This document shows positions 1 to 64,000 of a stretch of DNA of 64,000 nucleotides, piece after piece (the stretch's first letter is position 1; each line of letters begins with the position of its first letter). The notes below the pieces were generated by a model. It had not been told where the DNA came from, searched no databases, and worked only from the letters and a program-made list of their open reading frames with translations. Origin of the DNA: Christensenellales bacterium (lineage in GTDB: Bacteria; Bacillota; Clostridia; Christensenellales; JBMNTT01). Both the position numbers and the translations under genes were made by a program. The DNA lies in NCBI GenBank assembly GCA_050945875.1, contig JBMNTT010000003.1:47133-111132 (forward strand). The letters are read 5' to 3'.

Positions 1-277
1 TGTCGTCGTACACCACCAGTATCTGCTCCAGCGCAATCCGATAGTAATCCACCACCGCCCGCACGCACTGCCCGCTCAGGTTCATGAAGGTGGTTGGCCA
101 GACCAACAGCACCTTCTCTGAACCGATCATCGCCTGGCTGGCCAAGCCGTGGAAGGTGCTCCGGGGTTGGGTCGCGCCCAGCTGATCTCGCAGCAGATAG
201 AGGGTTTCAAAGCCCACGTTATGCCGCGTCTTGGCATATTGCGCGCCCGGGTTGCCCAGGCCGAAGATGATCCGCAC
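1..277 (-). CDS. pth: peptidyl-tRNA hydrolase, N-terminal part (3' end lies beyond the window edge)
   Basis: My own minus-strand translation from GTG 277..275 gives VRIIFGLGNPGAQYAKTRHNVGF...PTTFMNLSGQ...VVYDD, the Pth signature. A GGAGG lies about 7 nt upstream. The gene is absent from the ORF track because it runs off the edge. Confidence 0.85.
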   Translation of the reverse strand, partial: MRIIFGLGNPGAQYAKTRHNVGFETLYLLRDQLGATQPRSTFHGLASQAMIGSEKVLLVWPTTFMNLSGQCVRAVVDYYRIALEQILVVYDD

Positions 278-310
278 GCCGCTGCCTCCGCTTTCGTCAA
301 AGTCCTGATT

Positions 311-339
311 AGTTTACCCGGTTTTGCCCCCTTTGACAA
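311..339 (-). promoter_or_regulatory. candidate sigmaA-type promoter for pth (TTGTCA-17-TAAACT)
   Basis: Hexamers were read on the minus strand with 17-nt spacing, in the 77-nt gap between the Nudix stop and the pth start. Confidence 0.3.
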
Positions 340-354
340 GCCCCGAAAGGGGTT

Positions 355-858
355 TTAGCGCACGCCCAGCATCTGGGCGCTTCTGTACAGCAGGTCGCGG
401 TAGACCTCGTCCTTGTTGTGGCAGACCAGCTCGACGAAGCGCTCAAAGGACACCACGTCCAGGGCGTCGACCTCCTCAATCTGCCGGGTCAGGTCCTCCA
501 GGGTGAAATCCACCCGGGCGCACCACACGTCCAGGATACAGTTTTTTTCGATCCGGCGGCCAACGAAGCGCACCTGTTTGGGTTCTAGGCGCAGGCCAAG
601 CTCCTCCTCGGCCTCGCGCACGGCGGTGGTCAGGCTGTCCTGCCCGGCGGCCACCCCGCCGCCGGTGACATCCCACATGCCTGGGGCGAACTTGCGGTTC
701 ATGGCGCGCTTCTGGACCAGATAGCGCCCCTGGGCGTCGCAAAGCAGGATGTGCACATGCAGAAAATACTCGCCGGCGGCAATGGGGTCGAGGTATCGCC
801 GCTGGCTGCGGCCGGTGAGGCGACCCTCCCGGGTGTACAGGTCAATGTACTCGTCCAT
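355..858 (-). CDS. NUDIX hydrolase
   Basis: The start is the internal Met (MDEYIDLY...) of ORF 355..1173, with a GGAGG-containing RBS upstream. A Nudix box is present: GGGVAAGQDSLTTAVREAEEELGL. Confidence 0.8.
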   Translation of the reverse strand: MDEYIDLYTREGRLTGRSQRRYLDPIAAGEYFLHVHILLCDAQGRYLVQKRAMNRKFAPGMWDVTGGGVAAGQDSLTTAVREAEEELGLRLEPKQVRFVGRRIEKNCILDVWCARVDFTLEDLTRQIEEVDALDVVSFERFVELVCHNKDEVYRDLLYRSAQMLGVR

Positions 859-889
859 CCAAACCCTCCTCTGTCGTGCGCCTCGCTGA

Positions 890-2092
890 TCACAGCTTGC
901 GCTGCGCCCTTCGCCGCTCCACCCAGCCCTCCTTGACGCTCTCACGGCTGCGGGCGATGCACAGCGCGCCTGCGGGCACATCCCGGGTGACCGTGGAGCC
1001 CGCCGCCAGATATGCGCCCTCGCCGATGTGTACCGGTGCGACCAAGTTAACGTTGCAGCCGATGAAAGCGTGGTCGCCCACCCGGCTGCGGGCTTTGTTT
1101 TTGCCGTCATAGTTGACGAACACCACGCCGCAGCCCAGGTTGATGCCCTCGCCCAGGTCGGCGTCGCCCACATAGGTCAGATGGGATACCTTGGTGCCGT
1201 CGCCGATGGTGGCATTCTTGATCTCCACGAAGTCGCCGATGCGGCAGCCCTGACCCACCCGTGCGTTCGGCCGCAGGTAGGCGTTGGGGCCGACGGTGGT
1301 GCCTTCGCCCACGCAGGCCTGGATGAGCGTGGAGCTCTGCAGGTGCGCCCGATTGTCGATGCGGCTGTCGGTGATGTGGTTGTTGACCTCGAGCAGGCAT
1401 CCCTCGCCGACGATCGTACTCCCCTCCAGGTAATTGCCCGGGTAGATCACCGTGTCCTGACCGATGGTTACCCCGCGGTCAATGTAGGTGTGGGTCGGAT
1501 CGATCAGGGTGACGCCCTGCTCCATCCAGTGGCGATTGATGCGTTCGCGCATGGCCATGGCGGCCGCGGCCAGCCCCACCCGATCCTCCACCACCAACCG
1601 CTCCTGAGGCGGCAGGGAGATCACGCCCCGGGGACGGCCCGCGCTCAGGGCCTCGAACAGCTCGGTTAGGCTGCCCAGCCGCCTGCCGGCGAGCAGCTCG
1701 GCCTTGACCGCCAGCAGGTGCACCCCGCCTTGGGCATCGTCCAGGGCGCCCACCGCCCACCGCTCTTGCTCCGCCGCCTGCAGCAACTGATCGACGCTCG
1801 CCGCCGTGATCAAGGGCGCCTGATCCGAGGCCAGGATGGCCCAACCGCCCTGGTCCGCCAGCATTTCCAGCACGCCGTCCACGCCCACCAACAGCCGCTG
1901 ACCCAAGGGCTCGAAGGCCTCCGCGCAGCCCTCGGGGACCACCACCGCCAATTGTTCATCCACATGCCGCAGGGCCTCGACCGCATAGCGCGCCATCGGC
2001 CAGCCGCAGATGGGGTGCATGCCCCGGGGCAGTTTGCTCTTCATCGCCTGGCCCACCTGGTGGGACAGGATCCGCACATGATAGCCGTTCAT
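890..2092 (-). CDS. glmU: GlmU-like bifunctional protein: intact GlcN-1-P acetyltransferase (left-handed beta-helix) half, degenerate N-terminal uridyltransferase half
   Basis: The C-terminal half reads ...SHLTYVGDADLGEGINLGCGVVFVNYDGKNKARSRVGDHAFIGCNVNLVAPV..., typical of GlmU. The N-terminus has MKSKLPRGMHPICGWPM but lacks the LAAGxGTRM signature. A strong AAGGAGG RBS is present, and the gene sits just downstream of purR as in Bacillus. Confidence 0.8.
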   Translation of the reverse strand: MNGYHVRILSHQVGQAMKSKLPRGMHPICGWPMARYAVEALRHVDEQLAVVVPEGCAEAFEPLGQRLLVGVDGVLEMLADQGGWAILASDQAPLITAASVDQLLQAAEQERWAVGALDDAQGGVHLLAVKAELLAGRRLGSLTELFEALSAGRPRGVISLPPQERLVVEDRVGLAAAAMAMRERINRHWMEQGVTLIDPTHTYIDRGVTIGQDTVIYPGNYLEGSTIVGEGCLLEVNNHITDSRIDNRAHLQSSTLIQACVGEGTTVGPNAYLRPNARVGQGCRIGDFVEIKNATIGDGTKVSHLTYVGDADLGEGINLGCGVVFVNYDGKNKARSRVGDHAFIGCNVNLVAPVHIGEGAYLAAGSTVTRDVPAGALCIARSRESVKEGWVERRRAQRKL

Positions 2093-2106
2093 GGCTTCAG
2101 CCTCCT

Positions 2107-2940
2107 TTATCGATTCGACAGGGCCTCCACATAACTCGAAGGTCCCAGCTCCACTTTCATCCGGTACTCGTCCACATCCTTGAGCACCATCAGGGTCTTA
2201 TAGTCCTCCACCAGCTTGCGCTCCGGACTCTGGGTGGACATCACGACCCCCACGCCCACCACAGTGACGGCGAACTCCTTCATCATGTCCATCATGCCCT
2301 TGGCGGTGCCGCCGCCCTTCATGAAGTCGTCGATGATCAGGGCGCGCTGGCCGTCCTTGACGGCGCGCTTGGTCAGGCACATGGTCTCGATGCGCCGGGA
2401 GGAACCCGACAGATAGTTGATGGTCACCACCGATCCCTCAGTGATGCGGTTGTCATGCCGGGCGATCACCAGGGGCTTGCCGAGAGCCCGGGCGGTCATC
2501 AGCGCCACAGGGATGCCCTTGGTCTCCACGGTCAGCACGAAATCCGGCTGCATCTTGTAGAACCAGGAAGCCAGAAGGTTGCCCATCTTCTCCACCACCG
2601 TGGGGTTGGAGATAACGTCGCCCATATAGAGGTAGCCCCCGGGCAGGATGCGCTCGGGTTCACTGAGTTTATGGCACAGCCGAAGGATAAATTCCTTGGC
2701 GCTCTGGGGTTCAGGCGTGGGCAGATACCGCACCCCGCCGGCCGCGCCGGTGACGGTCTCCAGCTCGCCCAGCCCAAATCGCGCGAAGATGTCCCGGGCG
2801 ATATCCACATCCTCGCTGATGGTAGACTTGGCCGCCCCGAACAGCTCGCTAAAATAGCTCAGGGTCAAAATCTGGTTGGGAACCTCCGTGAGGATCTTGG
2901 TCATCACACCGATGCGTTCATTGCGCTTGATTCGCTCCAT
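2107..2940 (-). CDS. purR: pur operon repressor PurR (winged-helix plus phosphoribosyltransferase domain)
   Basis: The translation MERIKRNERIGVMTKILTEVPNQILTLSYFSELFGAAKSTISEDVDIARDIF... plus a PRT motif (ALIIDDFMKGGGTAKG) identifies it. Confidence 0.9.
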   Translation of the reverse strand: MERIKRNERIGVMTKILTEVPNQILTLSYFSELFGAAKSTISEDVDIARDIFARFGLGELETVTGAAGGVRYLPTPEPQSAKEFILRLCHKLSEPERILPGGYLYMGDVISNPTVVEKMGNLLASWFYKMQPDFVLTVETKGIPVALMTARALGKPLVIARHDNRITEGSVVTINYLSGSSRRIETMCLTKRAVKDGQRALIIDDFMKGGGTAKGMMDMMKEFAVTVVGVGVVMSTQSPERKLVEDYKTLMVLKDVDEYRMKVELGPSSYVEALSNR

Positions 2941-2990
2941 GTTGCCGCTCCTTTGCCGGTTCCGAGGTGAACATTTTTCACATCTTGTCT

Positions 2991-3019
2991 ATTATAATTC
3001 AGCTTTTCTCATCTTTCCA
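2991..3019 (-). promoter_or_regulatory. candidate purR promoter (TGGAAA-17-TATAAT)
   Basis: Hexamers were read on the minus strand about 50 nt upstream of the purR ATG. Confidence 0.35.
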
Positions 3020-3113
3020 GCCCCGAGATGGAATTTTCCTAAAAAACCAGCAAGCGCGCCGTTGATTTTGAAACCGCACCCCGAATTTTTGGGGTGATAT
3101 GTCACAAAAAGGT

Positions 3114-3142
3114 TTGCTTTTTTCCGGCGATTCATGCATAAT
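3114..3142 (+). promoter_or_regulatory. candidate murC promoter (TTGCTT-17-CATAAT)
   Basis: Hexamers were read on the plus strand. This would leave a leader of roughly 150 nt before the ATG at 3298. Confidence 0.35.
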
Positions 3143-3297
3143 TAGGTGTTGAGCCCCGAGGTTTATCTCAGGGAAAAAAGCGGCATCGACAGCGGCGAAA
3201 AACCGCTTCTAAAGTAGCCCGCGGCGCTCATAGGATGCGCTATGTGGGAGATTTCGGCTTTATGGGACAGCGCAATGGATGGGAAAGGTGTGTCAAC

Positions 3298-4677
3298 ATG
3301 CAGCAAGCAGTGAATATCGCGGATTTTCAGGGAAAACGGGTCCATTTTATCGGTATCGGCGGGGTCAGCATGAGCGGCCTGGCGGAGATCCTCCTGCACG
3401 ACGGGTATACCATCACCGGCAGCGACGCGCATGACTCGCCCCTGGTGGCGCATCTGCAGCAGTTGGGCATCGTCTGTCAGATCGGGCATACCCCCGAGCT
3501 GATCGAGCGGGCCGATCTGGTCGTTTACACTGCGGCGATTCACCCGGACAACCCGGAGTTCCAGTACGCCGCCGAGCACGGCTTGTCCATGATGGATCGG
3601 GCCACCCTGCTGGGGGAGATCATGGCGCGCTTCCCGGTGGGCATCGGTATCTCCGGCACCCATGGCAAGACCAGCTGCACCAGCATGCTGGCCACCCTGA
3701 TGGAGAAGGCCGGGCTGGACCCCACCATTCACCTGGGCGGCACCCTGCCGCTGATCGGCGGGAGCGTCAAGGACGGCAATGGGCCGGTGTTTATCACCGA
3801 GGCCTGCGAGTATGTAGAGAGCTTTTTGAAGCTCTACCCCACCATCGCGGTCATCCTCAACATCGACGCCGACCATCTGGACTATTTCCGGGATATCGAC
3901 CACATCCAGTCGGCCTTCGCGGCCTTCCTGGACCGCCTGCCCGCCGACGGCGTGGCCATCGGCAACGGAGAGGACCCCCGGGTGATGGCGGTGATGCGGG
4001 CCTGCGGGCGGCGATTCGTCACCTTTGGTCTGGCTGAGGGGATGGACTACACCGCCCGACAGGTGACCTTCGATGAGATGGGCCGTGCTTGTTTCAGCGT
4101 GTGCGTGCGCGGCGAGGACATCGGCCGGGTGACCTTGAGCGTACCCGGGCGCCACCACATCTATAACGCCCTGGCGGCCCTGGCCGCCGCGGCGCAGGCC
4201 GGTCTTTCCCCGCAAGAGGCCCTGCCTTACCTGACGGACTATATGCCCCCTCGCCGCCGCTTCGAGAAGGCCGGCGAGCGCGACGGGGTGACCATCTATC
4301 ATGATTACGCCCATCATCCCACCGAGGTGCGCGCCCAGTTGGCCGCGGCCTCGCTGTTGCCCCATCACAAGCTGTGGTGTGTGTTTCAGCCCCATACCTA
4401 CTCGCGCACCCTCAAGCTCTTCGAGCCGCTGACCGCCTGCTTCGCCGACGCGGACGAGGTGCTGCTCACGGACATCTACGCCGCCCGCGAGGACAATCAG
4501 GGTACCATCTGCTCCAAGCAAGTGGCCGACGCGATCACCAACACCCAGGCCCAGTACATGGACAGTTTCGCCGCCGCCGCCGATTACCTCAAGGCCCACT
4601 GGCATAGCGGCGACATCGTGGTGACCATGGGCGCGGGGGACATTGAGGGTTTCTCCCGGCTACTGCTGAAAGATTGA
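3298..4677 (+). CDS. murC: UDP-N-acetylmuramate--L-alanine ligase
   Basis: The start is taken at MQQAVNIADFQGKRVHFIGIGGVSMSGLAEIL (internal Met of ORF 3235..4677, with a GGAAAGGTG RBS). A Mur ligase P-loop is present: GISGTHGKTSCTSML. Confidence 0.9.
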   Translation: MQQAVNIADFQGKRVHFIGIGGVSMSGLAEILLHDGYTITGSDAHDSPLVAHLQQLGIVCQIGHTPELIERADLVVYTAAIHPDNPEFQYAAEHGLSMMDRATLLGEIMARFPVGIGISGTHGKTSCTSMLATLMEKAGLDPTIHLGGTLPLIGGSVKDGNGPVFITEACEYVESFLKLYPTIAVILNIDADHLDYFRDIDHIQSAFAAFLDRLPADGVAIGNGEDPRVMAVMRACGRRFVTFGLAEGMDYTARQVTFDEMGRACFSVCVRGEDIGRVTLSVPGRHHIYNALAALAAAAQAGLSPQEALPYLTDYMPPRRRFEKAGERDGVTIYHDYAHHPTEVRAQLAAASLLPHHKLWCVFQPHTYSRTLKLFEPLTACFADADEVLLTDIYAAREDNQGTICSKQVADAITNTQAQYMDSFAAAADYLKAHWHSGDIVVTMGAGDIEGFSRLLLKD

Positions 4678-4705
4678 TCCCACCACACCAAGGAGGACAC
4701 AAAAG

Positions 4706-5431
4706 ATGCAGGTTCAGGTTTTTGCCAACAGCGCGCAGGTTGCCGCCGCTGCGGGCGCGTTCTTCGCCCGGCAGATTCAGCGGCATCCCCGGTCGGTCTT
4801 AGGGCTGGCGACCGGCTCCTCCCCCATCGGCCTATACGCAGATTTGGTCGCGCGCCATCGCGCCGGCGGTCTGCCGGTGGACGGCCTGACCACCTTTAAC
4901 CTGGATGAATATGTCGGCCTGACCCCGGAGCATCCCCAGAGCTATCGCTATTTCATGCAGCAGCACCTTTTCGGCCCCCTGGGCCTGAAGCCGGATCAGG
5001 TGCACCTGCCCTCGGGCGACTGCGCGGACCTTGCCGCCCAGTGCGCCGCCTACGACCAGTCCATCGAGCGCAGCGGCGGGATCGACCTGCAGCTGCTGGG
5101 CCTGGGGCGCAACGGCCACGTGGGCTTCAACGAACCCGGAACGCCCTTTGGTACCCGCACCCATATCGTGCGCTTGGCCGAGGACACCATCCACGCCAAC
5201 GCCCGCTTCTTCGACAGCGTGGCCGACGTGCCGACTCAGGCCATCTCCATGGGCATCCGCAGCATCATGAACGCCCGGCGCATCCTGTTGGTGGCCATGG
5301 GGCCGGAGAAGGCCGAGGCCCTGCGCGGGACCATCCACGGCCCGGTGAGCGAGCAGCTGCCCGCCTCGGTGCTGCAGCTGCACCCCGACGTCACCCTCAT
5401 GCTCGACGAGCAGGCCGCCAGCCTGCTGTGA
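4706..5431 (+). CDS. nagB: glucosamine-6-phosphate deaminase
   Basis: The 241-aa protein contains LGLATGSSPIGLY...FNLDEYVGL...LGLGRNGHVGFNEPG, which are NagB motifs. Confidence 0.9.
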   Translation: MQVQVFANSAQVAAAAGAFFARQIQRHPRSVLGLATGSSPIGLYADLVARHRAGGLPVDGLTTFNLDEYVGLTPEHPQSYRYFMQQHLFGPLGLKPDQVHLPSGDCADLAAQCAAYDQSIERSGGIDLQLLGLGRNGHVGFNEPGTPFGTRTHIVRLAEDTIHANARFFDSVADVPTQAISMGIRSIMNARRILLVAMGPEKAEALRGTIHGPVSEQLPASVLQLHPDVTLMLDEQAASLL

Positions 5432-5447
5432 TTGATCCGCGCAATTG

Positions 5448-5478
5448 AAAAGCGCCCGGCGGATGCCGGGCGCTTTTG
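5448..5478. terminator. bidirectional intrinsic terminator between convergent nagB and the CNNM gene
   Basis: The hairpin AGCGCCCGGC-GGAT-GCCGGGCGCT is flanked by an A-run and a T-run. Confidence 0.8.
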
Positions 5479-6834
5479 TTATTTCTGTTCCTTCCCCTTC
5501 GCGTCGGGCTCGGGCTCGGGCGTCGGGGCTTTTTTGTGGATGCCGACCTTGGTGACCTTCCGGCCGTCGTTCTCCAGCACGGTGAGCACATAGTCGCCCA
5601 CCTGCAGGGTAACCTGCTCGCCGGGACCAGGGATGCGCCCCAGCCGGTCGACGATCAGCCCGCCCAAGGTCTCATAATCCTCCCCCTCAAACACATCGCT
5701 ATCCAGGGTTTCGGATACATCATCGATGGGCACCGTGCCGTCAAAGACATATGCGCCGTCAGGCAGGGCGGTGATCTCCTCGGGCTCGTCGTCGTACTCG
5801 TCCTCAATGTCGCCGACGATGTCCTCCACCAGGTCCTCCATGGTGATCAGCCCGTCGGTGCCGCCGTACTCGTCCACCACGATGGCCATGTGGGTCTTCT
5901 GGGCCTTAAACTCCTTGAGCAGCTGGGTACACTTCTTGGCGCCCGGCACAAACATCGGTCGGCGCATCAGGTCCTTCAGGGCGATGTCCTCGGGCGCATC
6001 GTCCTCCACATAGCGCAGCAGGTCCTTGACGTAGACGATCCCCACGATGTCGTCAATGGTCTCCCGATAGATTGGGATGCGGGAGTATCCCTCCTGCAGG
6101 GCGATGTTGATGACCTCCTGGATGGGCTCATCCTCCTCCAGGGCGGTGATGTCGGTCCGGTGGGTCATGATCTCACTGACCCGGCGATCATCGAAGGCGA
6201 ATACATTGCGGATCATGTCGTTCTCCTCGGGCTCGAAAACCCCGCGCTCCTCCCCCGCCTCGAGCATCATGAGGATTTCTTCCTCGCTGACCTGTTCCTG
6301 CTCTTCCTTGGCGCTGATGCCGAAGAGCTTGAGCACCAGGTTGGTGCTGGCAGCCAGAAAGCGCACGAAGGGCTTGCATACCACGGCCACCGCGTTGACG
6401 ATCCCCACAACCCGAAGGGACATGCTGTCGGCGTAGCGCATGGCGATGCGCTTGGGCACCAGTTCGCCGAACACCAGGGTGAAATAGGAGAGCAGCAGCG
6501 TGATGACCACCAGGATGATGGTGCCCAGCACATTGGGACTGATGGGCAGAAAAGCCAGCTGTTCCACCAGGATGCTGGTGAACTTATCCGCCGCCACAGC
6601 CGACGCAAAGAAACCCGACAGCGTGACGCCCACCTGGATTGTCGCCAAAAAATCGCTGGGCGAATCGGTGATCTTCAGCAGCAGCCGCGCCTTTTTGTTG
6701 CCCTCCTCGCTGAGTTTTCGCATTTTGTTGCTGTTGATGGAGATGATGGCAATCTCGCTCATGGCGAAAAAGGCGTTGATCAGGATCAGCAACACCAGGA
6801 GCAACAGATTGCCAATAACACCGCTTGTGTCCAT
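5479..6834 (-). CDS. CNNM/CorC-type transporter (DUF21 membrane domain, CBS pair, CorC_HlyC domain; 'hemolysin family protein')
   Basis: The 451-aa protein has N-terminal TM helices, a CBS region ([11 protein letters not shown]...), and a C-terminal acidic/CorC-like part. Confidence 0.8.
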
Positions 6835-6877
6835 ACAGATTTCGACTCCTTCGACGTTTTAGATTGAGGACGGGGAA

Positions 6878-6935
6878 CAAAAAACGGATGCAATCAAAGC
6901 GCGCCGGCCTCAGGCCAACCGCTCGATCGCATCCG
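6878..6935 (-). terminator. strong intrinsic terminator inside the CNNM leader, only 44 nt upstream of the CNNM ATG
   Basis: On the minus-strand RNA, CGGAUGCGAUCGAGCG pairs with CGCUUUGAUUGCAUCCG (including 3 G-U pairs) and is followed by UUUUUUGUU. Confidence 0.75.
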
Positions 6936-7124
6936 ATTCTGTTTCCACGAGGGGACATAGGTAAACAAGCCACCGATACCGGCTCCGCAGGGCGCAGAAC
7001 CCATTGAGAAGGCACGGGCAACCCAAAAGACCTGACCATGGCTCATCGAGCCCTGGATACTTCGTTCAGGTACGGGGCTGTCTTCCACCGAATCCACCAT
7101 CGCTTTCCACTATATATGCTATGT
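6936..7124 (-). promoter_or_regulatory. structured 5' leader (candidate riboswitch or attenuator aptamer region, class not recognised)
   Basis: The region lies between a good promoter and the leader terminator. It contains several local hairpins, for example CCAGGGCUC-GAU-GAGCCAUGG. No promoter fits between the terminator and the ATG. Confidence 0.4.
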
Positions 7125-7153
7125 AGTATACCAGATACTCGGGATTTATGCAA
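7125..7153 (-). promoter_or_regulatory. sigmaA-type promoter TTGCAT-17-TATACT for the CNNM leader
   Basis: Hexamers were read on the minus strand immediately downstream of the activase stop codon (7161). Confidence 0.55.
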
Positions 7154-7160
7154 GCTCGCC

Positions 7161-8006
7161 TCACAACACACACACATCGATCCCCCGCTGGATGAAGGGG
7201 CCTTGATAGACCTGTACATCCCGGGCAGTGTCAAAGTCCGGCCGGTAGTCGAGGCCCACCATGGCGTATTTGGCCCCAGCGGTGCGGTGGTAGGGCAGCA
7301 GCTCCACCCGCTGGAGGCGTCTCGCTCCCTTTAGACGCTCGGCCAGGGGCTCCAAATGCGCCAGGTTGTCGTTGATCCCCGGAATCAGAGGCACCCGGAT
7401 GACAAAGGGCGTATTGCCCCGGCACAGGCACTCCAAGTGCCGCAGGATCGGCGCGTTGTCCACCCCCGTGTAGCGCCGGTGCAGCGCAGGGTCGATGAGC
7501 TTGACATCCATCATGACCAGGTCCACCGTGTCCATCATCTCGGCGAAAGCTGCGTCCGGGCAGTAACCCGAGGTCTCGATGGCGGTGTGCAGCCCGTCCA
7601 GGCAGGCGATGGCCGCTCGGACCCCCTCCCACTGTCCCATGGGCTCCCCGCCGGAGAAGGTCACGCCTCCACCGCTGGCGCACAGCAGATCCTCCCCGCG
7701 CAACAGTTCCCGCGCTAAGTCCTCAGCCGCCCAGGCCGTGCCGGCGATGCGGCGCAGCCCCTGGGGACAGGCCGACACGCAGGCCCCACAGGCGATGCAG
7801 GAATCGTGGGTGCAGACCTGCCGACAGCGGCCGCAGTGGGTGCAGGCGCTGGGGCTGACCATCAACTGCGGGGCGAAGGACAACCCCTCGGGGTTGTGGC
7901 ACCACTGGCAGCGCAGGGGGCAGCCCTTGAGGAACACCGTGGTGCGGATGCCCGGCCCATCGAACAGCGCAAACTCCTTGATATCGAACACCAGCAGCTT
8001 GGCCAT
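7161..8006 (-). CDS. glycyl-radical enzyme activating enzyme (radical SAM, with ferredoxin-like Cys-rich insert)
   Basis: The sequence MAKLLVFDIKEFALFDGPGIRTTVFLKGCPLRCQWCHNPEG carries the CX3CX2C motif, followed by CTHCGRCRQVC...CIACGACVSACP. The gene starts 12 nt downstream of the GRE gene. Confidence 0.9.
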   Translation of the reverse strand: MAKLLVFDIKEFALFDGPGIRTTVFLKGCPLRCQWCHNPEGLSFAPQLMVSPSACTHCGRCRQVCTHDSCIACGACVSACPQGLRRIAGTAWAAEDLARELLRGEDLLCASGGGVTFSGGEPMGQWEGVRAAIACLDGLHTAIETSGYCPDAAFAEMMDTVDLVMMDVKLIDPALHRRYTGVDNAPILRHLECLCRGNTPFVIRVPLIPGINDNLAHLEPLAERLKGARRLQRVELLPYHRTAGAKYAMVGLDYRPDFDTARDVQVYQGPFIQRGIDVCVL

Positions 8007-8018
8007 ATCACTACCCCC

Positions 8019-10085
8019 TTACGCCAGATTGAGCTCCGCCCGGGCGATGATATGATCCTGATAATCCTTGTCCAGCTCGACGAAATAGCCGCTCCACCCC
8101 CACACCCGCACAATCAGGTTGCGATGGTTCTCCGGATGCTGCTGAGCGTCGAGCAGGCGGTCGCGATTGACGGTGTTGAGCTGCAGCTGGTGGCCGCCCA
8201 GGGCAATGAAATACTGTACCAGGGCGGCTACTTTGGCGATGGCCTCCTCCCCCCGAAACACCGAGTCGTGGAACTCCAGCGTCAGCGGTCCGCCGTTGAT
8301 GGTCTTGCCCAGGTCGGCTTTGGTGAAGGAGCGCATCACCGACACCGGGCCCTTCAAGCGGGTGTGCAGGCTGGGGGCATAGTTGGCCGGCAGTGGGTCC
8401 TGAGCGCAGCGACCGTCGGCGGTGGCCCCGGTCTGGCGGGCATGCCACAGGTAGAACATCGCCGAGCCCGTGCCTGCGCGGTAGACGCCCCCGCGCTCGT
8501 TGCGCCGCCCGGCCAGGCACTGGGCGAAGGTCTCCAGCAGCCACACCGCATACCCGTCGGGGCTGGGCTCGTCGTTGCCCATCTTCGGGCATTCATAGCG
8601 CAGATACTGCATCAGCGCCTCCTGGCCGGCAAAGTTCTCGGCCACCGCGCCGGTCAGCTGTACGCCGGTGACCTTGCCCTCGGTGAAGACCGCCCGCTCC
8701 ATGGCCGCCAGGGAATCCGCCGCCGTGGCCAGGCCGGTTCCGTGCAGGCCGTAGTTGTTGTATCGGCTGCCCAGGCTGATATCGCGGGCGCGCGCCACGC
8801 AGCCCTCGAAGAGCAGGCTCATGAATGGCGAGGGGACGATATAGAGGTCGGCGAAGGAGGCCGTCAGCGCATCGACCTGGCGATCCACCGCGCGGCGCGC
8901 CGCCTCAAGCACCGGGCCCATGTCCGCCGCGCCAGGCAGGGCCTCGCGCATGGCCGCGTCCACCGCCCCGGCGAAGCTGACCGCGCCGATGTTGGGGATG
9001 TCCATGCCCACGCCGGGGATGATGAACTCCCAGCAGGCGGCCACCACATAGTCCCGCGCGTCCTCCAGGGCATAACCCAGCTTCACCAGCGCGGGGATGA
9101 CCACGTCGTCGTTGGCGTACTGGGGAAAGCCCAGGCCTAGCTTGGTCAGCTGGGTGCCCAACTCGTAAACCGCCAGAGGCGTCCGGGCGCTGACCCGCAG
9201 GTTGATCTTCGGGTCGATCAGGCGCAACTCCCCGCAGGCCTCAAGGCACATGCGCGAGAGCGGGTTGAAGGCTTCCTCCCCCCGGCGGTTCACGCCGCCG
9301 AGCACCACGCTCTGGCCGTTATCGCCCTGCTGGATACCGGGGTAGAGGTCGCTGTCTCGGTTGCAGGCCAGGAAGAACTCCTCCAGCAGCTCCATCGCCT
9401 GTTCCTCGTTCAGCCGGCCCGCAGCCAGGTCCGCCTCAAGGTAGGGCCAAAGCAACTGGTCCAGCCGGCCCAGGGTGTTGTGGTAGTTGCCCTCGCACCA
9501 CAGGGCGTAATGGATGAACCGCAGCGACTGCAGGGCGTCAGCAAAGGTGCGTGCGCCCTGGGCGGGCACCCGCTCCAGCCGCCGGGCGATCTCCTCCCGC
9601 CCCTCGGCCCGAGCCTGGGCGGCATAGCGGGCCGCCAGGTTCAGCACCGCGCGGGTGCTCTGAGCCATGGCGGCCAGATAGTCGGCCTGGGGCTGTTGAT
9701 CGGCCTGGAGATAGCGCGCCCGGGCGGTCTCCACCTCCCTCAGCCGGGCAGTTAGCCCTCTGGCGATGGTGGTGCCGTAGTCCGGGGAGATATTGCAGAC
9801 CACGCCGTTCTCATGGATAAAATGTTCCCTACGGATATCTTCCCAGGCGGCCTCATCATAGATACTGGGCAGGTTGGGCACCGTGCGGGTCAGCACGATG
9901 CGCTCCTCGGGCAGCAGCACCGGCTGCTCCAGCTCCAGAGCCAGGCGGAAGCGCTGGGCGGTGCGCCAGTAATCCGGCAGGTTCCCGACGCGGTAAGGCC
10001 AATCCCCTTCGGGCAGGGACTGGCGGTGAACATGATGCTGCTTTTCGAGCAGACGCTGGCGCATGCGGGCAATCCGATCGGTCAT
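8019..10085 (-). CDS. glycyl-radical enzyme, PFL2/1,2-eliminase-like, unusually short (688 aa), substrate unknown
   Basis: The C-terminus carries NLIVRVWGWSGYFVELDKDYQDHIIARAE (glycine-radical motif). A Cys loop (EDARDYVVAACWEFIIPG) aligns to EDARDYGIIGCVEP of B12-independent glycerol dehydratase. The ATG overlaps the upstream stop codon (ATGA) and is preceded by a GGAGGG RBS. Confidence 0.85.
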   Translation of the reverse strand: MTDRIARMRQRLLEKQHHVHRQSLPEGDWPYRVGNLPDYWRTAQRFRLALELEQPVLLPEERIVLTRTVPNLPSIYDEAAWEDIRREHFIHENGVVCNISPDYGTTIARGLTARLREVETARARYLQADQQPQADYLAAMAQSTRAVLNLAARYAAQARAEGREEIARRLERVPAQGARTFADALQSLRFIHYALWCEGNYHNTLGRLDQLLWPYLEADLAAGRLNEEQAMELLEEFFLACNRDSDLYPGIQQGDNGQSVVLGGVNRRGEEAFNPLSRMCLEACGELRLIDPKINLRVSARTPLAVYELGTQLTKLGLGFPQYANDDVVIPALVKLGYALEDARDYVVAACWEFIIPGVGMDIPNIGAVSFAGAVDAAMREALPGAADMGPVLEAARRAVDRQVDALTASFADLYIVPSPFMSLLFEGCVARARDISLGSRYNNYGLHGTGLATAADSLAAMERAVFTEGKVTGVQLTGAVAENFAGQEALMQYLRYECPKMGNDEPSPDGYAVWLLETFAQCLAGRRNERGGVYRAGTGSAMFYLWHARQTGATADGRCAQDPLPANYAPSLHTRLKGPVSVMRSFTKADLGKTINGGPLTLEFHDSVFRGEEAIAKVAALVQYFIALGGHQLQLNTVNRDRLLDAQQHPENHRNLIVRVWGWSGYFVELDKDYQDHIIARAELNLA

Positions 10086-11575
10086 GTGCGTTCCCTCCTG
10101 ATGACAATGGCCGCCACGCTGGCAGCAGGCAGGTCAATCACGTCCCCGCCGGTGAAGGTTTGGGTCACCTGCTGCGGACAGACGCGATCGGGGTACTCGA
10201 ACGTGTTGTGGTCATGGGGATCGCCGGTGAGCAGGGTCAGCGTTCCATCTCCCTGCAGGGAACCGCCGAAGGCCGACAGCTGTACCTGCATCCCCTGGTC
10301 AAACTGGGTGTTGGCCAAAGTGATGGTCACCAGATTCTCTCGCTGGGAGGCCGAGACCGATAGGTTGGGCAGCCCCTCCGGCCCTCGGCAGGCGGCATCG
10401 GTGGCTACGGCGATCTGCCGCGCGCCCTGGTGCGTCTTGAACAAATCAAAAATATGGTAGGTCGGCGTCAGGATCAGATGCTCCCCGCCCGCCAGGAACA
10501 GGCAGTGCAGATTGTTGCACAGTTGGGCAACATTGGCCATACGCACCACATCGCACCGGTTGTTGAAGATATTCAGCGTCAGGGCCGAGACCATAGCGTC
10601 GCGCAAGGTGCTCTGCTGTTCAAAGAGGTTGTAGCCCTTGGATGGGCCGGAGCCATCGGGATGCCAGCAACCCCACTCATCCACCACCAGCCCGATTCGC
10701 CGCTCCGGGTCATAGGCGTCCATAGCCGCCCGATGGGCATCGATCAATCCCTGCATGCGAAAAGCCTGATAGAGCTGTTGATCCCACTGATCGGCGGTGA
10801 ACCCGGTCACATCGCCTGCGGCGCCGCAGTAGTAGTGCAGGCTCAGGCCCCAGAGCTCGGCATTGCGCCCAAAGTGGATGTTGCCATACTCCCGCATGAA
10901 ACCCTGGGTCCAGGCCAGATCGTCGGCGTTAGGGCCGCAGGCGATGAAGCGGTATCTCCCCTCGTCCAGATCATTGACCACCGTGGCGTAGCGGATGAAC
11001 TCCCGGGCGTACATCTCGGGGCTCATCTGCCCGCCCCCACCCTAGTTTTCATTGCCGATGCCCCAGTAGCGCACGCCAAAGGGTTCGGGATCGCCATTGC
11101 GCTCCCGCTCCCGGGCCAAGGTGGTGCTGCCTCGGGGGAAGTTGCAGTACTCAACCCAATTGCGGATGTGCAGGGCGGGCACGGTGGTCACATTGGCCGC
11201 CACATAAGGTTCAGCTCCTGTCATGCGGCAAAAATCCATAAACTCATGGGTGCCCACCTGGTTGGATTCGGTGCGTCCGTCCCGACAGTACCACCAGTTG
11301 ACTCGGGTTGGCCGGTCAGCCTCTGGGCCGATGCCGTCGCGCCAGTCGTAGGTTTCGGCAAAGCAGCCGCCCGGCCAGCGCAGCACCGGCGGCTCGATGC
11401 GCCGAAAAGCCTCCACCAGCGCCTTGCGAAAGCCCCGCACGTTCTCCACCGGGGAATCCTCGCCCACGTACAGCCCGTCGTAGAACACCCCGCCGATGTG
11501 TTCGGCAAAATGCCCGTATATATCCCGGGCAATTTCGCCCCGGGACTGGGGAAAGAGCAGACAGACCTGCGGCAT
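10082..11575 (-). pseudogene. abfA: GH51 alpha-L-arabinofuranosidase interrupted by one in-frame TAG (codon at 11042..11044)
   Basis: ORFs 11042..11599 and 10082..11026 are in the same frame. The junction reads ...YWGIGNEN*GGGGQMSPEMYA... The acid/base GNE motif is in the N-terminal fragment and the nucleophile LVVDEWGCW is in the C-terminal fragment. The likely start is MPQVCLLFPQ (11575), which has a GGAGGGG RBS. Confidence 0.8.
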
Positions 11576-11602
11576 ATGCACCCCTCCATATTCCAACATG
11601 AT

Positions 11603-11616
11603 CGTTCATGTGAACG
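11603..11616. promoter_or_regulatory. candidate LacI-family operator (CGTTCA-TG-TGAACG inverted repeat)
   Basis: These are perfect 6-bp arms located between the predicted abfA -10 hexamer and the abfA start codon. The repeat overlaps a TGTGAACGTTTAAC stretch resembling LacI/CcpA-type half sites. Confidence 0.45.
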
Positions 11617-11625
11617 TTTAACCTC

Positions 11626-11654
11626 ACGATAGCATGGGATTCCCACGCTGTCAA
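11626..11654 (-). promoter_or_regulatory. promoter of the abfA-GRE-activase operon (TTGACA-17-TATCGT)
   Basis: Hexamers were read on the minus strand, and the operator lies just downstream. Confidence 0.5.
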
Positions 11655-11663
11655 GGGGGCGCC

Positions 11664-11693
11664 TTGACCAGTCGGTTTTGGTCATGCTAGAAT
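11664..11693 (+). promoter_or_regulatory. promoter of the lacI-family regulator gene (TTGACC-18-TAGAAT)
   Basis: Hexamers were read on the plus strand. The -35 is back-to-back with the abfA -35, forming the palindrome GTCAAGG-GGGCG-CCTTGAC. Confidence 0.45.
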
Positions 11694-11726
11694 GAAAGCT
11701 CAAAGATTGAGATAGGAGGTGGTCGT

Positions 11727-12746
11727 ATGGCTGGCGAGCGGGTCACGCTCAAGGATATCGCCCAGGCCGCGGGATGTAGCATCAACACTGTGTCCCGGGC
11801 GCTGAAGGATATGCCGGACATCGCGCCGGCCACCCGGGCCCGCATCCAGCATCTGGCCAGGCAGATGGGCTATCTGCAAAATCATTTAGCCTCCGCTCTG
11901 CGCTCGGGTTCCTCCCACACCATCGCCGTGGTGCTCGGCGATGTGTCCAATCCCCATTTTTCCCTGATAGTTCAGGATATTGAGCGTTTTTTCCGGGGCA
12001 AGGGGTACACGGTGCTGATCATCTGCACCCACGAGGACCTTGCCCTGGAGCGGGAGGCTTTGGGCGCGGCGCTCTCGCGCCAGGTGGACGGCATCGCGCT
12101 GTGTCCCTGCCAGATCGATCGGAGCAGCGTGGCGATGCTCGAGCGCAGCGGAGTGCCCTTCGTGCTGATCGGACGGCATTTTTCCGATCCGGCACTCAAC
12201 AGCGTCCATGTGGACGACACCCTGGGCGGTTATCTGGCCACACGGCATCTGCTCGATCTGGGCCACCGGCGCATCCTGCACCTGATGGGCCCAGAGAACG
12301 TCAGCTCCGGCGCGGAGCGACGGGATGGCTATCTGCAGGCGCTGGCCGAAGCAGGCATCACGCCGCAGGCGCATCTGATGGTCGAGGTGCCCGGGCTGAA
12401 CCTGGAGGCGGTGGCCAGCTGCCTGGACGCAGCGGGCGTCCCAGGGGTGGATTATACCGCGCTGTTCGCCTTCAGCGACGCGGTGGCCTGGGGCGCGCTC
12501 AACGCCCTGCGCACCCGACATATCCACATTCCCCGGGACCTGTCGGTGATCGGGTTCGACCATATCGCCCAGGGCTGGGGCTTCATGAGGCCCATCGCCA
12601 CCGTTGCCGGCGGCGAGTGCATGGCTATCCAGGCCGCCGCCCTGCTGCTCAGCCATATTCAGAACCGTGACCAGCCGCCTCGGCAGATCGTGCTGCCGCC
12701 GACGCTGGTACCCGGCCCCACCACCGCCCCGCCGGCGGCGGGGTAA
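11727..12746 (+). CDS. LacI family transcriptional regulator
   Basis: An N-terminal HTH (VTLKDIAQAAGCSINTVSRALKD) is followed by a periplasmic-binding-protein-like sugar-binding domain. The gene is divergent from the abfA operon. Confidence 0.9.
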   Translation: MAGERVTLKDIAQAAGCSINTVSRALKDMPDIAPATRARIQHLARQMGYLQNHLASALRSGSSHTIAVVLGDVSNPHFSLIVQDIERFFRGKGYTVLIICTHEDLALEREALGAALSRQVDGIALCPCQIDRSSVAMLERSGVPFVLIGRHFSDPALNSVHVDDTLGGYLATRHLLDLGHRRILHLMGPENVSSGAERRDGYLQALAEAGITPQAHLMVEVPGLNLEAVASCLDAAGVPGVDYTALFAFSDAVAWGALNALRTRHIHIPRDLSVIGFDHIAQGWGFMRPIATVAGGECMAIQAAALLLSHIQNRDQPPRQIVLPPTLVPGPTTAPPAAG

Positions 12747-12832
12747 AACCCGGCGCGCGCCCAGACGATAGATATCCCTGTATTGACAAATCCTCCCCTT
12801 GCGGCTATCCTGATAATGCACAGAAGAATACC

Positions 12833-12980
12833 GGATCTTATCCAGAGAGGCGGAGGGACTTGGCCCGATGAAGCCTCGGCAACCATCCGCAAGGAACTGG
12901 TGCCCCTTCCAGCAAGCCCCGGCTTGGCAGATAAGAGCAGCGCGATCCCCATGCCTCCCCTGCCAGCGGGAGGTTTTTTT
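12833..12980 (+). ncRNA. SAM-I (S-box) riboswitch with terminator
   Basis: The sequence UCUUAUCCAGAGAGGCGGAGGGACUUGGCCCGAUGAAGCCUCGGCAACC...GGUGCCCCUUCCAGCAAG...CAGAUAAGA matches the S-box core and its P1 pairing. The terminator CCUCCC-(8 nt)-GGGAGG plus U7 lies at 12954..12980. Confidence 0.85.
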
Positions 12981-13023
12981 GCTGTCCAAGCGCATCCGGA
13001 AAAAAGGTGAGGGAGCGTTTACG

Positions 13024-14337
13024 ATGAAAAAAGGTCATTTCTGGGCGCTGCTGCCCATCCTGGTGTTTCTGGTGCTGTTCATCGGCTCAGGGGTCATCAC
13101 CGGGGATTTTTACGCCATGCCCGCAGCGGTGGGTTTCCTGATCGCGCTGATCGTCGCGTTTTTGATGAACCCCAAAGAAAAGTTCTCCAAAAAGCTGGAG
13201 ATCATGGCCCGGGGCGCTGGGGATGAGAACATCATGATTATGTGCCTGATCTTCATCCTCGCCGGGGCTTTCTCCGGCGCGGTGAAGGCGGCCGGCGGCG
13301 CGGAGAGCACGGTCAACTTCGGCCTGTCCATCCTGCCCAGCAACATCGCCGTGGTCGGTCTGTTCCTGATCGGTTGCTTTATCTCCACCTCCATGGGCAC
13401 CTCGGTGGGCACCATCGTGGCCCTGTCGCCCATCGCCGTGGGCATCAGCCAGAAGGCGGGCATCGCCATGCCCATTTGCCTGGGTGCGGTGGTGTGCGGC
13501 GCGATGTTCGGGGACAACCTGTCCATGATCTCCGATACCACCATCGCCGCGGTGCGCACCCAGGGCGGCGACATGAAGGACAAGTTCAGGGAGAACTTCA
13601 AGATCGTGCTGCCCGCGGCGATTATCACCCTGGTCATTTTTCTCATCATCACCCGCAACGCCGCCTACAAAATCGACGAGCCCCTGCCCTATGATTTCAT
13701 GCGCATCGTGCCCTATCTGGTGGTGCTCGTCGGCGCGCTGGTCGGGCTGAATGTCATCCTGGTGTTGGTTAGCGGCACGGTGCTGTCACTGATTGTCGGG
13801 TTATGCTACGGGGACTTTACGTTCATGGAAATCTTCGGCGTGATTGGCTCCGGTATGGAGTCCATGTTTGAGATCACCGTCATCTCCATCCTGGTGGGCG
13901 GCGTGGTGGCGCTGATCAAGCACAACGGCGGCATCGACTGGATCCTCAACATCATTCGCAGTCATATCAAGAGCAAGAAGGGGGCTCAAGTGGGCATCGC
14001 CGCGCTGTCCGGGCTTGTGGATGTGTCCACCGCCAACAACACCGTGGCCATCGTCATCGCCGGTCCCATCGCCAAGGAGATCAGCGACGAGTTCAACATC
14101 ACGCCCCGACGCACCGCCTCGCTGCTGGATATCTTTACCTCGGTGTTCCAGGGGTTGATCCCCTACGGCGCGCAGATGTTGGCGGCGGCTGAGGCGGGAG
14201 CGCTCTCCCCGATCGCCATCATCCCCTACTGCTTCTATCCGGTGCTGATGGGCATCAGCGCCCTGGTCTTCATCCTGCTCGGTATCGGCGACCGGGCCAA
14301 GAAGCCCAAAGCCGCAACCCCGGCGTCGGAATCGTGA
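13024..14337 (+). CDS. NhaC-family transporter, MetT-like (putative methionine transporter)
   Basis: This polytopic membrane protein starts at MKKGHFWALLPILVF (with an RBS containing GGTGAGGGAG). The part of ORF 12868.. upstream of 13024 runs through the riboswitch and is not coding. The S-box association suggests a role in methionine uptake. Confidence 0.75.
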   Translation: MKKGHFWALLPILVFLVLFIGSGVITGDFYAMPAAVGFLIALIVAFLMNPKEKFSKKLEIMARGAGDENIMIMCLIFILAGAFSGAVKAAGGAESTVNFGLSILPSNIAVVGLFLIGCFISTSMGTSVGTIVALSPIAVGISQKAGIAMPICLGAVVCGAMFGDNLSMISDTTIAAVRTQGGDMKDKFRENFKIVLPAAIITLVIFLIITRNAAYKIDEPLPYDFMRIVPYLVVLVGALVGLNVILVLVSGTVLSLIVGLCYGDFTFMEIFGVIGSGMESMFEITVISILVGGVVALIKHNGGIDWILNIIRSHIKSKKGAQVGIAALSGLVDVSTANNTVAIVIAGPIAKEISDEFNITPRRTASLLDIFTSVFQGLIPYGAQMLAAAEAGALSPIAIIPYCFYPVLMGISALVFILLGIGDRAKKPKAATPASES

Positions 14338-14782
14338 TGCGCAGGCATCCCTCTCTCGATTCGAAAACCGGCCATCCCATGCGGACACTGCCGGGTTATG
14401 CTCAGCCGGTGAACGGCACGCTGCGCTACGGGGGACTCGAGCGTCGGATACCTCGGCTCTACCGCGTGCGCGGCGGATGGGCGCTGGAATCGCTGGCGCG
14501 CCAGTGATCGAACTGCTGACCATCCAGCGCAATGCCCGAGAGGGCCAGGGGCTGATAGGGGCACTGGCTGGGCGGCACGGGTCTGCAAAAAAGCGCTAAA
14601 GGGCGTGCAAGATTTTGCCGATATGCGCATCGCCATGGCGGATCCCCGCCCGGACTTCCTCGTCGGGGCAGGGCTCGCTCCGGCGCGTGCCACCCGGGAA
14701 CCTCAAGCCGTCGCCCCCAGTTTCACCTGGCCGGCAACCGCTGCCAGCTGGTTCCGGCGCGCTCGGTGACCTTTTCCTGATG

Positions 14783-14819
14783 AAAAAAAGTCCCCGCCCG
14801 TTTGGGCGGGGACTTTTTG
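14783..14819. terminator. bidirectional intrinsic terminator (mainly for the deacetylase gene)
   Basis: The hairpin AGUCCCCGCCC-GUUU-GGGCGGGGACU is flanked by A7 and U5. Confidence 0.8.
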
Positions 14820-14833
14820 TATCCAGCAGGGGG

Positions 14834-16201
14834 TTATTTCACGCCGACGCCCTTTCCGGGCTCAGAGCCCCGGGCCTGCTTATCCATCACATAGCTGACA
14901 TCCATCATCTTCCAGACCTGGCTGCGGGTGCTGGGATCGCCGTTGTCCTTCTTGCCATTGGGGCCCTCGACGATGCAGCTGCGCATGGTCATGCCGTCAA
15001 TGTTCTTGCGATCGTCGAAGACATATCCGGCCTTGTACACCTTCTGATAGGTGTTCAGGCCCACGCCTGAGAAGTAGTTGAAGCCGTACTCCAGGAAAGC
15101 CTTGTACGCATCGGTGTCATGCTTGGGATACTCGCCGTAGGGGAAGAGGTAGATGTTGGTCTTGCCCACCAGGGACTCCACCTCGTCCTTCCACTTCTGG
15201 CAGTCCGCGCGGACCTTCTCGGCGTCCCACTTGGACATATGCGCGTGGGCGTAGGAGTGGGAGGCGAACTCAAAGCCGTCGTTCTTCAGGCACTCGATAA
15301 CCGGCTTTGCCGCCTCGATCTCAGCCTGGCGGTTCTCGCTGCCGGAGTTGGTTCGGTAGCCCAGCACGCCGTCATATCCCGTCAGACCCACGATGGCCTT
15401 GGCCCCCTCGAAAGAGAAATCGGGATGCTTCTCCAAGAACTGGTTGATGATGGAGAAGACCTCCTTGCCCTGGGTGACGACCTCCTTGCCCGTGGCGGGA
15501 TCGACGCTCATCTCGGCGATGTGCCCATCCTCGCCCACGACCATCTTCCAGTTACAGCCGTTTTCGCGCATATAGGTATAGTAGTTCATATCATCGGTAG
15601 AAATAATGACCGGCTTTTTGCCCTTGGGCAGCTTGGTCTTCAGGCGGCCATAGGTGGTCGTGCCATCGTCCTTGGTAATCTGGCCATACATCTGGTCCAC
15701 GCGCACGAGGATGAAATCGTTTTTATAGAGCTCCTCCAGCATGCGCTCGAACTCATCCGTGGTGGTCATATAATCATCCATGCCCTTGGCCTGACTGTCG
15801 CCGTCGAAGGCCAGCTCCGGGTAGACCACCAGCGGATGCACAAAGAGATGCTCGATCGGCCCGGAGTAGGTTTCGTAGTTCGCCGGGTCCGCAGAGGGCT
15901 GGGTCGTGGGCTCCGGGGTGGCCGAGGGCTCCTCGGACGCCGGCGCCTGGCTTTCAGCCGGCTCGGGATCGCCGCCGGAGACCGGCTCGCTCGACGGCAG
16001 GGCCGACGTGGAGGGCGAGGGCGAGCTGTTGCCCCGGATCACCACGGGGTCCTTGGGTGAGGATAAATGCTGAATCGCCGCGGCGAGGCCGACCCCCAGC
16101 GCACAGACCAGCACAGCGACGACCGCGACAAATACATAGAAGCGCTTTTTGTTGACGCGCCGACGATGATACCGCCGATGATGATACCGATTGTTGCTCA
16201 T
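14834..16201 (-). CDS. membrane-anchored polysaccharide deacetylase family protein
   Basis: It has a basic N-terminus and a TM helix, then a Ser/Pro/Glu-rich linker, then a deacetylase-like domain (...GFEFASHSYAHAHMSKW...). Confidence 0.65.
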   Translation of the reverse strand: MSNNRYHHRRYHRRRVNKKRFYVFVAVVAVLVCALGVGLAAAIQHLSSPKDPVVIRGNSSPSPSTSALPSSEPVSGGDPEPAESQAPASEEPSATPEPTTQPSADPANYETYSGPIEHLFVHPLVVYPELAFDGDSQAKGMDDYMTTTDEFERMLEELYKNDFILVRVDQMYGQITKDDGTTTYGRLKTKLPKGKKPVIISTDDMNYYTYMRENGCNWKMVVGEDGHIAEMSVDPATGKEVVTQGKEVFSIINQFLEKHPDFSFEGAKAIVGLTGYDGVLGYRTNSGSENRQAEIEAAKPVIECLKNDGFEFASHSYAHAHMSKWDAEKVRADCQKWKDEVESLVGKTNIYLFPYGEYPKHDTDAYKAFLEYGFNYFSGVGLNTYQKVYKAGYVFDDRKNIDGMTMRSCIVEGPNGKKDNGDPSTRSQVWKMMDVSYVMDKQARGSEPGKGVGVK

Positions 16202-16259
16202 CTCTTCCCCTCTCTAACCTGTTCCCAAATTGGCCATACGGCAGGATCGGGTCTTCTTC

Positions 16260-16288
16260 ATTATAGATTGCCCATTCAGCTCTGTCAA
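16260..16288 (-). promoter_or_regulatory. promoter of the deacetylase gene (TTGACA-17-TATAAT)
   Basis: Consensus hexamers were read on the minus strand. Confidence 0.55.
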
Positions 16289-16385
16289 ATATTCGCAGAA
16301 CATCTCATCCAATTGTAAGAAACGAGATTGTTTTGAAATATTTGACATTGCTGACAAATGAAGGTCTTCAGTTGGGAACCGGCCC

Positions 16386-16414
16386 TTGACCGGTCTCCCG
16401 CCTGAGTCTATGCT
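16386..16414 (+). promoter_or_regulatory. promoter of the 16446 gene (TTGACC-17-TATGCT)
   Basis: Hexamers were read on the plus strand, 30 nt upstream of a GAGGAGGG RBS. Confidence 0.45.
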
Positions 16415-16445
16415 AGAGGGGACGCTTTGTTGAGGAGGGAACGCG

Positions 16446-16904
16446 ATGGGACGCTGGGGTTTTTCCTATATGGGCGCGATTTACCTGATCCTGTTGTGGA
16501 TCCCCAATCTGATTTACCTCAAGGCTCGCCCGGCGGACGATGCGGCGCCCGAACCCCGCTGGCTCCACGGCATTGAGATGGTCGGACAGGCCGCCTGCAC
16601 CACGTGCGCGCTGCTTTTTTCCGACTATGATCCGGTTGCATGGTCGCCCTGGAGCCTATGGCTGGTGGGTTCCTGGATGCTGATGCTGCTCTACGAGCTC
16701 TGCTGGGCGCGGTATTTCGTCGGCCCCCATACCCGGGCGCGCATGTATCGCTCCCTGGGGTTCATCCCCGTGCCCTTGGCGACGCTGCCGGTAGCCGCGT
16801 TTTTCCTGCTGGGCGTCTATGGCCGGGTGATTTGGCTGATGTTCGCCGCCCTAGTTCTGGCGGTGGGCCACATCGGTATCCATCTGATCCATGCCCGAGC
16901 CTGA
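16446..16904 (+). CDS. hypothetical integral membrane protein (about 4 TM helices)
   Basis: The 152-aa hydrophobic ORF has its own RBS and promoter, and a terminator follows. I do not recognise the family. Confidence 0.6.
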   Translation: MGRWGFSYMGAIYLILLWIPNLIYLKARPADDAAPEPRWLHGIEMVGQAACTTCALLFSDYDPVAWSPWSLWLVGSWMLMLLYELCWARYFVGPHTRARMYRSLGFIPVPLATLPVAAFFLLGVYGRVIWLMFAALVLAVGHIGIHLIHARA

Positions 16905-16913
16905 TCCAAAAGG

Positions 16914-16950
16914 ACATGCCCCCGCCCAAAAATGGGCGGGGGCATGTTTT
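16914..16950. terminator. bidirectional intrinsic terminator
   Basis: The hairpin ACAUGCCCCCGCCC-AAAAAU-GGGCGGGGGCAUGU is followed by a U-run. Confidence 0.8.
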
Positions 16951-16960
16951 GTGTCGCAAT

Positions 16961-17455
16961 TTAACGCAAGCAGACCACCTCGTCAAAAGCCTTGCGGGGC
17001 CGCAGATCGGGCGACTCGGCAGGGTAGCCGATGGGCGACACCGCCACCACGGAATCGGTAATGCCCAGCGCCTGCTGCACCTGCTCATTGGAAAACGCGC
17101 CCAGCCAGCAAGTGCCCAGACCCAGCTCCGTGGCCTGGAGCATCATGAAGGACAGCGCGATGGAGCAGTTGACCCCGTCGCTGCGCTGGCTGCACATCAT
17201 CTCCGACACGGCCGTGGCGCAGATCACCAGGTCCGCCGGGGCCTCGGCGACCATCTGTTGATTGTGGCAGGCGGTCGCCAGCTGCCTGCGCAGCTGCGGA
17301 TCGGTCACGACGATGAACTTCCACTCCTGTCGGTTGCTGCCCGAGGGGGCCAAGCGGCCGGCCTCCAACACCTGGCGCAGCTTTTCCGGCTCGATGGGCC
17401 GGGGATCATATTTGCGGATACTGCGGCGGGCGGCGATGGCTTCAGATACGGTCAT
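16961..17455 (-). CDS. nitroreductase family protein
   Basis: The start is the internal Met MTVSEAIAARRSIRKYDPRPIEPEKL... (AAAGGAG RBS). It contains APSGSNRQEW, typical of the NfnB/NADH oxidase-like fold. Confidence 0.8.
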   Translation of the reverse strand: MTVSEAIAARRSIRKYDPRPIEPEKLRQVLEAGRLAPSGSNRQEWKFIVVTDPQLRRQLATACHNQQMVAEAPADLVICATAVSEMMCSQRSDGVNCSIALSFMMLQATELGLGTCWLGAFSNEQVQQALGITDSVVAVSPIGYPAESPDLRPRKAFDEVVCLR

Positions 17456-17475
17456 GGTACGCACTCCTTTCAACC

Positions 17476-18243
17476 TCACACATGGCGGGCAGGCGCGCCG
17501 ACGTAGGCGTCGGTACGGGGAATCCAATCCAAGAACTTCTCCAGCTGAATATCCCAAAAGCCCCACTCATGCGCGTACTGAGGCATCTCGTCCCAATAGA
17601 CCTCCCCGCCCTGGGCGCGGAACTGGTCGCGCAGGCGCTGGTTGATGGCATAGAGCTCATCCTTCACGCCGCAGGACATGTATGCCTTGGGCAACTGATC
17701 CATCCGGTCGGCGTAGCGCGCCAGCAGGATAAACAGATCCGGCCAGGTGTCGGTGCACACCGCGTCGGCAGGCTGGTCCACCCCGGTCTCCCAGATACCC
17801 GCAGAGAAGGCTCCGAGCGCGCAGTAGGCCTCCGGCCTGGACAGGGCGTGCAGCAGCGCCCCAAAGCCCCCCATGCTCAGCCCGGCGATATAGGTATCCT
17901 CCCGCCGGGTCGAGATCGGAAACAGGCCGCAGACGAAATCCGGCAGCTCCTGGGCCAAAAAGTCATAGAATCGGTCGCCGCCGGGATAGTTGGCGTAGAA
18001 TTTGTTCTCCCCCGACAGGGTAACCACGGCAATATTGCGCTCCTCCGCGTAGCGCTCCAGGGAGGTGAAGCGATGCCAAACGGTGCTGTTGCCCATGTAG
18101 CCGTGCAGCAGGTAGAGCACCGGATACGGCGCCTCGGGCTTATGCCTGCGCCCCTCCCCCGGGAGCGCCGTGGGCAGGATCACCGATACCTCCACCATGC
18201 GGTCGAGGGTGTAGGAGACAAAGCTGCATTGAAACAAACCCAT
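17476..18243 (-). CDS. putative esterase (esterase D / tributyrin esterase-like alpha/beta hydrolase)
   Basis: YLLHGYMGNSTVW and the nucleophile elbow GLSMGGFGAL are present. It is a paralogue of 28553..29398. Confidence 0.75.
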   Translation of the reverse strand: MGLFQCSFVSYTLDRMVEVSVILPTALPGEGRRHKPEAPYPVLYLLHGYMGNSTVWHRFTSLERYAEERNIAVVTLSGENKFYANYPGGDRFYDFLAQELPDFVCGLFPISTRREDTYIAGLSMGGFGALLHALSRPEAYCALGAFSAGIWETGVDQPADAVCTDTWPDLFILLARYADRMDQLPKAYMSCGVKDELYAINQRLRDQFRAQGGEVYWDEMPQYAHEWGFWDIQLEKFLDWIPRTDAYVGAPARHV

Positions 18244-18314
18244 CGTTGCTTCCTCCCGTCAGAAAATATTTTGTTCTATAATGAGTATAGCAGCCCGCTT
18301 TGGTCCTGACAAGG

Positions 18315-18344
18315 GAAAACGCCCCGATTTCTCGGGGCGTTTTG
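18315..18344 (-). terminator. intrinsic terminator after the GntR-ABC operon
   Basis: The hairpin AACGCCCCGA-GAAA-UCGGGGCGUU is followed by a U-run on the minus strand. Confidence 0.7.
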
Positions 18345-18346
18345 GA

Positions 18347-19000
18347 TTAGTATTCCTTGCGCTGACAGATGCGCACCGACAGGCGGTAGCTCAGCCAGAG
18401 CAGGAGCAAAATGGCCACCGGGGCGATCCAGATGAACTGCTCGATCACCCGGTCCCAGTTGACCGATGCGACGAAATCAGGAAAGCGCTCGCGCACCAGC
18501 GAGACGCCGGTGAAGATCAGCACCGTGGGCGCGGCGTAGCACAGGATCATCAGCAGACGAGCCCGCTCCGCACCGAAACGGAATAGCAGCGGCAGCATGA
18601 CCGAACCGAAGAACAGCGCGATGGCCAGCAGCAAGGCGTGCGCGCCGAGCGTCTCCGACCAAGGCAGCCCTTTATCCGGCATAAAATAGCCGGCCGCCAG
18701 GCAGATCAACAGCGAGAGCACCGCGCCGCCCGCGCTGAGCAGGAACAGCAGCGCATACTTGGATCGCACCAAGTCCCGGCGGGTGATCGGTAAGGTCAGC
18801 GCGTAGGGCGGCCAGTGGGCCATGTCGTCATAGCTGAAGGTGGTGGTGGCGACCATGGAAGTCAGCAGCACAATGACCGCCGAAAAACTGATCGTCCCCG
18901 CGGTGGGGATGAAAATAGCGGCGTACACCGCCAGCAGCAGCGCCAACGTGCAGAAATACTTGCGCAGATTGAGCAGATCCTTGAGCAGCAGACCGGTCAT
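18347..19000 (-). CDS. ABC-2 type transporter permease
   Basis: The 217-aa protein has 6 TM helices, and its start overlaps the ATPase stop by 4 nt. Confidence 0.7.
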   Translation of the reverse strand: MTGLLLKDLLNLRKYFCTLALLLAVYAAIFIPTAGTISFSAVIVLLTSMVATTTFSYDDMAHWPPYALTLPITRRDLVRSKYALLFLLSAGGAVLSLLICLAAGYFMPDKGLPWSETLGAHALLLAIALFFGSVMLPLLFRFGAERARLLMILCYAAPTVLIFTGVSLVRERFPDFVASVNWDRVIEQFIWIAPVAILLLLWLSYRLSVRICQRKEY

Positions 19001-19854
19001 AGCGCTTCCCCCCTGACGTAAAACAGCATGATCTGTTCGATATTCACCCGTTCGGCATGGACTCCCGGCAGACGCTGAGCCACCGCCACGCGGTCCTGTA
19101 CCAGCGCCTCCACGCCGAAGGCGTCCCGGCGCACCCGCACCACCTGACCGGCGGGCAGGCTGCGCAGCTGCTGCTCGCCCACGCGGATCACGCCCATCTC
19201 GTCCATGAGGGCGTCCCGACTCTTGGAGAAGACGATCTGGCCCTGATGGATGAAGGTGATGGCGTCGGCAATTTTGTCCAGGTCGCTGGTGATATGGCTG
19301 GAGAAGAGGATGGCATGGGTCTCATCCTGCATGAACTCCAAGAACAGGTCCAGCATCTGCTCGCGCACGATGGGGTCCAGCCCGCTGGTGGCCTCGTCCA
19401 GGATCAGCAGGGTGGGATGATGCGCCAGCGCGGCCAGGATGTTGAGCTTCATCTGCATCCCCTTGGAATAATCCTTGACCGCCTTGCCCCCGGGCAGCTC
19501 GAAGCGCTCGCAGGCCTGGCGGAACCAGCCTCGATCCCAAGTACGGTAGATGCGCCCTAGGATGCGGTCCACATCCCCCAAGGTCAGGTTGTCATGGAAA
19601 TGGCTCTCGGCGAACACCACGCCCAGCCGTTCCTTGAGCGCCCGCTCCTCCCCGGAGTAGGGGCCTCCCAGCAGCGCGACCTCCCCCCCATCGGGCCGAA
19701 CGATGCCCAGCAGGCTCTTGATGGTGGTGGTCTTGCCCGCGCCGTTCTCCCCCACAAAACCCATGATCGTGCCCGCAGGCACCTGGAAACTCACCGGACC
19801 CAGGTCAAACCCGGGGTAATGCTTGGTCAAATTGGACACGCTGCATGCGTTCAT
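18997..19854 (-). CDS. ABC transporter ATP-binding protein
   Basis: Walker A (GENGAGKTT), the signature (YSKGMQMKL) and Walker B (LLILDEATSGLD) are all present. Confidence 0.9.
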   Translation of the reverse strand: MNACSVSNLTKHYPGFDLGPVSFQVPAGTIMGFVGENGAGKTTTIKSLLGIVRPDGGEVALLGGPYSGEERALKERLGVVFAESHFHDNLTLGDVDRILGRIYRTWDRGWFRQACERFELPGGKAVKDYSKGMQMKLNILAALAHHPTLLILDEATSGLDPIVREQMLDLFLEFMQDETHAILFSSHITSDLDKIADAITFIHQGQIVFSKSRDALMDEMGVIRVGEQQLRSLPAGQVVRVRRDAFGVEALVQDRVAVAQRLPGVHAERVNIEQIMLFYVRGEAL

Positions 19855-20231
19855 ATCGATTCTCCTTCATACAAGAGCGTCACGATCTGCTGAAACTCCT
19901 CCAACGAGACGCCGCTCTGTTTGGCCAGGGCGACCGCCTGGGCCATATACGCCTCGGCCTGGCGCAGGTGCTCCTCCCGGATCAGCTCCAGGTTGGCCCC
20001 TGCCACAAAACAGCCCTTCCCCGCAACGGTTTGGATCAATCCCGCCGATTCCAATTCGGCATATGCCCGCTTGGTGGTAATCACGCTGATGCGCAGCTCC
20101 TTGGCCAACAGGCGCATGCTGGGCAGCGCGGACCCTTGTGGCAGCTCGCCCGAGAGAATCTTGGCCTTGATCTGCTCGGTGATCTGCTCATAAATCGGCT
20201 TGGGGTTGGCGTTGGAGATGAGGATATCCAT
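19851..20231 (-). CDS. GntR family (YtrA-like) transcriptional regulator
   Basis: The 126-aa protein contains LPSMRLLAKELRISVITTKRAYAELE. It is the first gene of the three-gene regulator-ABC unit. Confidence 0.85.
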   Translation of the reverse strand: MDILISNANPKPIYEQITEQIKAKILSGELPQGSALPSMRLLAKELRISVITTKRAYAELESAGLIQTVAGKGCFVAGANLELIREEHLRQAEAYMAQAVALAKQSGVSLEEFQQIVTLLYEGESI

Positions 20232-20249
20232 CTCGCTCTGCCTCCTCTA

Positions 20250-20300
20250 TAGTGTATATACGCTATATGCACAGTATACCCGATTATACACGGATGTCAA
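20250..20300 (-). promoter_or_regulatory. promoter (TTGACA-16-TATACT) with overlapping GTATAC/GTATATAC repeats, the candidate GntR operator
   Basis: The palindrome GTATATAC (20254..20261) and GTATAC (20274..20279) flank and overlap the -10 hexamer. Confidence 0.45.
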
Positions 20301-20359
20301 GGGGATTTTTGTGCCAAAAAAGCCGACCCCTCGCTGGAGCCGGCGCAGCGCCTAACGCG

Positions 20360-21577
20360 TCAGGCATAACTGATCAAAATCAACAGTGTATGGCGATCGT
20401 TTGGGTCCTCGACCCAGTAAGCGGCCTTGGCGTTGCCGATGCGGTCGAGCACCTTGGACAGGAGGCCACTGTGCCCCGCGTCCCCCTGAATTAGCGCCTC
20501 CAGCTGCGCGTGGCTGGCGGTTTTCAGGGCGATCTGGCGGGTCTGCCCGGCCTTGTCGTCGGCGATCTGAACGATTCGGTCCGCCAGTACGCTCTCGCCC
20601 TCCCCCGCCTCGGCCAGCACGTCATAACAGGGCGCCTTCAGACTCGCGTCGGTGCAGGCGGGGATCAACGGTTTGATGATCGGGCTGAGGGTATGGTTGG
20701 CGAAGGCCTCCTCGTCGGTCATGGCGAAGGCCCCATAGCTGATGGGCGATAGATTCTCTAGACCATTCTCCCGCAGCGCCTGACCGAGCATGGCGCTGGC
20801 CTGCGCGCCGGTGGAGGCGTCGATGTAGGTGGGGCGCCCGTCCAGGCTGACCAGGTTCCAAACATGGCCATCGGGGCGGCCCATGTCCGATCCGTTGTAG
20901 AAGACCTTGTAGCTGTCCAGACCCGCTAAATTCATCAGCATCATCGCCGCTGAGGCGAAGCCGTCGCACTGAGCGACGCCCTCCACCAGCACGCCGTAGG
21001 CGGTGAACACCTGGTCGCCCTGCTGCATGTCATTGCTGGTGCGATAGGTCGCCTGGCGACAGAGGTACTCGTAGAGATACTGGGCCTTGTCCCGCTCGGT
21101 GGGCAGCGGGGGCATCTGGTCCACTACCTCCTGGGCGCGCTCCAGAGCCTGACGGTTTTTCTCCACGTTGTCGAGCTCCACCTGGGGAAGGGTGATACGG
21201 GTCATTCCCCAGTGGTGGGTGACAAAGTTCTGCAGTTGCACCGTGCTGGTGGACAGCTCCGGTCGGTCCCCTTTGAGCAGATAGAGTACCTCTTCGACAG
21301 TCTGCGGATCGAAGCTCCCCTTCAGCTCAATCTGCCGGGAGCCGGTCTGGTAGGCATAACACAGCGCGTCGTAGAGTCTGCGCCGGTCCGGGTCCAGGCT
21401 GTCGCGATAGTGGGTGGACGCCGCCGCGTCGAACGGGTTCTGCCGCTGCTCGCCCTGCTCGATGGGTTGACCGTCCATGTAGACCGCGTCGTCGCCGGAA
21501 AACAGGTGCAACTGGCTACAGCCTGCCAGCAGGCCCGCCAGCAGCATCAGAGCGACTGCGCCCTTGAGTTTTTGCAT
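20360..21577 (-). CDS. lipoprotein with transglutaminase-like (Cys-His-Asp) core
   Basis: It has a signal peptide with a lipobox (LLAGCS). The core reads GVAQCDGFASAAMMLMN...DGHVWNLVSLDGRPTYIDAS. Confidence 0.65.
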   Translation of the reverse strand: MQKLKGAVALMLLAGLLAGCSQLHLFSGDDAVYMDGQPIEQGEQRQNPFDAAASTHYRDSLDPDRRRLYDALCYAYQTGSRQIELKGSFDPQTVEEVLYLLKGDRPELSTSTVQLQNFVTHHWGMTRITLPQVELDNVEKNRQALERAQEVVDQMPPLPTERDKAQYLYEYLCRQATYRTSNDMQQGDQVFTAYGVLVEGVAQCDGFASAAMMLMNLAGLDSYKVFYNGSDMGRPDGHVWNLVSLDGRPTYIDASTGAQASAMLGQALRENGLENLSPISYGAFAMTDEEAFANHTLSPIIKPLIPACTDASLKAPCYDVLAEAGEGESVLADRIVQIADDKAGQTRQIALKTASHAQLEALIQGDAGHSGLLSKVLDRIGNAKAAYWVEDPNDRHTLLILISYA

Positions 21578-21602
21578 GGTCGTCTCCTTCCAACGCCGAT
21601 AT

Positions 21603-21631
21603 AAAGAAAATGAAGGGGCCGAGGCCCCTTC
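21603..21631 (-). terminator. intrinsic terminator after guaB
   Basis: The hairpin GAAGGGG-CCUCGG-CCCCUUC is followed by AUUUUCUUU on the minus strand. Confidence 0.7.
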
Positions 21632-21698
21632 ACGAGGATTTCACGGGGATATCATACGATTCGACGCTCGGAGGCAAAATCATGCCCCGCTGGAAATT

Positions 21699-23207
21699 TT
21701 ATTTGATGCCGCTGACCGCGTTGTCCTTCAGAATGACATCGTGCGCGCCGCCCTCGACGATGCTGGTGGCCGATACCAGGGTGATCTTGGCCTTCTGCTG
21801 CAACTCGGGGATGGTCAGCGCACCGCAGTTGCACATGGTCGAGCGCACCTTGCTCAGCGACTGGGAGACGTTGTCCTTCAGGCTGCCGGCGTAGGGCACA
21901 TAGGAGTCCACGCCCTCCTCGAAGGAGAGCTTCTTGTCGCCGCCCATGTCGTAGCGCTGCCAATTGCGCGCGCGGCTGGAGCCCTCGCCCCAGTACTCCT
22001 TCATATAGCTGCCGTTGATGTTGACCCGGTTGGTGGGGCTCTCGTCGAAGCGGGCAAAGTAGCGGCCCAGCATCAAGAAATCCGCGCCCATGGCCAGGGC
22101 AAGGGTCATGTGATAGTCATAGACGATACCGCCGTCGGAGCAGATCGGCACGTACACCCCGGTCCGCTCGAAGTACTCGTCGCGGGCCTTGGCCACCTCG
22201 ATCACCGCTGTGGCCTGGCCGCGGCCGATGCCCTTCTGCTCGCGGGTGATGCAGATGGAGCCGCCGCCGATGCCGATCTTGACGAAATCCGCCCCAGCCT
22301 CTGCCAGATAGAGGAAACCCTCCCGGTCCACAACGTTGCCCGCGCCGACCTTCACCGAATCGCCGTACTTGGCGCGGATGAAGTCCAGGGTGTTCTTCTG
22401 CCACTGGGTGAAGCCCTCGGAGGAGTCGATGCACAGCACGTCCGCACCCGCGGCCACCAGGGCGGGCACGCGCTCGGCATAATCCCGGGTGTTGATGCCC
22501 GCGCCGACGATGTAGCGCTTGTCGGCATCCAAAATCTCCAGGGAGTTCTCCTTGTGGGAGGCGTAGTCCTTGCGGAAGACCATGTAGAGCAGGTGCTGAT
22601 CGTCGTCCACGATGGGCAGGGAGTTGAGCTTATGCTCCCAGATGATATCGTTGGCCTCCTTGAGGGTGGTGTGCTTGGGGGCGACCACCAGCTTCTCAAA
22701 GGGCGTCATGAAGGAGGAGACCTTCTCATCGGTACTCATGCGGGAGATGCGGTAGTCGCGGCTGGTGACGATGCCCAGCAGCTTGCCGGTGGGGGTGCCG
22801 TCGCAGGTCACGGCCACGGTGGAATGACCGGTCCGCTCCTTCAGGGCCAGGATGTCCTTCAGGGTGCTCTCGGGGGTAATGTTGGAGTCGCTGACCACAA
22901 AGCCAGCCTTGTAGGCCTTGACCCGCGCCACCATGGCGGCCTGGTTCTCGATGGACTGGGAGCCATAGATAAAGGAGATGCCGCCCTCCTTGGCCAGGGC
23001 GACGGCCATCTTGTCGTCGGAAACCGACTGCATGACCGCGCTGGTCAGGGGAATGTTCATATACAGGGAAGACTCCTCACCCCGCTTGAACTTGACCACT
23101 GGCGTGCGCAAGCTGACGTTGCTCGGGATGCACTGATCGGAAGAATAGCCCGGTACCAGCAGGTATTCGCTAAAGGTATGAGAGGGTTCTTCGTAGTAAA
23201 ATGCCAT
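21699..23207 (-). CDS. guaB: IMP dehydrogenase
   Basis: The 502-aa protein has a CBS pair inserted in a TIM barrel and a catalytic loop reading [21 protein letters not shown]. Confidence 0.85.
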
Positions 23208-23287
23208 TTTTCTCCGTCTCCTTCATCTTCTTTTTCTGCCCAGTCGCCCGTTTCTCAGCCCGTCCAGGGCTGTAGGTATGATCGCTT

Positions 23288-23316
23288 ATGATAGCAGATT
23301 TGGCCCAATTTTGCAA
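23288..23316 (-). promoter_or_regulatory. guaB promoter (TTGCAA-17-TATCAT)
   Basis: Hexamers were read on the minus strand, leaving a leader of about 80 nt. Confidence 0.45.
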
Positions 23317-23339
23317 GGGTTTTGTCGATTTGGTATGGT

Positions 23340-24113
23340 TTAGACAGCAAACTTTTCCTCCGTCAGCGCGCGGTGCAGCAGGTCGCGATGCCGCCAAATC
23401 CAGTAGAGGCTGCGGGTGCGCCACGCGAAGCCCCACAGCGGGCCCTCCTGCTCGGGCGTGAGGCCTGGGTCGATGGCCTCGTGGGCGGTCTCGCAGATCA
23501 CAACCTCCAGGATGCGCTCGAACATCCCCCGCCGCTCAGATGCCGTCAGGCCGTAGCGGTCCGCCATCAGGCGGACCTGGCGCGCCCGGCAAGCCGCATC
23601 GGGCAGGCCGTACATGCGCATCAGGTCGTCATCGTGCAGCTGCACGAACAGCCAGATCGCCCGGGCCAACTCCACCATCGGATCGATGGGCCCGGCCATC
23701 TCCCAGTCAATCAGCGCCACGGGCATGCCCTGGCGGCAGACCATGTTCCAGGGGGCGATATCCCCGTGGCTAATCACCCGCTGCGCGCCCCCGATTTCCC
23801 GCAGACACCAGCTGCGCCATACGCCGGGCTGCGGCGGCTGAAAATCCACCACAGCCCGGTGCAGATGGCGAATCATCCCCGCCACCTCGGCCAGGGCCGC
23901 GTCGCTCCAGGGCTTGGGGTGTATGAAATTCCCTTCCATAAAACTGTAGGCCGCCTGGGTCGAGGTGGTGTAACGCAGGCTGGGCGCAGCGATGCCCTTG
24001 GCAGATAGATGCGCCAGCAGCGCGCCGATGTTGCCAGTCTCAGCGCAGAGCGGACGCAGCACAGTATCCCCCCGCCGGTAGACCTGCTTTTCCGAGGACA
24101 GCAAAGTATCCAA
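23340..24113 (-). CDS. phosphotransferase (APH/choline-kinase-like) family protein
   Basis: It carries a Brenner-type motif (VISHGDIAPWNMV) and IDWEMAG. Confidence 0.7.
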   Translation of the reverse strand: MDTLLSSEKQVYRRGDTVLRPLCAETGNIGALLAHLSAKGIAAPSLRYTTSTQAAYSFMEGNFIHPKPWSDAALAEVAGMIRHLHRAVVDFQPPQPGVWRSWCLREIGGAQRVISHGDIAPWNMVCRQGMPVALIDWEMAGPIDPMVELARAIWLFVQLHDDDLMRMYGLPDAACRARQVRLMADRYGLTASERRGMFERILEVVICETAHEAIDPGLTPEQEGPLWGFAWRTRSLYWIWRHRDLLHRALTEEKFAV

Positions 24114-24129
24114 AGCTCGGCATCCTCCT

Positions 24130-24157
24130 AAAAAAAGCGCCGCTCTGCGCGGCGCTG
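24130..24157 (-). terminator. intrinsic terminator after the GH30 gene
   Basis: The hairpin AGCGCCGC-loop-GCGGCGCU is followed by U7 on the minus strand. Confidence 0.75.
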
Positions 24158-24160
24158 GTT

Positions 24161-25489
24161 TCAGCCCATTACAAAGGTGTTGAGCGAGAAGGGCTGGGCG
24201 GTAACGGTGAAATGGGTCTGCCCATCCACCAGGGTGAAGTCCCGGGTCTTGGGCATGTTGTTCTGCATCACGATCACCCGCTTGCCGTCGGGGTTTTCAA
24301 AAGCCACGCAATTGCCCGTCCAGTGGCCCTGGGTCCTCAGGCGCACCGCCCCGGGCTGGATGAAGTTGCTATAGTGCTTCATGACGTAGAACTCAGGGTT
24401 GTAGGTGATTCGATCGGCCGCGGGGTCCACTGTGATCATGGCGTTCTGTCGCCACCCCCAGGTACTGTTGCCGCCGGGCTCAAGCACCATGTTCCAATAG
24501 ATGTAAGCACTGGCGCCGTTGGCGAAATAGTGGCGGTAGAGGTTGGCGATGTAGTGAGCGTAGGGCCAAGTGTTGGCGCCGTCGCCGCACTCGTTCTCGG
24601 TCTGCATCAGAGCGACCTCCGGCCAGCTCTCGTGGGTCTGCTGCATGGCGTATTTTCCGGCCCACTGGTAGCTGACGCCCCGGATGTACCGGCGCGCGTC
24701 GGGGTCGGACAGCACCAGGTTGGCGTACTGATCATAGGTCGTGTGCAGGAAGCGGTGATCGGTCTCCGGGCCATTGAGGGTGCCCAGCCAGATCTCCGTG
24801 TCCACCCCCTCCCGCTCAAACAGCGGACCTAGATACTCGGCGATGAACTGCCGGAACTGCTCCCCGGTCCAGATACAGGAGGGGAATTTCTGGTCGCTCA
24901 TGGGCTCGTTCTGCACATGCAGCTGGCTGATGGGGATGCCCGCCTCGCCATAAGCCTGGACGAACTTGAGCAGGTATTGGGCATAGGCCTTGAGCACCCG
25001 GTCCTCCCAGATGAGGGTACCATGGTTGTGGGCCATGGGGAACTTCATCCAGGTCGGCGGGCTCCAGGGCGATGCGAAAAAGCGCATCCCTGGCGCATAG
25101 GCCTGCGCGGCGCGGATGTACGGAATGAGCGCCTCGTGATCCCGGGCGATGGAGAAATGCTCCAGGGCGTAATCCCCCTCCACCTCATCAAAGCTGTACC
25201 AGCTGCGGGCATAGTCGTTTGCCCCCACAGGCAGACGACACAGGGTGAACCCACACCCGGCATCCGCGTCAAAGAGCTTGTCCAGCACCTCCCGGCGCGC
25301 CTCGGGGGACATCTTTCCCAAAGCAATCCAACCCAGTTCGTTGAAACAGCCGCCGAATCCGGAGATGGTCTGATCCCGCTGATCGGTTATCACCAGCGTT
25401 TCCGACGCTTTCCGGCTCCAAGTCACCTCTCTGCGCTGGATCCAGGGCGCGTCCGGCGTGGTCTGCATCCAGAGAATATCCTTCGGCAT
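24161..25489 (-). CDS. glycoside hydrolase family 30 (glucosylceramidase-like)
   Basis: The start is the internal Met MPKDILWMQTT (GGAGG RBS). It contains FGGCFNELGW..., SPWSPPTWMK and HVQNEP (acid/base). No signal peptide is present. Confidence 0.8.
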   Translation of the reverse strand: MPKDILWMQTTPDAPWIQRREVTWSRKASETLVITDQRDQTISGFGGCFNELGWIALGKMSPEARREVLDKLFDADAGCGFTLCRLPVGANDYARSWYSFDEVEGDYALEHFSIARDHEALIPYIRAAQAYAPGMRFFASPWSPPTWMKFPMAHNHGTLIWEDRVLKAYAQYLLKFVQAYGEAGIPISQLHVQNEPMSDQKFPSCIWTGEQFRQFIAEYLGPLFEREGVDTEIWLGTLNGPETDHRFLHTTYDQYANLVLSDPDARRYIRGVSYQWAGKYAMQQTHESWPEVALMQTENECGDGANTWPYAHYIANLYRHYFANGASAYIYWNMVLEPGGNSTWGWRQNAMITVDPAADRITYNPEFYVMKHYSNFIQPGAVRLRTQGHWTGNCVAFENPDGKRVIVMQNNMPKTRDFTLVDGQTHFTVTAQPFSLNTFVMG

Positions 25490-25744
25490 GCAATTGCCTC
25501 CTTCTGATCCATATCCCTTGCATTTTACACCAGCGCTGTCCAACGCGCAAGATCATGCAGGACATCATGGCTCATTCTTCATTTCCGGGGTCAAAATCCA
25601 TATTTTTTGGATGTTTTCGCAAGAAAAACCGTGTCCGGCGTCTTGTTCCCTCTGGTATTCCATGGTATACTATCAAAAATAGAAATTCCTTTTCTATTTT
25701 AATGCGTTGACCCGCTAGAGAAAATTGATAGGGAGTGGTATGTC

Positions 25745-26245
25745 ATGTTGTTTTGGACTGCCGTATGTGGGTTCGGTTTGGCTTTGGCTCTGGGGTTGGC
25801 CTGGTGCCTGCGCCGCCGGGTGAAGGTCTCGCCGTTGCTGCTGGTATGCGTGTTCCTGTTTGGGATGATCCTGACCGGCTGCGGCTCCAACAACAGCGCC
25901 GCGCCGGTGCAGTCTAAGGAGCCGGCGACGGTGAGCATCGCGCCCAATAGCGGCAACACCGCCGCGCGCCTGCAGGTGATGGAATCGAAGGAGCGCAGTG
26001 TCGCCGTGGGCGGCACGGTCAGCGTCACCATCCAGTATTCTCCCGGCATCGTCACCGCCGATGAGATCGAGTTCGTCATCGCCCCGGAGGGCGTCATCGA
26101 GCAGGTCGATACCACCAGCAAGATGCTTGGCTCGCTCACCTGCAACCTCTCGGCCGTGGCCGAGGGCGAGGTGACCCTCTACGCTCAGATCAACGGCGGC
26201 GAGGTCAAGAGTGAGGAAGTGAAGATCACTGTGACCGCCGAATAA
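25745..26245 (+). CDS. hypothetical lipoprotein with an Ig-like (Big_2-like) beta domain
   Basis: A lipobox (MILTGCGS) follows the hydrophobic N-terminus. The C-terminal ~110 aa are beta-rich. The exact start is uncertain. Confidence 0.55.
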   Translation: MLFWTAVCGFGLALALGLAWCLRRRVKVSPLLLVCVFLFGMILTGCGSNNSAAPVQSKEPATVSIAPNSGNTAARLQVMESKERSVAVGGTVSVTIQYSPGIVTADEIEFVIAPEGVIEQVDTTSKMLGSLTCNLSAVAEGEVTLYAQINGGEVKSEEVKITVTAE

Positions 26246-26258
26246 AACAATTCGCCAA

Positions 26259-26289
26259 GGGACCGCGCAAATTGCGCGGTCCCTTTTTT
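26259..26289 (+). terminator. intrinsic terminator
   Basis: The hairpin GGGACCGCGCA-AAU-UGCGCGGUCCC is followed by U6. Confidence 0.8.
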
Positions 26290-26294
26290 CGGGC

Positions 26295-26323
26295 TTGCGC
26301 CCTGGAGATTTGCCTGATATACT
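26295..26323 (+). promoter_or_regulatory. promoter TTGCGC-17-TATACT for the 26410 gene
   Basis: Hexamers were read on the plus strand. Confidence 0.45.
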
Positions 26324-26409
26324 ATGGTCAGAACAATTTCAAATTGATTTTTCCGTTCCATTCATCTTCCCTTTGAACGCGTTCAGATGTAACCCCACAG
26401 ACAATTTCA

Positions 26410-26967
26410 TTGAAAAGAGACGTGATTGCCGTGTCCCTCTTGTTTTTTGCGGCCATTTTCGGCTGCGGCGTTTTTGTCGCGTTCAAACGGTCGTCCCCGC
26501 GTCACAAGACTTTGGCATTGGTGCTGTTGCTGGTTGTCGCCCTGTTGGCAGGTTGTACACAAACGGCTTCACCATCCCCCTCCTCGGCCGCGCATAGCGC
26601 AGCCTTCACCCTCTCCCCTACGGTCTCCGCCACCCCCGCGGTCAAGCCCTCCCCGACCCTAGTACCCACCGCCAAACCCACGCCGACAACCACGGTCAGC
26701 CCCACGCCGACCGTGACACCCACGCCGACCCCCGCTCCCACCGCTAAGCCAACGCCGAAACCGACGGAAAAGCCTACGCCCGAGCCCACCGTCGAGGCCG
26801 AGGTCCGTGAACCCATCGGCGAGGTTGTCTACATCGCCCCCTACAGCGGCACCAAGTACCACCGCAGCGCGAACTGTCGCTCCCTCAAGCGCGCGCGCAG
26901 CGTTGAGTCCCTGACCCGCTCCGAGGCCGAAGATCAAGGCTACGATCCCTGCAAAATTTGCTACTAA
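26410..26967 (+). CDS. membrane-anchored hypothetical protein: Pro/Thr-rich linker plus C-terminal His/Cys motif domain
   Basis: It has an N-terminal TM segment (lipobox-like LLAGCT), a (P/T/A/K)-rich tract, and a C-terminus reading YIAPYSGTKYHRSANCRSLKRARSVESLTRSEAEDQGYDPCKICY. The start uses a non-ATG codon according to the ORF track. Confidence 0.55.
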   Translation: MKRDVIAVSLLFFAAIFGCGVFVAFKRSSPRHKTLALVLLLVVALLAGCTQTASPSPSSAAHSAAFTLSPTVSATPAVKPSPTLVPTAKPTPTTTVSPTPTVTPTPTPAPTAKPTPKPTEKPTPEPTVEAEVREPIGEVVYIAPYSGTKYHRSANCRSLKRARSVESLTRSEAEDQGYDPCKICY

Positions 26968-26973
26968 ATACGC

Positions 26974-27005
26974 GAAAGAGCCGCCTAGAGGCGGCTCTCC
27001 TTTTT
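26974..27005. terminator. bidirectional intrinsic terminator
   Basis: The hairpin AGAGCCGCC-UAGA-GGCGGCUCU is followed by a U-run. Confidence 0.8.
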
Positions 27006-27582
27006 ATGGGAGCACCACGTCCTCCAGGCTGCGCTTCGGGACATAGTGCACATCCTCGCCATCGCGGTAGTAGTCGGTGTTTCCGTCCGGCCCCACGCAG
27101 GTGAGCACCACGGTCTCATCGGGCTCGCCAATGGCGACCACCAACACCGGCGCGATGGTCTCCGACAGATTCAGGGCCTGCTGAATCGCCCGCGCGCTAA
27201 AATTGCCGATCATGCAACCGCCCAGGCCCATCTCAGTGGCCTTGAGCAGCAGGGTCTGGGCGACGATACCCACATCCTTCTGAAAGCGCGGCAGCGCGTC
27301 ACTGATCGATAGGTCCTGGCAGATGACGATGAACGCCGTCGGGCAGTGCCCAGGATGGGGCAGCTGCATGGGTTGCAGCGCCCGCGCCCAATGGGTCAGC
27401 GGTTGGATGCGCCGCACCACATCCTCCTCGTAGGCCAAAAAGTACTTCAGCGGCTGCACATTGACGCTCGAGGGCGCCAAGCGGGCGCAATCCACCATCT
27501 GCAGCAGTTCCTCTCGAGACACCCGGCGGCGCTCGTCGTAGCCGCGATAACTGCGGTTTTTGCGGACCAAGGTATCGATCAT
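27004..27582 (-). CDS. nitroreductase family protein
   Basis: The start is the internal Met MIDTLVRKNRSYRGYDERR (AAAGGAGG RBS). It contains ARLAPSSVNVQP, which fits the nitroreductase fold. Confidence 0.75.
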   Translation of the reverse strand: MIDTLVRKNRSYRGYDERRRVSREELLQMVDCARLAPSSVNVQPLKYFLAYEEDVVRRIQPLTHWARALQPMQLPHPGHCPTAFIVICQDLSISDALPRFQKDVGIVAQTLLLKATEMGLGGCMIGNFSARAIQQALNLSETIAPVLVVAIGEPDETVVLTCVGPDGNTDYYRDGEDVHYVPKRSLEDVVLP

Positions 27583-27598
27583 GGGGTTCGCTCCTCCT

Positions 27599-28306
27599 TT
27601 ACACGGACGCTCGCGCATGGGTCAGGTCGTCATCACGCCAGCGGTAGAGCGCACGCTGGATAAAATAGATGTAGGGGATGCCCGGATTGGTTTCCAGCAG
27701 AGAGTTGACCACCAGCGGTCCCCAGCCCGGCGCGCGAATCCCAGCGATCAGCAGCACCGCCTCCCAGGCGAACTGCACCAGGATACCGATGGCCAACAGC
27801 CACAGCAGTGGAATCTTCCGCTCGGGTCGGCGCATGTTGGCGTGAACCGCAGCGTCGCCATCACCCCGTGGTAGGCGCCAGTGCCCCTGATAATGGCAAT
27901 CTGTGGCCAACCCGAGCCGAAATTTTGGCTCAACAGCGCCACCGTCAACCAGCCGGCGACGATCAGCACGGACCACTCCTTCAGGCGCTTATCTCGCCTG
28001 AGCCACAGCAAATCCACACAAAATTGGTGTAGCCATAGCTCATGCTCAGCCACAGCAGCAATAGCGCCGGGTTTGCCCCGATCACCTGCCGCGTGCCCAG
28101 GGCCAAGTAGCATACGCCATAGAGTCCACGGCAAAATACAGCGCCCCGCCAAACAGGCCGAAGAGAAACGTCATGCGCCGTTTTCGCAGCAACAACTCGC
28201 CGAGCATCGCCCGAAATACGACGTCCAAGCAGATATACAGTCCATTGAGTTCCCGAGCCGGAATGACCTCCATATCCCGCGCTTCATTTTCTATCTCTCT
28301 CAGCAT
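27599..28306 (-). pseudogene. multi-pass membrane protein gene disrupted by three frameshifts
   Basis: Hydrophobic, membrane-like reading continues across four consecutive frames: ...FGLFGGALYFAVDSMAY | LALGTRQVIGANPALLLLWLSMSYGYTNFVW | LLWLRRDKRLKEWSVLIVAGWLTVALLSQNFGSGWPQIAII... | ...RKIPLLWLLAIGILVQFAWEAVLLIAG.... I do not recognise the family. Confidence 0.6.
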
Positions 28307-28552
28307 ACCACATCTGAGTGGGTTTGTAGAGCTGTACGGCCCAAATAAAGAGGGCGCCCTGTAGAGCGCCCTCCGGCAAGCGTTACCGTCAGGGTTGATC
28401 CCCCGGCAGCACATCCAGGTACAGAGCAGGTCGATGAGCCGGTCATCGGGATGGAGGCGTTTTTTGCAACCAGCCGCTCACACGGACGTTGTCCACGCAC
28501 GGCTCCTCCAGCTGGCGCAATCAGTTGGACGAAGGCAACGCCTCCTGTCATA

Positions 28553-29398
28553 TCAAAGGGGCAGCCAAGCCAGGGCTTTTTGGATATGGTGATCCCAGTA
28601 AGCCCACTCGTGGACGCCCGGGGCCTCATAGTAGGTGTGCCGCACGCCCAGCTCATCCAGCAGCGCGTGGTAGCGCCGGTTGGGGTCCAGGGCGAAATCC
28701 TCGGTGCCGCAGGTCATGAAAATTTCAGGCATCGGCGCGCCTCGCTCCACCCTGTCGCGGGTTAGGTTGAAGAGGTTATCCTCCTTGGAGGCCGCAAAGG
28801 CCTTGGGGGAGCCGAAGTTGAGGAAAAACTGCAGGCAGCGCTGATAGGTTTTGGCGTCCATGGACTCACGGCGCGCGGCCAAAGCCTCGATGCCGTCGCA
28901 GTCCAGCGCCGCCTCGGGCAGCATGCTCAACCGGTCGCATCCCGCGCTCAGGCCGATTGCATGGCTGAAGCGGTCGCCGCAGCGGATGCCGATCTTCAGC
29001 GCGCCGTATCCGCCCATGCTCAGCCCGCCGATGAAGTTCTTCTCCCGGGCCGCGCTGATGGGGAAATAGGTCTGGCAGAGCGCAGGGACCTCCTGGGCGA
29101 TATAGTCGAAATAGGCGTAGCCGTACTGCTGGTTGGTGTAGGCCGCCAGATGGGTGCAGGGCATCACCACCGCCAGCTTCTTGTCCGCGACGTACCGCTC
29201 GATGCTGGTGCGTCGCTGCCAGATGGTCTGGTCGTCAGTGGTGCCGTGCAGCAGGTAGAGCGCCGCTAGCTCCTCCCGGCCGTCCCAGCCGCCCTTGGTG
29301 TCCACGCCCACACCCTGCTGCTTCTCCGGCAGGATGACCTCCAGCTCCATCCCCATGCCCAAGGTCTGCGAAAAAGAGTTCAGTCGAATCAGCGCCAT
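28553..29398 (-). CDS. putative esterase (esterase D / tributyrin esterase-like alpha/beta hydrolase)
   Basis: LYLLHGTTDDQTIW and GLSMGGYGAL are present. It is a paralogue of 17476..18243. Confidence 0.75.
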   Translation of the reverse strand: MALIRLNSFSQTLGMGMELEVILPEKQQGVGVDTKGGWDGREELAALYLLHGTTDDQTIWQRRTSIERYVADKKLAVVMPCTHLAAYTNQQYGYAYFDYIAQEVPALCQTYFPISAAREKNFIGGLSMGGYGALKIGIRCGDRFSHAIGLSAGCDRLSMLPEAALDCDGIEALAARRESMDAKTYQRCLQFFLNFGSPKAFAASKEDNLFNLTRDRVERGAPMPEIFMTCGTEDFALDPNRRYHALLDELGVRHTYYEAPGVHEWAYWDHHIQKALAWLPL

Positions 29399-29423
29399 GA
29401 GGCTCCCTCCTATTCATCGTCGA

Positions 29424-29456
29424 AGCAAAGTCCCGCAGGCATACACCTGCGGGACC
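29424..29456 (-). terminator. intrinsic terminator after the prs-isomerase-oxidoreductase operon
   Basis: The hairpin GUCCCGCAGG-loop-CCUGCGGGAC is followed by UUUGCUU on the minus strand. Confidence 0.7.
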
Positions 29457-29466
29457 AGCATTTGGA

Positions 29467-30522
29467 TCAGTCTTCCAGATAGACCTCGCGGCCCTCCTTG
29501 GCGGACAGGTAGATCGCGTCGAGGATTTTCATCAGCTCCACGCCGTCCTGACCAGGGTTGCGGCAGGGCTTGCCGGTCTGGATGCACTCGATGAAGTGAG
29601 CAATCTCCTTGTCGAAGGCCGCGCCCACGTCCTCGCCATCCACCACCGGGGACAGGTCGGTCATGTAATCGCCCCGGCTGCTCATCAGCTTGATGTAGGG
29701 CTCGGCGACCGCACCGCCCTTGCTGCCGAACATCTCGAAATAGGTGCGCTCGTTGTCGGTGTCCAGGGTCCAGCTGACCTCGACGTTCAGGATCGCGCCG
29801 TTGTCAAAGCGCACCAGCGCGGTGGCGGCGTCCTCCACGTCGCAGAAACCGTCGTAATCCTGGCTCTTGTACCAGCTCACGCCCTTGGTGTTGGCCTTGG
29901 AACCGATCTTGTTGAAGGTGGCCGCCGAGACCGACACGGCCTTGGGCTTGCCCAGCAGATAACGGGCCTCGTCGACCATGTGCACGCTCAGGTCGATGAC
30001 CGGGCCGCCACCGGAGCGCTTGCTGTTGGAGAACCAGCCGCCGGGGTTGCCGCAGCGGCGGATGCAGCCGGTGCGCACCCAGTAGATGTCGCCCAGATCG
30101 CCGTTGTCCACCGCGTCCTTGACAAAGATCGTGCCCTCGAAGAAGCGGCGCACGAAGCCCACCATCAGCAGCTTGCCGCTCTGCTTTTCGGCCTCGACCA
30201 TCAGCTGTGCCTGCTTGGCGCTCATGGCCAGGGGCTTCTCGCAGAGCACGTTGACCCCCGCCTGCAGGGCGGCAATGCTGGCCTCGGCGTGAGCATTGTT
30301 CCAGCAGGTGACGCTGACCGCATCGAGCTGCTCCTTGGCGAGCATCTCCTTCAGGTCGGTGTACACGCCGGGCGCGCCGTACTTGTCGGCCGCCTTCTGG
30401 GCGCGCTCCCGGTTGAGGTCGCAAATCGCCTGGATTTTGACCTGGGGCAACTGGGCATAGCCATGCAGATGGTTACCGCTGATGGAGCCCGCGCCGATGA
30501 TGCCTACTTTGAGTTGTTCCAT
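29467..30522 (-). CDS. Gfo/Idh/MocA family oxidoreductase
   Basis: The N-terminal Rossmann motif is LKVGIIGAGSISGNH. At 351 aa, the length and layout are typical of the family. Confidence 0.85.
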   Translation of the reverse strand: MEQLKVGIIGAGSISGNHLHGYAQLPQVKIQAICDLNRERAQKAADKYGAPGVYTDLKEMLAKEQLDAVSVTCWNNAHAEASIAALQAGVNVLCEKPLAMSAKQAQLMVEAEKQSGKLLMVGFVRRFFEGTIFVKDAVDNGDLGDIYWVRTGCIRRCGNPGGWFSNSKRSGGGPVIDLSVHMVDEARYLLGKPKAVSVSAATFNKIGSKANTKGVSWYKSQDYDGFCDVEDAATALVRFDNGAILNVEVSWTLDTDNERTYFEMFGSKGGAVAEPYIKLMSSRGDYMTDLSPVVDGEDVGAAFDKEIAHFIECIQTGKPCRNPGQDGVELMKILDAIYLSAKEGREVYLED

Positions 30523-30550
30523 GGTGTCGTTCCTCCTTGCGCAAACGCGC

Positions 30551-31414
30551 TTATTGCATAAGTCCCTTCAGGAAGCCCACGGCAGCTCGGATATCCCCCT
30601 CGGGGTCCTCGCCCACCTCGCGCTCGATGGTCAGATAGCCCGCGTAGCCGATATCCTCCAGGGCCTTGAGCCAACCGGGATAGTCCACCTGGCCCTGACC
30701 CAGGGGCACCTCGCGGAAGAAGTCCTTGTCGCTGATGCCCTCGATGCCCTCGCCGGCAAACATGTCATAGATGACCTCCGGGTCGCTCTTTTGGAGCATA
30801 ACGCCATCCTTGGCGTGGGTGTGCACGATCCAGTCGCCCAGCAGACGGGTGCCGGCCACCGGGTCATCCCCGGAGACCATGACCAGGTTGGCGGGGTCCA
30901 GGTTGACCCGCACGCCCCGGGTGCCCAGGGACTCCAAAAAGGTCTTCAGCCGCGCGCAGGGTTCCGGTCCGGTCTCGATGGCAAAGAATGCGCCCACGCT
31001 CTCGGCGTACTCGCCCAGGGCGCGGCAGGCCTGCTGCAGCACCGCGTAGCGCGGATGGTTGGGATCGGCGGGGATAACGCCGATATGGGTGGTGATCACG
31101 TCGCATCCCAGGTCCTTCGCTAGATCGACGATGCGGCAGGAGCACTCGATGCGGGCGGGATTGTCGCCCGCCACGGCAAATCCATGGCCGCCCAGGTCCC
31201 CGCACAGGGCGGAGATCGTCAGGCCCTCATCCGAGAGCAGCTTGCGGATGTCGGCGCGCTTGGCGCGGTCGAGGTTCTCGGGGGCCATCTCGCCGCCGGT
31301 GGCATAGACCTGCAGCCCGCTCACGCCGACCTGGGCGGCCTTGCGCACACCCTGGGCAAAGGGCAGGCGGAAGGAATCCACCAGCACGCCAATGGGGAAC
31401 TGTCTCATGAACAT
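30551..31414 (-). CDS. sugar phosphate isomerase/epimerase (xylose isomerase-like TIM barrel, AP_endonuc_2 family)
   Basis: The 287-aa protein carries family-like metal-ligand patterns (...FAIETGPE..., ...HTHAKDG..., ...YLTIERE...). Confidence 0.75.
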   Translation of the reverse strand: MFMRQFPIGVLVDSFRLPFAQGVRKAAQVGVSGLQVYATGGEMAPENLDRAKRADIRKLLSDEGLTISALCGDLGGHGFAVAGDNPARIECSCRIVDLAKDLGCDVITTHIGVIPADPNHPRYAVLQQACRALGEYAESVGAFFAIETGPEPCARLKTFLESLGTRGVRVNLDPANLVMVSGDDPVAGTRLLGDWIVHTHAKDGVMLQKSDPEVIYDMFAGEGIEGISDKDFFREVPLGQGQVDYPGWLKALEDIGYAGYLTIEREVGEDPEGDIRAAVGFLKGLMQ

Positions 31415-31427
31415 ATCCTCCTTATGA

Positions 31428-32417
31428 TCACAGCATGGTCAGCTGTCGCTGAATCACCCGGTCGGGCACCCGCTGATAGAGGGGGCTGACCGCCTCGCCC
31501 TCATGCATCCGGGCCACCGCCTCGGCAAACAGAGGCGCTACCGAGAGCACCTCGAACTTGGCATGCCCGCAGGCATTGGGGTTGTAGAGCGAGTCGGTGA
31601 CGATAACGCGCTCGATGGGGCTCTCGTCCAGGCGCGCCACCCCCGCCCCAGTCACCACATTGTGGGACAGACAGGCCATAATCCGGCCCGCGCCCCGGCG
31701 CTTGAGACCCCGGGCCAGGTTGACCAGGGTGCCCCCGGAGATCGTGAAATCGTCCACCACCAGGCAGTTTTTCCCGGCCACCTCGCCGATGATCTCCAAC
31801 ACCTCGGCCTTCTCATCGTGGGCATAGCGCGCCTTGTCGCCGATGGCCACCGAGCAACCCAGATAATCCGCGAACCGGCGGGCATCCTTGGCAAAGCCCG
31901 CGTCGGGCGAGACCACCACCAGGTTTTCCACCTGCAGGGTCTTCACGTACTCGCACAGGATCGGTCGGGCGAACAGGTGGATGACCGGCTTTTTGAAGAA
32001 GCCCTGGATCTGCGGGGCGTGCAGGTCCATGCAGACCACCCGATCCGCGCCCGCCGCCTCGATGCCCTCGGCGCAAACCCGGGCGCGGATGGACACCCGG
32101 GGCTCATCCTTCTTATCCCCCTTGGCGTAGCCAAAGTAGGGCAAAATCAGGGTAACCATCCCCGCCCCCGCTCGCTGAAAGGCGTCCATCCAGAACATGA
32201 TCTCCACCAGATCGTCGTTGGGCGACAGCCCGATGGGCTGCACCAAGTACACGTCCTTGTCGCGCACGGTCTCCCCGATGCGCACGAAGGTGTTGCCCTC
32301 GGAGAACTGGATGGTTTCGGATCGGCCTAACTTGACGCCCAGATACTGGCACATGGCTTGGGCAAAGCGCACCCCCGAACTGCCAGCAAAGACCTTGAGC
32401 TCTCCCGTGGTATGCAT
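31428..32417 (-). CDS. prs: ribose-phosphate pyrophosphokinase family protein (divergent)
   Basis: It aligns along its full length with Prs (LKVFAGSS..., MDLHAPQIQGFF, VVSPDAGF, LVVDDFTISGGT). The loops differ from canonical Prs: YFGYAKGDKKDEPR and DKARYAHDEKAEV. Confidence 0.75.
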   Translation of the reverse strand: MHTTGELKVFAGSSGVRFAQAMCQYLGVKLGRSETIQFSEGNTFVRIGETVRDKDVYLVQPIGLSPNDDLVEIMFWMDAFQRAGAGMVTLILPYFGYAKGDKKDEPRVSIRARVCAEGIEAAGADRVVCMDLHAPQIQGFFKKPVIHLFARPILCEYVKTLQVENLVVVSPDAGFAKDARRFADYLGCSVAIGDKARYAHDEKAEVLEIIGEVAGKNCLVVDDFTISGGTLVNLARGLKRRGAGRIMACLSHNVVTGAGVARLDESPIERVIVTDSLYNPNACGHAKFEVLSVAPLFAEAVARMHEGEAVSPLYQRVPDRVIQRQLTML

Positions 32418-32497
32418 GACGACTCCCCCTTCTTCGGCCCGCGCGGGCCTATCCTCAGTGTTGAATACACATCGCCTGCATCCAATTGGGTCCTTCC

Positions 32498-34015
32498 TCA
32501 GTCCGCCACGTTGTAATCATCCGGCGAGGGCGTCTCCCGAGGCGGCTCGGTGCTGGAGGGCGTCTGGCCGCCCCGCTCCTTGACGCCGACATAGATTTTG
32601 CCCACCACCGACTCGTAGTGGTCGTCCTGGATGAGATCGCGCTTGATCTCCTCGCCGTTTTCATTCTTGTAAACCTTGTAGCTGCGCGCCCACACATCCT
32701 TGCGCGAGGCGATGGCCACAAAAGATTCGTCGGTGTAGGTGACGTACTTGCCCTCGGTATCCTTGATGATCTCGGCCTTGGGCACCTCGCTCTCCTGGTA
32801 GATCTCGTTCTCCAGGCTGATCTTGTAGGGCAAGGGCGAGCCGTAGATGATCACCACGGCCTCCTCGGCGGTGATATAGGCGCGGATGTAAATGGGATTG
32901 TCCTGGGTGTTCTCAAAGATGAAATCCGCCGAGCCGAAGCTGACCGAAGCATCCAACCCTGCGGGCGCGTAGCTCAGGGGGAAGGAATGATGATGCCGCT
33001 CGACGATCTTCAGGTCGCTCTTGAGCACCGCGTTGTACAGGGTGGTCGACGACTGGCAGACGCCGCCGCCCAGATCGTTGGTGACGCTCTTGTCGGCGTT
33101 GATAACCGGTGCCTCCTGATAACCGTTCTCCGCGGTGCGCTCGCCGGTGGCGGTGTTGAAGCTCAGCCGTTCGCCGGGCTGCAGCACCGTGCCGTTAATC
33201 GCGGCCAGGGATTTTTTGATATTGTTGGTGCGCTTCTTGTTGTCCGTCAGCTCCGTGGCGGCATAAGCGATGCGCTTGGTGGTTCCCTCGAGCATCTCCA
33301 CGGTGGTGGTGGGCGCCACCTCGTGGAACCCAATCTGCACCTGCGCCTGGCTATCGGGCGCGAAATCCTCCCTGATGGCCGCGAGCACCTCGTCGACATC
33401 GATCTGGTAACCGATGGACTCCCGCTCATAGTCGAAGACTTCCGCCGCGTCGGGGGTAAAGGTCACTTGCGCCTGCTTGACCGGCACATCGTGCGCCTGT
33501 TTGATTTGTTCCAGCTCGGGCCGCAGCGCGTCCAGGTTGTAGGTGAGCTCCGTGGTCAGGGCCAACCCTTCGCGCTTGACCTTGGCAATCTGCCCGCTGC
33601 GGTAGAAGATGCCGCCCTCTCGGCCATGGGTGAAGGCCCGATCCACCACTTGCTCGACGTTGGCCGCCCCCTCCAGGGCGCGCCAGTCGAAGCTCCAGGT
33701 ATCCTCCTTGCCTTCCAGGGTCAGGGTTACCCGGGCTTGATCGAGCTTACCCTGCGCCTGGGCCTTCACCGCCTGGGTCGCTTCCTCCCGTGTCATGGCG
33801 GACACGTCGATCCCATCGATGGTGACGCCGGGATAGGCTGTCAGCCGCTCCGAAAATCCCACCCGGCTGTAGGCCACCAGCAGGCAGATCAGAAAAACCA
33901 GGAGGGCCGCCCCCGCCACCAAGATGCCCACGCGCACCAGCATCTGGGAGGGCGTGCGCTTGATCCGATAGCGCACCTTGCGCTTGGGCGGCCGATGATA
34001 GCGTTTATTTGCCAA
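32498..34015 (-). CDS. VanW family protein (N-terminal TM anchor, VanW domain, C-terminal extension)
   Basis: The sequence contains ...GGGVCQSSTTLYNAVLKSDLKIVERHHHS..., the VanW core. The stop of the upstream PHP gene lies 2 nt before this gene's start. Confidence 0.8.
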   Translation of the reverse strand: MANKRYHRPPKRKVRYRIKRTPSQMLVRVGILVAGAALLVFLICLLVAYSRVGFSERLTAYPGVTIDGIDVSAMTREEATQAVKAQAQGKLDQARVTLTLEGKEDTWSFDWRALEGAANVEQVVDRAFTHGREGGIFYRSGQIAKVKREGLALTTELTYNLDALRPELEQIKQAHDVPVKQAQVTFTPDAAEVFDYERESIGYQIDVDEVLAAIREDFAPDSQAQVQIGFHEVAPTTTVEMLEGTTKRIAYAATELTDNKKRTNNIKKSLAAINGTVLQPGERLSFNTATGERTAENGYQEAPVINADKSVTNDLGGGVCQSSTTLYNAVLKSDLKIVERHHHSFPLSYAPAGLDASVSFGSADFIFENTQDNPIYIRAYITAEEAVVIIYGSPLPYKISLENEIYQESEVPKAEIIKDTEGKYVTYTDESFVAIASRKDVWARSYKVYKNENGEEIKRDLIQDDHYESVVGKIYVGVKERGGQTPSSTEPPRETPSPDDYNVAD

Positions 34016-34017
34016 AG

Positions 34018-34881
34018 TTACACCTCAATATGCTTGTTCAATTGCGCAGCGCGCATCGCATCCTCCAGACGGGCGACGTCCGCCCACTGCTCGGCCCAGT
34101 ATCGCCCGCCGTCGCCCAGCTGCACATCGGGACGGTTTTCCCCATGAAAATCGCTTCCGCCGGTGACCAGCAGACCCATTCGCTGCGCCAGGGCCCGCAG
34201 GGCGCGGCACTGCTGCTGAGTGTGGCTCCAATAGTAGGCCTCGATGCCCGCCAGACCCTCGCGCTGCATCTCGGCAATCAGGGAGGTCATCAGCGGCATG
34301 GACAGCTCCATCTGATAGGGATGGGCCAACACCGCCAACCCGCCGGCGCCGCGAATCAGGCCGATCGCCTGGGCGCAGGTCATCTTGGGGCGCGGGACAT
34401 AGCAGGGCTTGCCGATGGCGAGATATTTGGAAAACGCCTCGGCGATGGAGGCGACATAACCCGCCCGCACCATCGCCTGGGCGATGTGGGAGCGGCTTAG
34501 GATATCCCCCTTGGCAAAGGCCTGCACCGCTTCCAAGGGCAGGGGCATGCCCGCCCGGGATAGGTTCTCGAGGATGACCGGCGTGCGCTGCCGCCGCTGG
34601 TCCTTGAACGCCTCCAACGCGGCTTTCAGCTCCGGCGCCTCCGGGTCGATGCCCAATCCCAAAATGTGAATCTCCCGCTGGGCCGTGGCGCTCAACTCCA
34701 CCCCCGGGATGATCCGCACGCCCAATCGCGCCCCGGCGGCCATGCCCTCGGGCAGACCGTCCACCGTATCATGGTCGGTGATCGCCAGCGCCTCCAGATG
34801 GGCCCGCGCCGCCCGCTCAACGAGCTGCGCCGGGGTACAGGTTCCATCCGAAGCCTGGGTATGGCTGTGTAAATCCACCAT
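34018..34881 (-). CDS. PHP domain-containing metal-dependent phosphoesterase
   Basis: The start is MVDLHSHTQASDGTCTP (GGAGG RBS), rather than the TTG at 34905 used in the track. Confidence 0.8.
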   Translation of the reverse strand: MVDLHSHTQASDGTCTPAQLVERAARAHLEALAITDHDTVDGLPEGMAAGARLGVRIIPGVELSATAQREIHILGLGIDPEAPELKAALEAFKDQRRQRTPVILENLSRAGMPLPLEAVQAFAKGDILSRSHIAQAMVRAGYVASIAEAFSKYLAIGKPCYVPRPKMTCAQAIGLIRGAGGLAVLAHPYQMELSMPLMTSLIAEMQREGLAGIEAYYWSHTQQQCRALRALAQRMGLLVTGGSDFHGENRPDVQLGDGGRYWAEQWADVARLEDAMRAAQLNKHIEV

Positions 34882-34910
34882 CTTGGGGGCACCTCCGTCA
34901 GTCAATACAT

Positions 34911-34939
34911 ATTATAGTGGATATGCGCCGAATACACAA
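34911..34939 (-). promoter_or_regulatory. promoter TTGTGT-17-TATAAT for the PHP-vanW unit
   Basis: Hexamers were read on the minus strand. Confidence 0.45.
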
Positions 34940-34973
34940 CGCAGTTTCGGAGAATTAGCACTTTTGTCATATT

Positions 34974-35007
34974 CAAAAAAAGCGTCCGATCCTCTGGATC
35001 GGACGCT
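34974..35007 (-). terminator. intrinsic terminator after ftsH
   Basis: The hairpin AGCGUCCGAUCC-loop-GGAUCGGACGCU is followed by U7 on the minus strand. Confidence 0.8.
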
Positions 35008-35014
35008 CATGGGA

Positions 35015-37000
35015 TTATTGGGGTTGTTCGGGCTGGGGTTCTGTGGGCGCGTCACCGGCAAGCGGCTGCTCCGGAGCCGGGCCTTCTTCAATCGGGCTGG
35101 GCTGAGCCGTCCGATGGTCCACATCCAGGCCGCGCATCAGATTATCGAACTGCTCGCCGTCGATCTTCTCCCGCTCGAGCAGAATCTGAGCGACCTGATG
35201 CACCCGCTCCCGGTTTTGGGTCAGGATATCGGTGCTGGTGCGGTAGGCGTTCTCCAGGATCGCCCGAACCTCCTCGTCGATCACCGCGGCCAAATCCTCA
35301 GAGTAGTTCTTGGCATGGCCAAAGTCCCGACCCAGGAAGACCTCCTGCTGCTCGCCACCATAGTACACCGGGCCGACCTTCTCGCTCATGCCGTACTCGA
35401 CCACCATCGACCGGGCGATGGCGCTGGCGCGCTGCAGGTCGTTGTAGGCGCCGGTGGAGATATCGTCCAGGAACAGGCTCTCAGCCACCCGGCCCCCCAG
35501 CAATTCGGCCACCAGGTCGAGCAGCTTTCCGCGGGTCATGTGCTGCTGATCCTCCTTGGGCAGGGTCATGGTGTAACCCGCGGCCATGCCCCGGGGAATG
35601 ATCGAGACCTCGTGCACCGGGTCGCAATGGGGCAATGTCCAGGAAACCACCGCATGGCCGACCTCATGGTAGGCGGTGCAGCGTTTATCCTCCTCGGTGA
35701 TCAGCCGGCTCTTCTTCTCCGGGCCGATCATCACGCGGGTGATGGCCTCCTCCAGCTCATTCATCGTGATGGTGCGCAGGCTGCGCCGGGCGGTGAGCAG
35801 CGCGGCCTCGTTGAGCGCGTTCTGCAGGTCCGCGCCCGTGAAGCCCGGGGTGCGCTTGGCCAGCACGCCCAGATTGACGCTGGGGTCCAAGGGCTTGTTG
35901 CGGGCATGCACCCGCAGGATAGCCTCGCGGCCCTTCATGTCCGGCGCGGTCACGGTGATCTGCCGGTCAAAGCGGCCGGGGCGCAGCAGCGCGGGGTCCA
36001 GGATATCCGGGCGGTTGGTGGCCGCCAGCACAATGATCCCCTCGTTGGTGGAGAAGCCGTCCATCTCCACGAGCAACTGGTTCAGGGTCTGCTCGCGCTC
36101 GTCATGCCCGCCACCCAGGCCCGCGCCGCGATGGCGGCCCACCGCGTCGATCTCGTCGATAAACAGAATACAGGGGGCGTTCTTCTTGGCCTGCTCAAAC
36201 ATGTCGCGCACGCGGGACGCGCCCACGCCCACGAACATCTCCACGAAATCCGATCCGCTGATGGAGAAGAAGGGTACGCCCGCCTCCCCGGCAACCGCCT
36301 TGGCCAGCAAAGTTTTGCCGGTACCCGGAGGGCCCACCAGCAGCACGCCGGTGGGAATCCGCGCGCCGACCTGGGTGAACTTGGCGGGGCTCTTGAGGAA
36401 ATCGACGATCTCCTTGAGCTCCTCCTTCTCCTCATCCGCCCCGGCCACATCCGCAAAGGTCACGTTGTTCTTGTTGCCCACGCTCATGCGCGCCCGGCTC
36501 TTGCCAAAGCTCATGGCCTTGTTGTTGGCGCCCTGGCTTTGCTGCATGGCGAAATACCAGAACACGCCCAATAGCACCGCCATGAGCACAAAGGGAATCA
36601 GCGTACTCCACCAGGGCACGCCCGCGGGCTCGGCGTAGGTCACCTTGAAGCCGAAATCCAGCGTGCTGGACGCGTCGGCCGCGTTCAGATCGCCCGCGCC
36701 CTTGATGGCCTTCAGGTCCAGATAGAACAGCTCCCGAGAGGGAATGTCCACGCTGAAGTCATACTGCTTTGGAAAGAGCTTGTCGTCCTTAACCGCACTG
36801 TCGCTAGCCTTCAGGCCGACCAGGTAGCGGTCCGTGACCAGCACCTCCTTGACGCTGCCCTCCTTGACCAGGGTCATCAGCTCGTCATAGGAGATCATGC
36901 GATCCTCCTGGTTGCTGGCCGAGCCAAAGAGCTGCACCATCAAAACGATCAACAGCAGCACCAGGATATAAAAACCTGGGCCGCGCAGAAATTTCTTCAA
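35015..37000 (-). CDS. ftsH: ATP-dependent zinc metalloprotease FtsH
   Basis: It has an AAA Walker A ([18 protein letters not shown]) and the zinc motif HEVGHAV. The start codon is TTG, preceded by a GAGAGGAGG RBS. Confidence 0.95.
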
Positions 37001-37054
37001 GCCGGTTTGATCCTCCTCTCACGGGAATCCGCACTGGTTTTCAGGGATTGAACC

Positions 37055-37083
37055 ATTATAGCACATCCGCCACGCCACCGCAA
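37055..37083 (-). promoter_or_regulatory. internal promoter TTGCGG-17-TATAAT upstream of ftsH
   Basis: Hexamers were read on the minus strand in the hpt-ftsH gap. Confidence 0.4.
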
Positions 37084-37096
37084 AGGCAGATGGACT

Positions 37097-37642
37097 TTAT
37101 TGATACGCCTCGGGCTTGAGCACCGAGATTTTGGGCAGGTTGCGGTATTTTCCGTCGTAGTCCATGCCGTATCCCACCACGAACATGTCCGGGATTTCAA
37201 AACCGATGTAGTCGGGCTCGATCTCCACCTTGCGGCGGGCGGGCTTGTCCAGCAGGCAGCAGGTCCTCACCGAGGCCGCGCCACGCCCCTGGACTTCCTC
37301 CACCAGGGCCTTGAGGGTCAGGCCGGTATCGACGATGTCGTCCACCAACAGCACATCCCGACCGGCGACATCCTCGCACAGGTCATACTTGATCTGTAGA
37401 TTGCCGGAGCTGACCATACCGCTGCCATAGCTGGAGGCCATCAGAAAATCCATCGTCACCGGCAGATCCACCGCTTTGATCAGATTGCCGTAAAAGATCA
37501 CCGCTCCCTTTAGAATACCCACCATCAGCAAATCCTTACCCGCATAATCCTGGGTAATTTGCTGGCCCATCTCCTTGATGCGCTGACTGATCTGCTTGCC
37601 GCTAAAGAGCGTCTTGGCCAAATCCTGATCCATGATCCCCAT
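37097..37642 (-). CDS. hpt: hypoxanthine phosphoribosyltransferase
   Basis: The sequence runs MDQDLAKTLFSGKQISQRIKEMG...LLVDDIVDTGLTL. The start may be the Met at 37642 or the one at 37633. Confidence 0.88.
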   Translation of the reverse strand: MGIMDQDLAKTLFSGKQISQRIKEMGQQITQDYAGKDLLMVGILKGAVIFYGNLIKAVDLPVTMDFLMASSYGSGMVSSGNLQIKYDLCEDVAGRDVLLVDDIVDTGLTLKALVEEVQGRGAASVRTCCLLDKPARRKVEIEPDYIGFEIPDMFVVGYGMDYDGKYRNLPKISVLKPEAYQ

Positions 37643-37684
37643 GTTCCATTCCCATCCCATCCGGGCGCAAGCCCATTTTTTTCT

Positions 37685-39025
37685 TTAGGTATCGATCCAC
37701 AGAAAGACGCGCGCGCCCGGTCGGGCGACCACCGCGTCGTCCACGGCCATTGGAATCATCCACAGCACGTGCCGGCCCCGGGCCAGCACCGGCGTGTGCG
37801 CCCGCTCCCGGCGATCCACCTTGCGATCTGTGAAATAATCCGAGAGTTTCTTGCGGCCTACGCCGGTCAGGGTAATCCAATCCCCGGGCTCCGGATATCG
37901 CAGCACCGCGCCCAGACCGACGCGCTCGGCGTCCACGCAGACACCGCCGGGCCGACGCACACCACCGGAGACGACGATGCAAACCGCGCCGAGGCAGTAG
38001 CGTCCCGCCCCGGTAAAGGGGATCGGCTGGGGAGTCGGCGGGAGCTGCTCGGGCTCCAGCACGCGGCTGTATCCCGTCACCCGCAAGCGCACGCCGCCGC
38101 CCAAACTCACCCCGCCGGGTCGTCCGCTCCTGATGAGGTCCATTGCCCGGGAAATGCTCGCTTGCTCCGCCATGCACCCCAGCCGCGCGCACCCCAGGCG
38201 CAGCGCGCGGCTGGCGATGGGACCGGGCAACCGGGCAAACCCCGGCGCGAGGGCAAAAGCGCCATAAAAAGGGCGGACGTTTTGATCGAACGATTGTTCA
38301 GCGATCTGATCCAAGTAATCCGCATCCTCAGCGAGCAAGCCCGCCGCCCGGGCAACAGCCCGCGCGCTACCGGGGCGGAGCCGCTCCATCACGGGCAACA
38401 GCTCATGGCGCACGCGGTTGCGCAGATAGGCGTTCCCGGCGTTGGTCTCATCCTCGACGAAGGATAGATTGTGTGTTCGGCAGTAGGCATCGATCTCCTC
38501 CCGGGATACGGTCAGCAGCGGCCGCAGCAGCCCATCCGATCGCGCCGGCCGCATCGCGGATAAGCCAGAGAGCCCTGCCCCGCGCATCAGCTGCAGCAGC
38601 AGGGTCTCCGCCTGATCCGAGGCATGGTGGGCCGTGAGCACCGCCTGGGCGCGGCTCTGGCGCATCACCTCGGCCAGAAAAGCGTAGCGCGCCCGCCGGG
38701 CCGCGGCCTCCAATCCCTCGCCGCTTTTCGCCCGATGCCCAAGCGTCACCGCCCGGATCCACAGCGGCACGCCATGGCGCGCGCACAGCGCGGCCACGAA
38801 CTCCTCATCCCGCCGGGCGTTGGGGCGCAGGCCATGGTTCATGTGCGCCGCCAGCAGGGTGAAGCCTGCTCGCTCCCGCAGACGGATCAACACATCCAGC
38901 AGCGCCACGGAGTCCCGCCCGCCGGACAGGGCCAGCACCAGGGTGCAGCCGGGCCTGAGCAGGTCCCGCTGGGTCAAGAGCGCAGCCACCGGCTCGAGCA
39001 AGGCGACACCTCCCTCACAATCCAT
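37685..39025 (-). CDS. tilS: tRNA(Ile)-lysidine synthetase
   Basis: It has a PP-loop (LVLALSGGRDSVALL) and sits in the conserved tilS-hpt-ftsH arrangement. Confidence 0.88.
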   Translation of the reverse strand: MDCEGGVALLEPVAALLTQRDLLRPGCTLVLALSGGRDSVALLDVLIRLRERAGFTLLAAHMNHGLRPNARRDEEFVAALCARHGVPLWIRAVTLGHRAKSGEGLEAAARRARYAFLAEVMRQSRAQAVLTAHHASDQAETLLLQLMRGAGLSGLSAMRPARSDGLLRPLLTVSREEIDAYCRTHNLSFVEDETNAGNAYLRNRVRHELLPVMERLRPGSARAVARAAGLLAEDADYLDQIAEQSFDQNVRPFYGAFALAPGFARLPGPIASRALRLGCARLGCMAEQASISRAMDLIRSGRPGGVSLGGGVRLRVTGYSRVLEPEQLPPTPQPIPFTGAGRYCLGAVCIVVSGGVRRPGGVCVDAERVGLGAVLRYPEPGDWITLTGVGRKKLSDYFTDRKVDRRERAHTPVLARGRHVLWMIPMAVDDAVVARPGARVFLWIDT

Positions 39026-39087
39026 TTTATTCTAATGCTTTTATGCGGGGATTTCAAGGCGACAAGGCCTGGCACATTGGGGCTTTT

Positions 39088-39609
39088 TTATGAACAATTC
39101 CCGGTTTGTGCGAGGATTTGGCGTAGGGCGAGGGCGGTCTGTTCCACCGTCAGGTCGGTCACATCCAGGCAGGGCCAGTTCAGCCCTTCATAGGGCGACC
39201 GACTGTTGGCCAAGCCCCGCCACACCCGCGCCTCATCCCGCCCGTCGCGCCGGGCCCTGCGCAGGTTCTCCGCCCACGAGCAGGTCATCACGATCGGGCG
39301 ATAGTCAAAGGGTCCGGATCGCCGCCCCACCTCATCCAGCACCGCCTGGAGCACCCCGGCGCGGTGCCCGTGCAGACCGTAGACCAGGAGGACGTCCCGT
39401 ACTTCGGGACAGGCCAGATAGTTACAGATCAAATCGCACAAATTGCGTCGCTGGGTCTCAATCACCGCCTCGGGGAACCCCGCGCAGGCAATCATGCGGC
39501 ACTGGTCCGCATCCACCAGGGCGCTGCCCGCCATCTGATCATACAACGCCCGCGCGGCGGTGGATTTGCCAATCCCGTTGGGCCCGCAGAGAAAAATCAG
39601 CCGTTTCAT
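39088..39609 (-). CDS. P-loop NTPase / small-molecule kinase-like protein
   Basis: The N-terminus MKRLIFLCGPNGIGKST carries a Walker A motif. The ATG at 39609 has a GGAGGGGG RBS, whereas the track starts the ORF at the GTG at 39615. Confidence 0.6.
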   Translation of the reverse strand: MKRLIFLCGPNGIGKSTAARALYDQMAGSALVDADQCRMIACAGFPEAVIETQRRNLCDLICNYLACPEVRDVLLVYGLHGHRAGVLQAVLDEVGRRSGPFDYRPIVMTCSWAENLRRARRDGRDEARVWRGLANSRSPYEGLNWPCLDVTDLTVEQTALALRQILAQTGNCS

Positions 39610-39650
39610 GAGCACACCCCCTCCGCCCCATCATAGCATGACCGCGGGCA

Positions 39651-39683
39651 AAGCAAAAGCGGGATGGACGCGCCCATCCCGCT
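39651..39683 (-). terminator. second of two tandem terminators between spoIIE and the P-loop gene
   Basis: The hairpin AGCGGGAUGG-loop-CCAUCCCGCU is followed by UUUGCUUUG on the minus strand. Confidence 0.6.
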
Positions 39684-39766
39684 GCGAGGCGAATTAGCCA
39701 CAGGCCGGATCGTCGGAATCGGCGCTAACCCCCAGAAAAGACCGATTTTCGCATCCTTGGGGTACG

Positions 39767-39798
39767 CAAAACCCCCGTCCTTTGCACAGGACGGGGGT
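39767..39798 (-). terminator. intrinsic terminator after spoIIE
   Basis: The hairpin CCCCCGUCC-loop-GGACGGGGG is followed by UUUUG on the minus strand. Confidence 0.75.
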
Positions 39799-39804
39799 GA
39801 AAGG

Positions 39805-42207
39805 TTAACCGGCCTTGCGGTCGGCCAGGGGAACATCGAGGTTCTCCCGGCGGGCTTTTTGGGATTGGACCTTGCCGACCATGACGGTCATGTCGTCCCC
39901 GGCCGCGCCGCCCCAGCGCATCAGCGCCTCCTCAAGGATTTCCTCGCTGAGCTGCTGGGGATCAGTGGTCAGGCTCTCCTCGAGCAGGTCGGTCAGCCAG
40001 GCGCCCTCGGGATCGCCGCCGGACTCCAGGATGCCGTCGCTGACCAGGATGACCATCTCGTCGTGGCGCAGCTTGCGGCGGAAAGCGTCAGGCTGTACTT
40101 GCTCGAGAATGCCCATGGGCAGGGACTCGCCCTGGATGCGCTCGACATGGTTGCCCCGCTTGATCAGCGAGGCCGCGCTGCCGATCTTGATAAAGTCCAT
40201 CCAGCCCTCCACGAGGTTAAACAGGCAGAGGTCGGCGGTGGCAAACATTTCGTCCGCGCTGCGAAAGAGCAATACCTGATTGACGACGCTGAAAATCACG
40301 TCGTGGGCGAAACCCGCCTCATGCAGACTCTTGAGCAGGGCAATGGTAGCCTCGCTCTCCTGGCCGGCGCGCTCGCCGCTGCCCATGCCGTCGCTGATGG
40401 CCATCATGAGCTTGCCACCCGCCAGGGGATGGGTGCAGCAGCTGTCCCCGCAGACCACGCCGCCCTGCTTGCGCACCTGGCTGACGCCCACCTGCACGGC
40501 ATACTCCTGCTCCAATTCATAGGTCTGCACGCAGCCGCCCTTGCCGTCGGCGGTACAGCCGCTGACGCAGCGCATCCGGTGCCCTACCATGGCCGACACG
40601 GCCTCCAGCTCAATGCGCTGGCAGGAGTGCTGGCCCCTGCAGTTGGGCCGGGTAACCTGCACCACCACCCGCCCGTCGCTTCCCCGCTGCACCGACACCT
40701 GCTTGGCGCGGATGCCATGGCGGTCGAGTTCGCCCCGGATGGCCTGGGCGGTCTCAGGTTGGGGTTCCATCTGCACGTCCATCTCCCCAGCCATGTCCCG
40801 CATCACCCGGGATACGCCCTCGAGCTGGCGCACCACCAGCGCCCGGCACTCGGAGAGCCGCTCGCGCCACTGGCGGGAGATGCAGTAGCGCGCAAAGCCG
40901 TCGCGCGCGCCCTGGAGTAGCTGCTCGCTGCGCAGGCACTTGCGCTTGAGCGCGTCGGGCAGGTGTTGCTCCATCAGCTCGCCCGCCGCGTCCGCATCGC
41001 CGAGCATCTGGGCGAAGCAAGCCTGGGTGTCCGCTCGCTCCCGCTTCCAGCAGCAGCTCCACAGGGCGCACCCGGAGCACACCTGCTCGCTGACCGCCTC
41101 GACCATCTGATCCATGCGCACCTGCTCGGGGACTTGTCCCTGGCCGGAAAGGTTGTCAAACAGGCCGGAGAGCTGGGCGAACACCTCGGAGAAGCTCTTG
41201 AGCCGCTCCACCGTAGCCTGCTGGAGTTGGCGCGAGGTGGACTGTTGCTCAACCTGACGCTTCATCTGCCCGTTGAGGCGCTTGCGCAGGGCCTCCAGGG
41301 TGGTCTTGGGCAACAGCAGCACCAACCCGGCGGCCACCGCCAGATCGCCGTAGCTGACCAGGATGGCGGTGAAGTTGTTCAGATAAAAGGTCATCACCGT
41401 GTTGCCGACCGCCAGGCCCAGCAGCGCCCCCCAACGGCCCCAGCTGCGAAAGCAGCCGCTGAGCAGCCCGCAGATAGCCAGATTGCCCACCAGGAAGGGC
41501 GCTTGTGCGCCGCCTTGCCCTCCCAGGGCCAGCACCAGCCCCATCAGCGCCCCGGCCCCCGCGCCGCCGGACGCGCCAGTGAGCACCGCCGTGAGCAAGA
41601 TGACCGCCAGCGCCAGGATCATGCGGATGCTCATCGGCCCGATCGTCAGCGGCCCCAGGCCGATCAGCACCGCCGAGGCCAGCATCGCAAAGCACACCAT
41701 CTCCTCCCGGGTGATCAGCGTGCGGCGGCGAAACCGCGCGATCAGCGAGACCGCGCTGACCAGGGGCACCACCAGCGCCGCCGCCAGCAGGGCCTCGAGT
41801 CCCTGGCCGATGCGGTCGAGCAGCAATCCGCTGCCCAATAGATAGCTGCTGAGCACCAAGGCGGCCCCGGTGGCCGCCACCCCCAGCCACACCGGCATCT
41901 TGCGGCCCAGTTGGCCGCAGCTCCAGTGAACCAGCGCCAGCAGCGCGATAGCCACCGCCCGGTAGAGTCCGCCGGGCATGGCGATGCACCCCAGCAGCGC
42001 ACCGGCGAACATCGGCCAGTAAAAGCGTCCCATCAGGCAGCAGGCGGCGCACAGCGCGATGCCAAAGGGCGCGATCTGCCCTAGCAGCAGCGCACGCCCG
42101 CACACCACGCCCAGTCCCATCCAGCAGGCCTGTCCCATCCAATATTTGACGCCCTTGTCCGTATGTGCACGGAGCTTGCCGAACCACTTGATCGGCTGTT
42201 CCATCAT
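39805..42207 (-). CDS. spoIIE: stage II sporulation protein E (polytopic membrane domain plus PP2C phosphatase)
   Basis: About 10 TM helices at the N-terminus are followed by a C-terminal PP2C domain (...MMAISDGMGSGERAGQES...LVSDGILE...GDDMTV). The start is the MMEQPIKW Met pair (GGAGAGGGG RBS). Confidence 0.88.
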   Translation of the reverse strand: MMEQPIKWFGKLRAHTDKGVKYWMGQACWMGLGVVCGRALLLGQIAPFGIALCAACCLMGRFYWPMFAGALLGCIAMPGGLYRAVAIALLALVHWSCGQLGRKMPVWLGVAATGAALVLSSYLLGSGLLLDRIGQGLEALLAAALVVPLVSAVSLIARFRRRTLITREEMVCFAMLASAVLIGLGPLTIGPMSIRMILALAVILLTAVLTGASGGAGAGALMGLVLALGGQGGAQAPFLVGNLAICGLLSGCFRSWGRWGALLGLAVGNTVMTFYLNNFTAILVSYGDLAVAAGLVLLLPKTTLEALRKRLNGQMKRQVEQQSTSRQLQQATVERLKSFSEVFAQLSGLFDNLSGQGQVPEQVRMDQMVEAVSEQVCSGCALWSCCWKRERADTQACFAQMLGDADAAGELMEQHLPDALKRKCLRSEQLLQGARDGFARYCISRQWRERLSECRALVVRQLEGVSRVMRDMAGEMDVQMEPQPETAQAIRGELDRHGIRAKQVSVQRGSDGRVVVQVTRPNCRGQHSCQRIELEAVSAMVGHRMRCVSGCTADGKGGCVQTYELEQEYAVQVGVSQVRKQGGVVCGDSCCTHPLAGGKLMMAISDGMGSGERAGQESEATIALLKSLHEAGFAHDVIFSVVNQVLLFRSADEMFATADLCLFNLVEGWMDFIKIGSAASLIKRGNHVERIQGESLPMGILEQVQPDAFRRKLRHDEMVILVSDGILESGGDPEGAWLTDLLEESLTTDPQQLSEEILEEALMRWGGAAGDDMTVMVGKVQSQKARRENLDVPLADRKAG

Positions 42208-42249
42208 CCCGACACCCCTCTCCACCGGGGACAAGCCCCCAGTAGGGCC

Positions 42250-42283
42250 ATTATACAAAGGCGCGGGCGCGCGCCCCGTCGAA
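42250..42283 (-). promoter_or_regulatory. spoIIE promoter: TATAAT -10, no canonical -35, and a Spo0A-box-like CGTCGAA about 22 nt upstream
   Basis: The -10 lies at 42250..42255 (minus strand). The GTCGAA core lies at 42278..42283. Confidence 0.4.
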
Positions 42284-42379
42284 GCGCGCGGAGAAAAAGA
42301 ACAGCCGCCTGACAGCATCCGTCCAAAAAGCGCACGGGAGGCGGCCCATCAGGCCGTCTCCCGCCGATTTCTTGTCAGA

Positions 42380-43525
42380 TTATCGCTGATAGACCAACTG
42401 GCCGTCGATATAGGTGCGCGATACGCGCAGCTGGCTGTCCATCAGGACCAAGTCGGCCTGGTAACCCGGGCGGATGTCGCCGAGCTGATGCTCCAGCTTG
42501 ATCTGGCGCGCGGGCACGGTGGTGAGCATGGGCACCACCTGTTCGATGGGCATCCCCAGGGTGTTCACCAGGTTGCGCAGGCCCTGATCCAGGGTCAGGG
42601 TACTGCCGGCGATGGTGACGCCGTCCTCAAGGTATCCCACGCCGCCGCGCACAATCACCTTCTGGCCAATGGTCGTATACTCGCCCTCGGGCATGCCCGC
42701 CGCAGCCAGGGAGTCGGACACCATCAGGCAGTTGTCCACGCCCTTGGCGGTGATGGCCAGGCGCACCGCGCCGGGGTGCAGGTGGATGAAGTCGCAGATC
42801 AGCTCGGCCTTGACCCGGGGATCGGTCAAGGTGTACCCTGCCAGACCGGGCTTGCGGTGGTGGATGGGCAGCATGCCGTTGAACAGGTGGGTGGCCTGGG
42901 TCATACCCCAGTCCGCCCCAGCCCGGGCCTGCTCGTAGGTGGCGATGGAGTGGCCCATGGACAGGGTAACGCCCCTATCCAACAGGCGCTCGGCCATCTG
43001 CTGCGCGCCGGGCAGCTCCGGCGCCATGGCCATCAGCTTGACCAGCGCGCCATGGGGGCCGACGCTGCGCTGAAAAATCTCCCAGCAGGGATGGACGCAG
43101 CAGGCCTCCCGCTGCGCGCCCCGCTTCTCCGGGTGGAAGAAGGGGCCCTCCATGTGCACGCCGAGGACCTTGGCGCCCACCGGGCCTTCCTCGAGATAGC
43201 TGGCCAGAAAGTCGAACACCGGGCGCACCTCCTCGGGGTAGGAAGCCGCCAGGGTGGGCAGATAGCCCGTCACGCCGTGGCTGGCGTAGGCCGCGCCCAT
43301 GGCGTCATAGGCCTCCCGGGTGGGCTGGGCGCTCTCGTAGCCCGCGATGCCGTGGGTATGCAGGTCGATGAAGCCCGGCAGCAGGTACGCGCCGGTACAG
43401 TCCACCGCCTCGCCCGCCAGGCTGCCCGCCTCCCCCATGGCGGCGATCCGGTCACCCGCCACCGCCACGTCCAGCGAGCGCATCTGTCCCTGGGTATAGA
43501 CCTTGGCGCCTCGGAAAATCTTCAT
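42380..43525 (-). CDS. nagA: N-acetylglucosamine-6-phosphate deacetylase
   Basis: It contains LLPGFIDLHTHG... and fits the amidohydrolase fold at 381 aa. It overlaps the cca stop by 4 nt. Confidence 0.88.
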   Translation of the reverse strand: MKIFRGAKVYTQGQMRSLDVAVAGDRIAAMGEAGSLAGEAVDCTGAYLLPGFIDLHTHGIAGYESAQPTREAYDAMGAAYASHGVTGYLPTLAASYPEEVRPVFDFLASYLEEGPVGAKVLGVHMEGPFFHPEKRGAQREACCVHPCWEIFQRSVGPHGALVKLMAMAPELPGAQQMAERLLDRGVTLSMGHSIATYEQARAGADWGMTQATHLFNGMLPIHHRKPGLAGYTLTDPRVKAELICDFIHLHPGAVRLAITAKGVDNCLMVSDSLAAAGMPEGEYTTIGQKVIVRGGVGYLEDGVTIAGSTLTLDQGLRNLVNTLGMPIEQVVPMLTTVPARQIKLEHQLGDIRPGYQADLVLMDSQLRVSRTYIDGQLVYQR

Positions 43526-44940
43526 GTCGTTGACTCCTTTTTGTCAGTTTTGGGTAGATAGCCCCGCGCCAGACGCAGCAGGCGCTCGGGCCGGTTGTCC
43601 TGGGGATGGTTTGCGCAGTGCAGATAGAGTTTCTCCAGCAGCGCGCCGACCTCGGGCCCCGGGGATAGCCCGAGCCGACCGAGGAGCTCGCGCCCGGTAA
43701 CCGCCAACTGTCCCCGGCTGAAGGGCACCTGCTGGGCGATCATCTCGCCCAGGATGCGCCGCCAGCGCCGGGCCTCGCCCCTGCGGATGCCCGAGCCCGT
43801 GATGTCCCCCTCCCGCAGCAGCACCAGGTCCCAGCTGTTCGCCAGGCCCAGCCGCAGGAAAAAGCGGCGCAGGGTGCTGTCCTTGGCGGTGCCGCTGATG
43901 TCGTACATGTGGTTGCGGATCAACCGGGCCACGCGGTCCACCGTCACCCGGTCGTAGCGCAATCCGCCCTGCCCCAGGCGGCTGCGGGCCAAAGCCTCCC
44001 CCACCCGCATGTGGTCCAGATAGCAGCCGCTCTCCCGGCGGCAGGCAGGCTTACCCAAGTCGTGGACCAGTCCGGCCAGGCGCAGGGGTAACACCGGCGG
44101 CATGGCCGCGCAGGTGCGCAGTTGGTGCTCGAGCACGTCGTAGGCATGGTAATCCGGCCGCTGGTCCATCCTCGCCCCCTCCAGCAGTTCGGGCAGGATG
44201 TGGCCCATCAGCCCGCCCGCGATCAGCAGATGCAATCCCTTGAGCGGACCCCGCTCGCCGCCGCGCATGGGATACGCGTCGTCGGAGAGCAGGATTTTGG
44301 AGAACTCCACCTGGACGCGCTCGGCTTTGACATCGGCCAGGTTGTCCCGATAGTCCAACAAAGCCTGCCAGCTGTCCGGGTCGATGTCCATGCCCAGCTG
44401 GCTGGCGAACCGCACGGCCCGCATCAGCCGCAATCCATCCTGAGAAAAAATGATCTCGGGCCGGTCGGCAGCCACCAATCGGCCCTGCCGCAGATGCTCC
44501 AGTCCGCCCAGGGGATCTAGCAACTCGCCGGTTCCCATGTGGGCGTAGATCGCATTGAGGGTGAAATCCCGCCGCCGGGCGTCCTGTTCGAGGCTCTCGG
44601 TAAAGGTGACGCGGTCAGGTCTGTGTCCGCCGCCGGGGCGATAGCTGTCCTGCCGCAGGGTGGTGTACTCGACGATCTGGCGGCCCTGAGGGCTAGGCAA
44701 GTGAATTTCCACCGTGCCAAAATCCATGGCCCGGGGGATCACGGTGAATCCCGCCGCGCCCAGACGGTCCGCCACCGATTGCGGCAGCGCCGGGCCGCAG
44801 GCGTCCAGATCGCTCGCCGGCAGGCCTAGCAGCCGGTTGCGCACACAGCCGCCCACCAGATAGACAGGCTGCCCCCAGCGGGCAAAAACGTCCGCCAGGG
44901 GCAGCAAAAATTCAGGAATCAGGATTTTGGTCTGCATCAT
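43522..44940 (-). CDS. cca: CCA-adding tRNA nucleotidyltransferase / poly(A) polymerase family protein with HD domain
   Basis: The N-terminus reads MMQTKILIPE...VYLVGGCVRNRLLGLPASDLD, and LVHDLGKP is also present. The start ATG overlaps the upstream stop codon (ATGA). Confidence 0.8.
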   Translation of the reverse strand: MMQTKILIPEFLLPLADVFARWGQPVYLVGGCVRNRLLGLPASDLDACGPALPQSVADRLGAAGFTVIPRAMDFGTVEIHLPSPQGRQIVEYTTLRQDSYRPGGGHRPDRVTFTESLEQDARRRDFTLNAIYAHMGTGELLDPLGGLEHLRQGRLVAADRPEIIFSQDGLRLMRAVRFASQLGMDIDPDSWQALLDYRDNLADVKAERVQVEFSKILLSDDAYPMRGGERGPLKGLHLLIAGGLMGHILPELLEGARMDQRPDYHAYDVLEHQLRTCAAMPPVLPLRLAGLVHDLGKPACRRESGCYLDHMRVGEALARSRLGQGGLRYDRVTVDRVARLIRNHMYDISGTAKDSTLRRFFLRLGLANSWDLVLLREGDITGSGIRRGEARRWRRILGEMIAQQVPFSRGQLAVTGRELLGRLGLSPGPEVGALLEKLYLHCANHPQDNRPERLLRLARGYLPKTDKKESTT

Positions 44941-45299
44941 TCCGGCACCTTGGGGTTGGGATAGTGGGATTCCATATTCTTGATCTCCACATGGATGATG
45001 AAGTTGAGCAGCGCCCGCAGGGCGATAATCGCCGCCACGATGCCGATCTCCTGCCAATCCCGCACCATGACGGTACGCAGGATCTCCCCGCCCAGCTTGA
45101 ACTCCAGGCCCAACGCCAGGGATTTGGCAAAGGCCAACCGGGTGATGGCGCTGTCGCTCTTGCTGTTGCGCAGGTTACGGATATAGCGGCAGAAAGCCCG
45201 AACCGAGGCGATCAAGATCACAACGACACCCATGGCTTCCAAGCCATAGATCGTGTACTGCACGAACTGATTGAAGATATTGTGAATGATCTCCCCCAT
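44937..45299 (-). CDS. small membrane protein (DUF1622-like)
   Basis: The 120-aa protein has 2-3 TM helices and the motif AFAKSLALGLEFKLGGEILRTV. The family assignment is from memory. Confidence 0.6.
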   Translation of the reverse strand: MGEIIHNIFNQFVQYTIYGLEAMGVVVILIASVRAFCRYIRNLRNSKSDSAITRLAFAKSLALGLEFKLGGEILRTVMVRDWQEIGIVAAIIALRALLNFIIHVEIKNMESHYPNPKVPE

Positions 45300-45378
45300 G
45301 GTCCTCTCCTCCCTAACGCCGCGCTTTGGCCTCCCTATCGGTTATAACATGGATCGACGGGTTTCGTCAACTCCATCA

Positions 45379-45621
45379 TCAACCGAACCACACGATCAGC
45401 GCTACGATAACCGCCACGACGCCCACGAAGGCCAGCACATACGGCCCCAGCACCGAGAAGGCGGCGATGATCATCGCGGGGATGTCGCCTTTCTCCAGCT
45501 CGCCGGCTTTCCTGCGGGTGCGCTGCCGTTCAGCCTCCTGCGCGGCGCGCTGCTGCTCAGGCAAGTTGGCCTGGCGGATGCGCTCGAGGTCCTCCTCGAC
45601 CCGGTGGCGACCAAACAGCAT
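45379..45621 (-). CDS. hypothetical tail-anchored small protein (charged coiled N-terminus, C-terminal TM helix)
   Basis: The 80-aa ORF starts 21 nt downstream of oppF. The sequence is ...EEDLERIRQANLPEQQRAAQEAERQRTRRKAGE... followed by MIIAAFSVLGPYVLAFVGVVAVIVALIVWFG. Confidence 0.5.
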   Translation of the reverse strand: MLFGRHRVEEDLERIRQANLPEQQRAAQEAERQRTRRKAGELEKGDIPAMIIAAFSVLGPYVLAFVGVVAVIVALIVWFG

Positions 45622-45642
45622 GGCGACACGCTCCTTTGCAGC

Positions 45643-46629
45643 TTAGAACTTGCCCGAGGCCTTATGGCACATGGCGAAGTGCCCGGGCTTGATCTCCTCA
45701 TATGCAGGCGTCACGGTTTTGCACATCTCGGTGGCATAGGGGCACCGGGTGTGGAAGCGACAGCCCGACGGCGGGTTGGCCGGCGAGGGGATATCCCCCT
45801 GCAGGATGATGCGCTTCTTGTTCTGCCGCGCCTCAGGATCAAAGGAGGGCGCGGCGCTCATCAGCGCCTCGGTATAGGGGTGCAGCGGGTTGGAGAAGAT
45901 GTCCTCCTTGGTGCCCATCTCCACGATCTGCCCCAGGTACATCACGCCCACGTCGTCGCTGATAAACTTGACCACCGACAGGTCATGGGAGATGAACAGG
46001 TAGGTGATGCCCATCTCATCCTGCATGTCCTTGAGCAGGTTGATGATCTGGGACTGGATGGACACGTCCAGCGCCGACACCGTCTCATCGCACACCACGA
46101 ACTCAGGATTGACCGCCAGGGCGCGGGCTATGCAGATGCGCTGACGCTGGCCGCCGGAAAACTGATGGGGATACCGGGCCGCCTGCTCGGGAAATAGCCC
46201 GCACTTGCCGATGATCTCCTCCACCCGCTCCATCATCTGGCGCTTGTTGGCGACGATCTTGTGCTGCATCATGGCCTCGCCCACAATGTCATAGATCGGC
46301 AGGCGAGGGTTGAGCGAGCTGTAGGGGTCCTGGAAGACGATCTGCATCTTGGTGCGCAGGTGCTGCAGTTCATGCTTCTTCATCTTGAAGACGTCCTGCC
46401 CTTTGAAGAGCACCTCGCCGGCGGTGGGCTCGAGCAGCTTGAGGATGGTGCGGCCGGCGGTGGATTTTCCGCAGCCCGACTCACCCACGATGCCCAGGGT
46501 CTTACCCCGCTGGATATTGAAGGTCAGCCCATCCACAGCCTGAACATAGGTCTTGGTCCGCTTGACCAGGCCGGACTTGATGGGAAAATATTTCTTGAGG
46601 CCCTTGACCTGAAGGAGTACCTCACTCAT
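45643..46629 (-). CDS. oppF: oligopeptide ABC transporter ATP-binding protein OppF
   Basis: The start is [15 protein letters not shown]. Walker A is GESGCGKST, and the C-terminal oligopeptide-type extension is present. Confidence 0.88.
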   Translation of the reverse strand: MSEVLLQVKGLKKYFPIKSGLVKRTKTYVQAVDGLTFNIQRGKTLGIVGESGCGKSTAGRTILKLLEPTAGEVLFKGQDVFKMKKHELQHLRTKMQIVFQDPYSSLNPRLPIYDIVGEAMMQHKIVANKRQMMERVEEIIGKCGLFPEQAARYPHQFSGGQRQRICIARALAVNPEFVVCDETVSALDVSIQSQIINLLKDMQDEMGITYLFISHDLSVVKFISDDVGVMYLGQIVEMGTKEDIFSNPLHPYTEALMSAAPSFDPEARQNKKRIILQGDIPSPANPPSGCRFHTRCPYATEMCKTVTPAYEEIKPGHFAMCHKASGKF

Positions 46630-47617
46630 GCTTCTCACTCTCCTTCTCGTAGAGCCAGCAAGCGACCTCATGTCCCTCGCCGACCGTAAAGGTGGGCGGG
46701 AACTCCTTGGCGCAGCACTCCATGGCGTGCTCGCATCGGGGATGGAAGGGACAGCCGCTGGGCCGATCGTTGAGGTTGGGCACGCTGCCGGGGATGACGT
46801 GCAGGCGCTTGGCGGTGGTGGTCATGTCGGGTTTGGAATTGATCAAGCCCACGGTGTAGGGATGTTTGGGGCGCTTGAAGATTTCCGTGACGCTGGCCAC
46901 CTCAGCGACCTTACCCGCATACATGACCATGACGCGGTCACTCATCTCGGCGATGACGCCCAGGTCGTGGGTGATAAAAATGATCGACGCGTTGATATCG
47001 CTCTTGAGCTCGTTCATCAGGTCCAGCACCTGGGCCTGGATGGTGACATCCAGGGCGGTGGTGGGCTCGTCTGCGATGAGCAACTTGGGTTCGCAGGCCA
47101 GGGCCATGGCGATCATGACGCGCTGGCGCATGCCGCCCGAGAGCGCAAAGGGATACTCGTCGACCACCCGCTCGGGGTTGGGAATCTTAACCAGCTGCAA
47201 AAGCTTGACACATTCCTCATGGGCCTGCTTCTTGCTCAGGTGCCGGTGCAGCATCATGGCCTCGGCGATCTGGTCCCCCACCCGGAAGACCGGGTTGAGG
47301 CTGGTCATGGGCTCCTGAAAAATGACCGAGATGTCGTTGCCGCGGATCTTGCGTAGCTCGGCGTCAGAAATTTTGAGCATGTCCTTGCCCTCGAAGAGAA
47401 TCTCGCCGCCCTCGTATTTCCCTGGAGGGGTCTCCACCAGGCGGATGACCGACATGCAGGTGATGCTCTTGCCGCAGCCCGACTCGCCCACGATGCCCAG
47501 GGTCTCCCCCTCGCGCACATAGAAGCTGACATCGTCCACGGCCTTGACCTGGCCGCCCTCCGTATAGAAATAGGTCTTGAGGTTCTTCACCTCGAGGATT
47601 TTCTTATCGTTGTTCAT
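46622..47617 (-). CDS. oppD: oligopeptide ABC transporter ATP-binding protein OppD
   Basis: Walker A is [10 protein letters not shown], with LSGGMRQRV and [12 protein letters not shown] also present. Confidence 0.88.
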
Positions 47618-47624
47618 GATGCAC

Positions 47625-48521
47625 CTACCTCTTCATCTTGGGATCGACGGCGTCGCGCAGGCCATCACCCAGCAGGTTGAAGCACATGACCGTCAGGAAA
47701 ATCGCCATGCCCGAGGGAATCCAGTACCACCACTTCTGCTGGATGACCAAAATATTCTTGGCCTCCTGGATCATGTTGCCCCAGGTCGGGGTCGGCGGCG
47801 CGACGCCCAGGCCCAGGAAGGACAGCGAGGTCTCCGTCAGGATGACGCTGGCCATGCCCAGGGTGGCGTACACGATGACATAGGCCAGCACGTTGGGCAG
47901 CAGATGGCGGAAAATCCGCTTGACGTCGCTGATGCCCAGCGCCTCGCAGGCCTCCATGTACTCCAGCTCGCGCAGCGAGAGAATCTGTCCGCGCACGATT
48001 CGGGCGATGGAGGGCCAACTGAGCACCGACAGCACCACCACCAGGGTTACAGGTCCGCTGCCGAAGATGGCCACTACGGTGATACAGATAATCAGAAACG
48101 GGAAACTCATAAAGATTTCCGCCAGACGCATGATGATCGCATCGATCAGGCCGCCATAAAAGCCCGCGATGCTGCCCAGGATGACGCCGATCAGGCATTG
48201 GATCGCCGTCACGACCAGGGCGATGCCCAGGGAAATGCGCCCCGCATAGAATAGGCGGGTGAACAGGTCGCGCCCGATATTGTCGGTCCCCAGCCAGTGC
48301 GCCGCGGAGGGCGCTTGGGCCTTGGCGGTCATATCCGTCTGCTGGATCTCGTAGGGCGAGACCTCCGGCACGATGATACAGGCCAGCACCAGCACGGTCA
48401 GCACGATCAGGCTGATCGTAGCCAAACGATTCTTGAACAACCGCTGGACCACGCCACCCCAATAGGACTGCTCCCGACGCTTCTTGCGGGCTGCCTTGTT
48501 TGTCACAGTCATATCAGACAT
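47625..48521 (-). CDS. oppC: oligopeptide ABC transporter permease OppC
   Basis: It is a BPD_transp_1 permease, 298 aa long. Confidence 0.85.
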   Translation of the reverse strand: MSDMTVTNKAARKKRREQSYWGGVVQRLFKNRLATISLIVLTVLVLACIIVPEVSPYEIQQTDMTAKAQAPSAAHWLGTDNIGRDLFTRLFYAGRISLGIALVVTAIQCLIGVILGSIAGFYGGLIDAIIMRLAEIFMSFPFLIICITVVAIFGSGPVTLVVVLSVLSWPSIARIVRGQILSLRELEYMEACEALGISDVKRIFRHLLPNVLAYVIVYATLGMASVILTETSLSFLGLGVAPPTPTWGNMIQEAKNILVIQQKWWYWIPSGMAIFLTVMCFNLLGDGLRDAVDPKMKR

Positions 48522-48533
48522 GGGTCAGCCTCC

Positions 48534-49499
48534 TCAATCGTACTTAATTCGGGGATCGGCCACCGCGTAGAAGATATCCGACAGGAGCGCGCCCAACAGC
48601 GTGAGGACCGCCAGCATCGCGTTGATGCCCAGGATCACCGGATAGTTACGGGTGTTGACTGCGTCAACCGATATTTTGCCCAACCCTGGCAGGCCGAAGA
48701 TGGTCTCGGTCATCAGCGCGCCGGAGATCAGGCCCGGCAGCTGAGCGCCCAGCAGGGTAATGATGGGGATCATCGCGTTGCGGAAGGCGTGTTTATAGAT
48801 GACGACCTTCTCCTTCAGGCCCTTGGCGCGGGCGGTCCGGATATAATCCTGCCGGATGACCTCCAGCATCGAGGAGCGGGTGTACCGCATGAAGGATGCG
48901 GCCGAGCCCAGTCCCAATACGAAGGTCGGCAGCACCAGATGCCACGCCGAATCCCAGAAGCGGGTCCAGAAGGGCGCATTACTCAGCGTCGCATCCTGGA
49001 AGCCGAAGAGGGGGAAGATCTTGATATCCACAGCAAAGGCCTTGAGCAGCAATAGCCCAAAGAAAAAGGAGGGAATACTGATACCAACCAGGGAGATGAC
49101 CGTCAGGACGTTATCCAGCTTGGAGTACTGCTTGGTTGCGGATATGATGCCGCATGGGATACCGATGAGCAGCGCCAGCACCAGCGAAGACAGCGCCAGG
49201 ATAAAGGTAGGCCCAATATAGTCCCCGATCACGGCGGTGACGGGCTTTTTGTGTTTGTTGGAGTAGCCGAAGTTGCCTTGCAGCGCCTCCCCCAGCCAAT
49301 TGAAGAATTTCTGATAGAAGGGGATATCCGGGTCCAGCTTGGCAGCGAGCTCGGCCTTCTGCTCGGGGGTCATCTTGGGATCCATCATGTTGGAGGCAGG
49401 GCCGCCGGGCGCCTGATCCAACAGGAAGAACAGGATGAAGAGTATCCCGAGGAAGACCGGTATCATCTGCAGCACGCGCCGAATGATATAGTTCCTCAT
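48534..49499 (-). CDS. oppB: oligopeptide ABC transporter permease OppB
   Basis: It is a BPD_transp_1 permease, 321 aa long, starting MRNYIIRRVLQMIP. Confidence 0.85.
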   Translation of the reverse strand: MRNYIIRRVLQMIPVFLGILFILFFLLDQAPGGPASNMMDPKMTPEQKAELAAKLDPDIPFYQKFFNWLGEALQGNFGYSNKHKKPVTAVIGDYIGPTFILALSSLVLALLIGIPCGIISATKQYSKLDNVLTVISLVGISIPSFFFGLLLLKAFAVDIKIFPLFGFQDATLSNAPFWTRFWDSAWHLVLPTFVLGLGSAASFMRYTRSSMLEVIRQDYIRTARAKGLKEKVVIYKHAFRNAMIPIITLLGAQLPGLISGALMTETIFGLPGLGKISVDAVNTRNYPVILGINAMLAVLTLLGALLSDIFYAVADPRIKYD

Positions 49500-49577
49500 G
49501 CTTTTCGCGTCCTCTCTACATGCGATTTGAAAAATGCCCGATCGGTTGATCGGGCATCTTTCGAACCGCTTGATGGA

Positions 49578-51284
49578 TTAATCCAGGGTGATATCCTTCA
49601 GGCAGGCCGTCCAATCCTTGTAAGTCTGCAGGTCCATGCCGTGCACGCGGTTGTTGATACCCCAGATTTCCGAACGGTAGGCCACGATGATGGTCGGAAT
49701 CTCCTGGTTCATCAGCTGCGCGAACTCCGCATAGATGGGCTTGCGCTTCTCGTTGTCGAACTCAGCCTTGCCCTGCTTGATCAGCTCCTGGGCGCGATCG
49801 TTGCGGTAGCCGGAGGCGTTGAAGCCGCCCTCAACATACGCATCCGCGTCGAACAGCGCGCCGGAAGGATCGGGATCGACACCCAGGCTGAAGCCCATGG
49901 TGTAGATGTCAAAGTCCTTGTCCGCGGGAGCGGGATCGGTGGTACGGGAAGCCACGGTGTTGAAGTCCATCAGCTCGATGTTCAGCTCGACGCCCAGCTG
50001 CTTCCAGGTGTCCGCCGCCATGGAGGACAGGGTCTGGGTCCAGGTGGACTCGGTGTAAACCAGCCAGTTGATGGAGAACTTCTTGCCGTCCTTGTAGCGG
50101 AAGCCGTCGTCGCCCATGGTCCAGCCAGCCTCATCCATCAGCTGAGCAGCCTTGTCCAGGTCGAAGTCGTACGCGTTCAGGGACGCGGGATCGGGGTAAG
50201 CCCAGCTCACAGGGGAGATGGGAGCCATACCCACCTGAGCCAGCTCCTCGGAGCCATACTCGGCATTGATGAACTCCTTACGGTTCAGGGCGTACATCAG
50301 CGCCTGACGCACACGCACATCGCTCAGGGTGTCGCGGGTGGTGTTGAAGCACATGTAGGTGTAGCCGTTGCCCAGGTAGCTCTGGAAGGTGATGTTGTCC
50401 ATCCCCTTCAGGGCGTTGACGTTATCCGCGGAGGCGGAGGGCATCGCAAAATCGATCTCACCAGTCTGCAGCGCCTGCAGGATGGAGGTGTCCGGCACCT
50501 CGCTCATCAGCACGCCGTCGATCTTGGCCGCGTTGGCGGAATCCCAGTAGTTCGCGTTCTTGTTCAGCTTGACGAACTGCTTGGGCGCCCAAGAGTCGAA
50601 GGTCATGATGCCAGTGCCCATGGGCTTCTCGTTCAGCGCGGTGAACTCCTCCCAGGTGTCAAAGGCATAGTAGTCAGCCGACATGATGCCGTACTGGAAG
50701 TTCTCGATGTTGCCGGGAGCCTCCATGCCCTGCGCATAGGTGAAGGCGATGGTCTTCTCATCGATCACCTTGATGCCGGGGAACTCCTCGGTGTCGCCAT
50801 TGTGGAAAGCGTCATAGCCCTCCAGGCCGGAGACGATGTAGGCACGGGCGCCGGTGTACTCCGGGCAGGCCGCGGTCTTGTAGGTGAACTCGACGTCCTT
50901 GGTGGTCAAGGGCGTGCCGTCGGAGAAGGTGATGCCGTCCTTCAGGGTGAAGGTGTAGGTGCGGTGATCCTCACTCAGGGTGTAGCTCGCCGCCAGGTTC
51001 TCGACATACTCGCCGTTGGGCGCGAGCGTGACCAGACCCTCGAAGATACAGCTGTTGACGTAGGCGTCATAGGTGGTGTCCGCCAGGATGGGGTTAAAGA
51101 TACCCTCGATGCCCGACAGGCCCATCTTCAGGATCTTATCGCCCGAGCCCGCGGTACCGCCGCCATTGTCGCTCGACTGGGGAGCCGCGCTTCCGCCCGA
51201 AGGCTGAGACGCGCAACCGGCCAAGGTCGCGACAACCAGCGCCATCACCAGCAAGAGAGCCCAAAGCTTATTCTTGTTGTTCAT
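49578..51284 (-). CDS. oppA: peptide ABC transporter substrate-binding lipoprotein (family 5)
   Basis: The start is MNNKNKLWALLLVMALVVATLAGCAS (lipobox), preceded by an AAGAGGAGG RBS. Confidence 0.85.
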   Translation of the reverse strand: MNNKNKLWALLLVMALVVATLAGCASQPSGGSAAPQSSDNGGGTAGSGDKILKMGLSGIEGIFNPILADTTYDAYVNSCIFEGLVTLAPNGEYVENLAASYTLSEDHRTYTFTLKDGITFSDGTPLTTKDVEFTYKTAACPEYTGARAYIVSGLEGYDAFHNGDTEEFPGIKVIDEKTIAFTYAQGMEAPGNIENFQYGIMSADYYAFDTWEEFTALNEKPMGTGIMTFDSWAPKQFVKLNKNANYWDSANAAKIDGVLMSEVPDTSILQALQTGEIDFAMPSASADNVNALKGMDNITFQSYLGNGYTYMCFNTTRDTLSDVRVRQALMYALNRKEFINAEYGSEELAQVGMAPISPVSWAYPDPASLNAYDFDLDKAAQLMDEAGWTMGDDGFRYKDGKKFSINWLVYTESTWTQTLSSMAADTWKQLGVELNIELMDFNTVASRTTDPAPADKDFDIYTMGFSLGVDPDPSGALFDADAYVEGGFNASGYRNDRAQELIKQGKAEFDNEKRKPIYAEFAQLMNQEIPTIIVAYRSEIWGINNRVHGMDLQTYKDWTACLKDITLD

Positions 51285-51348
51285 GGTACTTCCTCCTCTT
51301 TTTTTGTTGAAAAGGGAAATTGTATACGGTTTTTTAAACCATGTCCCT

Positions 51349-51377
51349 ATTTTAAACGCTGCTTGCAGGATTGTCAA
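51349..51377 (-). promoter_or_regulatory. opp operon promoter (TTGACA-17-TAAAAT)
   Basis: Consensus hexamers lie on the minus strand in an AT-rich intergenic region. Confidence 0.55.
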
Positions 51378-51496
51378 CGGGAAATTGCACCGCAGCATAA
51401 TATTTCCTGTCTTTATGCAGATTTGTGCAGGTTCAATTTGATTTTAAACAATAACAAATGTGCATTTGGGTACGGCGCGCGGGGCCATCCAAATAT

Positions 51497-51525
51497 GCGA
51501 AAAGGCGCCGCGAGGGCGCCTTTTT
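51497..51525. terminator. intrinsic terminator after rnpB
   Basis: The hairpin GGCGCC-CUCGC-GGCGCC is flanked by an A-run and a U-run. Confidence 0.7.
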
Positions 51526-51526
51526 C

Positions 51527-51870
51527 CAGATGAGGCGGGCCTATAAGCCGAGTTCTGTCGAGAGTGGCCATCTATCTAGGCCGACGGTTGCCAGTCGGCT
51601 CCAGCGATTACACGGGACGTGACGGGCCGCCACATGTGTCCCGATATCAATCTTGCACCAGGTGGGGTTTACAGAGCGGACAAGTCGCCAAGCCGCTGGT
51701 GAGCTCTTACCTCGCCTTTCCATCCTTACGGCGCAAGCGCCGCGGTTTCTTTCTGTTGCACTTTCCTTGGAGTCGCCTCCACTGGGAGTTACCCAGCACC
51801 CTGCCCTATGGAGCTCGGACTTTCCTCGTCCCCTCGCGGGGCCGCGGCCACTCAGCCCGCTCATCCTGTC
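51527..51870 (-). ncRNA. rnpB: RNase P RNA (bacterial; the core resembles the type A architecture)
   Basis: The minus strand contains GAGGAAAGUCCGAGCUCCAUAGGGCAGGGUGCUGGGUAAC...GUGCAACAGAAAG...GGUAAGAGCUCACCAGC...GUAAACCCCACCUGGUGCAAG...CCUAGAUAGAUGG...ACAGAACUCGGCUUAUAG. P1 pairs GGAUGAGCGGGC with GCCCGCCUCAUC. The ends are accurate to about 5 nt. Confidence 0.92.
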
Positions 51871-51888
51871 TGTCGCCAGACAAGAGTT

Positions 51889-51917
51889 AGCATACCACAG
51901 TTTTTCGCGGCAGGCAA
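51889..51917 (-). promoter_or_regulatory. rnpB promoter (TTGCCT-17-TGgTATGCT, extended -10)
   Basis: Hexamers were read on the minus strand, directly after the terminator of the upstream gene. Confidence 0.5.
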
Positions 51918-51942
51918 GCAAAATGGACCGCCGAAGCGGTCC
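51918..51942 (-). terminator. intrinsic terminator after the zinc-ribbon/DUF164 gene
   Basis: The hairpin GGACCGC-UUCG-GCGGUCC is followed by AUUUUGCUU on the minus strand. Confidence 0.65.
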
Positions 51943-51949
51943 GAACGGA

Positions 51950-52666
51950 TCATTCGCTCTTCAGGTAGAGGATACGGCCGCAGTTTTCGCACTCCACGAT
52001 GCGCGCGCCATCCTTGAGCAGGGTCATGGTCGCCGAGGGCAGGCTCATGTTGCAGCCCATGCATTGGTCATGCTCCACAGTGGCCATAGGATTGGGGCGG
52101 GACCCCTTGATCTTGCGGTATTTCTCGAGCAGCGCCGCGTCGATCCCCTCCTCGGCCTGGGTACGCCGGGTCTTGATCTCGTTGACGCGGGGCTCGTACT
52201 GCTTGAGCAGCGCGTCGTACTCGACCTTGAGCGAATCGAACTCCTTCTTGGCCTGCACCATGCCTGCGCGCAGGGTACGATAGCGCTTCTCCATCTCCTC
52301 CATCTCGCGGATGACCGCGCTGAGCTCGCGCTCCTTCTGGGTGAGTTGGTTGTTGAGCACGGAGGCCTGCTTGCGCGCGGACTCCACCTGGTCCATGGCG
52401 ACCTCCTCGCCCAGTTCGTCGAACTCCCGCTGCGCCTGCGCCAAGCGGGCGGAGAGCGCTTTGAGCTCCCCCTGCACCTTTTGAATTTTGCCGGCATACC
52501 CGTCGGCCTCGGCCTCGAGTTTCTTTAAGCCGTTCTGCGCGTTAATGAAGAAATTGCGCACCTGAACCATGCGCTTGCGCACCGGCGTCTGTTTGATCTC
52601 ATGGTCCACCTGATCCAGCTGCAAGTCCACACGCTGGTAGTTCCACAACAGATCCAATTGCTGCAT
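51950..52666 (-). CDS. coiled-coil protein with C-terminal C4 zinc ribbon (DUF164/COG1579-like)
   Basis: The start is MQQLDLLWNYQRVDLQLDQV (AGAGGAG RBS). The C-terminus reads CMGCNMSLP...CENCGRILY. Confidence 0.75.
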   Translation of the reverse strand: MQQLDLLWNYQRVDLQLDQVDHEIKQTPVRKRMVQVRNFFINAQNGLKKLEAEADGYAGKIQKVQGELKALSARLAQAQREFDELGEEVAMDQVESARKQASVLNNQLTQKERELSAVIREMEEMEKRYRTLRAGMVQAKKEFDSLKVEYDALLKQYEPRVNEIKTRRTQAEEGIDAALLEKYRKIKGSRPNPMATVEHDQCMGCNMSLPSATMTLLKDGARIVECENCGRILYLKSE

Positions 52667-52755
52667 GTCTTGTCTCCTCTCCGCCCGCCTCCCTCGAAAA
52701 AGAGGAACAAGCCGCGGGCTCGTTCCCCCTGCTCGCTTGGCAGGCACCGTCCACC

Positions 52756-53556
52756 CTAGGCCAGCGCCCAATAGGGCGCCCGGGACCGCTGGGACGGCAT
52801 GATCTCAATACGATTATAGTTTACCGTATCCAAGCGCTTTTGTAAATGGACAATTAGCGCCGCCAGACCCGGGGCCTCGGTCTCATAGTGTCCCGCGACG
52901 ACGACCGCCAACCCCAACTGCTCGGCCAACAGCAGGGTGTGGTATTTCATCTCCCCCGTGACCAGCGCGTCCGCGCCCTGATCTCGGGCGGCCAGCAGGA
53001 AGTCGCTGCCCTCGCCCCCGCACAGGGCGACCCGACCGACCGAGCGCGCCGGGTCGCCGACGACCAGGAAGTGCCGACTGCCCAGCGCACCCTTGACATG
53101 GGCGGCGAACGCGCCCAGGGTGCTGGGGATGATTTGTCCGACGCGGCCGATGGGCTGCGCCTCCCCCGCGGAGAACGGCTGCAGGCGCGATACCCCCAGG
53201 ACACCCGCCAGGGCGTCGTTGGTGCCGCCGGGCGCGGCGTCCCAGTTGGTGTGCAGGCTGATGACCGACAGGCCCGCCCGCGCCAGCGCGAAGGCCAGCT
53301 CGCCCTGGGGGTCCTGGGGGCTCAAGCGCTTAACGCCCTTGAAGATAACCGGATGGTGGGTCAAGATCAACTGGGCGTCCACGGCCTGCGCCTCCTGGAT
53401 CACCGCCTCGGTGACCTCCAGCGCCGCCAGCACGCGGCGCACTGGCGCGCGCCCGTCCCCCACCAGCAAACCGACATTATCCCATTCTTCCGCCCACGCG
53501 GCGGGGATGTCCGCCAGGAGCAACTGCTCAAGCTCGCGTGCCGTATAGGTTTTCAT
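52756..53556 (-). CDS. Nif3-like dinuclear metal centre protein
   Basis: The start is MKTYTARELEQLLLADIPAAWAEEWDNVGLLVGD. It also contains ...LILTHHP...GHYETE. Confidence 0.85.
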   Translation of the reverse strand: MKTYTARELEQLLLADIPAAWAEEWDNVGLLVGDGRAPVRRVLAALEVTEAVIQEAQAVDAQLILTHHPVIFKGVKRLSPQDPQGELAFALARAGLSVISLHTNWDAAPGGTNDALAGVLGVSRLQPFSAGEAQPIGRVGQIIPSTLGAFAAHVKGALGSRHFLVVGDPARSVGRVALCGGEGSDFLLAARDQGADALVTGEMKYHTLLLAEQLGLAVVVAGHYETEAPGLAALIVHLQKRLDTVNYNRIEIMPSQRSRAPYWALA

Positions 53557-54229
53557 AGAGCGCCTCCCACTGTTCGAGTTTTTTACCCAGCGCGTTCTCC
53601 ATCCGCCGGGCGGGCTCGGTATCGCGGGCCGCCAGGTCCGCCCGCAGCAGCCGCGCCTCGTCCATGCGCATGCGCAGAAACGCCGCCAGCTCCGGGGTAG
53701 CCCGGGTAGCCATGAGCGGTCCCACCTCGGGCGCCGGGCCCAGGTCCAGAGGGTCCCGCCCGGGCACATAGGCCAGGATGGGATAGAAGCGCCCCTCCTC
53801 CTGGATCAGGGTCTCATCTTCCAGCCGCCAACCGCGGCCGCGCAGAACCACCCGCAGGGCCTGCTGATCGCGGTTGGGCGCCAGTAGCAGGCGCTCAACC
53901 GCCCCCAGTACGCCCTTGCCAGCCTCTAGCAGGCGGATCATCAGCTGACCGCCCATGCCCGCCAGGATGACGGTATCGACCTCCCCGGGCTGCACGACGG
54001 CCAGCCCGTCGCCCAGGCGCAGCTCCAGCCGGTCGCCCAGATGCATGCGCTCGGCCAGGCGACGGCATTTGTCCAGCGAGGGCGCGCTGACATCGCTGGC
54101 TATCACCCGTGGATATCGGCCCGACGCCGCCAGCGCGCAGGCCAGGCGTCCATGGTCGCACCCCACTTCCAGGGGACGGGACCCAGCCGGAATGCGCTGG
54201 GCAATGGCGTTCAACCGCTTGGAAAGCAC
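53528..54229 (-). CDS. trmK: tRNA (adenine22-N1)-methyltransferase
   Basis: The sequence MLSKRLNAIAQRIP...LEVGCDHGRLACAL...IASDV matches. It sits downstream of sigA, as yqfN does in Bacillus. Confidence 0.8.
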   Translation of the reverse strand: MLSKRLNAIAQRIPAGSRPLEVGCDHGRLACALAASGRYPRVIASDVSAPSLDKCRRLAERMHLGDRLELRLGDGLAVVQPGEVDTVILAGMGGQLMIRLLEAGKGVLGAVERLLLAPNRDQQALRVVLRGRGWRLEDETLIQEEGRFYPILAYVPGRDPLDLGPAPEVGPLMATRATPELAAFLRMRMDEARLLRADLAARDTEPARRMENALGKKLEQWEALYENLYGTRA

Positions 54230-54299
54230 CGCGCCACCTCCCTTGAAAAAGAAGAGGAGACCCTCGCCTCCTCTTCCATCGTCACGAGCCGAAACCGGC

Positions 54300-55404
<1,105 letters not shown>

Positions 55405-55421
<17 letters not shown>

Positions 55422-57234
55422 CGTCTCTCCTTTCGGCGGCATCCGTTGTCTCCCGCAGCTGCTGGGTCAAATCGCGGATCTGGGCAACGATACGCAGGGT
55501 GTCCGCATCGGCTTGAAACTGAGCGCCCAGCTGCTGTTTCAGCGCATCGATATGCCGTTGCAGCCAGTACACCCGGATCGTCCGAATACAATCCTCCATC
55601 ATTTGGAGGCTGTCAAAGCCATCCCAGTCCGTCTGTTTCTCCAGGATCGCCGCGACGCGGCGGGCCTGCTGGGCATCGGGAAATTCGTTGAGCAACTCCG
55701 CCGGACTGGGCCAACCCTCCCGGGAGAGTCGTTCGTGCAACGCCTTGGCCAGCTCGGCGTGCAACGGCTCCACAAATTGGTCGGGTTCCATGCGCTCGAA
55801 AACCTGCTCGGCCATCTCCCGACCGGAAGCGGCATAGCTGAGCAGCTGGGTCTCCGCATTGATATGCTGCGGAGAGAGGGGTTGTATGGTGACAGGGCGC
55901 GCCCGTTTGGCCGGGCGCGCGCCCGAAGGGGCCTGTGGCGCGGGGCCGCTCATGCCCACCTGGCTCTTGAGCGTCTCCAGGGAGTACCCGGTCTGCACGC
56001 TCAGCGGTTTGAGGTAGCGTTCCTGCTCAATGGGGCTTTTGAGCTGGGCAATGACCCGGGCCGCCTCGGTGGCGTAGTCTGCTCGCCCCTTGTCCTGAGA
56101 CAGATTGAACTGGCTCTGTAGGCTCTTGATTTTGAAGGCCGTCAACTCCAGCGCGTCCTGGAGCGCCAACTCCATGGCCGGCGCGCCCCGCTTGCGGATG
56201 AACTCGTCAGGGTCCATCCCATCGGGGAATTGAGCCACCCGAACATTCAAGCCCTGCTCGGCCAGGATGTCCAGACCCCGCAGGGTAGCCTTCTGCCCCG
56301 CGCTGTCGCCATCATAGGCCAGGATGACCTCCCCGGCATAGCGCTTGATGAGCTTGGCCTGCTCCGGGGTCAGCGCGGTGCCCAGGGAGGCCACCGCCTC
56401 GTCAAAGCCGAAGCGATGCAGGCTGATGACGTCCATGTACCCCTCCATCACCAGGATACGGCTGAGGGGGCGCTTCTTGCTGACCAGGTTGAGACCGTAG
56501 AGGTTCCAGCGCTTGTTGAACACCGGCGTGTCCGGGGAGTTGAGGTACTTGGGCTGGCTGCCGTCCATCACCCGGCCGCCAAAGCCGATCACCCGGCCAC
56601 GCGGGTCGATGATGGGAAACATCACCCGGTTGCGGAAGGCGTCGTAGGGATGATCCCGCTTGCCCTGGATCGCCAGACCGGCCTGAACCAACTCAGCCTC
56701 CTGCACCTGCGCAGCGGCCATATGGCGGATGAGCGCATCCCAGCTGTCGGGGGCAAAGCCCAGGCCGAAGCGGGTGATCATCGCTCCGGACAGACCGCGT
56801 CCGTCCAGGTAGTCGCGGGCCGCCCGGCCCAGGGGGCCGTTCAGGGTGTCATGGAAAAAACGGGCCGCCAGTCGGTTGATCTCATAGAGCCGGTTGCGCT
56901 GGCGGGTCTCCCGGTCGACATCCGCCTGGGGACGGCTGTCGGGCAGGGTCAGGTGCGCCCGCTCGGCCAACTGCTTGACGGCCTCGACGAAATCCAGGCG
57001 CTCCATGTGCATCAGGAAGTGGATGACGTTGCCACCGGCGTGGCAGCCGAAGCAGTAGTACATCTGCTTGTCGGCGTTGACGCTGAAGGACGGGGTCTTC
57101 TCCTGGTGAAAAGGGCAACAGCCCCAATAGTTCTGCCCCTTCTGCTTTAGGGGCACGTAACCGGAGACCACCTCGACAATGCTGTTGCGGCTGCGAACCT
57201 CTTCCAGAAAATCCTCCGAAAAAAAGCCCGCCAT
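55405..57234 (-). CDS. dnaG: DNA primase
   Basis: It has a zinc finger ([30 protein letters not shown]) and a TOPRIM domain (EGYMDVISL). Confidence 0.95.
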
Positions 57235-57427
57235 GGCATCCCCCTCTGTCCTCGTGTTCCCAGTTGCGTCGTGATGATTCGTTCAGGTGTATGATTCGCT
57301 CATTTCCTCGTCATTTCCTGCTTAAATGACACTTTTCCTCCACAATGCGCGCTTTTGCAGGGACAAGGTAATTTGATTCGACACCCCGACGGCAAATCCT
57401 CTTTGGAATAATCAAATCCTCCGCAGT

Positions 57428-58426
57428 CTAGTATTGCCAGGAATCGGGCAAAAACAACTCCTGATAGGTATGGATGGCAAAGCGGTCGGTCATACCGGCG
57501 ATGTAATCCACCACCGCCCGCTCCACGCCGAAACGCGCCACCGCGTCCATCTGATCCTCGGGCATGGCTCGGGGATGCTCCAGATAGTAGGCGAACATCT
57601 CCTGGAGCATGCGCACGGCCTTTCCTTCCTCGCGCTTGGCCGCCGAGTCAAAATAGATATGCTTGAACATGTACTGCCGCAGGTCAGTCATGGCCTGGGC
57701 AACCTCGGGGCTCATGATGATCTCGGGCTTCTCCCAGGAGGAGCGCACCACGTCCCGAATGACAGTGTCAATGCGCTTGCCGTGGCTGTCGCCGAGAATA
57801 TCCAAGGCGCCCTGCGGCAGCTGGTCGTCGCGCAGGATGCCTGCGCGGATGGCGTCGTCAATGTCGTGGTTGATATAGGCGATGCGGTCGGCCAGATGCA
57901 CCACCTGCCCCTCCAGGGTGCTGGGGGCGACCTCGCCGCTGTGGTGGGCGATCCCGTCGCGCACCTCCCAGGTCAGATTGAGACCCTGGTCGTTTTCCAG
58001 AACCTCCACCACCCGCTGGGAGTGCAGGTTGTGGGCAAAACCCATGCTGGCCACCTGGTTGAGCGCCCGCTCCCCCGCGTGGCCAAAGGGCGTGTGGCCC
58101 AGGTCATGGCCCAGGCCGATGGCCTCGGTCAGGTCCTCATTGAGCCGCAGAGACCGGGCGATGGTGCGGGCAATCTGGGTGACCTCCAGGGTGTGGGTCA
58201 GCCGGGTGCGGTAGTGGTCGCCCTCGGGGGCCAGGAACATCTGGGTTTTGTGCTTGAGGCGACGAAAGCTCTTGCAGTGCAGGATACGATCCCGGTCGCG
58301 CTGGTAGTCGGTGCGCAGCGGGCAGGGCGTGATGGGGTGATCCCGGCCACGGGTGTCCACGCTGTGCGCCGCCCAGGGCATGAGCAGCTGGGCCTCCTGC
58401 TGCTGTTGGAATTCTCGCACTTGCAC
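57428..58426 (-). CDS. dGTPase-like HD-domain phosphohydrolase
   Basis: It contains RTRLTHTLEVTQIARTIAR...GHDLGHTPFGH. Confidence 0.85.
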   Translation of the reverse strand: MQVREFQQQQEAQLLMPWAAHSVDTRGRDHPITPCPLRTDYQRDRDRILHCKSFRRLKHKTQMFLAPEGDHYRTRLTHTLEVTQIARTIARSLRLNEDLTEAIGLGHDLGHTPFGHAGERALNQVASMGFAHNLHSQRVVEVLENDQGLNLTWEVRDGIAHHSGEVAPSTLEGQVVHLADRIAYINHDIDDAIRAGILRDDQLPQGALDILGDSHGKRIDTVIRDVVRSSWEKPEIIMSPEVAQAMTDLRQYMFKHIYFDSAAKREEGKAVRMLQEMFAYYLEHPRAMPEDQMDAVARFGVERAVVDYIAGMTDRFAIHTYQELFLPDSWQY

Positions 58427-58538
58427 CTTGGATTCCCCCTTTTCCCGAAAATCCTAAGAATAGATACCACAGGGTGTGCAAAAAATCCTCTTTTTGCCCG
58501 CGAACCCGGGTAAAATTCCCCACCGAGGCCCCAAAACA

Positions 58539-58572
58539 TAAAAAGCCAGGGATCCCAATCGGAATCCCTGGC
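58539..58572 (-). terminator. intrinsic terminator after ppdK
   Basis: The hairpin GCCAGGGAU-loop-AUCCCUGGC is followed by UUUUUAUGUUUU on the minus strand. Confidence 0.8.
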
Positions 58573-58588
58573 TGTAAGAACAAGGGGT

Positions 58589-61222
<2,634 letters not shown>

Positions 61223-61318
61223 TTGTATTCCTCCTTGTCATTGCTAACACATTCAAAGCTGCCTTCAGCTTGCTGACAGGGTTTGCGCCCGCAGCCAGGG
61301 GGCCGCAGGGCTTTTCAT

Positions 61319-61347
61319 AGTATAGTATAAATAGGGTGAAAAGGCAA
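61319..61347 (-). promoter_or_regulatory. ppdK promoter (TTGCCT-17-TATACT)
   Basis: Hexamers were read on the minus strand. Confidence 0.45.
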
Positions 61348-61358
61348 GGTGATTTTTG

Positions 61359-62117
61359 CTAAAACTCAGGTGAATTCAGGGTTTGCTGGCGTAAAATCAT
61401 CTCCAGCGATTTGAACGATCGGCCCATCTGCGCGTCCAGATAGGCGGTCATCATGGTGAAAAGGCGGCGCGCCATGGGCTGATCCAACCGCCAGGACGCG
61501 GGTTGGGTCAAATCCGCCCTCAGGATGTCGGTGAGCACCTCCAGCAGATCCCCCGGCAGCGGCCGCCCATCCCCCGCCCGCGCTCGGCAGTCGGCGCACA
61601 CCCGGCCCCCTGCCTGCACGCTAAAATAGCCCGCGTCCGGCCGGCCGCAAAACACGCAGCCACCCAGCTCGGGTTGGACACCCAGAATCCGCCATAGTCG
61701 CAACAGGAACACGCCGGTCACGCCCTCGGGCTCCCCCTGGCCATAGCACAGGGCCCCAAGTCCCCGCAACAGCAACGCAAAAAGCTCCCGACTGTTCTGG
61801 TCGGGATGGGCGGCGTATTCCGCCAGGTTGAGCATCAGGCTGCCATGGTTGAGCCGTTCCAGGTCGCCGTGCAGGCCGAAGAAGCTCTCCCGCACCACGC
61901 ACTGGGTCAGCCCGTAGCGCTCCCCCTTCTGGTAGAGGGCGTACTCCCCCCAGCAAAAGGGCTGGGTCGCCGCCAGCAGCTTGCTCTTGGGCCGCCGACA
62001 GCCCTTGGCCGACACCGTCAGAGCGCCCTGGGCCGGTGTCAGCAGGGTGAGCATCCGATCCACCTCGCCGTAGGCCGCCTGGCGCAGCACAATCCCCGGC
62101 GTCTGTATCTGCGGCAT
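61359..62117 (-). CDS. recO: DNA repair protein RecO
   Basis: The 252-aa protein starts MPQIQTPGIVLRQAAYGEVDRMLTLLT and has a zinc motif (CVFCGR...CADC). It follows era-yqzL. Confidence 0.88.
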   Translation of the reverse strand: MPQIQTPGIVLRQAAYGEVDRMLTLLTPAQGALTVSAKGCRRPKSKLLAATQPFCWGEYALYQKGERYGLTQCVVRESFFGLHGDLERLNHGSLMLNLAEYAAHPDQNSRELFALLLRGLGALCYGQGEPEGVTGVFLLRLWRILGVQPELGGCVFCGRPDAGYFSVQAGGRVCADCRARAGDGRPLPGDLLEVLTDILRADLTQPASWRLDQPMARRLFTMMTAYLDAQMGRSFKSLEMILRQQTLNSPEF

Positions 62118-62138
62118 GCGCTCCCCCCTATAATTTAA

Positions 62139-62258
62139 TTATCCCCGGGGACGCCAGACCGACCGCACCGCGCGGTAGAGCAGGTAGCTGCCCACCTGAC
62201 CGGTTTTGGCAAACGTCTCCCAGGCCACATTGGCCACATCCCGCCGTTTTTTACGCAT
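62139..62258 (-). CDS. YqzL-like small protein (39 aa)
   Basis: My own translation gives MRKKRRDVANVAWETFAKTGQVGSYLLYRAVRSVWRPRG. A GGAGGG RBS lies 7 nt upstream. It is located between era and recO, as yqzL is in Bacillus. It falls below the length cut-off of the ORF track. Confidence 0.65.
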   Translation of the reverse strand: MRKKRRDVANVAWETFAKTGQVGSYLLYRAVRSVWRPRG

Positions 62259-62301
62259 TCTGCATCCCTCCTGCCGCTAGCCTGGCCGGAACGATCCAGA
62301 A

Positions 62302-63213
62302 TTATTCATCCTCATCGATGTAGCCCAAGGATCGAACCTGACCGGCGTTGTCCCGCCAGCCTGGGCTGACTTTGACCCACAGATCTAGGTACACCGGCTC
62401 GCCCAGCAGCGCCTCCAGGTCGGCCCGGGCCAGGGAGCCGATCTTTTTAAGCATCGCCCCGTTTTTGCCGATAATGATGCCCTTATGGGTCTCCCGCTCG
62501 CAGTAGATGCACGCGCTGACGACCATCTTGCCCTGAGCTCCCGGCCGCATACGGGTGACATCCACCCCGACGCCATGGGGCACCTCGTCGCACAGCAGGG
62601 TCAACGCCTTTTCGCGGATGGCCTCGGCGGCCATGCGGTACTCGGGCTGGTCGGTCATCATGTCCTCGGGGTAATACTGAGGCCCTTCGGGCAGCAGCTC
62701 CCGCAGGATGGCCTCCAGCTTGGATAAATTCTCCCCGGTGCGCGCCGACACCGGCAGCACCTCCCGGGTGTTCTCCGGCAGCATCGGAGCCAACTTGGCC
62801 AGTTGGTCGCCCAGCTGGGCATGGCTGAGCGCGTCGGTCTTGTTGACCGCCACCACCACCGGCGCGCCGCAGCGCCCGGCGACCTGGAGCATGCGCGCGT
62901 CCCCCGGCCCGACGCCCGCTGCTGCGTCCACCACCACCAGGGCGGCGTCCACATCCTGCAGGCTGCCTTGAGCCGAGGCCACCATCATGCGGCTGAGCTG
63001 GTTCTTGGGGGTGTGCATCCCCGGGGTGTCGATGAACACCATCTGGTAGGCCGGTCGGGTCAGTACCCCGCGGATGCGAAAGCGCGTGGTCTGAGGCCTG
63101 TCGGCGACGATGGCGACCTTCTCACCGATCAGGGCGTTCATCAGGGTGGACTTGCCCACGTTGGTGCGCCCAACGATGGCGATGAATCCGGAGCGATAGA
63201 CAGACTGCGTCAA
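62302..63213 (-). CDS. era: GTPase Era
   Basis: It contains SGFIAIVGRTNVGKSTLMNAL, DTPG, NKTD and a KH domain. There is no in-frame ATG near the conserved N-terminus. A TTG at 63213 has a GGAAGGAG RBS and overlaps the cdd stop codon (TTGA). Confidence 0.88.
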   Translation of the reverse strand: MTQSVYRSGFIAIVGRTNVGKSTLMNALIGEKVAIVADRPQTTRFRIRGVLTRPAYQMVFIDTPGMHTPKNQLSRMMVASAQGSLQDVDAALVVVDAAAGVGPGDARMLQVAGRCGAPVVVAVNKTDALSHAQLGDQLAKLAPMLPENTREVLPVSARTGENLSKLEAILRELLPEGPQYYPEDMMTDQPEYRMAAEAIREKALTLLCDEVPHGVGVDVTRMRPGAQGKMVVSACIYCERETHKGIIIGKNGAMLKKIGSLARADLEALLGEPVYLDLWVKVSPGWRDNAGQVRSLGYIDEDE

Positions 63214-63626
63214 GGCTGTTCTCCTTCCATGGCCGCCGCGCAAAACGCGCCCGGCAGCAGGGTCTCCAGGCTGTACTCCCGCCACGTTCCCTCGCGGTTG
63301 GCGCAGATCACCCGCAGGTTGGGCGCGAACTCACTGAGCATCTGGCGGCACACCCCGCAGGGCAGGGTGAAATCCGCGCTGTCCGAGGCGATGGCGATGA
63401 CGGCAAAACGGCGCGCGCCCGCGGCCACCGCTGCGAGCAGCGCCCCCTGCTCGGCGCAGCGGGTGGCTGGGTAGGCCGCGTTCTCCACATTGCAGCCGGT
63501 GAAAACGCGCCCATCCTCAGCCACCAGACAGGCCCCCACCCGGAAATGGGAGTAGGGCGCGTAGGCCCGCTCCCGGGCCTCCAGGGCGGTCTGCACATAG
63601 TCGGTCACCGCGTCTGTCCGATACAT
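63210..63626 (-). CDS. cdd: cytidine deaminase
   Basis: The zinc motifs are CAEQGAL and LPCGVCRQ. The protein is 138 aa long. Confidence 0.9.
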   Translation of the reverse strand: MYRTDAVTDYVQTALEARERAYAPYSHFRVGACLVAEDGRVFTGCNVENAAYPATRCAEQGALLAAVAAGARRFAVIAIASDSADFTLPCGVCRQMLSEFAPNLRVICANREGTWREYSLETLLPGAFCAAAMEGEQP

Positions 63627-64000
63627 GCGAGCACCTCCTCCTGTTTGGCGAACATCCGCCCCTCCTGCTCGGGGGTCATGTGGTCGTAGCCCAGCAGGTG
63701 CAGCATGCCGTGCACCAGCAGGAAAGCCGCCTCCCGCAGCAGGCTGTGCCCATAGCGCTCGGCCTGGTCGGCCACATGCTCCAGGGCGATGACGATGTCC
63801 CCCAGGGCCAGCGCGCCGGTGTCCGGGTCGCGCTCGGCGGGCTCGATCCGCGCTCCGCCAGGGCAGACATAGTCCTGCAGGGGGAAGCTTAGCACATCGG
63901 TGGCCCGGTCGACGCCACGGAACTGGCGGTTGAGCTGCTGAATATGGGCGTCGTCCGTGACCGTCAAGCAGACCTGGGCGTCCTCCTCCAGACCGCAGCG
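63605..64000 (-). CDS. ybeY: rRNA maturation RNase YbeY, C-terminal part (5' end beyond the window edge)
   Basis: It contains ...TDVLSFPL... and HGMLHLLGYDH. The reading frame stays open to position 64000. Confidence 0.85.
   Translation of the reverse strand, partial: RCGLEEDAQVCLTVTDDAHIQQLNRQFRGVDRATDVLSFPLQDYVCPGGARIEPAERDPDTGALALGDIVIALEHVADQAERYGHSLLREAAFLLVHGMLHLLGYDHMTPEQEGRMFAKQEEVLACIGQTR

Follow-up and report, generated by a model that had tools for sequence, protein, structure and literature searches.

The window analyzed in this work is a stretch of 64,000 nucleotides from a Christensenellales bacterium, and the region of interest lies on its minus strand, between a gene encoding a radical-SAM activase and a gene encoding a CNNM/CBS/CorC_HlyC transporter. 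The transporter includes the CNNM transmembrane domain, a CBS pair and the CorC_HlyC domain (Pfam E-values of 1e-50, 5e-16 and 2e-23, respectively), which is the domain combination of a CNNM/CorB-type exporter. By this domain make-up the protein would be of the exporter type, and its substrate could be Mg2+, another cation or a polyamine. The following features, given in the direction of transcription, were identified in this region.

7161..8006, minus strand, radical-SAM activase gene (Pfam)
7163..7161, minus strand, activase stop codon TGA (read from the sequence)
7148..7153, minus strand, -35-like hexamer TTGCAT, 8 nt past the activase stop codon (read from the sequence)
7125..7133, minus strand, extended -10 element TGgTATACT, with TATACT at 7130..7125 (read from the sequence)
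7089..7108, minus strand, putative ribosome-binding region of the upstream ORF, GGAAAGCGATGGTGGATTCG (by likeness to a homologous leader and to full-length CNNM genes)
6894..7088, minus strand, upstream ORF (uORF) with a GTG start, 64 codons and the stop codon TGA at 6896..6894 (ORF reading)
7065..7085, minus strand, acidic/proline motif E-D-S-P-V-P-E, codons 2-8 of the uORF (translation; four of the six post-start residues are D, E or P)
6885..6935, minus strand, terminator stem-loop of 23 base pairs with 2 bulges and the loop UGA (RNAfold)
6876..6884, minus strand, U-tract UUUUUUGUU (read from the sequence)
6846..6852, minus strand, CNNM ribosome-binding site GAAGGAG (read from the sequence)
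6834, minus strand, CNNM start codon ATG (read from the sequence)
5479..6834, minus strand, CNNM/CBS/CorC_HlyC transporter gene, 451 aa (Pfam PF01595, PF00571, PF03471)

Promoter and terminator of the leader

The initial annotation of this region described a good promoter at 7153..7125, and a very stable terminator at 6935..6878 that leaves a short gap, free of any second promoter, ahead of the transporter gene. The elements of the promoter and its position were confirmed: a spacer of 17 nt separates TTGCAT from TATACT, the -10 element carries a TGn extension (TG at 7133..7132), and transcription is predicted to start near 7120..7118. Nevertheless, to call this promoter good is an overstatement, since its -35 hexamer matches TTGACA at only three of six positions; for this reason it was not reported by the consensus scanner. 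The terminator was found as described, with the stem at 6935..6885, the tail at 6884..6876 and a folding energy of -36 to -38 kcal/mol in RNAfold (about -37 kcal/mol); it was absent from the output of a simple pattern scanner, which we attribute to the two bulges of the stem. The terminator ends approximately 41 nt ahead of the CNNM start codon, no promoter-like site was detected by the consensus scan between the U-tract and the ATG, and the GAAGGAG sequence and the ATG were read at 6852..6846 and 6834, in agreement with the annotation.

A putative upstream ORF that enters the terminator

The leader contains an ORF (7100/7088..6894) that was missed in the initial annotation. It begins around 30 nt downstream of the predicted transcription start, its peptide opens with M-E-D-S-P-V-P-E, and its stop codon sits within the 3' arm of the terminator. 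The GTG at 7088 was chosen as the start because five of the six uORFs of the class described below begin with GTG; an in-frame ATG at 7100 would lengthen the uORF by 4 codons. The ribosome-binding region resembles that of a homologous leader at the locus L163 (TAAAGGATGGTTTTAAAAA, followed by GTG) and also those of full-length CNNM genes, for instance L042 (GAAAGGATGGTATCCTCATA, followed by ATG). The ribosome-binding site is weak (GGAAAG/GGTGGA with a GTG start), which counts against the attenuator proposed below, and an open frame of 64 codons is unremarkable at this GC content (P = 0.11). On L162, another contig of this species, a gene caller annotated the uORF as a 68-aa gene.

Taken together, the leader includes a short ORF with a ribosome-binding site downstream of a promoter, an intrinsic terminator that overlaps this ORF and lies between its start and the transporter gene, and, as presented in the next section, a conserved peptide motif at the uORF start; these are the components of a leader-peptide attenuator. 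From the sequence we infer that the uORF is translated.

Recurrence of the leader in other CNNM loci

A set of 124 non-redundant CNNM loci was scanned for uORFs with an acidic/proline start that are followed by a terminator, using the reverse complements as controls. The complete unit, in which a promoter is followed by a short ORF of acidic/proline start that abuts or enters a terminator, was found in six of these loci (the window, L163, L164, L053, L006 and L012) and in none of the controls. The class spans three lineages, and its small size counts against the attenuator. In the five relatives the terminator is located 28-104 nt ahead of the CNNM start and the leader has its own promoter; those of L163 (11/12 matches, with TG), L012 (10/12, with TG) and L006 are placed equivalently to the promoter of the window, and the uORF of L053 is preceded by TTGCAT-17-TAAAAT, i.e. 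by the same hexamer and spacer as in the window. The end of the uORF varies with respect to the hairpin: it stops 13 nt before the stem in L053, at the base of the stem in L164, and inside the 5' arm in L012 and L006, and in L163 it reads through the entire hairpin. A 110-nt insertion lies between the two terminator arms of L006. A simple steric block by the ribosome would work poorly in L053 and in L006, because of the 13 nt that the uORF falls short of the stem in the former and of the insertion in the latter.

The common part of these uORFs is their start, which follows the pattern (M/V)-(E/D)-(D/E/K)-x-P-x-(P/G) in all six members, while the remainder is variable and the total length goes from 10 to 71 codons. 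In L006 and L012 the Shine-Dalgarno sequence and the first 10 codons are 100% identical at the DNA level, and the middle of the ORF has diverged. The alignment of the uORF start region of the window with that of L012/L006 (GTGGACGACACCCCTGAACCTG) reached a score of 35, as compared with 14.1 +/- 2.8 for shuffles. The residues D, E or P occupy four of the six post-start positions in the window, five in L006 and L012, and three in L163, L164 and L053, taking 4/6 as a working cut-off that was defined in its source for internal segments: N-terminal sequences are described there as "enriched" in D, E and P, and the explicit 4-of-6 window refers to internal DE/P segments (bioRxiv 10.1101/2021.02.02.429294). 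The scores of the last three loci, below this cut-off, count against the proposal, as does the presence of K or R at residues 2-8 in L164 and L053. Besides the uORF ribosome-binding region and the first ~8 codons, significant similarity between leaders is limited to the segment that goes from the 3' arm of the terminator through the ribosome-binding site, for which pairwise local alignment of the window with L164 against shuffles gave P = 0.003. This procedure replaced a MAFFT alignment of the terminators, which was confounded by an extra GC-rich apical helix in the window.

The genes located upstream of the leader vary from locus to locus (for instance, L164 has an SLH-domain gene at this place and L163 a divergent one), and the leader apparently travels with the CNNM gene. 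In L014, a close relative of L163, the terminator is kept and the motif has been lost, which counts against the attenuator. As regards the flanking genes themselves, the SLH-domain gene of L164 shows a terminator-like hairpin of its own, seen by eye and not scored.

In most of the other orthologues an equivalent motif is found at the N-terminus of the transporter itself (MDDPDPG or MPPEPDG). D, E or P occur at three or more of residues 2-7 in 65 of 93 orthologues, and at four or more in 31 of them. The transporter of the window begins with MDTSGV and is devoid of the acidic/proline motif, and the six uORF-bearing genes all encode transporters with two or fewer of these residues at positions 2-7. 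It should be considered that the acidic N-tail of the transporters could simply be there for membrane topology, with the N-terminus outside, and not for regulation.

Several additional candidates were discarded. A crude terminator scan of all the upstream regions was too noisy, and was replaced by the scan for motif plus terminator. Among other CNNM genes with short N-termini, P0086 and P0122 are joined directly to a two-component operon; P0046 is located 77 nt after secDF; and P0123 is preceded by an AT-rich spacer without uORF or terminator. Searches seeded with P0002 and P0023 only added L164. A weak match to LLNGFCAL in another frame suggested that the leader could be a decayed duplicate of the 5' end of its own gene, but local alignment of leader and gene was no better than with shuffles (P = 0.998 for the window, P = 0.10 for L163). 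The sequence FW(W)VA..MG, equally spaced in the window and L163, was rejected as a sign of peptide conservation (BLASTP E = 0.10), and in L163 this stretch is the 5' arm of the terminator. The nearest CNNM protein is 56% identical to that of the window; genome and metagenome scans and a search of 5.8 billion proteins retrieved no CNNM relatives between this value and the organism itself, whose species is represented by two further contigs with leaders that depart from that of the window at one base.

Alternative explanations

In the alternative that best withstands these results, the hairpin would be the ordinary terminator of the glycyl-radical-enzyme/activase operon, the uORF a functionless relic, and the CNNM gene would be expressed by leaky read-through or from an unrecognized promoter. 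We regard this explanation as rather unlikely. The hairpin is located 226 nt past the activase stop codon, although no other terminator is found between this codon (7161) and the hairpin; and the stretch from the U-tract to the ATG is free of promoter-like sites, even though the promoter proposed for the leader has itself a poor -35 and went unreported by the scanner. In L014 the homologous terminator trails a co-directional gene in the absence of the uORF motif, as an operon terminator would; in contrast, the homologous leaders of L163, L164, L053 and L012 have their own promoters and are next to unrelated or divergent genes, therefore the hairpin is more than a mere end to the glycyl-radical-enzyme operon. 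The existence of these leaders, together with that of L006, also upholds the earlier proposal that transporter expression would depend on read-through of a terminator in its own leader. Regarding the uORF, its open frame in the window is statistically ordinary, as expected for a relic, but its start is the best-conserved part of the leader among proteins that are only 54-57% identical, and hence it does not behave as a neutral relic.

Read-through could also be governed in trans, whether by a protein that binds the RNA and acts as antiterminator, by a small RNA, or by NusA, NusG or another general factor, the uORF being incidental. An external agent of this kind could be needed, since inspection by eye of the leader revealed no obvious antiterminator helix (the only sequence able to compete with the 5' arm was the 7-nt complement GCUCGAU, which is unconvincing), and it would agree with a terminator that is conserved, 3' flank included, between the window and L164. 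Nonetheless, the six leaders have no common RNA motif except the uORF start and the terminator, no regulator gene conserved beside the six loci was found, and the constant abutment of a translatable acidic/proline ORF on the terminator is left unexplained; we consider that control by such a factor is improbable.

The initial annotation had highlighted the leader as an unrecognized riboswitch, and from the results obtained here we conclude that it probably is not one. A metabolite- or ion-binding RNA belonging to no described class, for which the terminator would be the expression platform, would be compatible with the layout (promoter, ~180 nt, terminator and gene), and a cation exporter would be a sensible target; the evidence from the RNA itself makes it very doubtful. 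A comparison with the known Rfam classes had been recommended: no match to Rfam 15 was found in positions 6780..7220 even at E<=10, the M-box, yybP-ykoY, NiCo, T-box and Mg_sensor families included, none in 13 orthologous loci at gathering thresholds, and nothing relevant at E<=1 inside the leaders of the five other leader-bearing loci and L014. In the entire window, only a SAM riboswitch and the RNase P RNA reach the gathering score, both outside the leader. The description of the leader as structured is not supported, given that the pre-terminator region (183 nt, ~7118 to 6936) folds with -62.4 kcal/mol as compared with -59.8 +/- 4.6 for dinucleotide shuffles (z = -0.57); the value of z = -2.4 obtained for the entire 290 nt is due to the terminator. 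The alignment of the regions upstream of orthologous CNNM genes, also suggested at that time, did not reveal leader similarity, as the 326-nt leader produced only chance matches in the first 80 orthologue loci with blastn and nhmmer. Among the six members, the segment from the uORF start to the terminator goes from ~30 to 150 nt and could not be aligned, and no conserved structured aptamer was found upstream of the expression platform.

That the uORF, served by a promoter and a terminator of its own, encodes a functional small protein of 64-68 aa that has no part in CNNM control is highly improbable despite the gene call in L162, a 71-aa counterpart called in L163 and an L163 frame open for longer than chance (P = 0.004), given that the peptide has no Pfam match, its counterparts (10 to 71 codons) have only the first ~8 residues in common, and the rest of the L163 peptide would be translated from the U-rich terminator region.

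Discussion

On the basis of the sequence features described above, we propose that the leader acts as a transcription attenuator mediated by the ribosome through a leader peptide, a proposal to which we give an even chance of being correct. This was one of three layouts listed in the initial annotation, and it fits with a uORF that enters the terminator. Transcription would begin at the extended -10 promoter, possibly with additional read-in from the glycyl-radical-enzyme operon. The uORF would be translated through the 5' arm and the loop of the terminator, to end in the 3' arm; a ribosome moving close behind the RNA polymerase would cover the 5' arm as the U-tract is made, the hairpin would be blocked, and the polymerase would go on to reach the CNNM gene, which begins 41 nt further on. 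Were translation aborted or stalled at the acidic/proline codons just past the start, the bare RNA would form the hairpin and transcription would terminate. The least certain step is the signal: the N-terminal D/E/P-rich peptide would destabilize the translating ribosome, to a greater extent at low Mg2+, as in MgtL, so that a high concentration of free Mg2+ or of a polycation would allow the uORF to be completed and turn on the exporter, which would be off at low Mg2+. In the transporters that bear the motif, the same logic would act directly on their own translation. It is likely that the uORF couples expression of the exporter to how well the short peptide is translated, and a cation-responsive ON switch that operates through the ribosome rather than through an RNA aptamer is plausible. 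In Bacillus subtilis, the coupling of translation to transcription is reported to be poor, which counts against the attenuator.

The model addresses the question of how bacteria sense an excess of Mg2+ and induce the CNNM/CorC exporters. In Salmonella, high Mg2+ induces corC and mgpA, whose regulation was said to remain unclear (PMC12421838). An acidic/proline peptide that starts most of the clostridial CNNM proteins, and that is also found detached on a terminator, points to cation sensing based on translation. In addition, when a promoter, a leader and a terminator precede an ion transporter gene, small ORFs should be looked for before the region is filed as an orphan riboswitch.

Different known systems share some of these characteristics. 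The M-box (ykoK) is also a Mg2+-dependent control of an intrinsic terminator placed before Mg2+ transport genes in Firmicutes; in contrast with our proposal, the sensor there is an RNA aptamer, the genes shut off when Mg2+ is high are those of importers, and the window has no Rfam match to it. Control of downstream genes by a uORF is also found in the ribosome-stalling leader peptides of Firmicutes, of which a tylosin-dependent leader of an antibiotic-resistance gene is reportedly an example; these differ in that they involve drug-stalled ribosomes, alternative RNA helices and unrelated peptide motifs. In the pyrBI attenuator of E. coli, the leader ORF spans the terminator hairpin and a ribosome close behind the polymerase prevents its folding. 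The leader ORF of the window likewise enters the terminator; however, the signal in pyrBI is the UTP-dependent pausing of the polymerase in U-rich tracts, whereas the presumed variable in the window is the passage of the ribosome through the first codons.

A role of the N-terminal sequence has been suggested for YbeX/CorC of E. coli, whose acidic N-terminus (MSDDNSHSSDT) lowers downstream translation, and which has been proposed to be regulated by Mg2+ through this sequence, with expression rising with Mg2+ (bioRxiv 10.1101/2021.02.02.429294; PMC12421838). YbeX is a soluble CBS-CorC protein and not a CNNM membrane protein, but, as in most of the CNNM orthologues, its acidic N-terminus is part of the protein itself; in the window the motif is on a separate uORF tied to a terminator and not on the transporter.

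A parallel in logic is also offered by mgtL/mgtA of Salmonella and E. coli: the leader of mgtA, a Mg2+ transporter gene, likewise contains a short ORF with an acidic/proline start, and whether mgtA is transcribed depends on what happens to the ribosome there. Low Mg2+ favors the abortion of MgtL (MEPDPT) translation, which takes place within the first six residues, and N-terminal DE/P-rich sequences of other E. coli genes abort translation likewise (bioRxiv 10.1101/2021.02.02.429294). The resemblance between MgtL and the uORF of the window is in composition only. Moreover, MgtA is an importer switched on by abortion, through alternative stem-loops and Rho-dependent termination, whereas in the window the transporter is of the exporter type, the uORF runs into an intrinsic terminator, and completion of the uORF would switch on the gene. 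As a tentative generalization, with the chances somewhat against it, the ribosome may act in Clostridia as the cation sensor for CNNM exporters, early elongation of an N-terminal MDDPDPG-like peptide being dependent on free Mg2+ or polycations. Evolution would have placed this peptide in either of two interchangeable positions, on the transporter itself in most lineages, or on a detached, GTG-initiated leader peptide that drives an intrinsic terminator in the window and its five relatives, which would represent for efflux the mirror image of MgtL-mgtA.

Organization of the CNNM leader

Between the radical-SAM activase gene of the glycyl-radical-enzyme operon and the CNNM gene, the following elements were located by sequence reading:

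7163..7161 (−), end of the radical-SAM activase gene
7153..7148 (−), −35-like TTGCAT, followed by a 17-nt spacer
7130..7125 (−), −10 TATACT, with a TGn extended −10
6935..6885 (−), terminator hairpin stem, −36 to −38 kcal/mol (RNAfold)
6884..6876 (−), terminator tail UUUUUUGUU
6852..6846 (−), CNNM ribosome-binding site GAAGGAG
6834 (−), ATG of the CNNM gene (451-aa protein; Pfam CNNM, CBS and CorC_HlyC)

The very stable terminator and the CNNM/CorC type of the downstream gene, both proposed in the initial annotation, were borne out by the folding energy and by the Pfam domains. The good promoter that it described was only partly so: TTGCAT-17-TATACT does follow the activase stop codon and has an extended −10, but the −35 agrees with the consensus at 3 of 6 positions, and for this reason the promoter was not listed by a consensus scanner. 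The description of the leader as structured did not hold, given that the part preceding the terminator (7118..6936) folds like its dinucleotide shuffles (−62.4 vs −59.8 ± 4.6 kcal/mol, z = −0.57); the z of −2.4 of the full 290 nt is due to the terminator.

Across the window, the Rfam 15 matches at gathering score were a SAM riboswitch (12835..12937, +, 86 bits) and a bacterial class A RNase P RNA (51528..51863, −, 271 bits), and no others. Within 6780..7220 there was no Rfam 15 match even at E ≤ 10; the initial annotation, too, could not match the leader to the riboswitch classes it considered.

Just 5' of the glycyl-radical-enzyme gene, two ORFs are placed head to tail (10082..11026 and 11042..11599, both −). 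Pfam assigns to the 314-aa ORF of this pair only the alpha-L-arabinofuranosidase C-terminal domain; this ORF and the start of the glycyl-radical-enzyme ORF share 4 nt. Together the two ORFs have about the length of one alpha-L-arabinofuranosidase; therefore, they may be a single gene broken by a frameshift or by misassembly.

An upstream ORF with an acidic/proline start

A metagenome-assembled "Christensenellales bacterium" has an identical CNNM protein, and the next-closest among 5.8 billion proteins shares only 56% identity; scans of genomes and metagenomes yielded 160 orthologous loci (45–57% identity). Two further contigs of this species carry the leader with a single base difference, and blastn and nhmmer searches with the whole leader found no similarity in the first 80 orthologous loci.

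In one of the same-species contigs the gene caller predicted a 68-aa ORF in the leader, equivalent to 7100..6894 in the window, and the closest relative (L163, leader 27% GC) has a called ORF of 71 aa in the equivalent position. Both ORFs share GTG-GAA-GAC, which begins V-E-D-S-P-V-P-E in the window, and in L163 V-E-D-P-G-S-G. Taken alone, the open frame is not significant in the window (P = 0.11), where the ribosome-binding site of this upstream ORF (uORF) is also weak; in L163 it is (P = 0.004), but part of that frame lies in the U-rich terminator sequence. Past the N-terminus, these two long peptides show no significant similarity (E = 0.10).

Most CNNM proteins of the group start in the same manner (MDDPDPG, MDDPGPG, MPPEPDG, MDPDG or MPDPDG): among 93 dereplicated loci, residues 2–7 include at least three D/E/P in 65 and at least four in 31. 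By comparison, N-terminal D/E/P enrichment was reported for ten genes in a survey of 4,187 E. coli ORFs (bioRxiv 10.1101/2021.02.02.429294). An origin of the leader by duplication of the 5' end of the CNNM gene was considered and rejected.

In about 50 orthologous loci whose proteins start with MDDPxPG (e.g. L042 2910..2940, L067, L069, L126), the initiation region is stereotyped, TTGAAAGGAG - 4-6 nt - (A/T)TCC - 3-5 nt - ATGGATGACCC, and the motif codons are also strongly conserved. The TCC lies 3' of the Shine-Dalgarno sequence and could base-pair with the GGA in it, a hint of a small occluding hairpin.

The uORF-terminator unit recurs before other CNNM genes

We scanned 124 non-redundant loci for a uORF of at least 8 codons with an acidic/proline start, followed by an intrinsic terminator before the CNNM start. 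This rare unit was present in six loci, and in none of the reverse-complement controls.

Loci with the uORF-terminator unit. Distances to the CNNM gene have slightly different reference points per locus (U-tract end, stem end, or by eye).
Window: 64 codons, MEDSPVPE; stop in the 3' arm; −36 to −38 kcal/mol; about 41 nt from U-tract to CNNM start
L163: 71 codons, MEDPGSG; runs through the whole hairpin; −13.6 kcal/mol, then U8GU6; about 135 nt (by eye)
L164: 14 codons, MEEGPGRE; stop at the stem base; −15 to −17 kcal/mol; about 28 nt from U-tract
L053: 10 codons, MEKDPAGK; stop 13 nt before the stem; −16.7 kcal/mol; about 40 nt
L012: 26 codons, MDDTPEPGP; stop inside the 5' arm; −33 kcal/mol; 104 nt from stem
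L006: 25 codons, MDDTPEPGP; stop inside the 5' arm, arms split by a 110-nt insertion; 91 nt from stem

An ORF with a conserved start thus reaches or enters a terminator standing immediately before the transporter gene, with a poor geometry in L053 and L006. GTG is the start codon of all but one of the six uORFs; of the 52 CNNM genes that bear the motif, nearly all are listed with ATG. In all six uORF-bearing genes, residues 2–7 of the transporter itself hold at most two D/E/P (N-termini MDTSGV, MEDSGV, MSIGT and MSV(I/L)PS), and after the uORF start three of the six members have only 3 of 6. Promoters precede the uORFs of L163 (11/12 matches, TG), L012 (10/12, TG), L006 and L053 (TTGCAT-17-TAAAAT, with a −35 identical to that of the window). 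For L164 (region 1545..1884) none was seen directly 5' of the uORF, which begins at 1885; two strong promoter-like sites, TTGTCA-17-TATAAT (near 1545) and TTGACA-17-TATAAT (near 1613), lie about 240 nt farther 5'. Rfam gave no match there, and the leader may hold an extra upstream element.

The CNNM proteins of L006 and L012 are 81% identical, and at the DNA level their leaders are 100% identical in the promoter, in the Shine-Dalgarno sequence and over uORF codons 1–10. Both terminator arms are common to the two, and the middle of the uORF has diverged; in L006, the terminator loop holds a structured insertion of ~110 nt with three small hairpins (2246..2332). The ribosome-binding region and first codons of the window scored 35 against L012 (shuffles 14.1 ± 2.8) and gave P = 0.046 against L163. 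From the 3' arm of the terminator to the RBS, the window resembles L164 (P = 0.003), and by eye nine stem pairs correspond, with G-U pairs in the window in place of A-U pairs of L164. A shared origin of the leaders fits the order of protein similarity, in which L163 matches L014, L164 and L053 first (69–71% identity) and then the window protein.

L014 (2795..2940), whose CNNM protein is 70% identical to that of L163, appears to be a degenerate member of this class: it retains a homologous terminator (−19.8 kcal/mol) and the initiation remnant AAAGGATG, and its acidic/proline ORF has shrunk to ATG-AGC-TGA. Four other CNNM genes with short N-termini are organized differently, some of them joined directly to a two-component operon; in two lineages, L165 and L169 (623..1200), a histidine-kinase gene and a response-regulator gene are followed 5 nt on by the CNNM start, apparently placing it under a two-component system instead of a leader.

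Discussion

The genes upstream of the leader vary among loci; therefore, the terminator belongs to the CNNM leader, and the general conclusion of the initial annotation, that read-through controls the transporter, was right. From the arrangement of uORF and terminator, we give about even chances to a ribosome-mediated (leader-peptide) attenuator. A ribosome on the uORF, behind RNA polymerase, would mask the 5' arm and prevent termination, while drop-off or stalling in the first codons would leave the terminator free to fold. In the literature searched, we found no description of CNNM leaders of this type.

The main rival, an ordinary operon terminator accompanied by a relic ORF, seems rather improbable: the relatives have independent promoters and varying upstream genes, and the uORF start is selectively conserved. 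A trans-acting antiterminator governing read-through is a distinctly less probable explanation. Slightly below it stands the undescribed riboswitch class proposed initially, which is now unlikely because there is no family match, no structure in excess of shuffles, and no conserved segment from the uORF start to the terminator. That the uORF encodes a functional small protein is very unlikely, since only about 8 residues are common and its length ranges from 10 to 71 codons.

For the leader-peptide attenuator, the evidence points to a sensor peptide related to the N-terminal motif of the transporter itself, as judged from the sequences; an acidic N-tail on the transporter could simply serve membrane topology. 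By analogy, the signal might tentatively be Mg2+, sensed through ribosome destabilization. Translation of MgtL (MEPDPT) and other N-terminal D/E/P-rich sequences is aborted within the first 6–10 residues, more so at low Mg2+, and the same mechanism was proposed by these authors for YbeX/CorC (bioRxiv 10.1101/2021.02.02.429294); in Salmonella, expression of corC and mgpA rises at high Mg2+ (PMC12421838). Completion of the uORF would then be the ON state, with the exporter made at high cation, a physiologically sensible sign, and the motif built into most orthologous transporters would act with the same sign. The principle proposed here, a ribosome covering a terminator arm, is the same as in the pyrBI attenuator, where the translating ribosome behind RNA polymerase prevents termination.

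Follow-up and report, generated by a model that had tools for sequence, protein, structure and literature searches.

A candidate new subfamily of short glycyl radical enzymes encoded beside arabinose and sugar-transport genes

What might a glycyl radical enzyme (GRE) do in an operon headed by an arabinofuranosidase gene? The question is raised by a locus within a 64,000-nt stretch of DNA (hereafter, the window), in which genes for a GH51-type arabinofuranosidase, a 688-aa GRE and a GRE-activating enzyme (AE, or activase) follow one another on the reverse strand (Table 1). We compared the GRE with characterised members of the superfamily by sequence, profile and predicted structure, and examined the gene neighbourhoods of its relatives.

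Results

The GRE matched the Pfam domains PFL-like (E 5e-97) and Gly_radical (E 8e-20). As a first-pass annotation had read from the sequence, it ends in NLIVRVWGWSGYFVELDKDYQDHIIARAE, a glycyl radical motif, and also contains the Cys-loop segment EDARDYVVAACWEFIIPG. The residue-for-residue match to B12-independent glycerol dehydratase (GDH, 1r8w), which that annotation had proposed, proved real, with HMMER pairing ledardyvvaaCwEfiipg of the GRE with LEDARDYGIIGCVEPQKPG of GDH, and livrvwGwsgyf with LIVRVAGYSAQF. The Cys and Gly motifs of the GRE family also match those of ~30 solved GREs by sequence alignment, and in an AlphaFold (AF2) model of the GRE (pLDDT 90.5, pTM 0.92) both lie at predicted β-hairpin tips: the Cys loop between strands 347-348 and 354-355, and Gly663 between strands 658-661 and 664-667, the latter hairpin set between two helices. 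The Cys and the Glu at position +2 had further been taken as the hallmark of 1,2-eliminase GREs. Both residues are indeed conserved, but the C-x-E motif, whose function has been described in eliminases and isomerases alike, is common to GRE isomerases (YbiW, PflD, HplG) and 1,2-eliminases (PMC13450708), and thus does not by itself say 'eliminase'.

Twelve nucleotides separate the TAA of the GRE gene from the ATG of the activase gene, the product of which scored 265.7 on TIGR02494 (cut-off 174.35) and carries, as annotated, a CX3CX2C cluster (C29x3C33x2C36) and two ferredoxin-like Cys clusters (C55x2Cx2Cx3C65 and C70x2Cx2Cx3C80). Among relatives, an AE gene was found in 69 of 80 loci within the retrieved flank (up to 10 kb), usually directly adjoining the GRE gene.

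Table 1. Positions of the features of the GRE locus within the window
Feature	Position	Strand	Details
GRE-activating radical SAM enzyme	7161..8006	-	281 aa; TIGR02494; Pfam Radical_SAM, Fer4_12, Fer4
GRE gene	8019..10085	-	688 aa; Pfam PFL-like and Gly_radical
Gly663 codon, predicted glycyl radical site (R660-V-W-G-W-S)	8097..8099	-	pairs with the Gly of RVAGYS in GDH and its counterpart in other solved GREs
Cys loop C351-W352-E353 codons	9027..9035	-	thiyl-radical Cys and Glu two residues on; aligned with GDH C433-V-E435
GH51-type alpha-L-arabinofuranosidase gene	10082..11575	-	Pfam ASD1_dom, Alpha-L-AF_C; NCBIfam ArfA partial matches
In-frame TAG in GH51	11042..11044	-	replaces the conserved Trp of GIGNEN-W-GGGGQM
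Overlapping short palindromes ACATGATCGTTCATGT and CGTTCATGTGAACG	11596..11618	.	between -10 box and GH51 start; candidate LacI operator
Promoter-like site TTGACA-17-TATCGT, GH51-GRE-AE operon	11626..11654	-	10/12 matches, TG extension; consensus match only
Promoter-like site for LacI gene	11664..11693	+	back-to-back with operon site
Divergent LacI-family regulator	11727..12746	+	339 aa; Pfam LacI, Peripla_BP_1/3

The shortening of ~100 aa in the N-terminal part, also claimed earlier, was borne out: the GRE measures 688 aa against 765-850 aa in its solved relatives. Profile positions 2-68 show a weak alignment to GDH residues 10-77, after which the alignment picks up again at profile position 95 and GDH 161, with ~26 residues of the GRE profile standing in for ~83 of GDH; the main loss is N-terminal and falls largely at GDH residues 78-160. 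In Foldseek, the GRE model nevertheless resembled GDH, propanediol dehydratase (PD), CutC, PflD and HypD, with TM scores of 0.83-0.87 at 22-26% identity.

Likeness in fold did not translate into membership. Every NCBIfam equivalog score of the GRE fell 3- to 15-fold under its cut-off, the PFL2-3 subfamily model gave 333 against a cut-off of 678, and the family profile was equidistant from CutC, PflD, GDH, PD and HypD (306-336 bits), placing the GRE outside the characterised isofunctional clusters. CutC (choline trimethylamine-lyase), the top profile match at 336 bits, and HypD (hydroxyproline dehydratase) are CXE-type enzymes like the GRE, yet their identity to it is 22-25%, their equivalog models scored 243 against 1050 (CutC) and 295 against 1100 (HypD), and choline- or proline-related neighbours are absent near the GRE. 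A June 2026 review of GREs has no such enzyme among those it lists.

Relatives of the GRE are 666-717 aa long, and the family motifs match at least 585 species genomes from Bacillota, Bacteroidota, Verrucomicrobia, Planctomycetes, Lentisphaerae, Kiritimatiellia and Spirochaetes; Hungatella hathewayi DSM 13479 is among the cultured carriers. Across 77 members sharing 49-63% identity, C351-W-E353, RVWG663W, N98, H202, N203 and QQGDNGQS are invariant (77/77), and the GRE of the window deviates at only one of 161 positions that are ≥95% conserved across 76 relatives. A broader, unnamed clade, whose GREs measure 680-745 aa and have a C-[W/Y]-E loop and RVWGFSAYF (represented by P0157, P0159, P0162, P0168 and P0174-P0176), is 34-38% identical and likewise short, with the GD[NT]GQ motif in common and its catalytic Cys followed by Trp or Tyr; it differs in its Gly loop (RVWGF rather than RVWGW), lacks the full QQGDNGQS signature, and also appears uncharacterised. 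The 688-aa GRE belongs to a large, widespread and uncharacterised family of short GREs, a putative new PFL-like subfamily.

Turning to the operon itself, the GH51 gene encodes the GNE and DEWG catalytic motifs and no signal peptide. Its stop codon overlaps the GRE start (ATGA), and GGAGGG lies 7 nt upstream of that start as the GRE's own ribosome-binding site, both as annotated. The inference drawn from this layout, that GRE translation is coupled to that of GH51, does not hold in the window: an in-frame TAG splits GH51 into ORFs of 185 and 314 aa, so ribosomes on its message would stop ~960 nt short of the overlap, and coupling therefore cannot operate in the sequence as it stands. The equivalent codon is TGG in 7/7 GRE-linked GH51 orthologues and 13/13 metagenomic matches, and the TAG, which departs from it by one G-to-A change, may reflect either a nonsense mutation or an error of sequencing or assembly. 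No tRNA genes were found within the window.

The LacI-family regulator is divergent, as first described, and palindromes do lie upstream of GH51; this candidate operator, however, showed no conservation in the other LacI-bearing loci. LacI homologues (42-46% identical) lie ≤4 kb from the GRE in 11 loci. No sugar transporter adjoins the operon in the window. Separately, a SAM riboswitch controls an NhaC-type transporter gene nearby, which has no connection with the GRE operon.

Across the relatives, the gene arrangement extends beyond this genome; its restriction to one genome was one way in which the earlier proposal could have failed: the GH51-GRE-AE order recurs in six other loci (L004, L005, L015, L016, L092, L096). 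With crude ORF calling, and as raw counts, GH51, GH127 or araA/araD lay within 10 kb in 27/80 loci, a monosaccharide transporter was present in 52/80, usually in the same operon as the GRE, and an arabinose-related enzyme or a sugar transporter flanked the GRE in 56/80, in several phyla. Neither was seen in 24/80 loci, many of them on short contigs. GH51-like genes gave 23 locus matches (21 on the GRE strand, 22 within 3.7 kb), GH127 occurred in 10 loci and mutarotase in 6. MFS sugar porters were found in 19 loci, each time sharing the GRE strand and in 14 lying within 160 bp, and ribose/arabinose/xylose-type ABC transporters in 18. When metagenomes were searched in reverse, starting from a GH51 motif, a GRE adjoined on 4 of the 7 contigs with enough flank. 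In the closest two relatives (L001 and L002), an araD-araB-araA cluster divergently adjoins the GRE, with araA ~170 bp away, so the GRE is not simply a replacement for that classical pathway. No conserved downstream enzyme (aldolase, kinase or dehydrogenase) accompanied the GRE among the loci examined.

Discussion

We give slightly better than even credence to the GRE representing a new CXE-type subfamily whose reaction is C-O bond cleavage in L-arabinose or a closely related derivative, where both substrate and reaction are what we infer. The LacI-controlled operon of GH51 (here with a premature stop), GRE and activase would encode a working two-protein radical system. Following the established biochemistry of GREs, S-adenosylmethionine would be cleaved at the CX3CX2C cluster of the radical SAM activase to give a 5'-deoxyadenosyl radical, this radical would take a hydrogen from Gly663, and the stored glycyl radical would give rise to a thiyl radical on Cys351. 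The C-x-E loop suggests that this thiyl radical may then abstract an H atom from a substrate carbon that bears a hydroxyl, while Glu353 deprotonates that hydroxyl; the adjacent C-O bond would break, with loss of water or opening of the sugar ring, and Cys351 would hand the H atom back to yield a deoxy-keto or deoxy-aldehyde product. Judged only by the gene neighbourhoods, the substrate would be a cytoplasmic unphosphorylated monosaccharide, with L-arabinose or a closely related derivative the most probable candidate. In relatives it may be set free inside the cell by GH51, GH127 or melibiase-like glycosidases, or enter through MFS sugar porters or ABC transporters of the ribose type (CUT2).

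Several other readings were weighed. Homologues are entered in databases as 'pyruvate formate-lyase' or 'formate C-acetyltransferase', and the GRE has its superfamily and Pfam domains, PFL-like included, in common with PflB. That it is a pyruvate formate-lyase is nonetheless of near-negligible probability, as it scored 64.8 on TIGR01255 (cut-off 994), E. coli PFL was a distant PDB match (E 6e-21 vs 1e-73 for GDH), and where the PFL Cys loop has an adjacent Cys-Cys pair, the GRE has a single catalytic Cys followed by Trp-Glu (AACWE), with the Glu at +2. The best single PDB matches, GDH and PD, could instead point to a small-polyol or diol dehydratase (for glycerol, 1,2-propanediol, ethylene glycol or a pentitol such as L-arabinitol) acting on a fermentation by-product of pentose metabolism. 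The enzymes of Clostridium butyricum (GDH) and Roseburia inulinivorans (1,2-propanediol dehydratase, 5i2g) have the same fold (TM 0.87; 24-26% identity), Cys-x-Glu and RVxG loops that align with those of the GRE and, like it, an adjacent activase with two ferredoxin-like clusters; a Zn-dependent polyol/alcohol dehydrogenase gene adjoins the GRE in L078 and lies near it in L048. We consider such a function quite unlikely. The Cys loop reads AACWE rather than GCVEP, GDH His164, Ser282 and Asp447 are replaced by Asn98, Asn203 and Asn365, and the Tyr339 loop gives way to the invariant QQGDNGQS; with these substrate-binding and protonating residues changed, the chemistry may differ from that of known CXE enzymes. 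Moreover, every NCBIfam dehydratase equivalog was missed, the recurrent neighbours include sugar genes instead of diol-pathway genes (microcompartment shell, aldehyde or 1,3-propanediol dehydrogenase), and a tight operonic link to sugar porters is not expected of a diol enzyme.

To our knowledge, YbiW and PflD are the only characterised GREs acting on sugars. These isomerases act on 1,5-anhydroglucitol-6-P and 1,5-anhydromannitol-6-P (8id7, 8yjo, 8id0), cleaving a ring C-O bond after H abstraction at the carbinol carbon (PMC13450708), a reaction type that is a plausible model for the GRE. The GRE could itself be such a ring-opening isomerase ('anhydroglycolysis'), working on a phosphorylated or anhydro pentose derivative and not on free arabinose: the CXE motif is held in common, PflD (8yjo) is the second-best profile match (326 bits; TM 0.85), a few loci contain FGGY kinases, and in 3 Bacteroidota loci the GRE is followed by an MDP-1-type phosphatase. 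This, too, seems to us rather improbable, given ~25% identity, a score of 250 on the PflD-type NF007437 (cut-off 1109), PTS components and aldolases not found among recurrent neighbours, and kinases adjacent in at most 6/80 loci; YbiW and PflD substrates are phosphorylated, whereas the partners of the GRE are arabinofuranosidases and MFS and ABC importers, which deliver unphosphorylated sugars. Action on another carbohydrate is unlikely as well, whether on an arabinoside or oligosaccharide not yet hydrolysed, whose glycosidic C-O bond would be cleaved by radical chemistry, or on another furanose or pentose, such as galactofuranose or xylose, that shares the transporters. It would fit the generic transporter matches (XylE-like; RbsA/AraG/XylG/YtfR-like), all below equivalog cut-offs, the 520-aa MFS transporter (Pfam MFS_1/ATG22; no NCBIfam match) paired with the GRE in some close relatives, and the melibiase-like and GH130 genes also nearby, but the commonest glycosidases (GH51, GH127) and araABD have L-arabinose as their common denominator. 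Finally, the operon may be decaying and no longer functional in this genome, which would be compatible with any family-level reading. Its first gene carries a TAG where all 20 relatives examined have TGG, and it adjoins no transporter; we think decay very unlikely, however, as neither the GRE nor the AE reading frame is interrupted, the GRE retains 160/161 highly conserved positions and its own GGAGGG, and the G-to-A difference could be an error.

Returning to C-O bond cleavage in L-arabinose or a close derivative as the preferred function, the presence of arabinose release and import genes beside an oxygen-sensitive GRE in many anaerobes suggests an undescribed anaerobic step of sugar breakdown.

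Fold and radical motifs of the short glycyl radical enzyme

The first-pass annotation of this DNA had stated that the Cys loop of the 688-aa glycyl radical enzyme (GRE) matches that of the B12-independent glycerol dehydratase (GDH, 1r8w) residue for residue, and a HMMER alignment bore this out: EDARDYVVAAC351WE353 aligns with EDARDYGIIGC433VE435, the Glu two residues past the catalytic Cys being present in both (C351-W352-E353 vs C433-V-E435). At the C-terminal motif, RVWG663WSGYF aligns with RVAGYSAQF of 1r8w. With a profile of the family, both motifs could also be aligned to CutC, PflD, propanediol dehydratase (PD) and Streptococcus PflD (8id0), with C351 opposite its Cys counterpart in PflD, PD and 8id0.

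A structure prediction had been proposed as a check on the residues around C-W-E. An initial AlphaFold2 model from 23 sequences, in which the Gly loop had a pLDDT below 50, was replaced by one from 121 sequences (pLDDT 90.5, pTM 0.92). Here, predicted strands 347-348 and 354-355 form a hairpin tipped by Cys351, and predicted strands 658-661 and 664-667 form another with Gly663 at its tip, placed between helices 641-649 and 673-684. A helix-hairpin-helix Gly site and a Cys hairpin are the architecture of all GREs (PMC13450708). Foldseek matched the model with a probability of 1.00 and TM scores of 0.83-0.87 to about 50 GRE chains at 22-26% identity, including glycerol and propanediol dehydratases, CutC, PflD, YbiW, HypD and HplG. 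Having a PFL-like barrel, a glycine-radical domain, both loops and a cognate radical SAM activase, the protein is, judged by its sequence and predicted fold, a GRE by every criterion examined.

Distance from characterised GREs

No characterised isofunctional family (GD, PD, CutC, HypD, HpsG/HpfG, IslA, PflD) fits the window GRE, which scored far below the cut-offs of the NCBIfam equivalogs (score/cut-off: HypD 295/1100, HpfG 264/1000, PflD-type 251/1109, CutC 243/1050, HpsG 238/1000) and missed the broad PFL2-3 subfamily model as well (333/678). The claim of an unassigned enzyme thus survived the test of placement inside a characterised cluster, every equivalog being missed by a wide margin. 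The family profile gave 306-336 bits against CutC, PflD, GD, PD and HypD alike, so that the family is equidistant from all five.

The active site differs from that of GDH at several positions. The general acid His164, whose role in glycerol dehydratase has been described (PMC13450708), corresponds to Asn98; His281-Ser282, of which Ser282 binds substrate in GDH, to His202-Asn203; the substrate-binding Asp447 to Asn365; and the Tyr339 loop to QQGDNGQS. None of the three residues expected of a glycerol dehydratase (His164, Ser282, Asp447) is thus retained. Of the roughly 100 residues that the window GRE lacks, about 57 fall at GDH 78-160, part of the helical N-terminal region. Nor is the protein close to PFL: the score against the PFL equivalog TIGR01255 was 64.8 vs 994.2, and whereas PFL carries an adjacent Cys-Cys pair, the Cys loop AACWE does not. 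A second catalytic Cys, as in a radical epimerase or a PFL-like enzyme, was considered for Cys197 in WCEG, which looked invariant among the close relatives; we rejected it because this Cys is kept in only 49 of 77 family members.

A multi-phylum family of short GREs

A word-indexed search yielded over 120 clusters with ~60% identity to the window GRE, all of 670-692 aa and mostly from Clostridia, Christensenellales and Oscillospiraceae MAGs. Where named, these proteins are called "pyruvate formate-lyase", a label that the sequence evidence here contradicts. Scanning one genome per species with the family motifs QQGDNGQS and Y[VA][VM]AACWE, we found relatives in at least 585 species genomes, belonging to Bacillota, Bacteroidota, Verrucomicrobia (an Akkermansia MAG included), Planctomycetes, Lentisphaerae, Kiritimatiellia and Spirochaetes; the carriers include cultured Hungatella hathewayi DSM 13479 as well as Acetatifactor aquisgranensis. 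C351-W-E353, R660-V-W-G663-W, N98, H202, N203 and QQGDNGQS are invariant in all 77 members of a full-length set (49-63% identical, 666-717 aa), and of 161 positions conserved to 95% or more, the window GRE differs at only 1.

An exhaustive search of 50%-identity cluster representatives placed a wider set of GREs around this core family (680-745 aa, 34-38% identical). Several proteins from the representative library (P0157, P0159, P0162, P0168 and P0174-P0176) have a C-[W/Y]-E Cys loop, GD[NT]GQ and an RVWGFSAYF Gly loop, and may make up a larger uncharacterised short-GRE clade. Two others may be pseudo-enzymes or decayed genes: P0147 (41% identical) is without the catalytic Cys (AAGSCF), and P0161 (34% identical) is without both the catalytic Cys (SSRGEP) and the radical Gly (RLWSSGVPF). 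The library also held P0213, a 191-aa fragment 99% identical to the window GRE.

Operon layout and an interrupted GH51 gene

The four reading frames of the locus are as the first-pass annotation had described them, ORFs and domain searches being in agreement, and the junctions it gave can be seen in the sequence: the GH51 stop TGA overlaps the GRE ATG (ATGA) with GGAGGG just 5', and 12 nt separate the GRE TAA from the activase ATG. In translation, the activase carries C29x3Cx2C36 and two CX2CX2CX3C motifs, and the LacI protein combines an N-terminal LacI HTH with a periplasmic-binding-protein-like sugar-binding domain (Pfam). The 150-nt divergent region holds promoter-like sites back-to-back, TTGACA-17-TATCGT (-) and TTGACC-18-TAGAAT (+), and the stretch from the -10 box to the GH51 start contains short palindromes. 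A divergent LacI gene with a palindromic operator had been suggested; gene and palindromes are indeed present, but the palindrome is not conserved in the other LacI-bearing loci compared across those we fetched, and it is a candidate LacI operator only.

Features of the GRE locus and of other parts of the window (positions in window numbering)
Feature	Position	Strand	Evidence
GH51-type gene	11575..10082	-	PF22848, PF06964 (Pfam)
In-frame TAG in GH51 frame	11042..11044	-	
GRE, 688 aa	10085..8019	-	PF02901 (E 4.7e-97), PF01228 (E 7.7e-20) (Pfam)
Activase, 281 aa	8006..7161	-	TIGR02494, 265.7 vs cut-off 174.35
LacI-family gene, 339 aa	11727..12746	+	PF00356, PF00532, PF13377 (Pfam)
SAM (S-box) riboswitch	12835..12937	+	RF00162, 86 bits
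NhaC-family transporter gene	13021..14337	+	
Bacterial RNase P RNA, class A	51528..51863	-	RF00010, 271 bits

The first-pass observation held as a whole except for a stop codon that it had overlooked. The GH51 frame contains an in-frame TAG precisely at the Trp of GIGNEN-W-GGGGQM, a codon that reads TGG in all 20 relatives examined, i.e., 7/7 GRE-adjacent orthologues from other genomes and 13/13 metagenomic matches (the latter found with a degenerate pattern that left the second base of the codon free). Apart from this interruption the gene appears intact, with catalytic and C-terminal domains and both active-site motifs (GIGNEN and VVDEWG in translation), in which we take the Glu of GNE to be the acid/base and that of DEWG the nucleophile. 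Most simply, the TAG would be a sequencing error or else a single G-to-A nonsense change that makes the gene a pseudogene. We rejected a recoded sense codon and a suppressed stop, since the window contains no tRNA gene, its other genes show no pattern of in-frame TAGs and every relative has TGG. As the TAG interrupts the frame upstream of the overlap, the proposed translational coupling of the GRE to GH51 cannot work with the present sequence; the GRE carries a ribosome-binding site of its own.

Directly 3' of the SAM riboswitch lies the NhaC-family gene. A long ORF called from 12868 overlaps the riboswitch, and the true start is probably the Met of MKKGHFW at ~13021. We considered this transporter as the operon's substrate importer and rejected it on account of the riboswitch upstream and of its never co-occurring with the GRE in the 80 fetched loci; it is unrelated to the GRE and probably a SAM-regulated methionine transporter. 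The remaining neighbours have housekeeping roles (MurC, a NagB-like protein, a CNNM/CorC protein, a polysaccharide deacetylase and IMP dehydrogenase).

Arabinose and sugar-transport genes beside the relatives

We next turned to 80 GRE loci fetched from other genomes, on which ORFs were called crudely and clustered, recurrent clusters being named by Pfam and NCBIfam. An L-arabinose enzyme is encoded in 27/80 loci, a sugar transporter in 52/80 and either in 56/80; many of the remaining loci are short contigs. The neighbourhood whose conservation the first-pass annotation had wished to see tested is not unique to this genome, GH51-GRE-activase recurring in other loci.

Recurrent genes in the 80 fetched GRE loci
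Gene	Loci	Placement
Activase	69/80	inside fetched flank, usually adjacent to GRE
MFS sugar porter	19	all on GRE strand; 14 within 160 bp
Ribose/arabinose/xylose-type ABC ATPase	18	14 on GRE strand; 43 bp to 9.3 kb from GRE
CUT1 ABC permeases	11-16	
GH51 of window type	13	11 on GRE strand; 12 within 3.7 kb
GH51-like with extra 3-keto-disaccharide-hydrolase-like domain	10	all on GRE strand, within 3.6 kb
GH127 beta-L-arabinofuranosidase	10 (plus GH127-like in L023, L078)	6 on GRE strand; 1.5-8.2 kb
Aldose 1-epimerase	6	5 on GRE strand; 37 bp to 5.5 kb
LacI	11	9 on GRE strand; all within 3.8 kb
GntR-PBP regulator	7	all divergent, within 3.4 kb

In the two closest relatives (L001 and L002), araD-araB-araA are divergent from the GRE-activase pair, and the properly annotated contig of a close relative has the order MFS - GRE - activase. 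When metagenomes were searched in reverse with the GH51 motif, 7 contigs carried sufficient flank, and on 4 of them the GRE was adjacent. Across the 80 loci the GRE has no constant companion among aldolases, kinases or dehydrogenases.

Individual loci showed further arrangements. A Zn-dependent polyol/alcohol dehydrogenase, which could reduce or oxidise the GRE substrate or product, adjoins the GRE-activase pair in L078 (12107-13174), followed by the GH127-like gene, and is also found in L048. A 160-aa MDP-1-type acid phosphatase (PF12689) lies directly 3' of the GRE in L034, L036 and L038 (Paludibacter/Prolixibacteraceae) and hints at a phosphorylated intermediate in this lineage. Between GRE and activase, L037 (Kiritimatiellia, 12183-14138) and L043 (Lentisphaerae, 12179-14122) encode a 650-aa protein whose N-terminal domain is CarboxypepD_reg-like and whose remainder matches nothing in Pfam. 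Seven loci (L053, from a B. thetaiotaomicron MAG, L055, L058, L063, L064, L076 and L080) have no activase gene in the flank retrieved, which reaches 10 kb at most and is shorter where a contig ends; the GRE there must depend on an activase encoded elsewhere.

Possible reaction and substrate

Across the GRE superfamily, the activase converts SAM to a 5'-deoxyadenosyl radical and takes an H from the Gly, and the glycyl radical then gives a thiyl radical on the Cys loop; the role of the C-x-E motif has been described for eliminases and isomerases (PMC13450708). Given the invariant C-x-E of the present family, the thiyl radical would abstract an H from a carbinol carbon of the substrate, the Glu would deprotonate the hydroxyl, the beta C-O bond would break and the H would be given back. 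Gene context, in turn, points to a free monosaccharide of the cytoplasm as the putative substrate, with L-arabinose or one of its derivatives the likeliest. This chemistry could amount to a dehydration (e.g., H abstraction at C1 and loss of the 2-OH, yielding a 2-deoxy-pentonolactone) or to a YbiW-like ring-opening isomerisation, and a pentitol could also serve as the substrate. The araABD genes beside the GRE in L001 and L002 argue that it is an addition to the classical pathway and not a substitute for it.

It is possible, though on balance doubtful, that the family acts on free unphosphorylated L-arabinose (possibly the furanose), cleaving a C-O bond in a previously unknown O2-sensitive route of plant-pentose catabolism. 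In that case, the outcome would be either dehydration to a deoxy-pentonolactone or deoxy-ketopentose or ring-opening isomerisation, the furanose being the form that GH51 and GH127 would free. The earlier interpretation, an anaerobic radical step on a pentose- or arabinan-derived substrate, is supported as far as sequence analysis goes, with the substrate and reaction putative.

A distinct subfamily and its significance

GREs catalyse chemically hard anaerobic reactions. To our knowledge, each newly assigned GRE family (CutC, HypD, IslA, YbiW/PflD) revealed a new microbiome pathway, and we know of only two characterised GREs acting on sugars, both of which require a phosphorylated anhydro-sugar. 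A June 2026 review (PMC13450708) lists PFL, TdcE and class III RNR; the decarboxylases HPAD, PAD, IAD and AAD and the X-succinate synthases; the C-O-cleaving eliminases GD, PD, HpfG, HypD, HpyG and HpzG; the C-N- and C-S-cleaving eliminases CutC, IslA/IseG and HpsG; and the isomerases HplG, YbiW and PflD. Among these characterised enzymes there is no ~680-aa, CWE-loop or arabinofuranosidase-linked GRE, in keeping with the first-pass statement that no characterised GRE locus in an arabinofuranosidase operon was known. A full-text search of the literature on glycyl radicals in connection with arabinose, pentoses or arabinofuranosidases, with subscription journals mostly outside its scope, likewise yielded no account of the family. 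We therefore class it as a distinct, uncharacterised GRE subfamily, set apart by a remodelled active site and by its new metabolic context. It would not astonish a GRE specialist, since unknown clades are expected.

The link between a multi-phylum GRE family and arabinofuranosidase, arabinose and monosaccharide-transporter operons points to radical chemistry in the mainstream of plant-fibre fermentation in guts and rumens, the fibres concerned being arabinan, arabinoxylan and arabinogalactan. With its small operon, cultured carriers such as H. hathewayi DSM 13479 and few candidate substrates, the family is well defined, widespread and open to experiment, and could bring to light radical chemistry acting on one of the major dietary pentoses. 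If the proposed reading is true, an O2-sensitive pentose route would exist in at least 585 species of at least seven phyla, among them gut Bacteroidota, Lachnospiraceae, Christensenellales and Akkermansia-like Verrucomicrobia.
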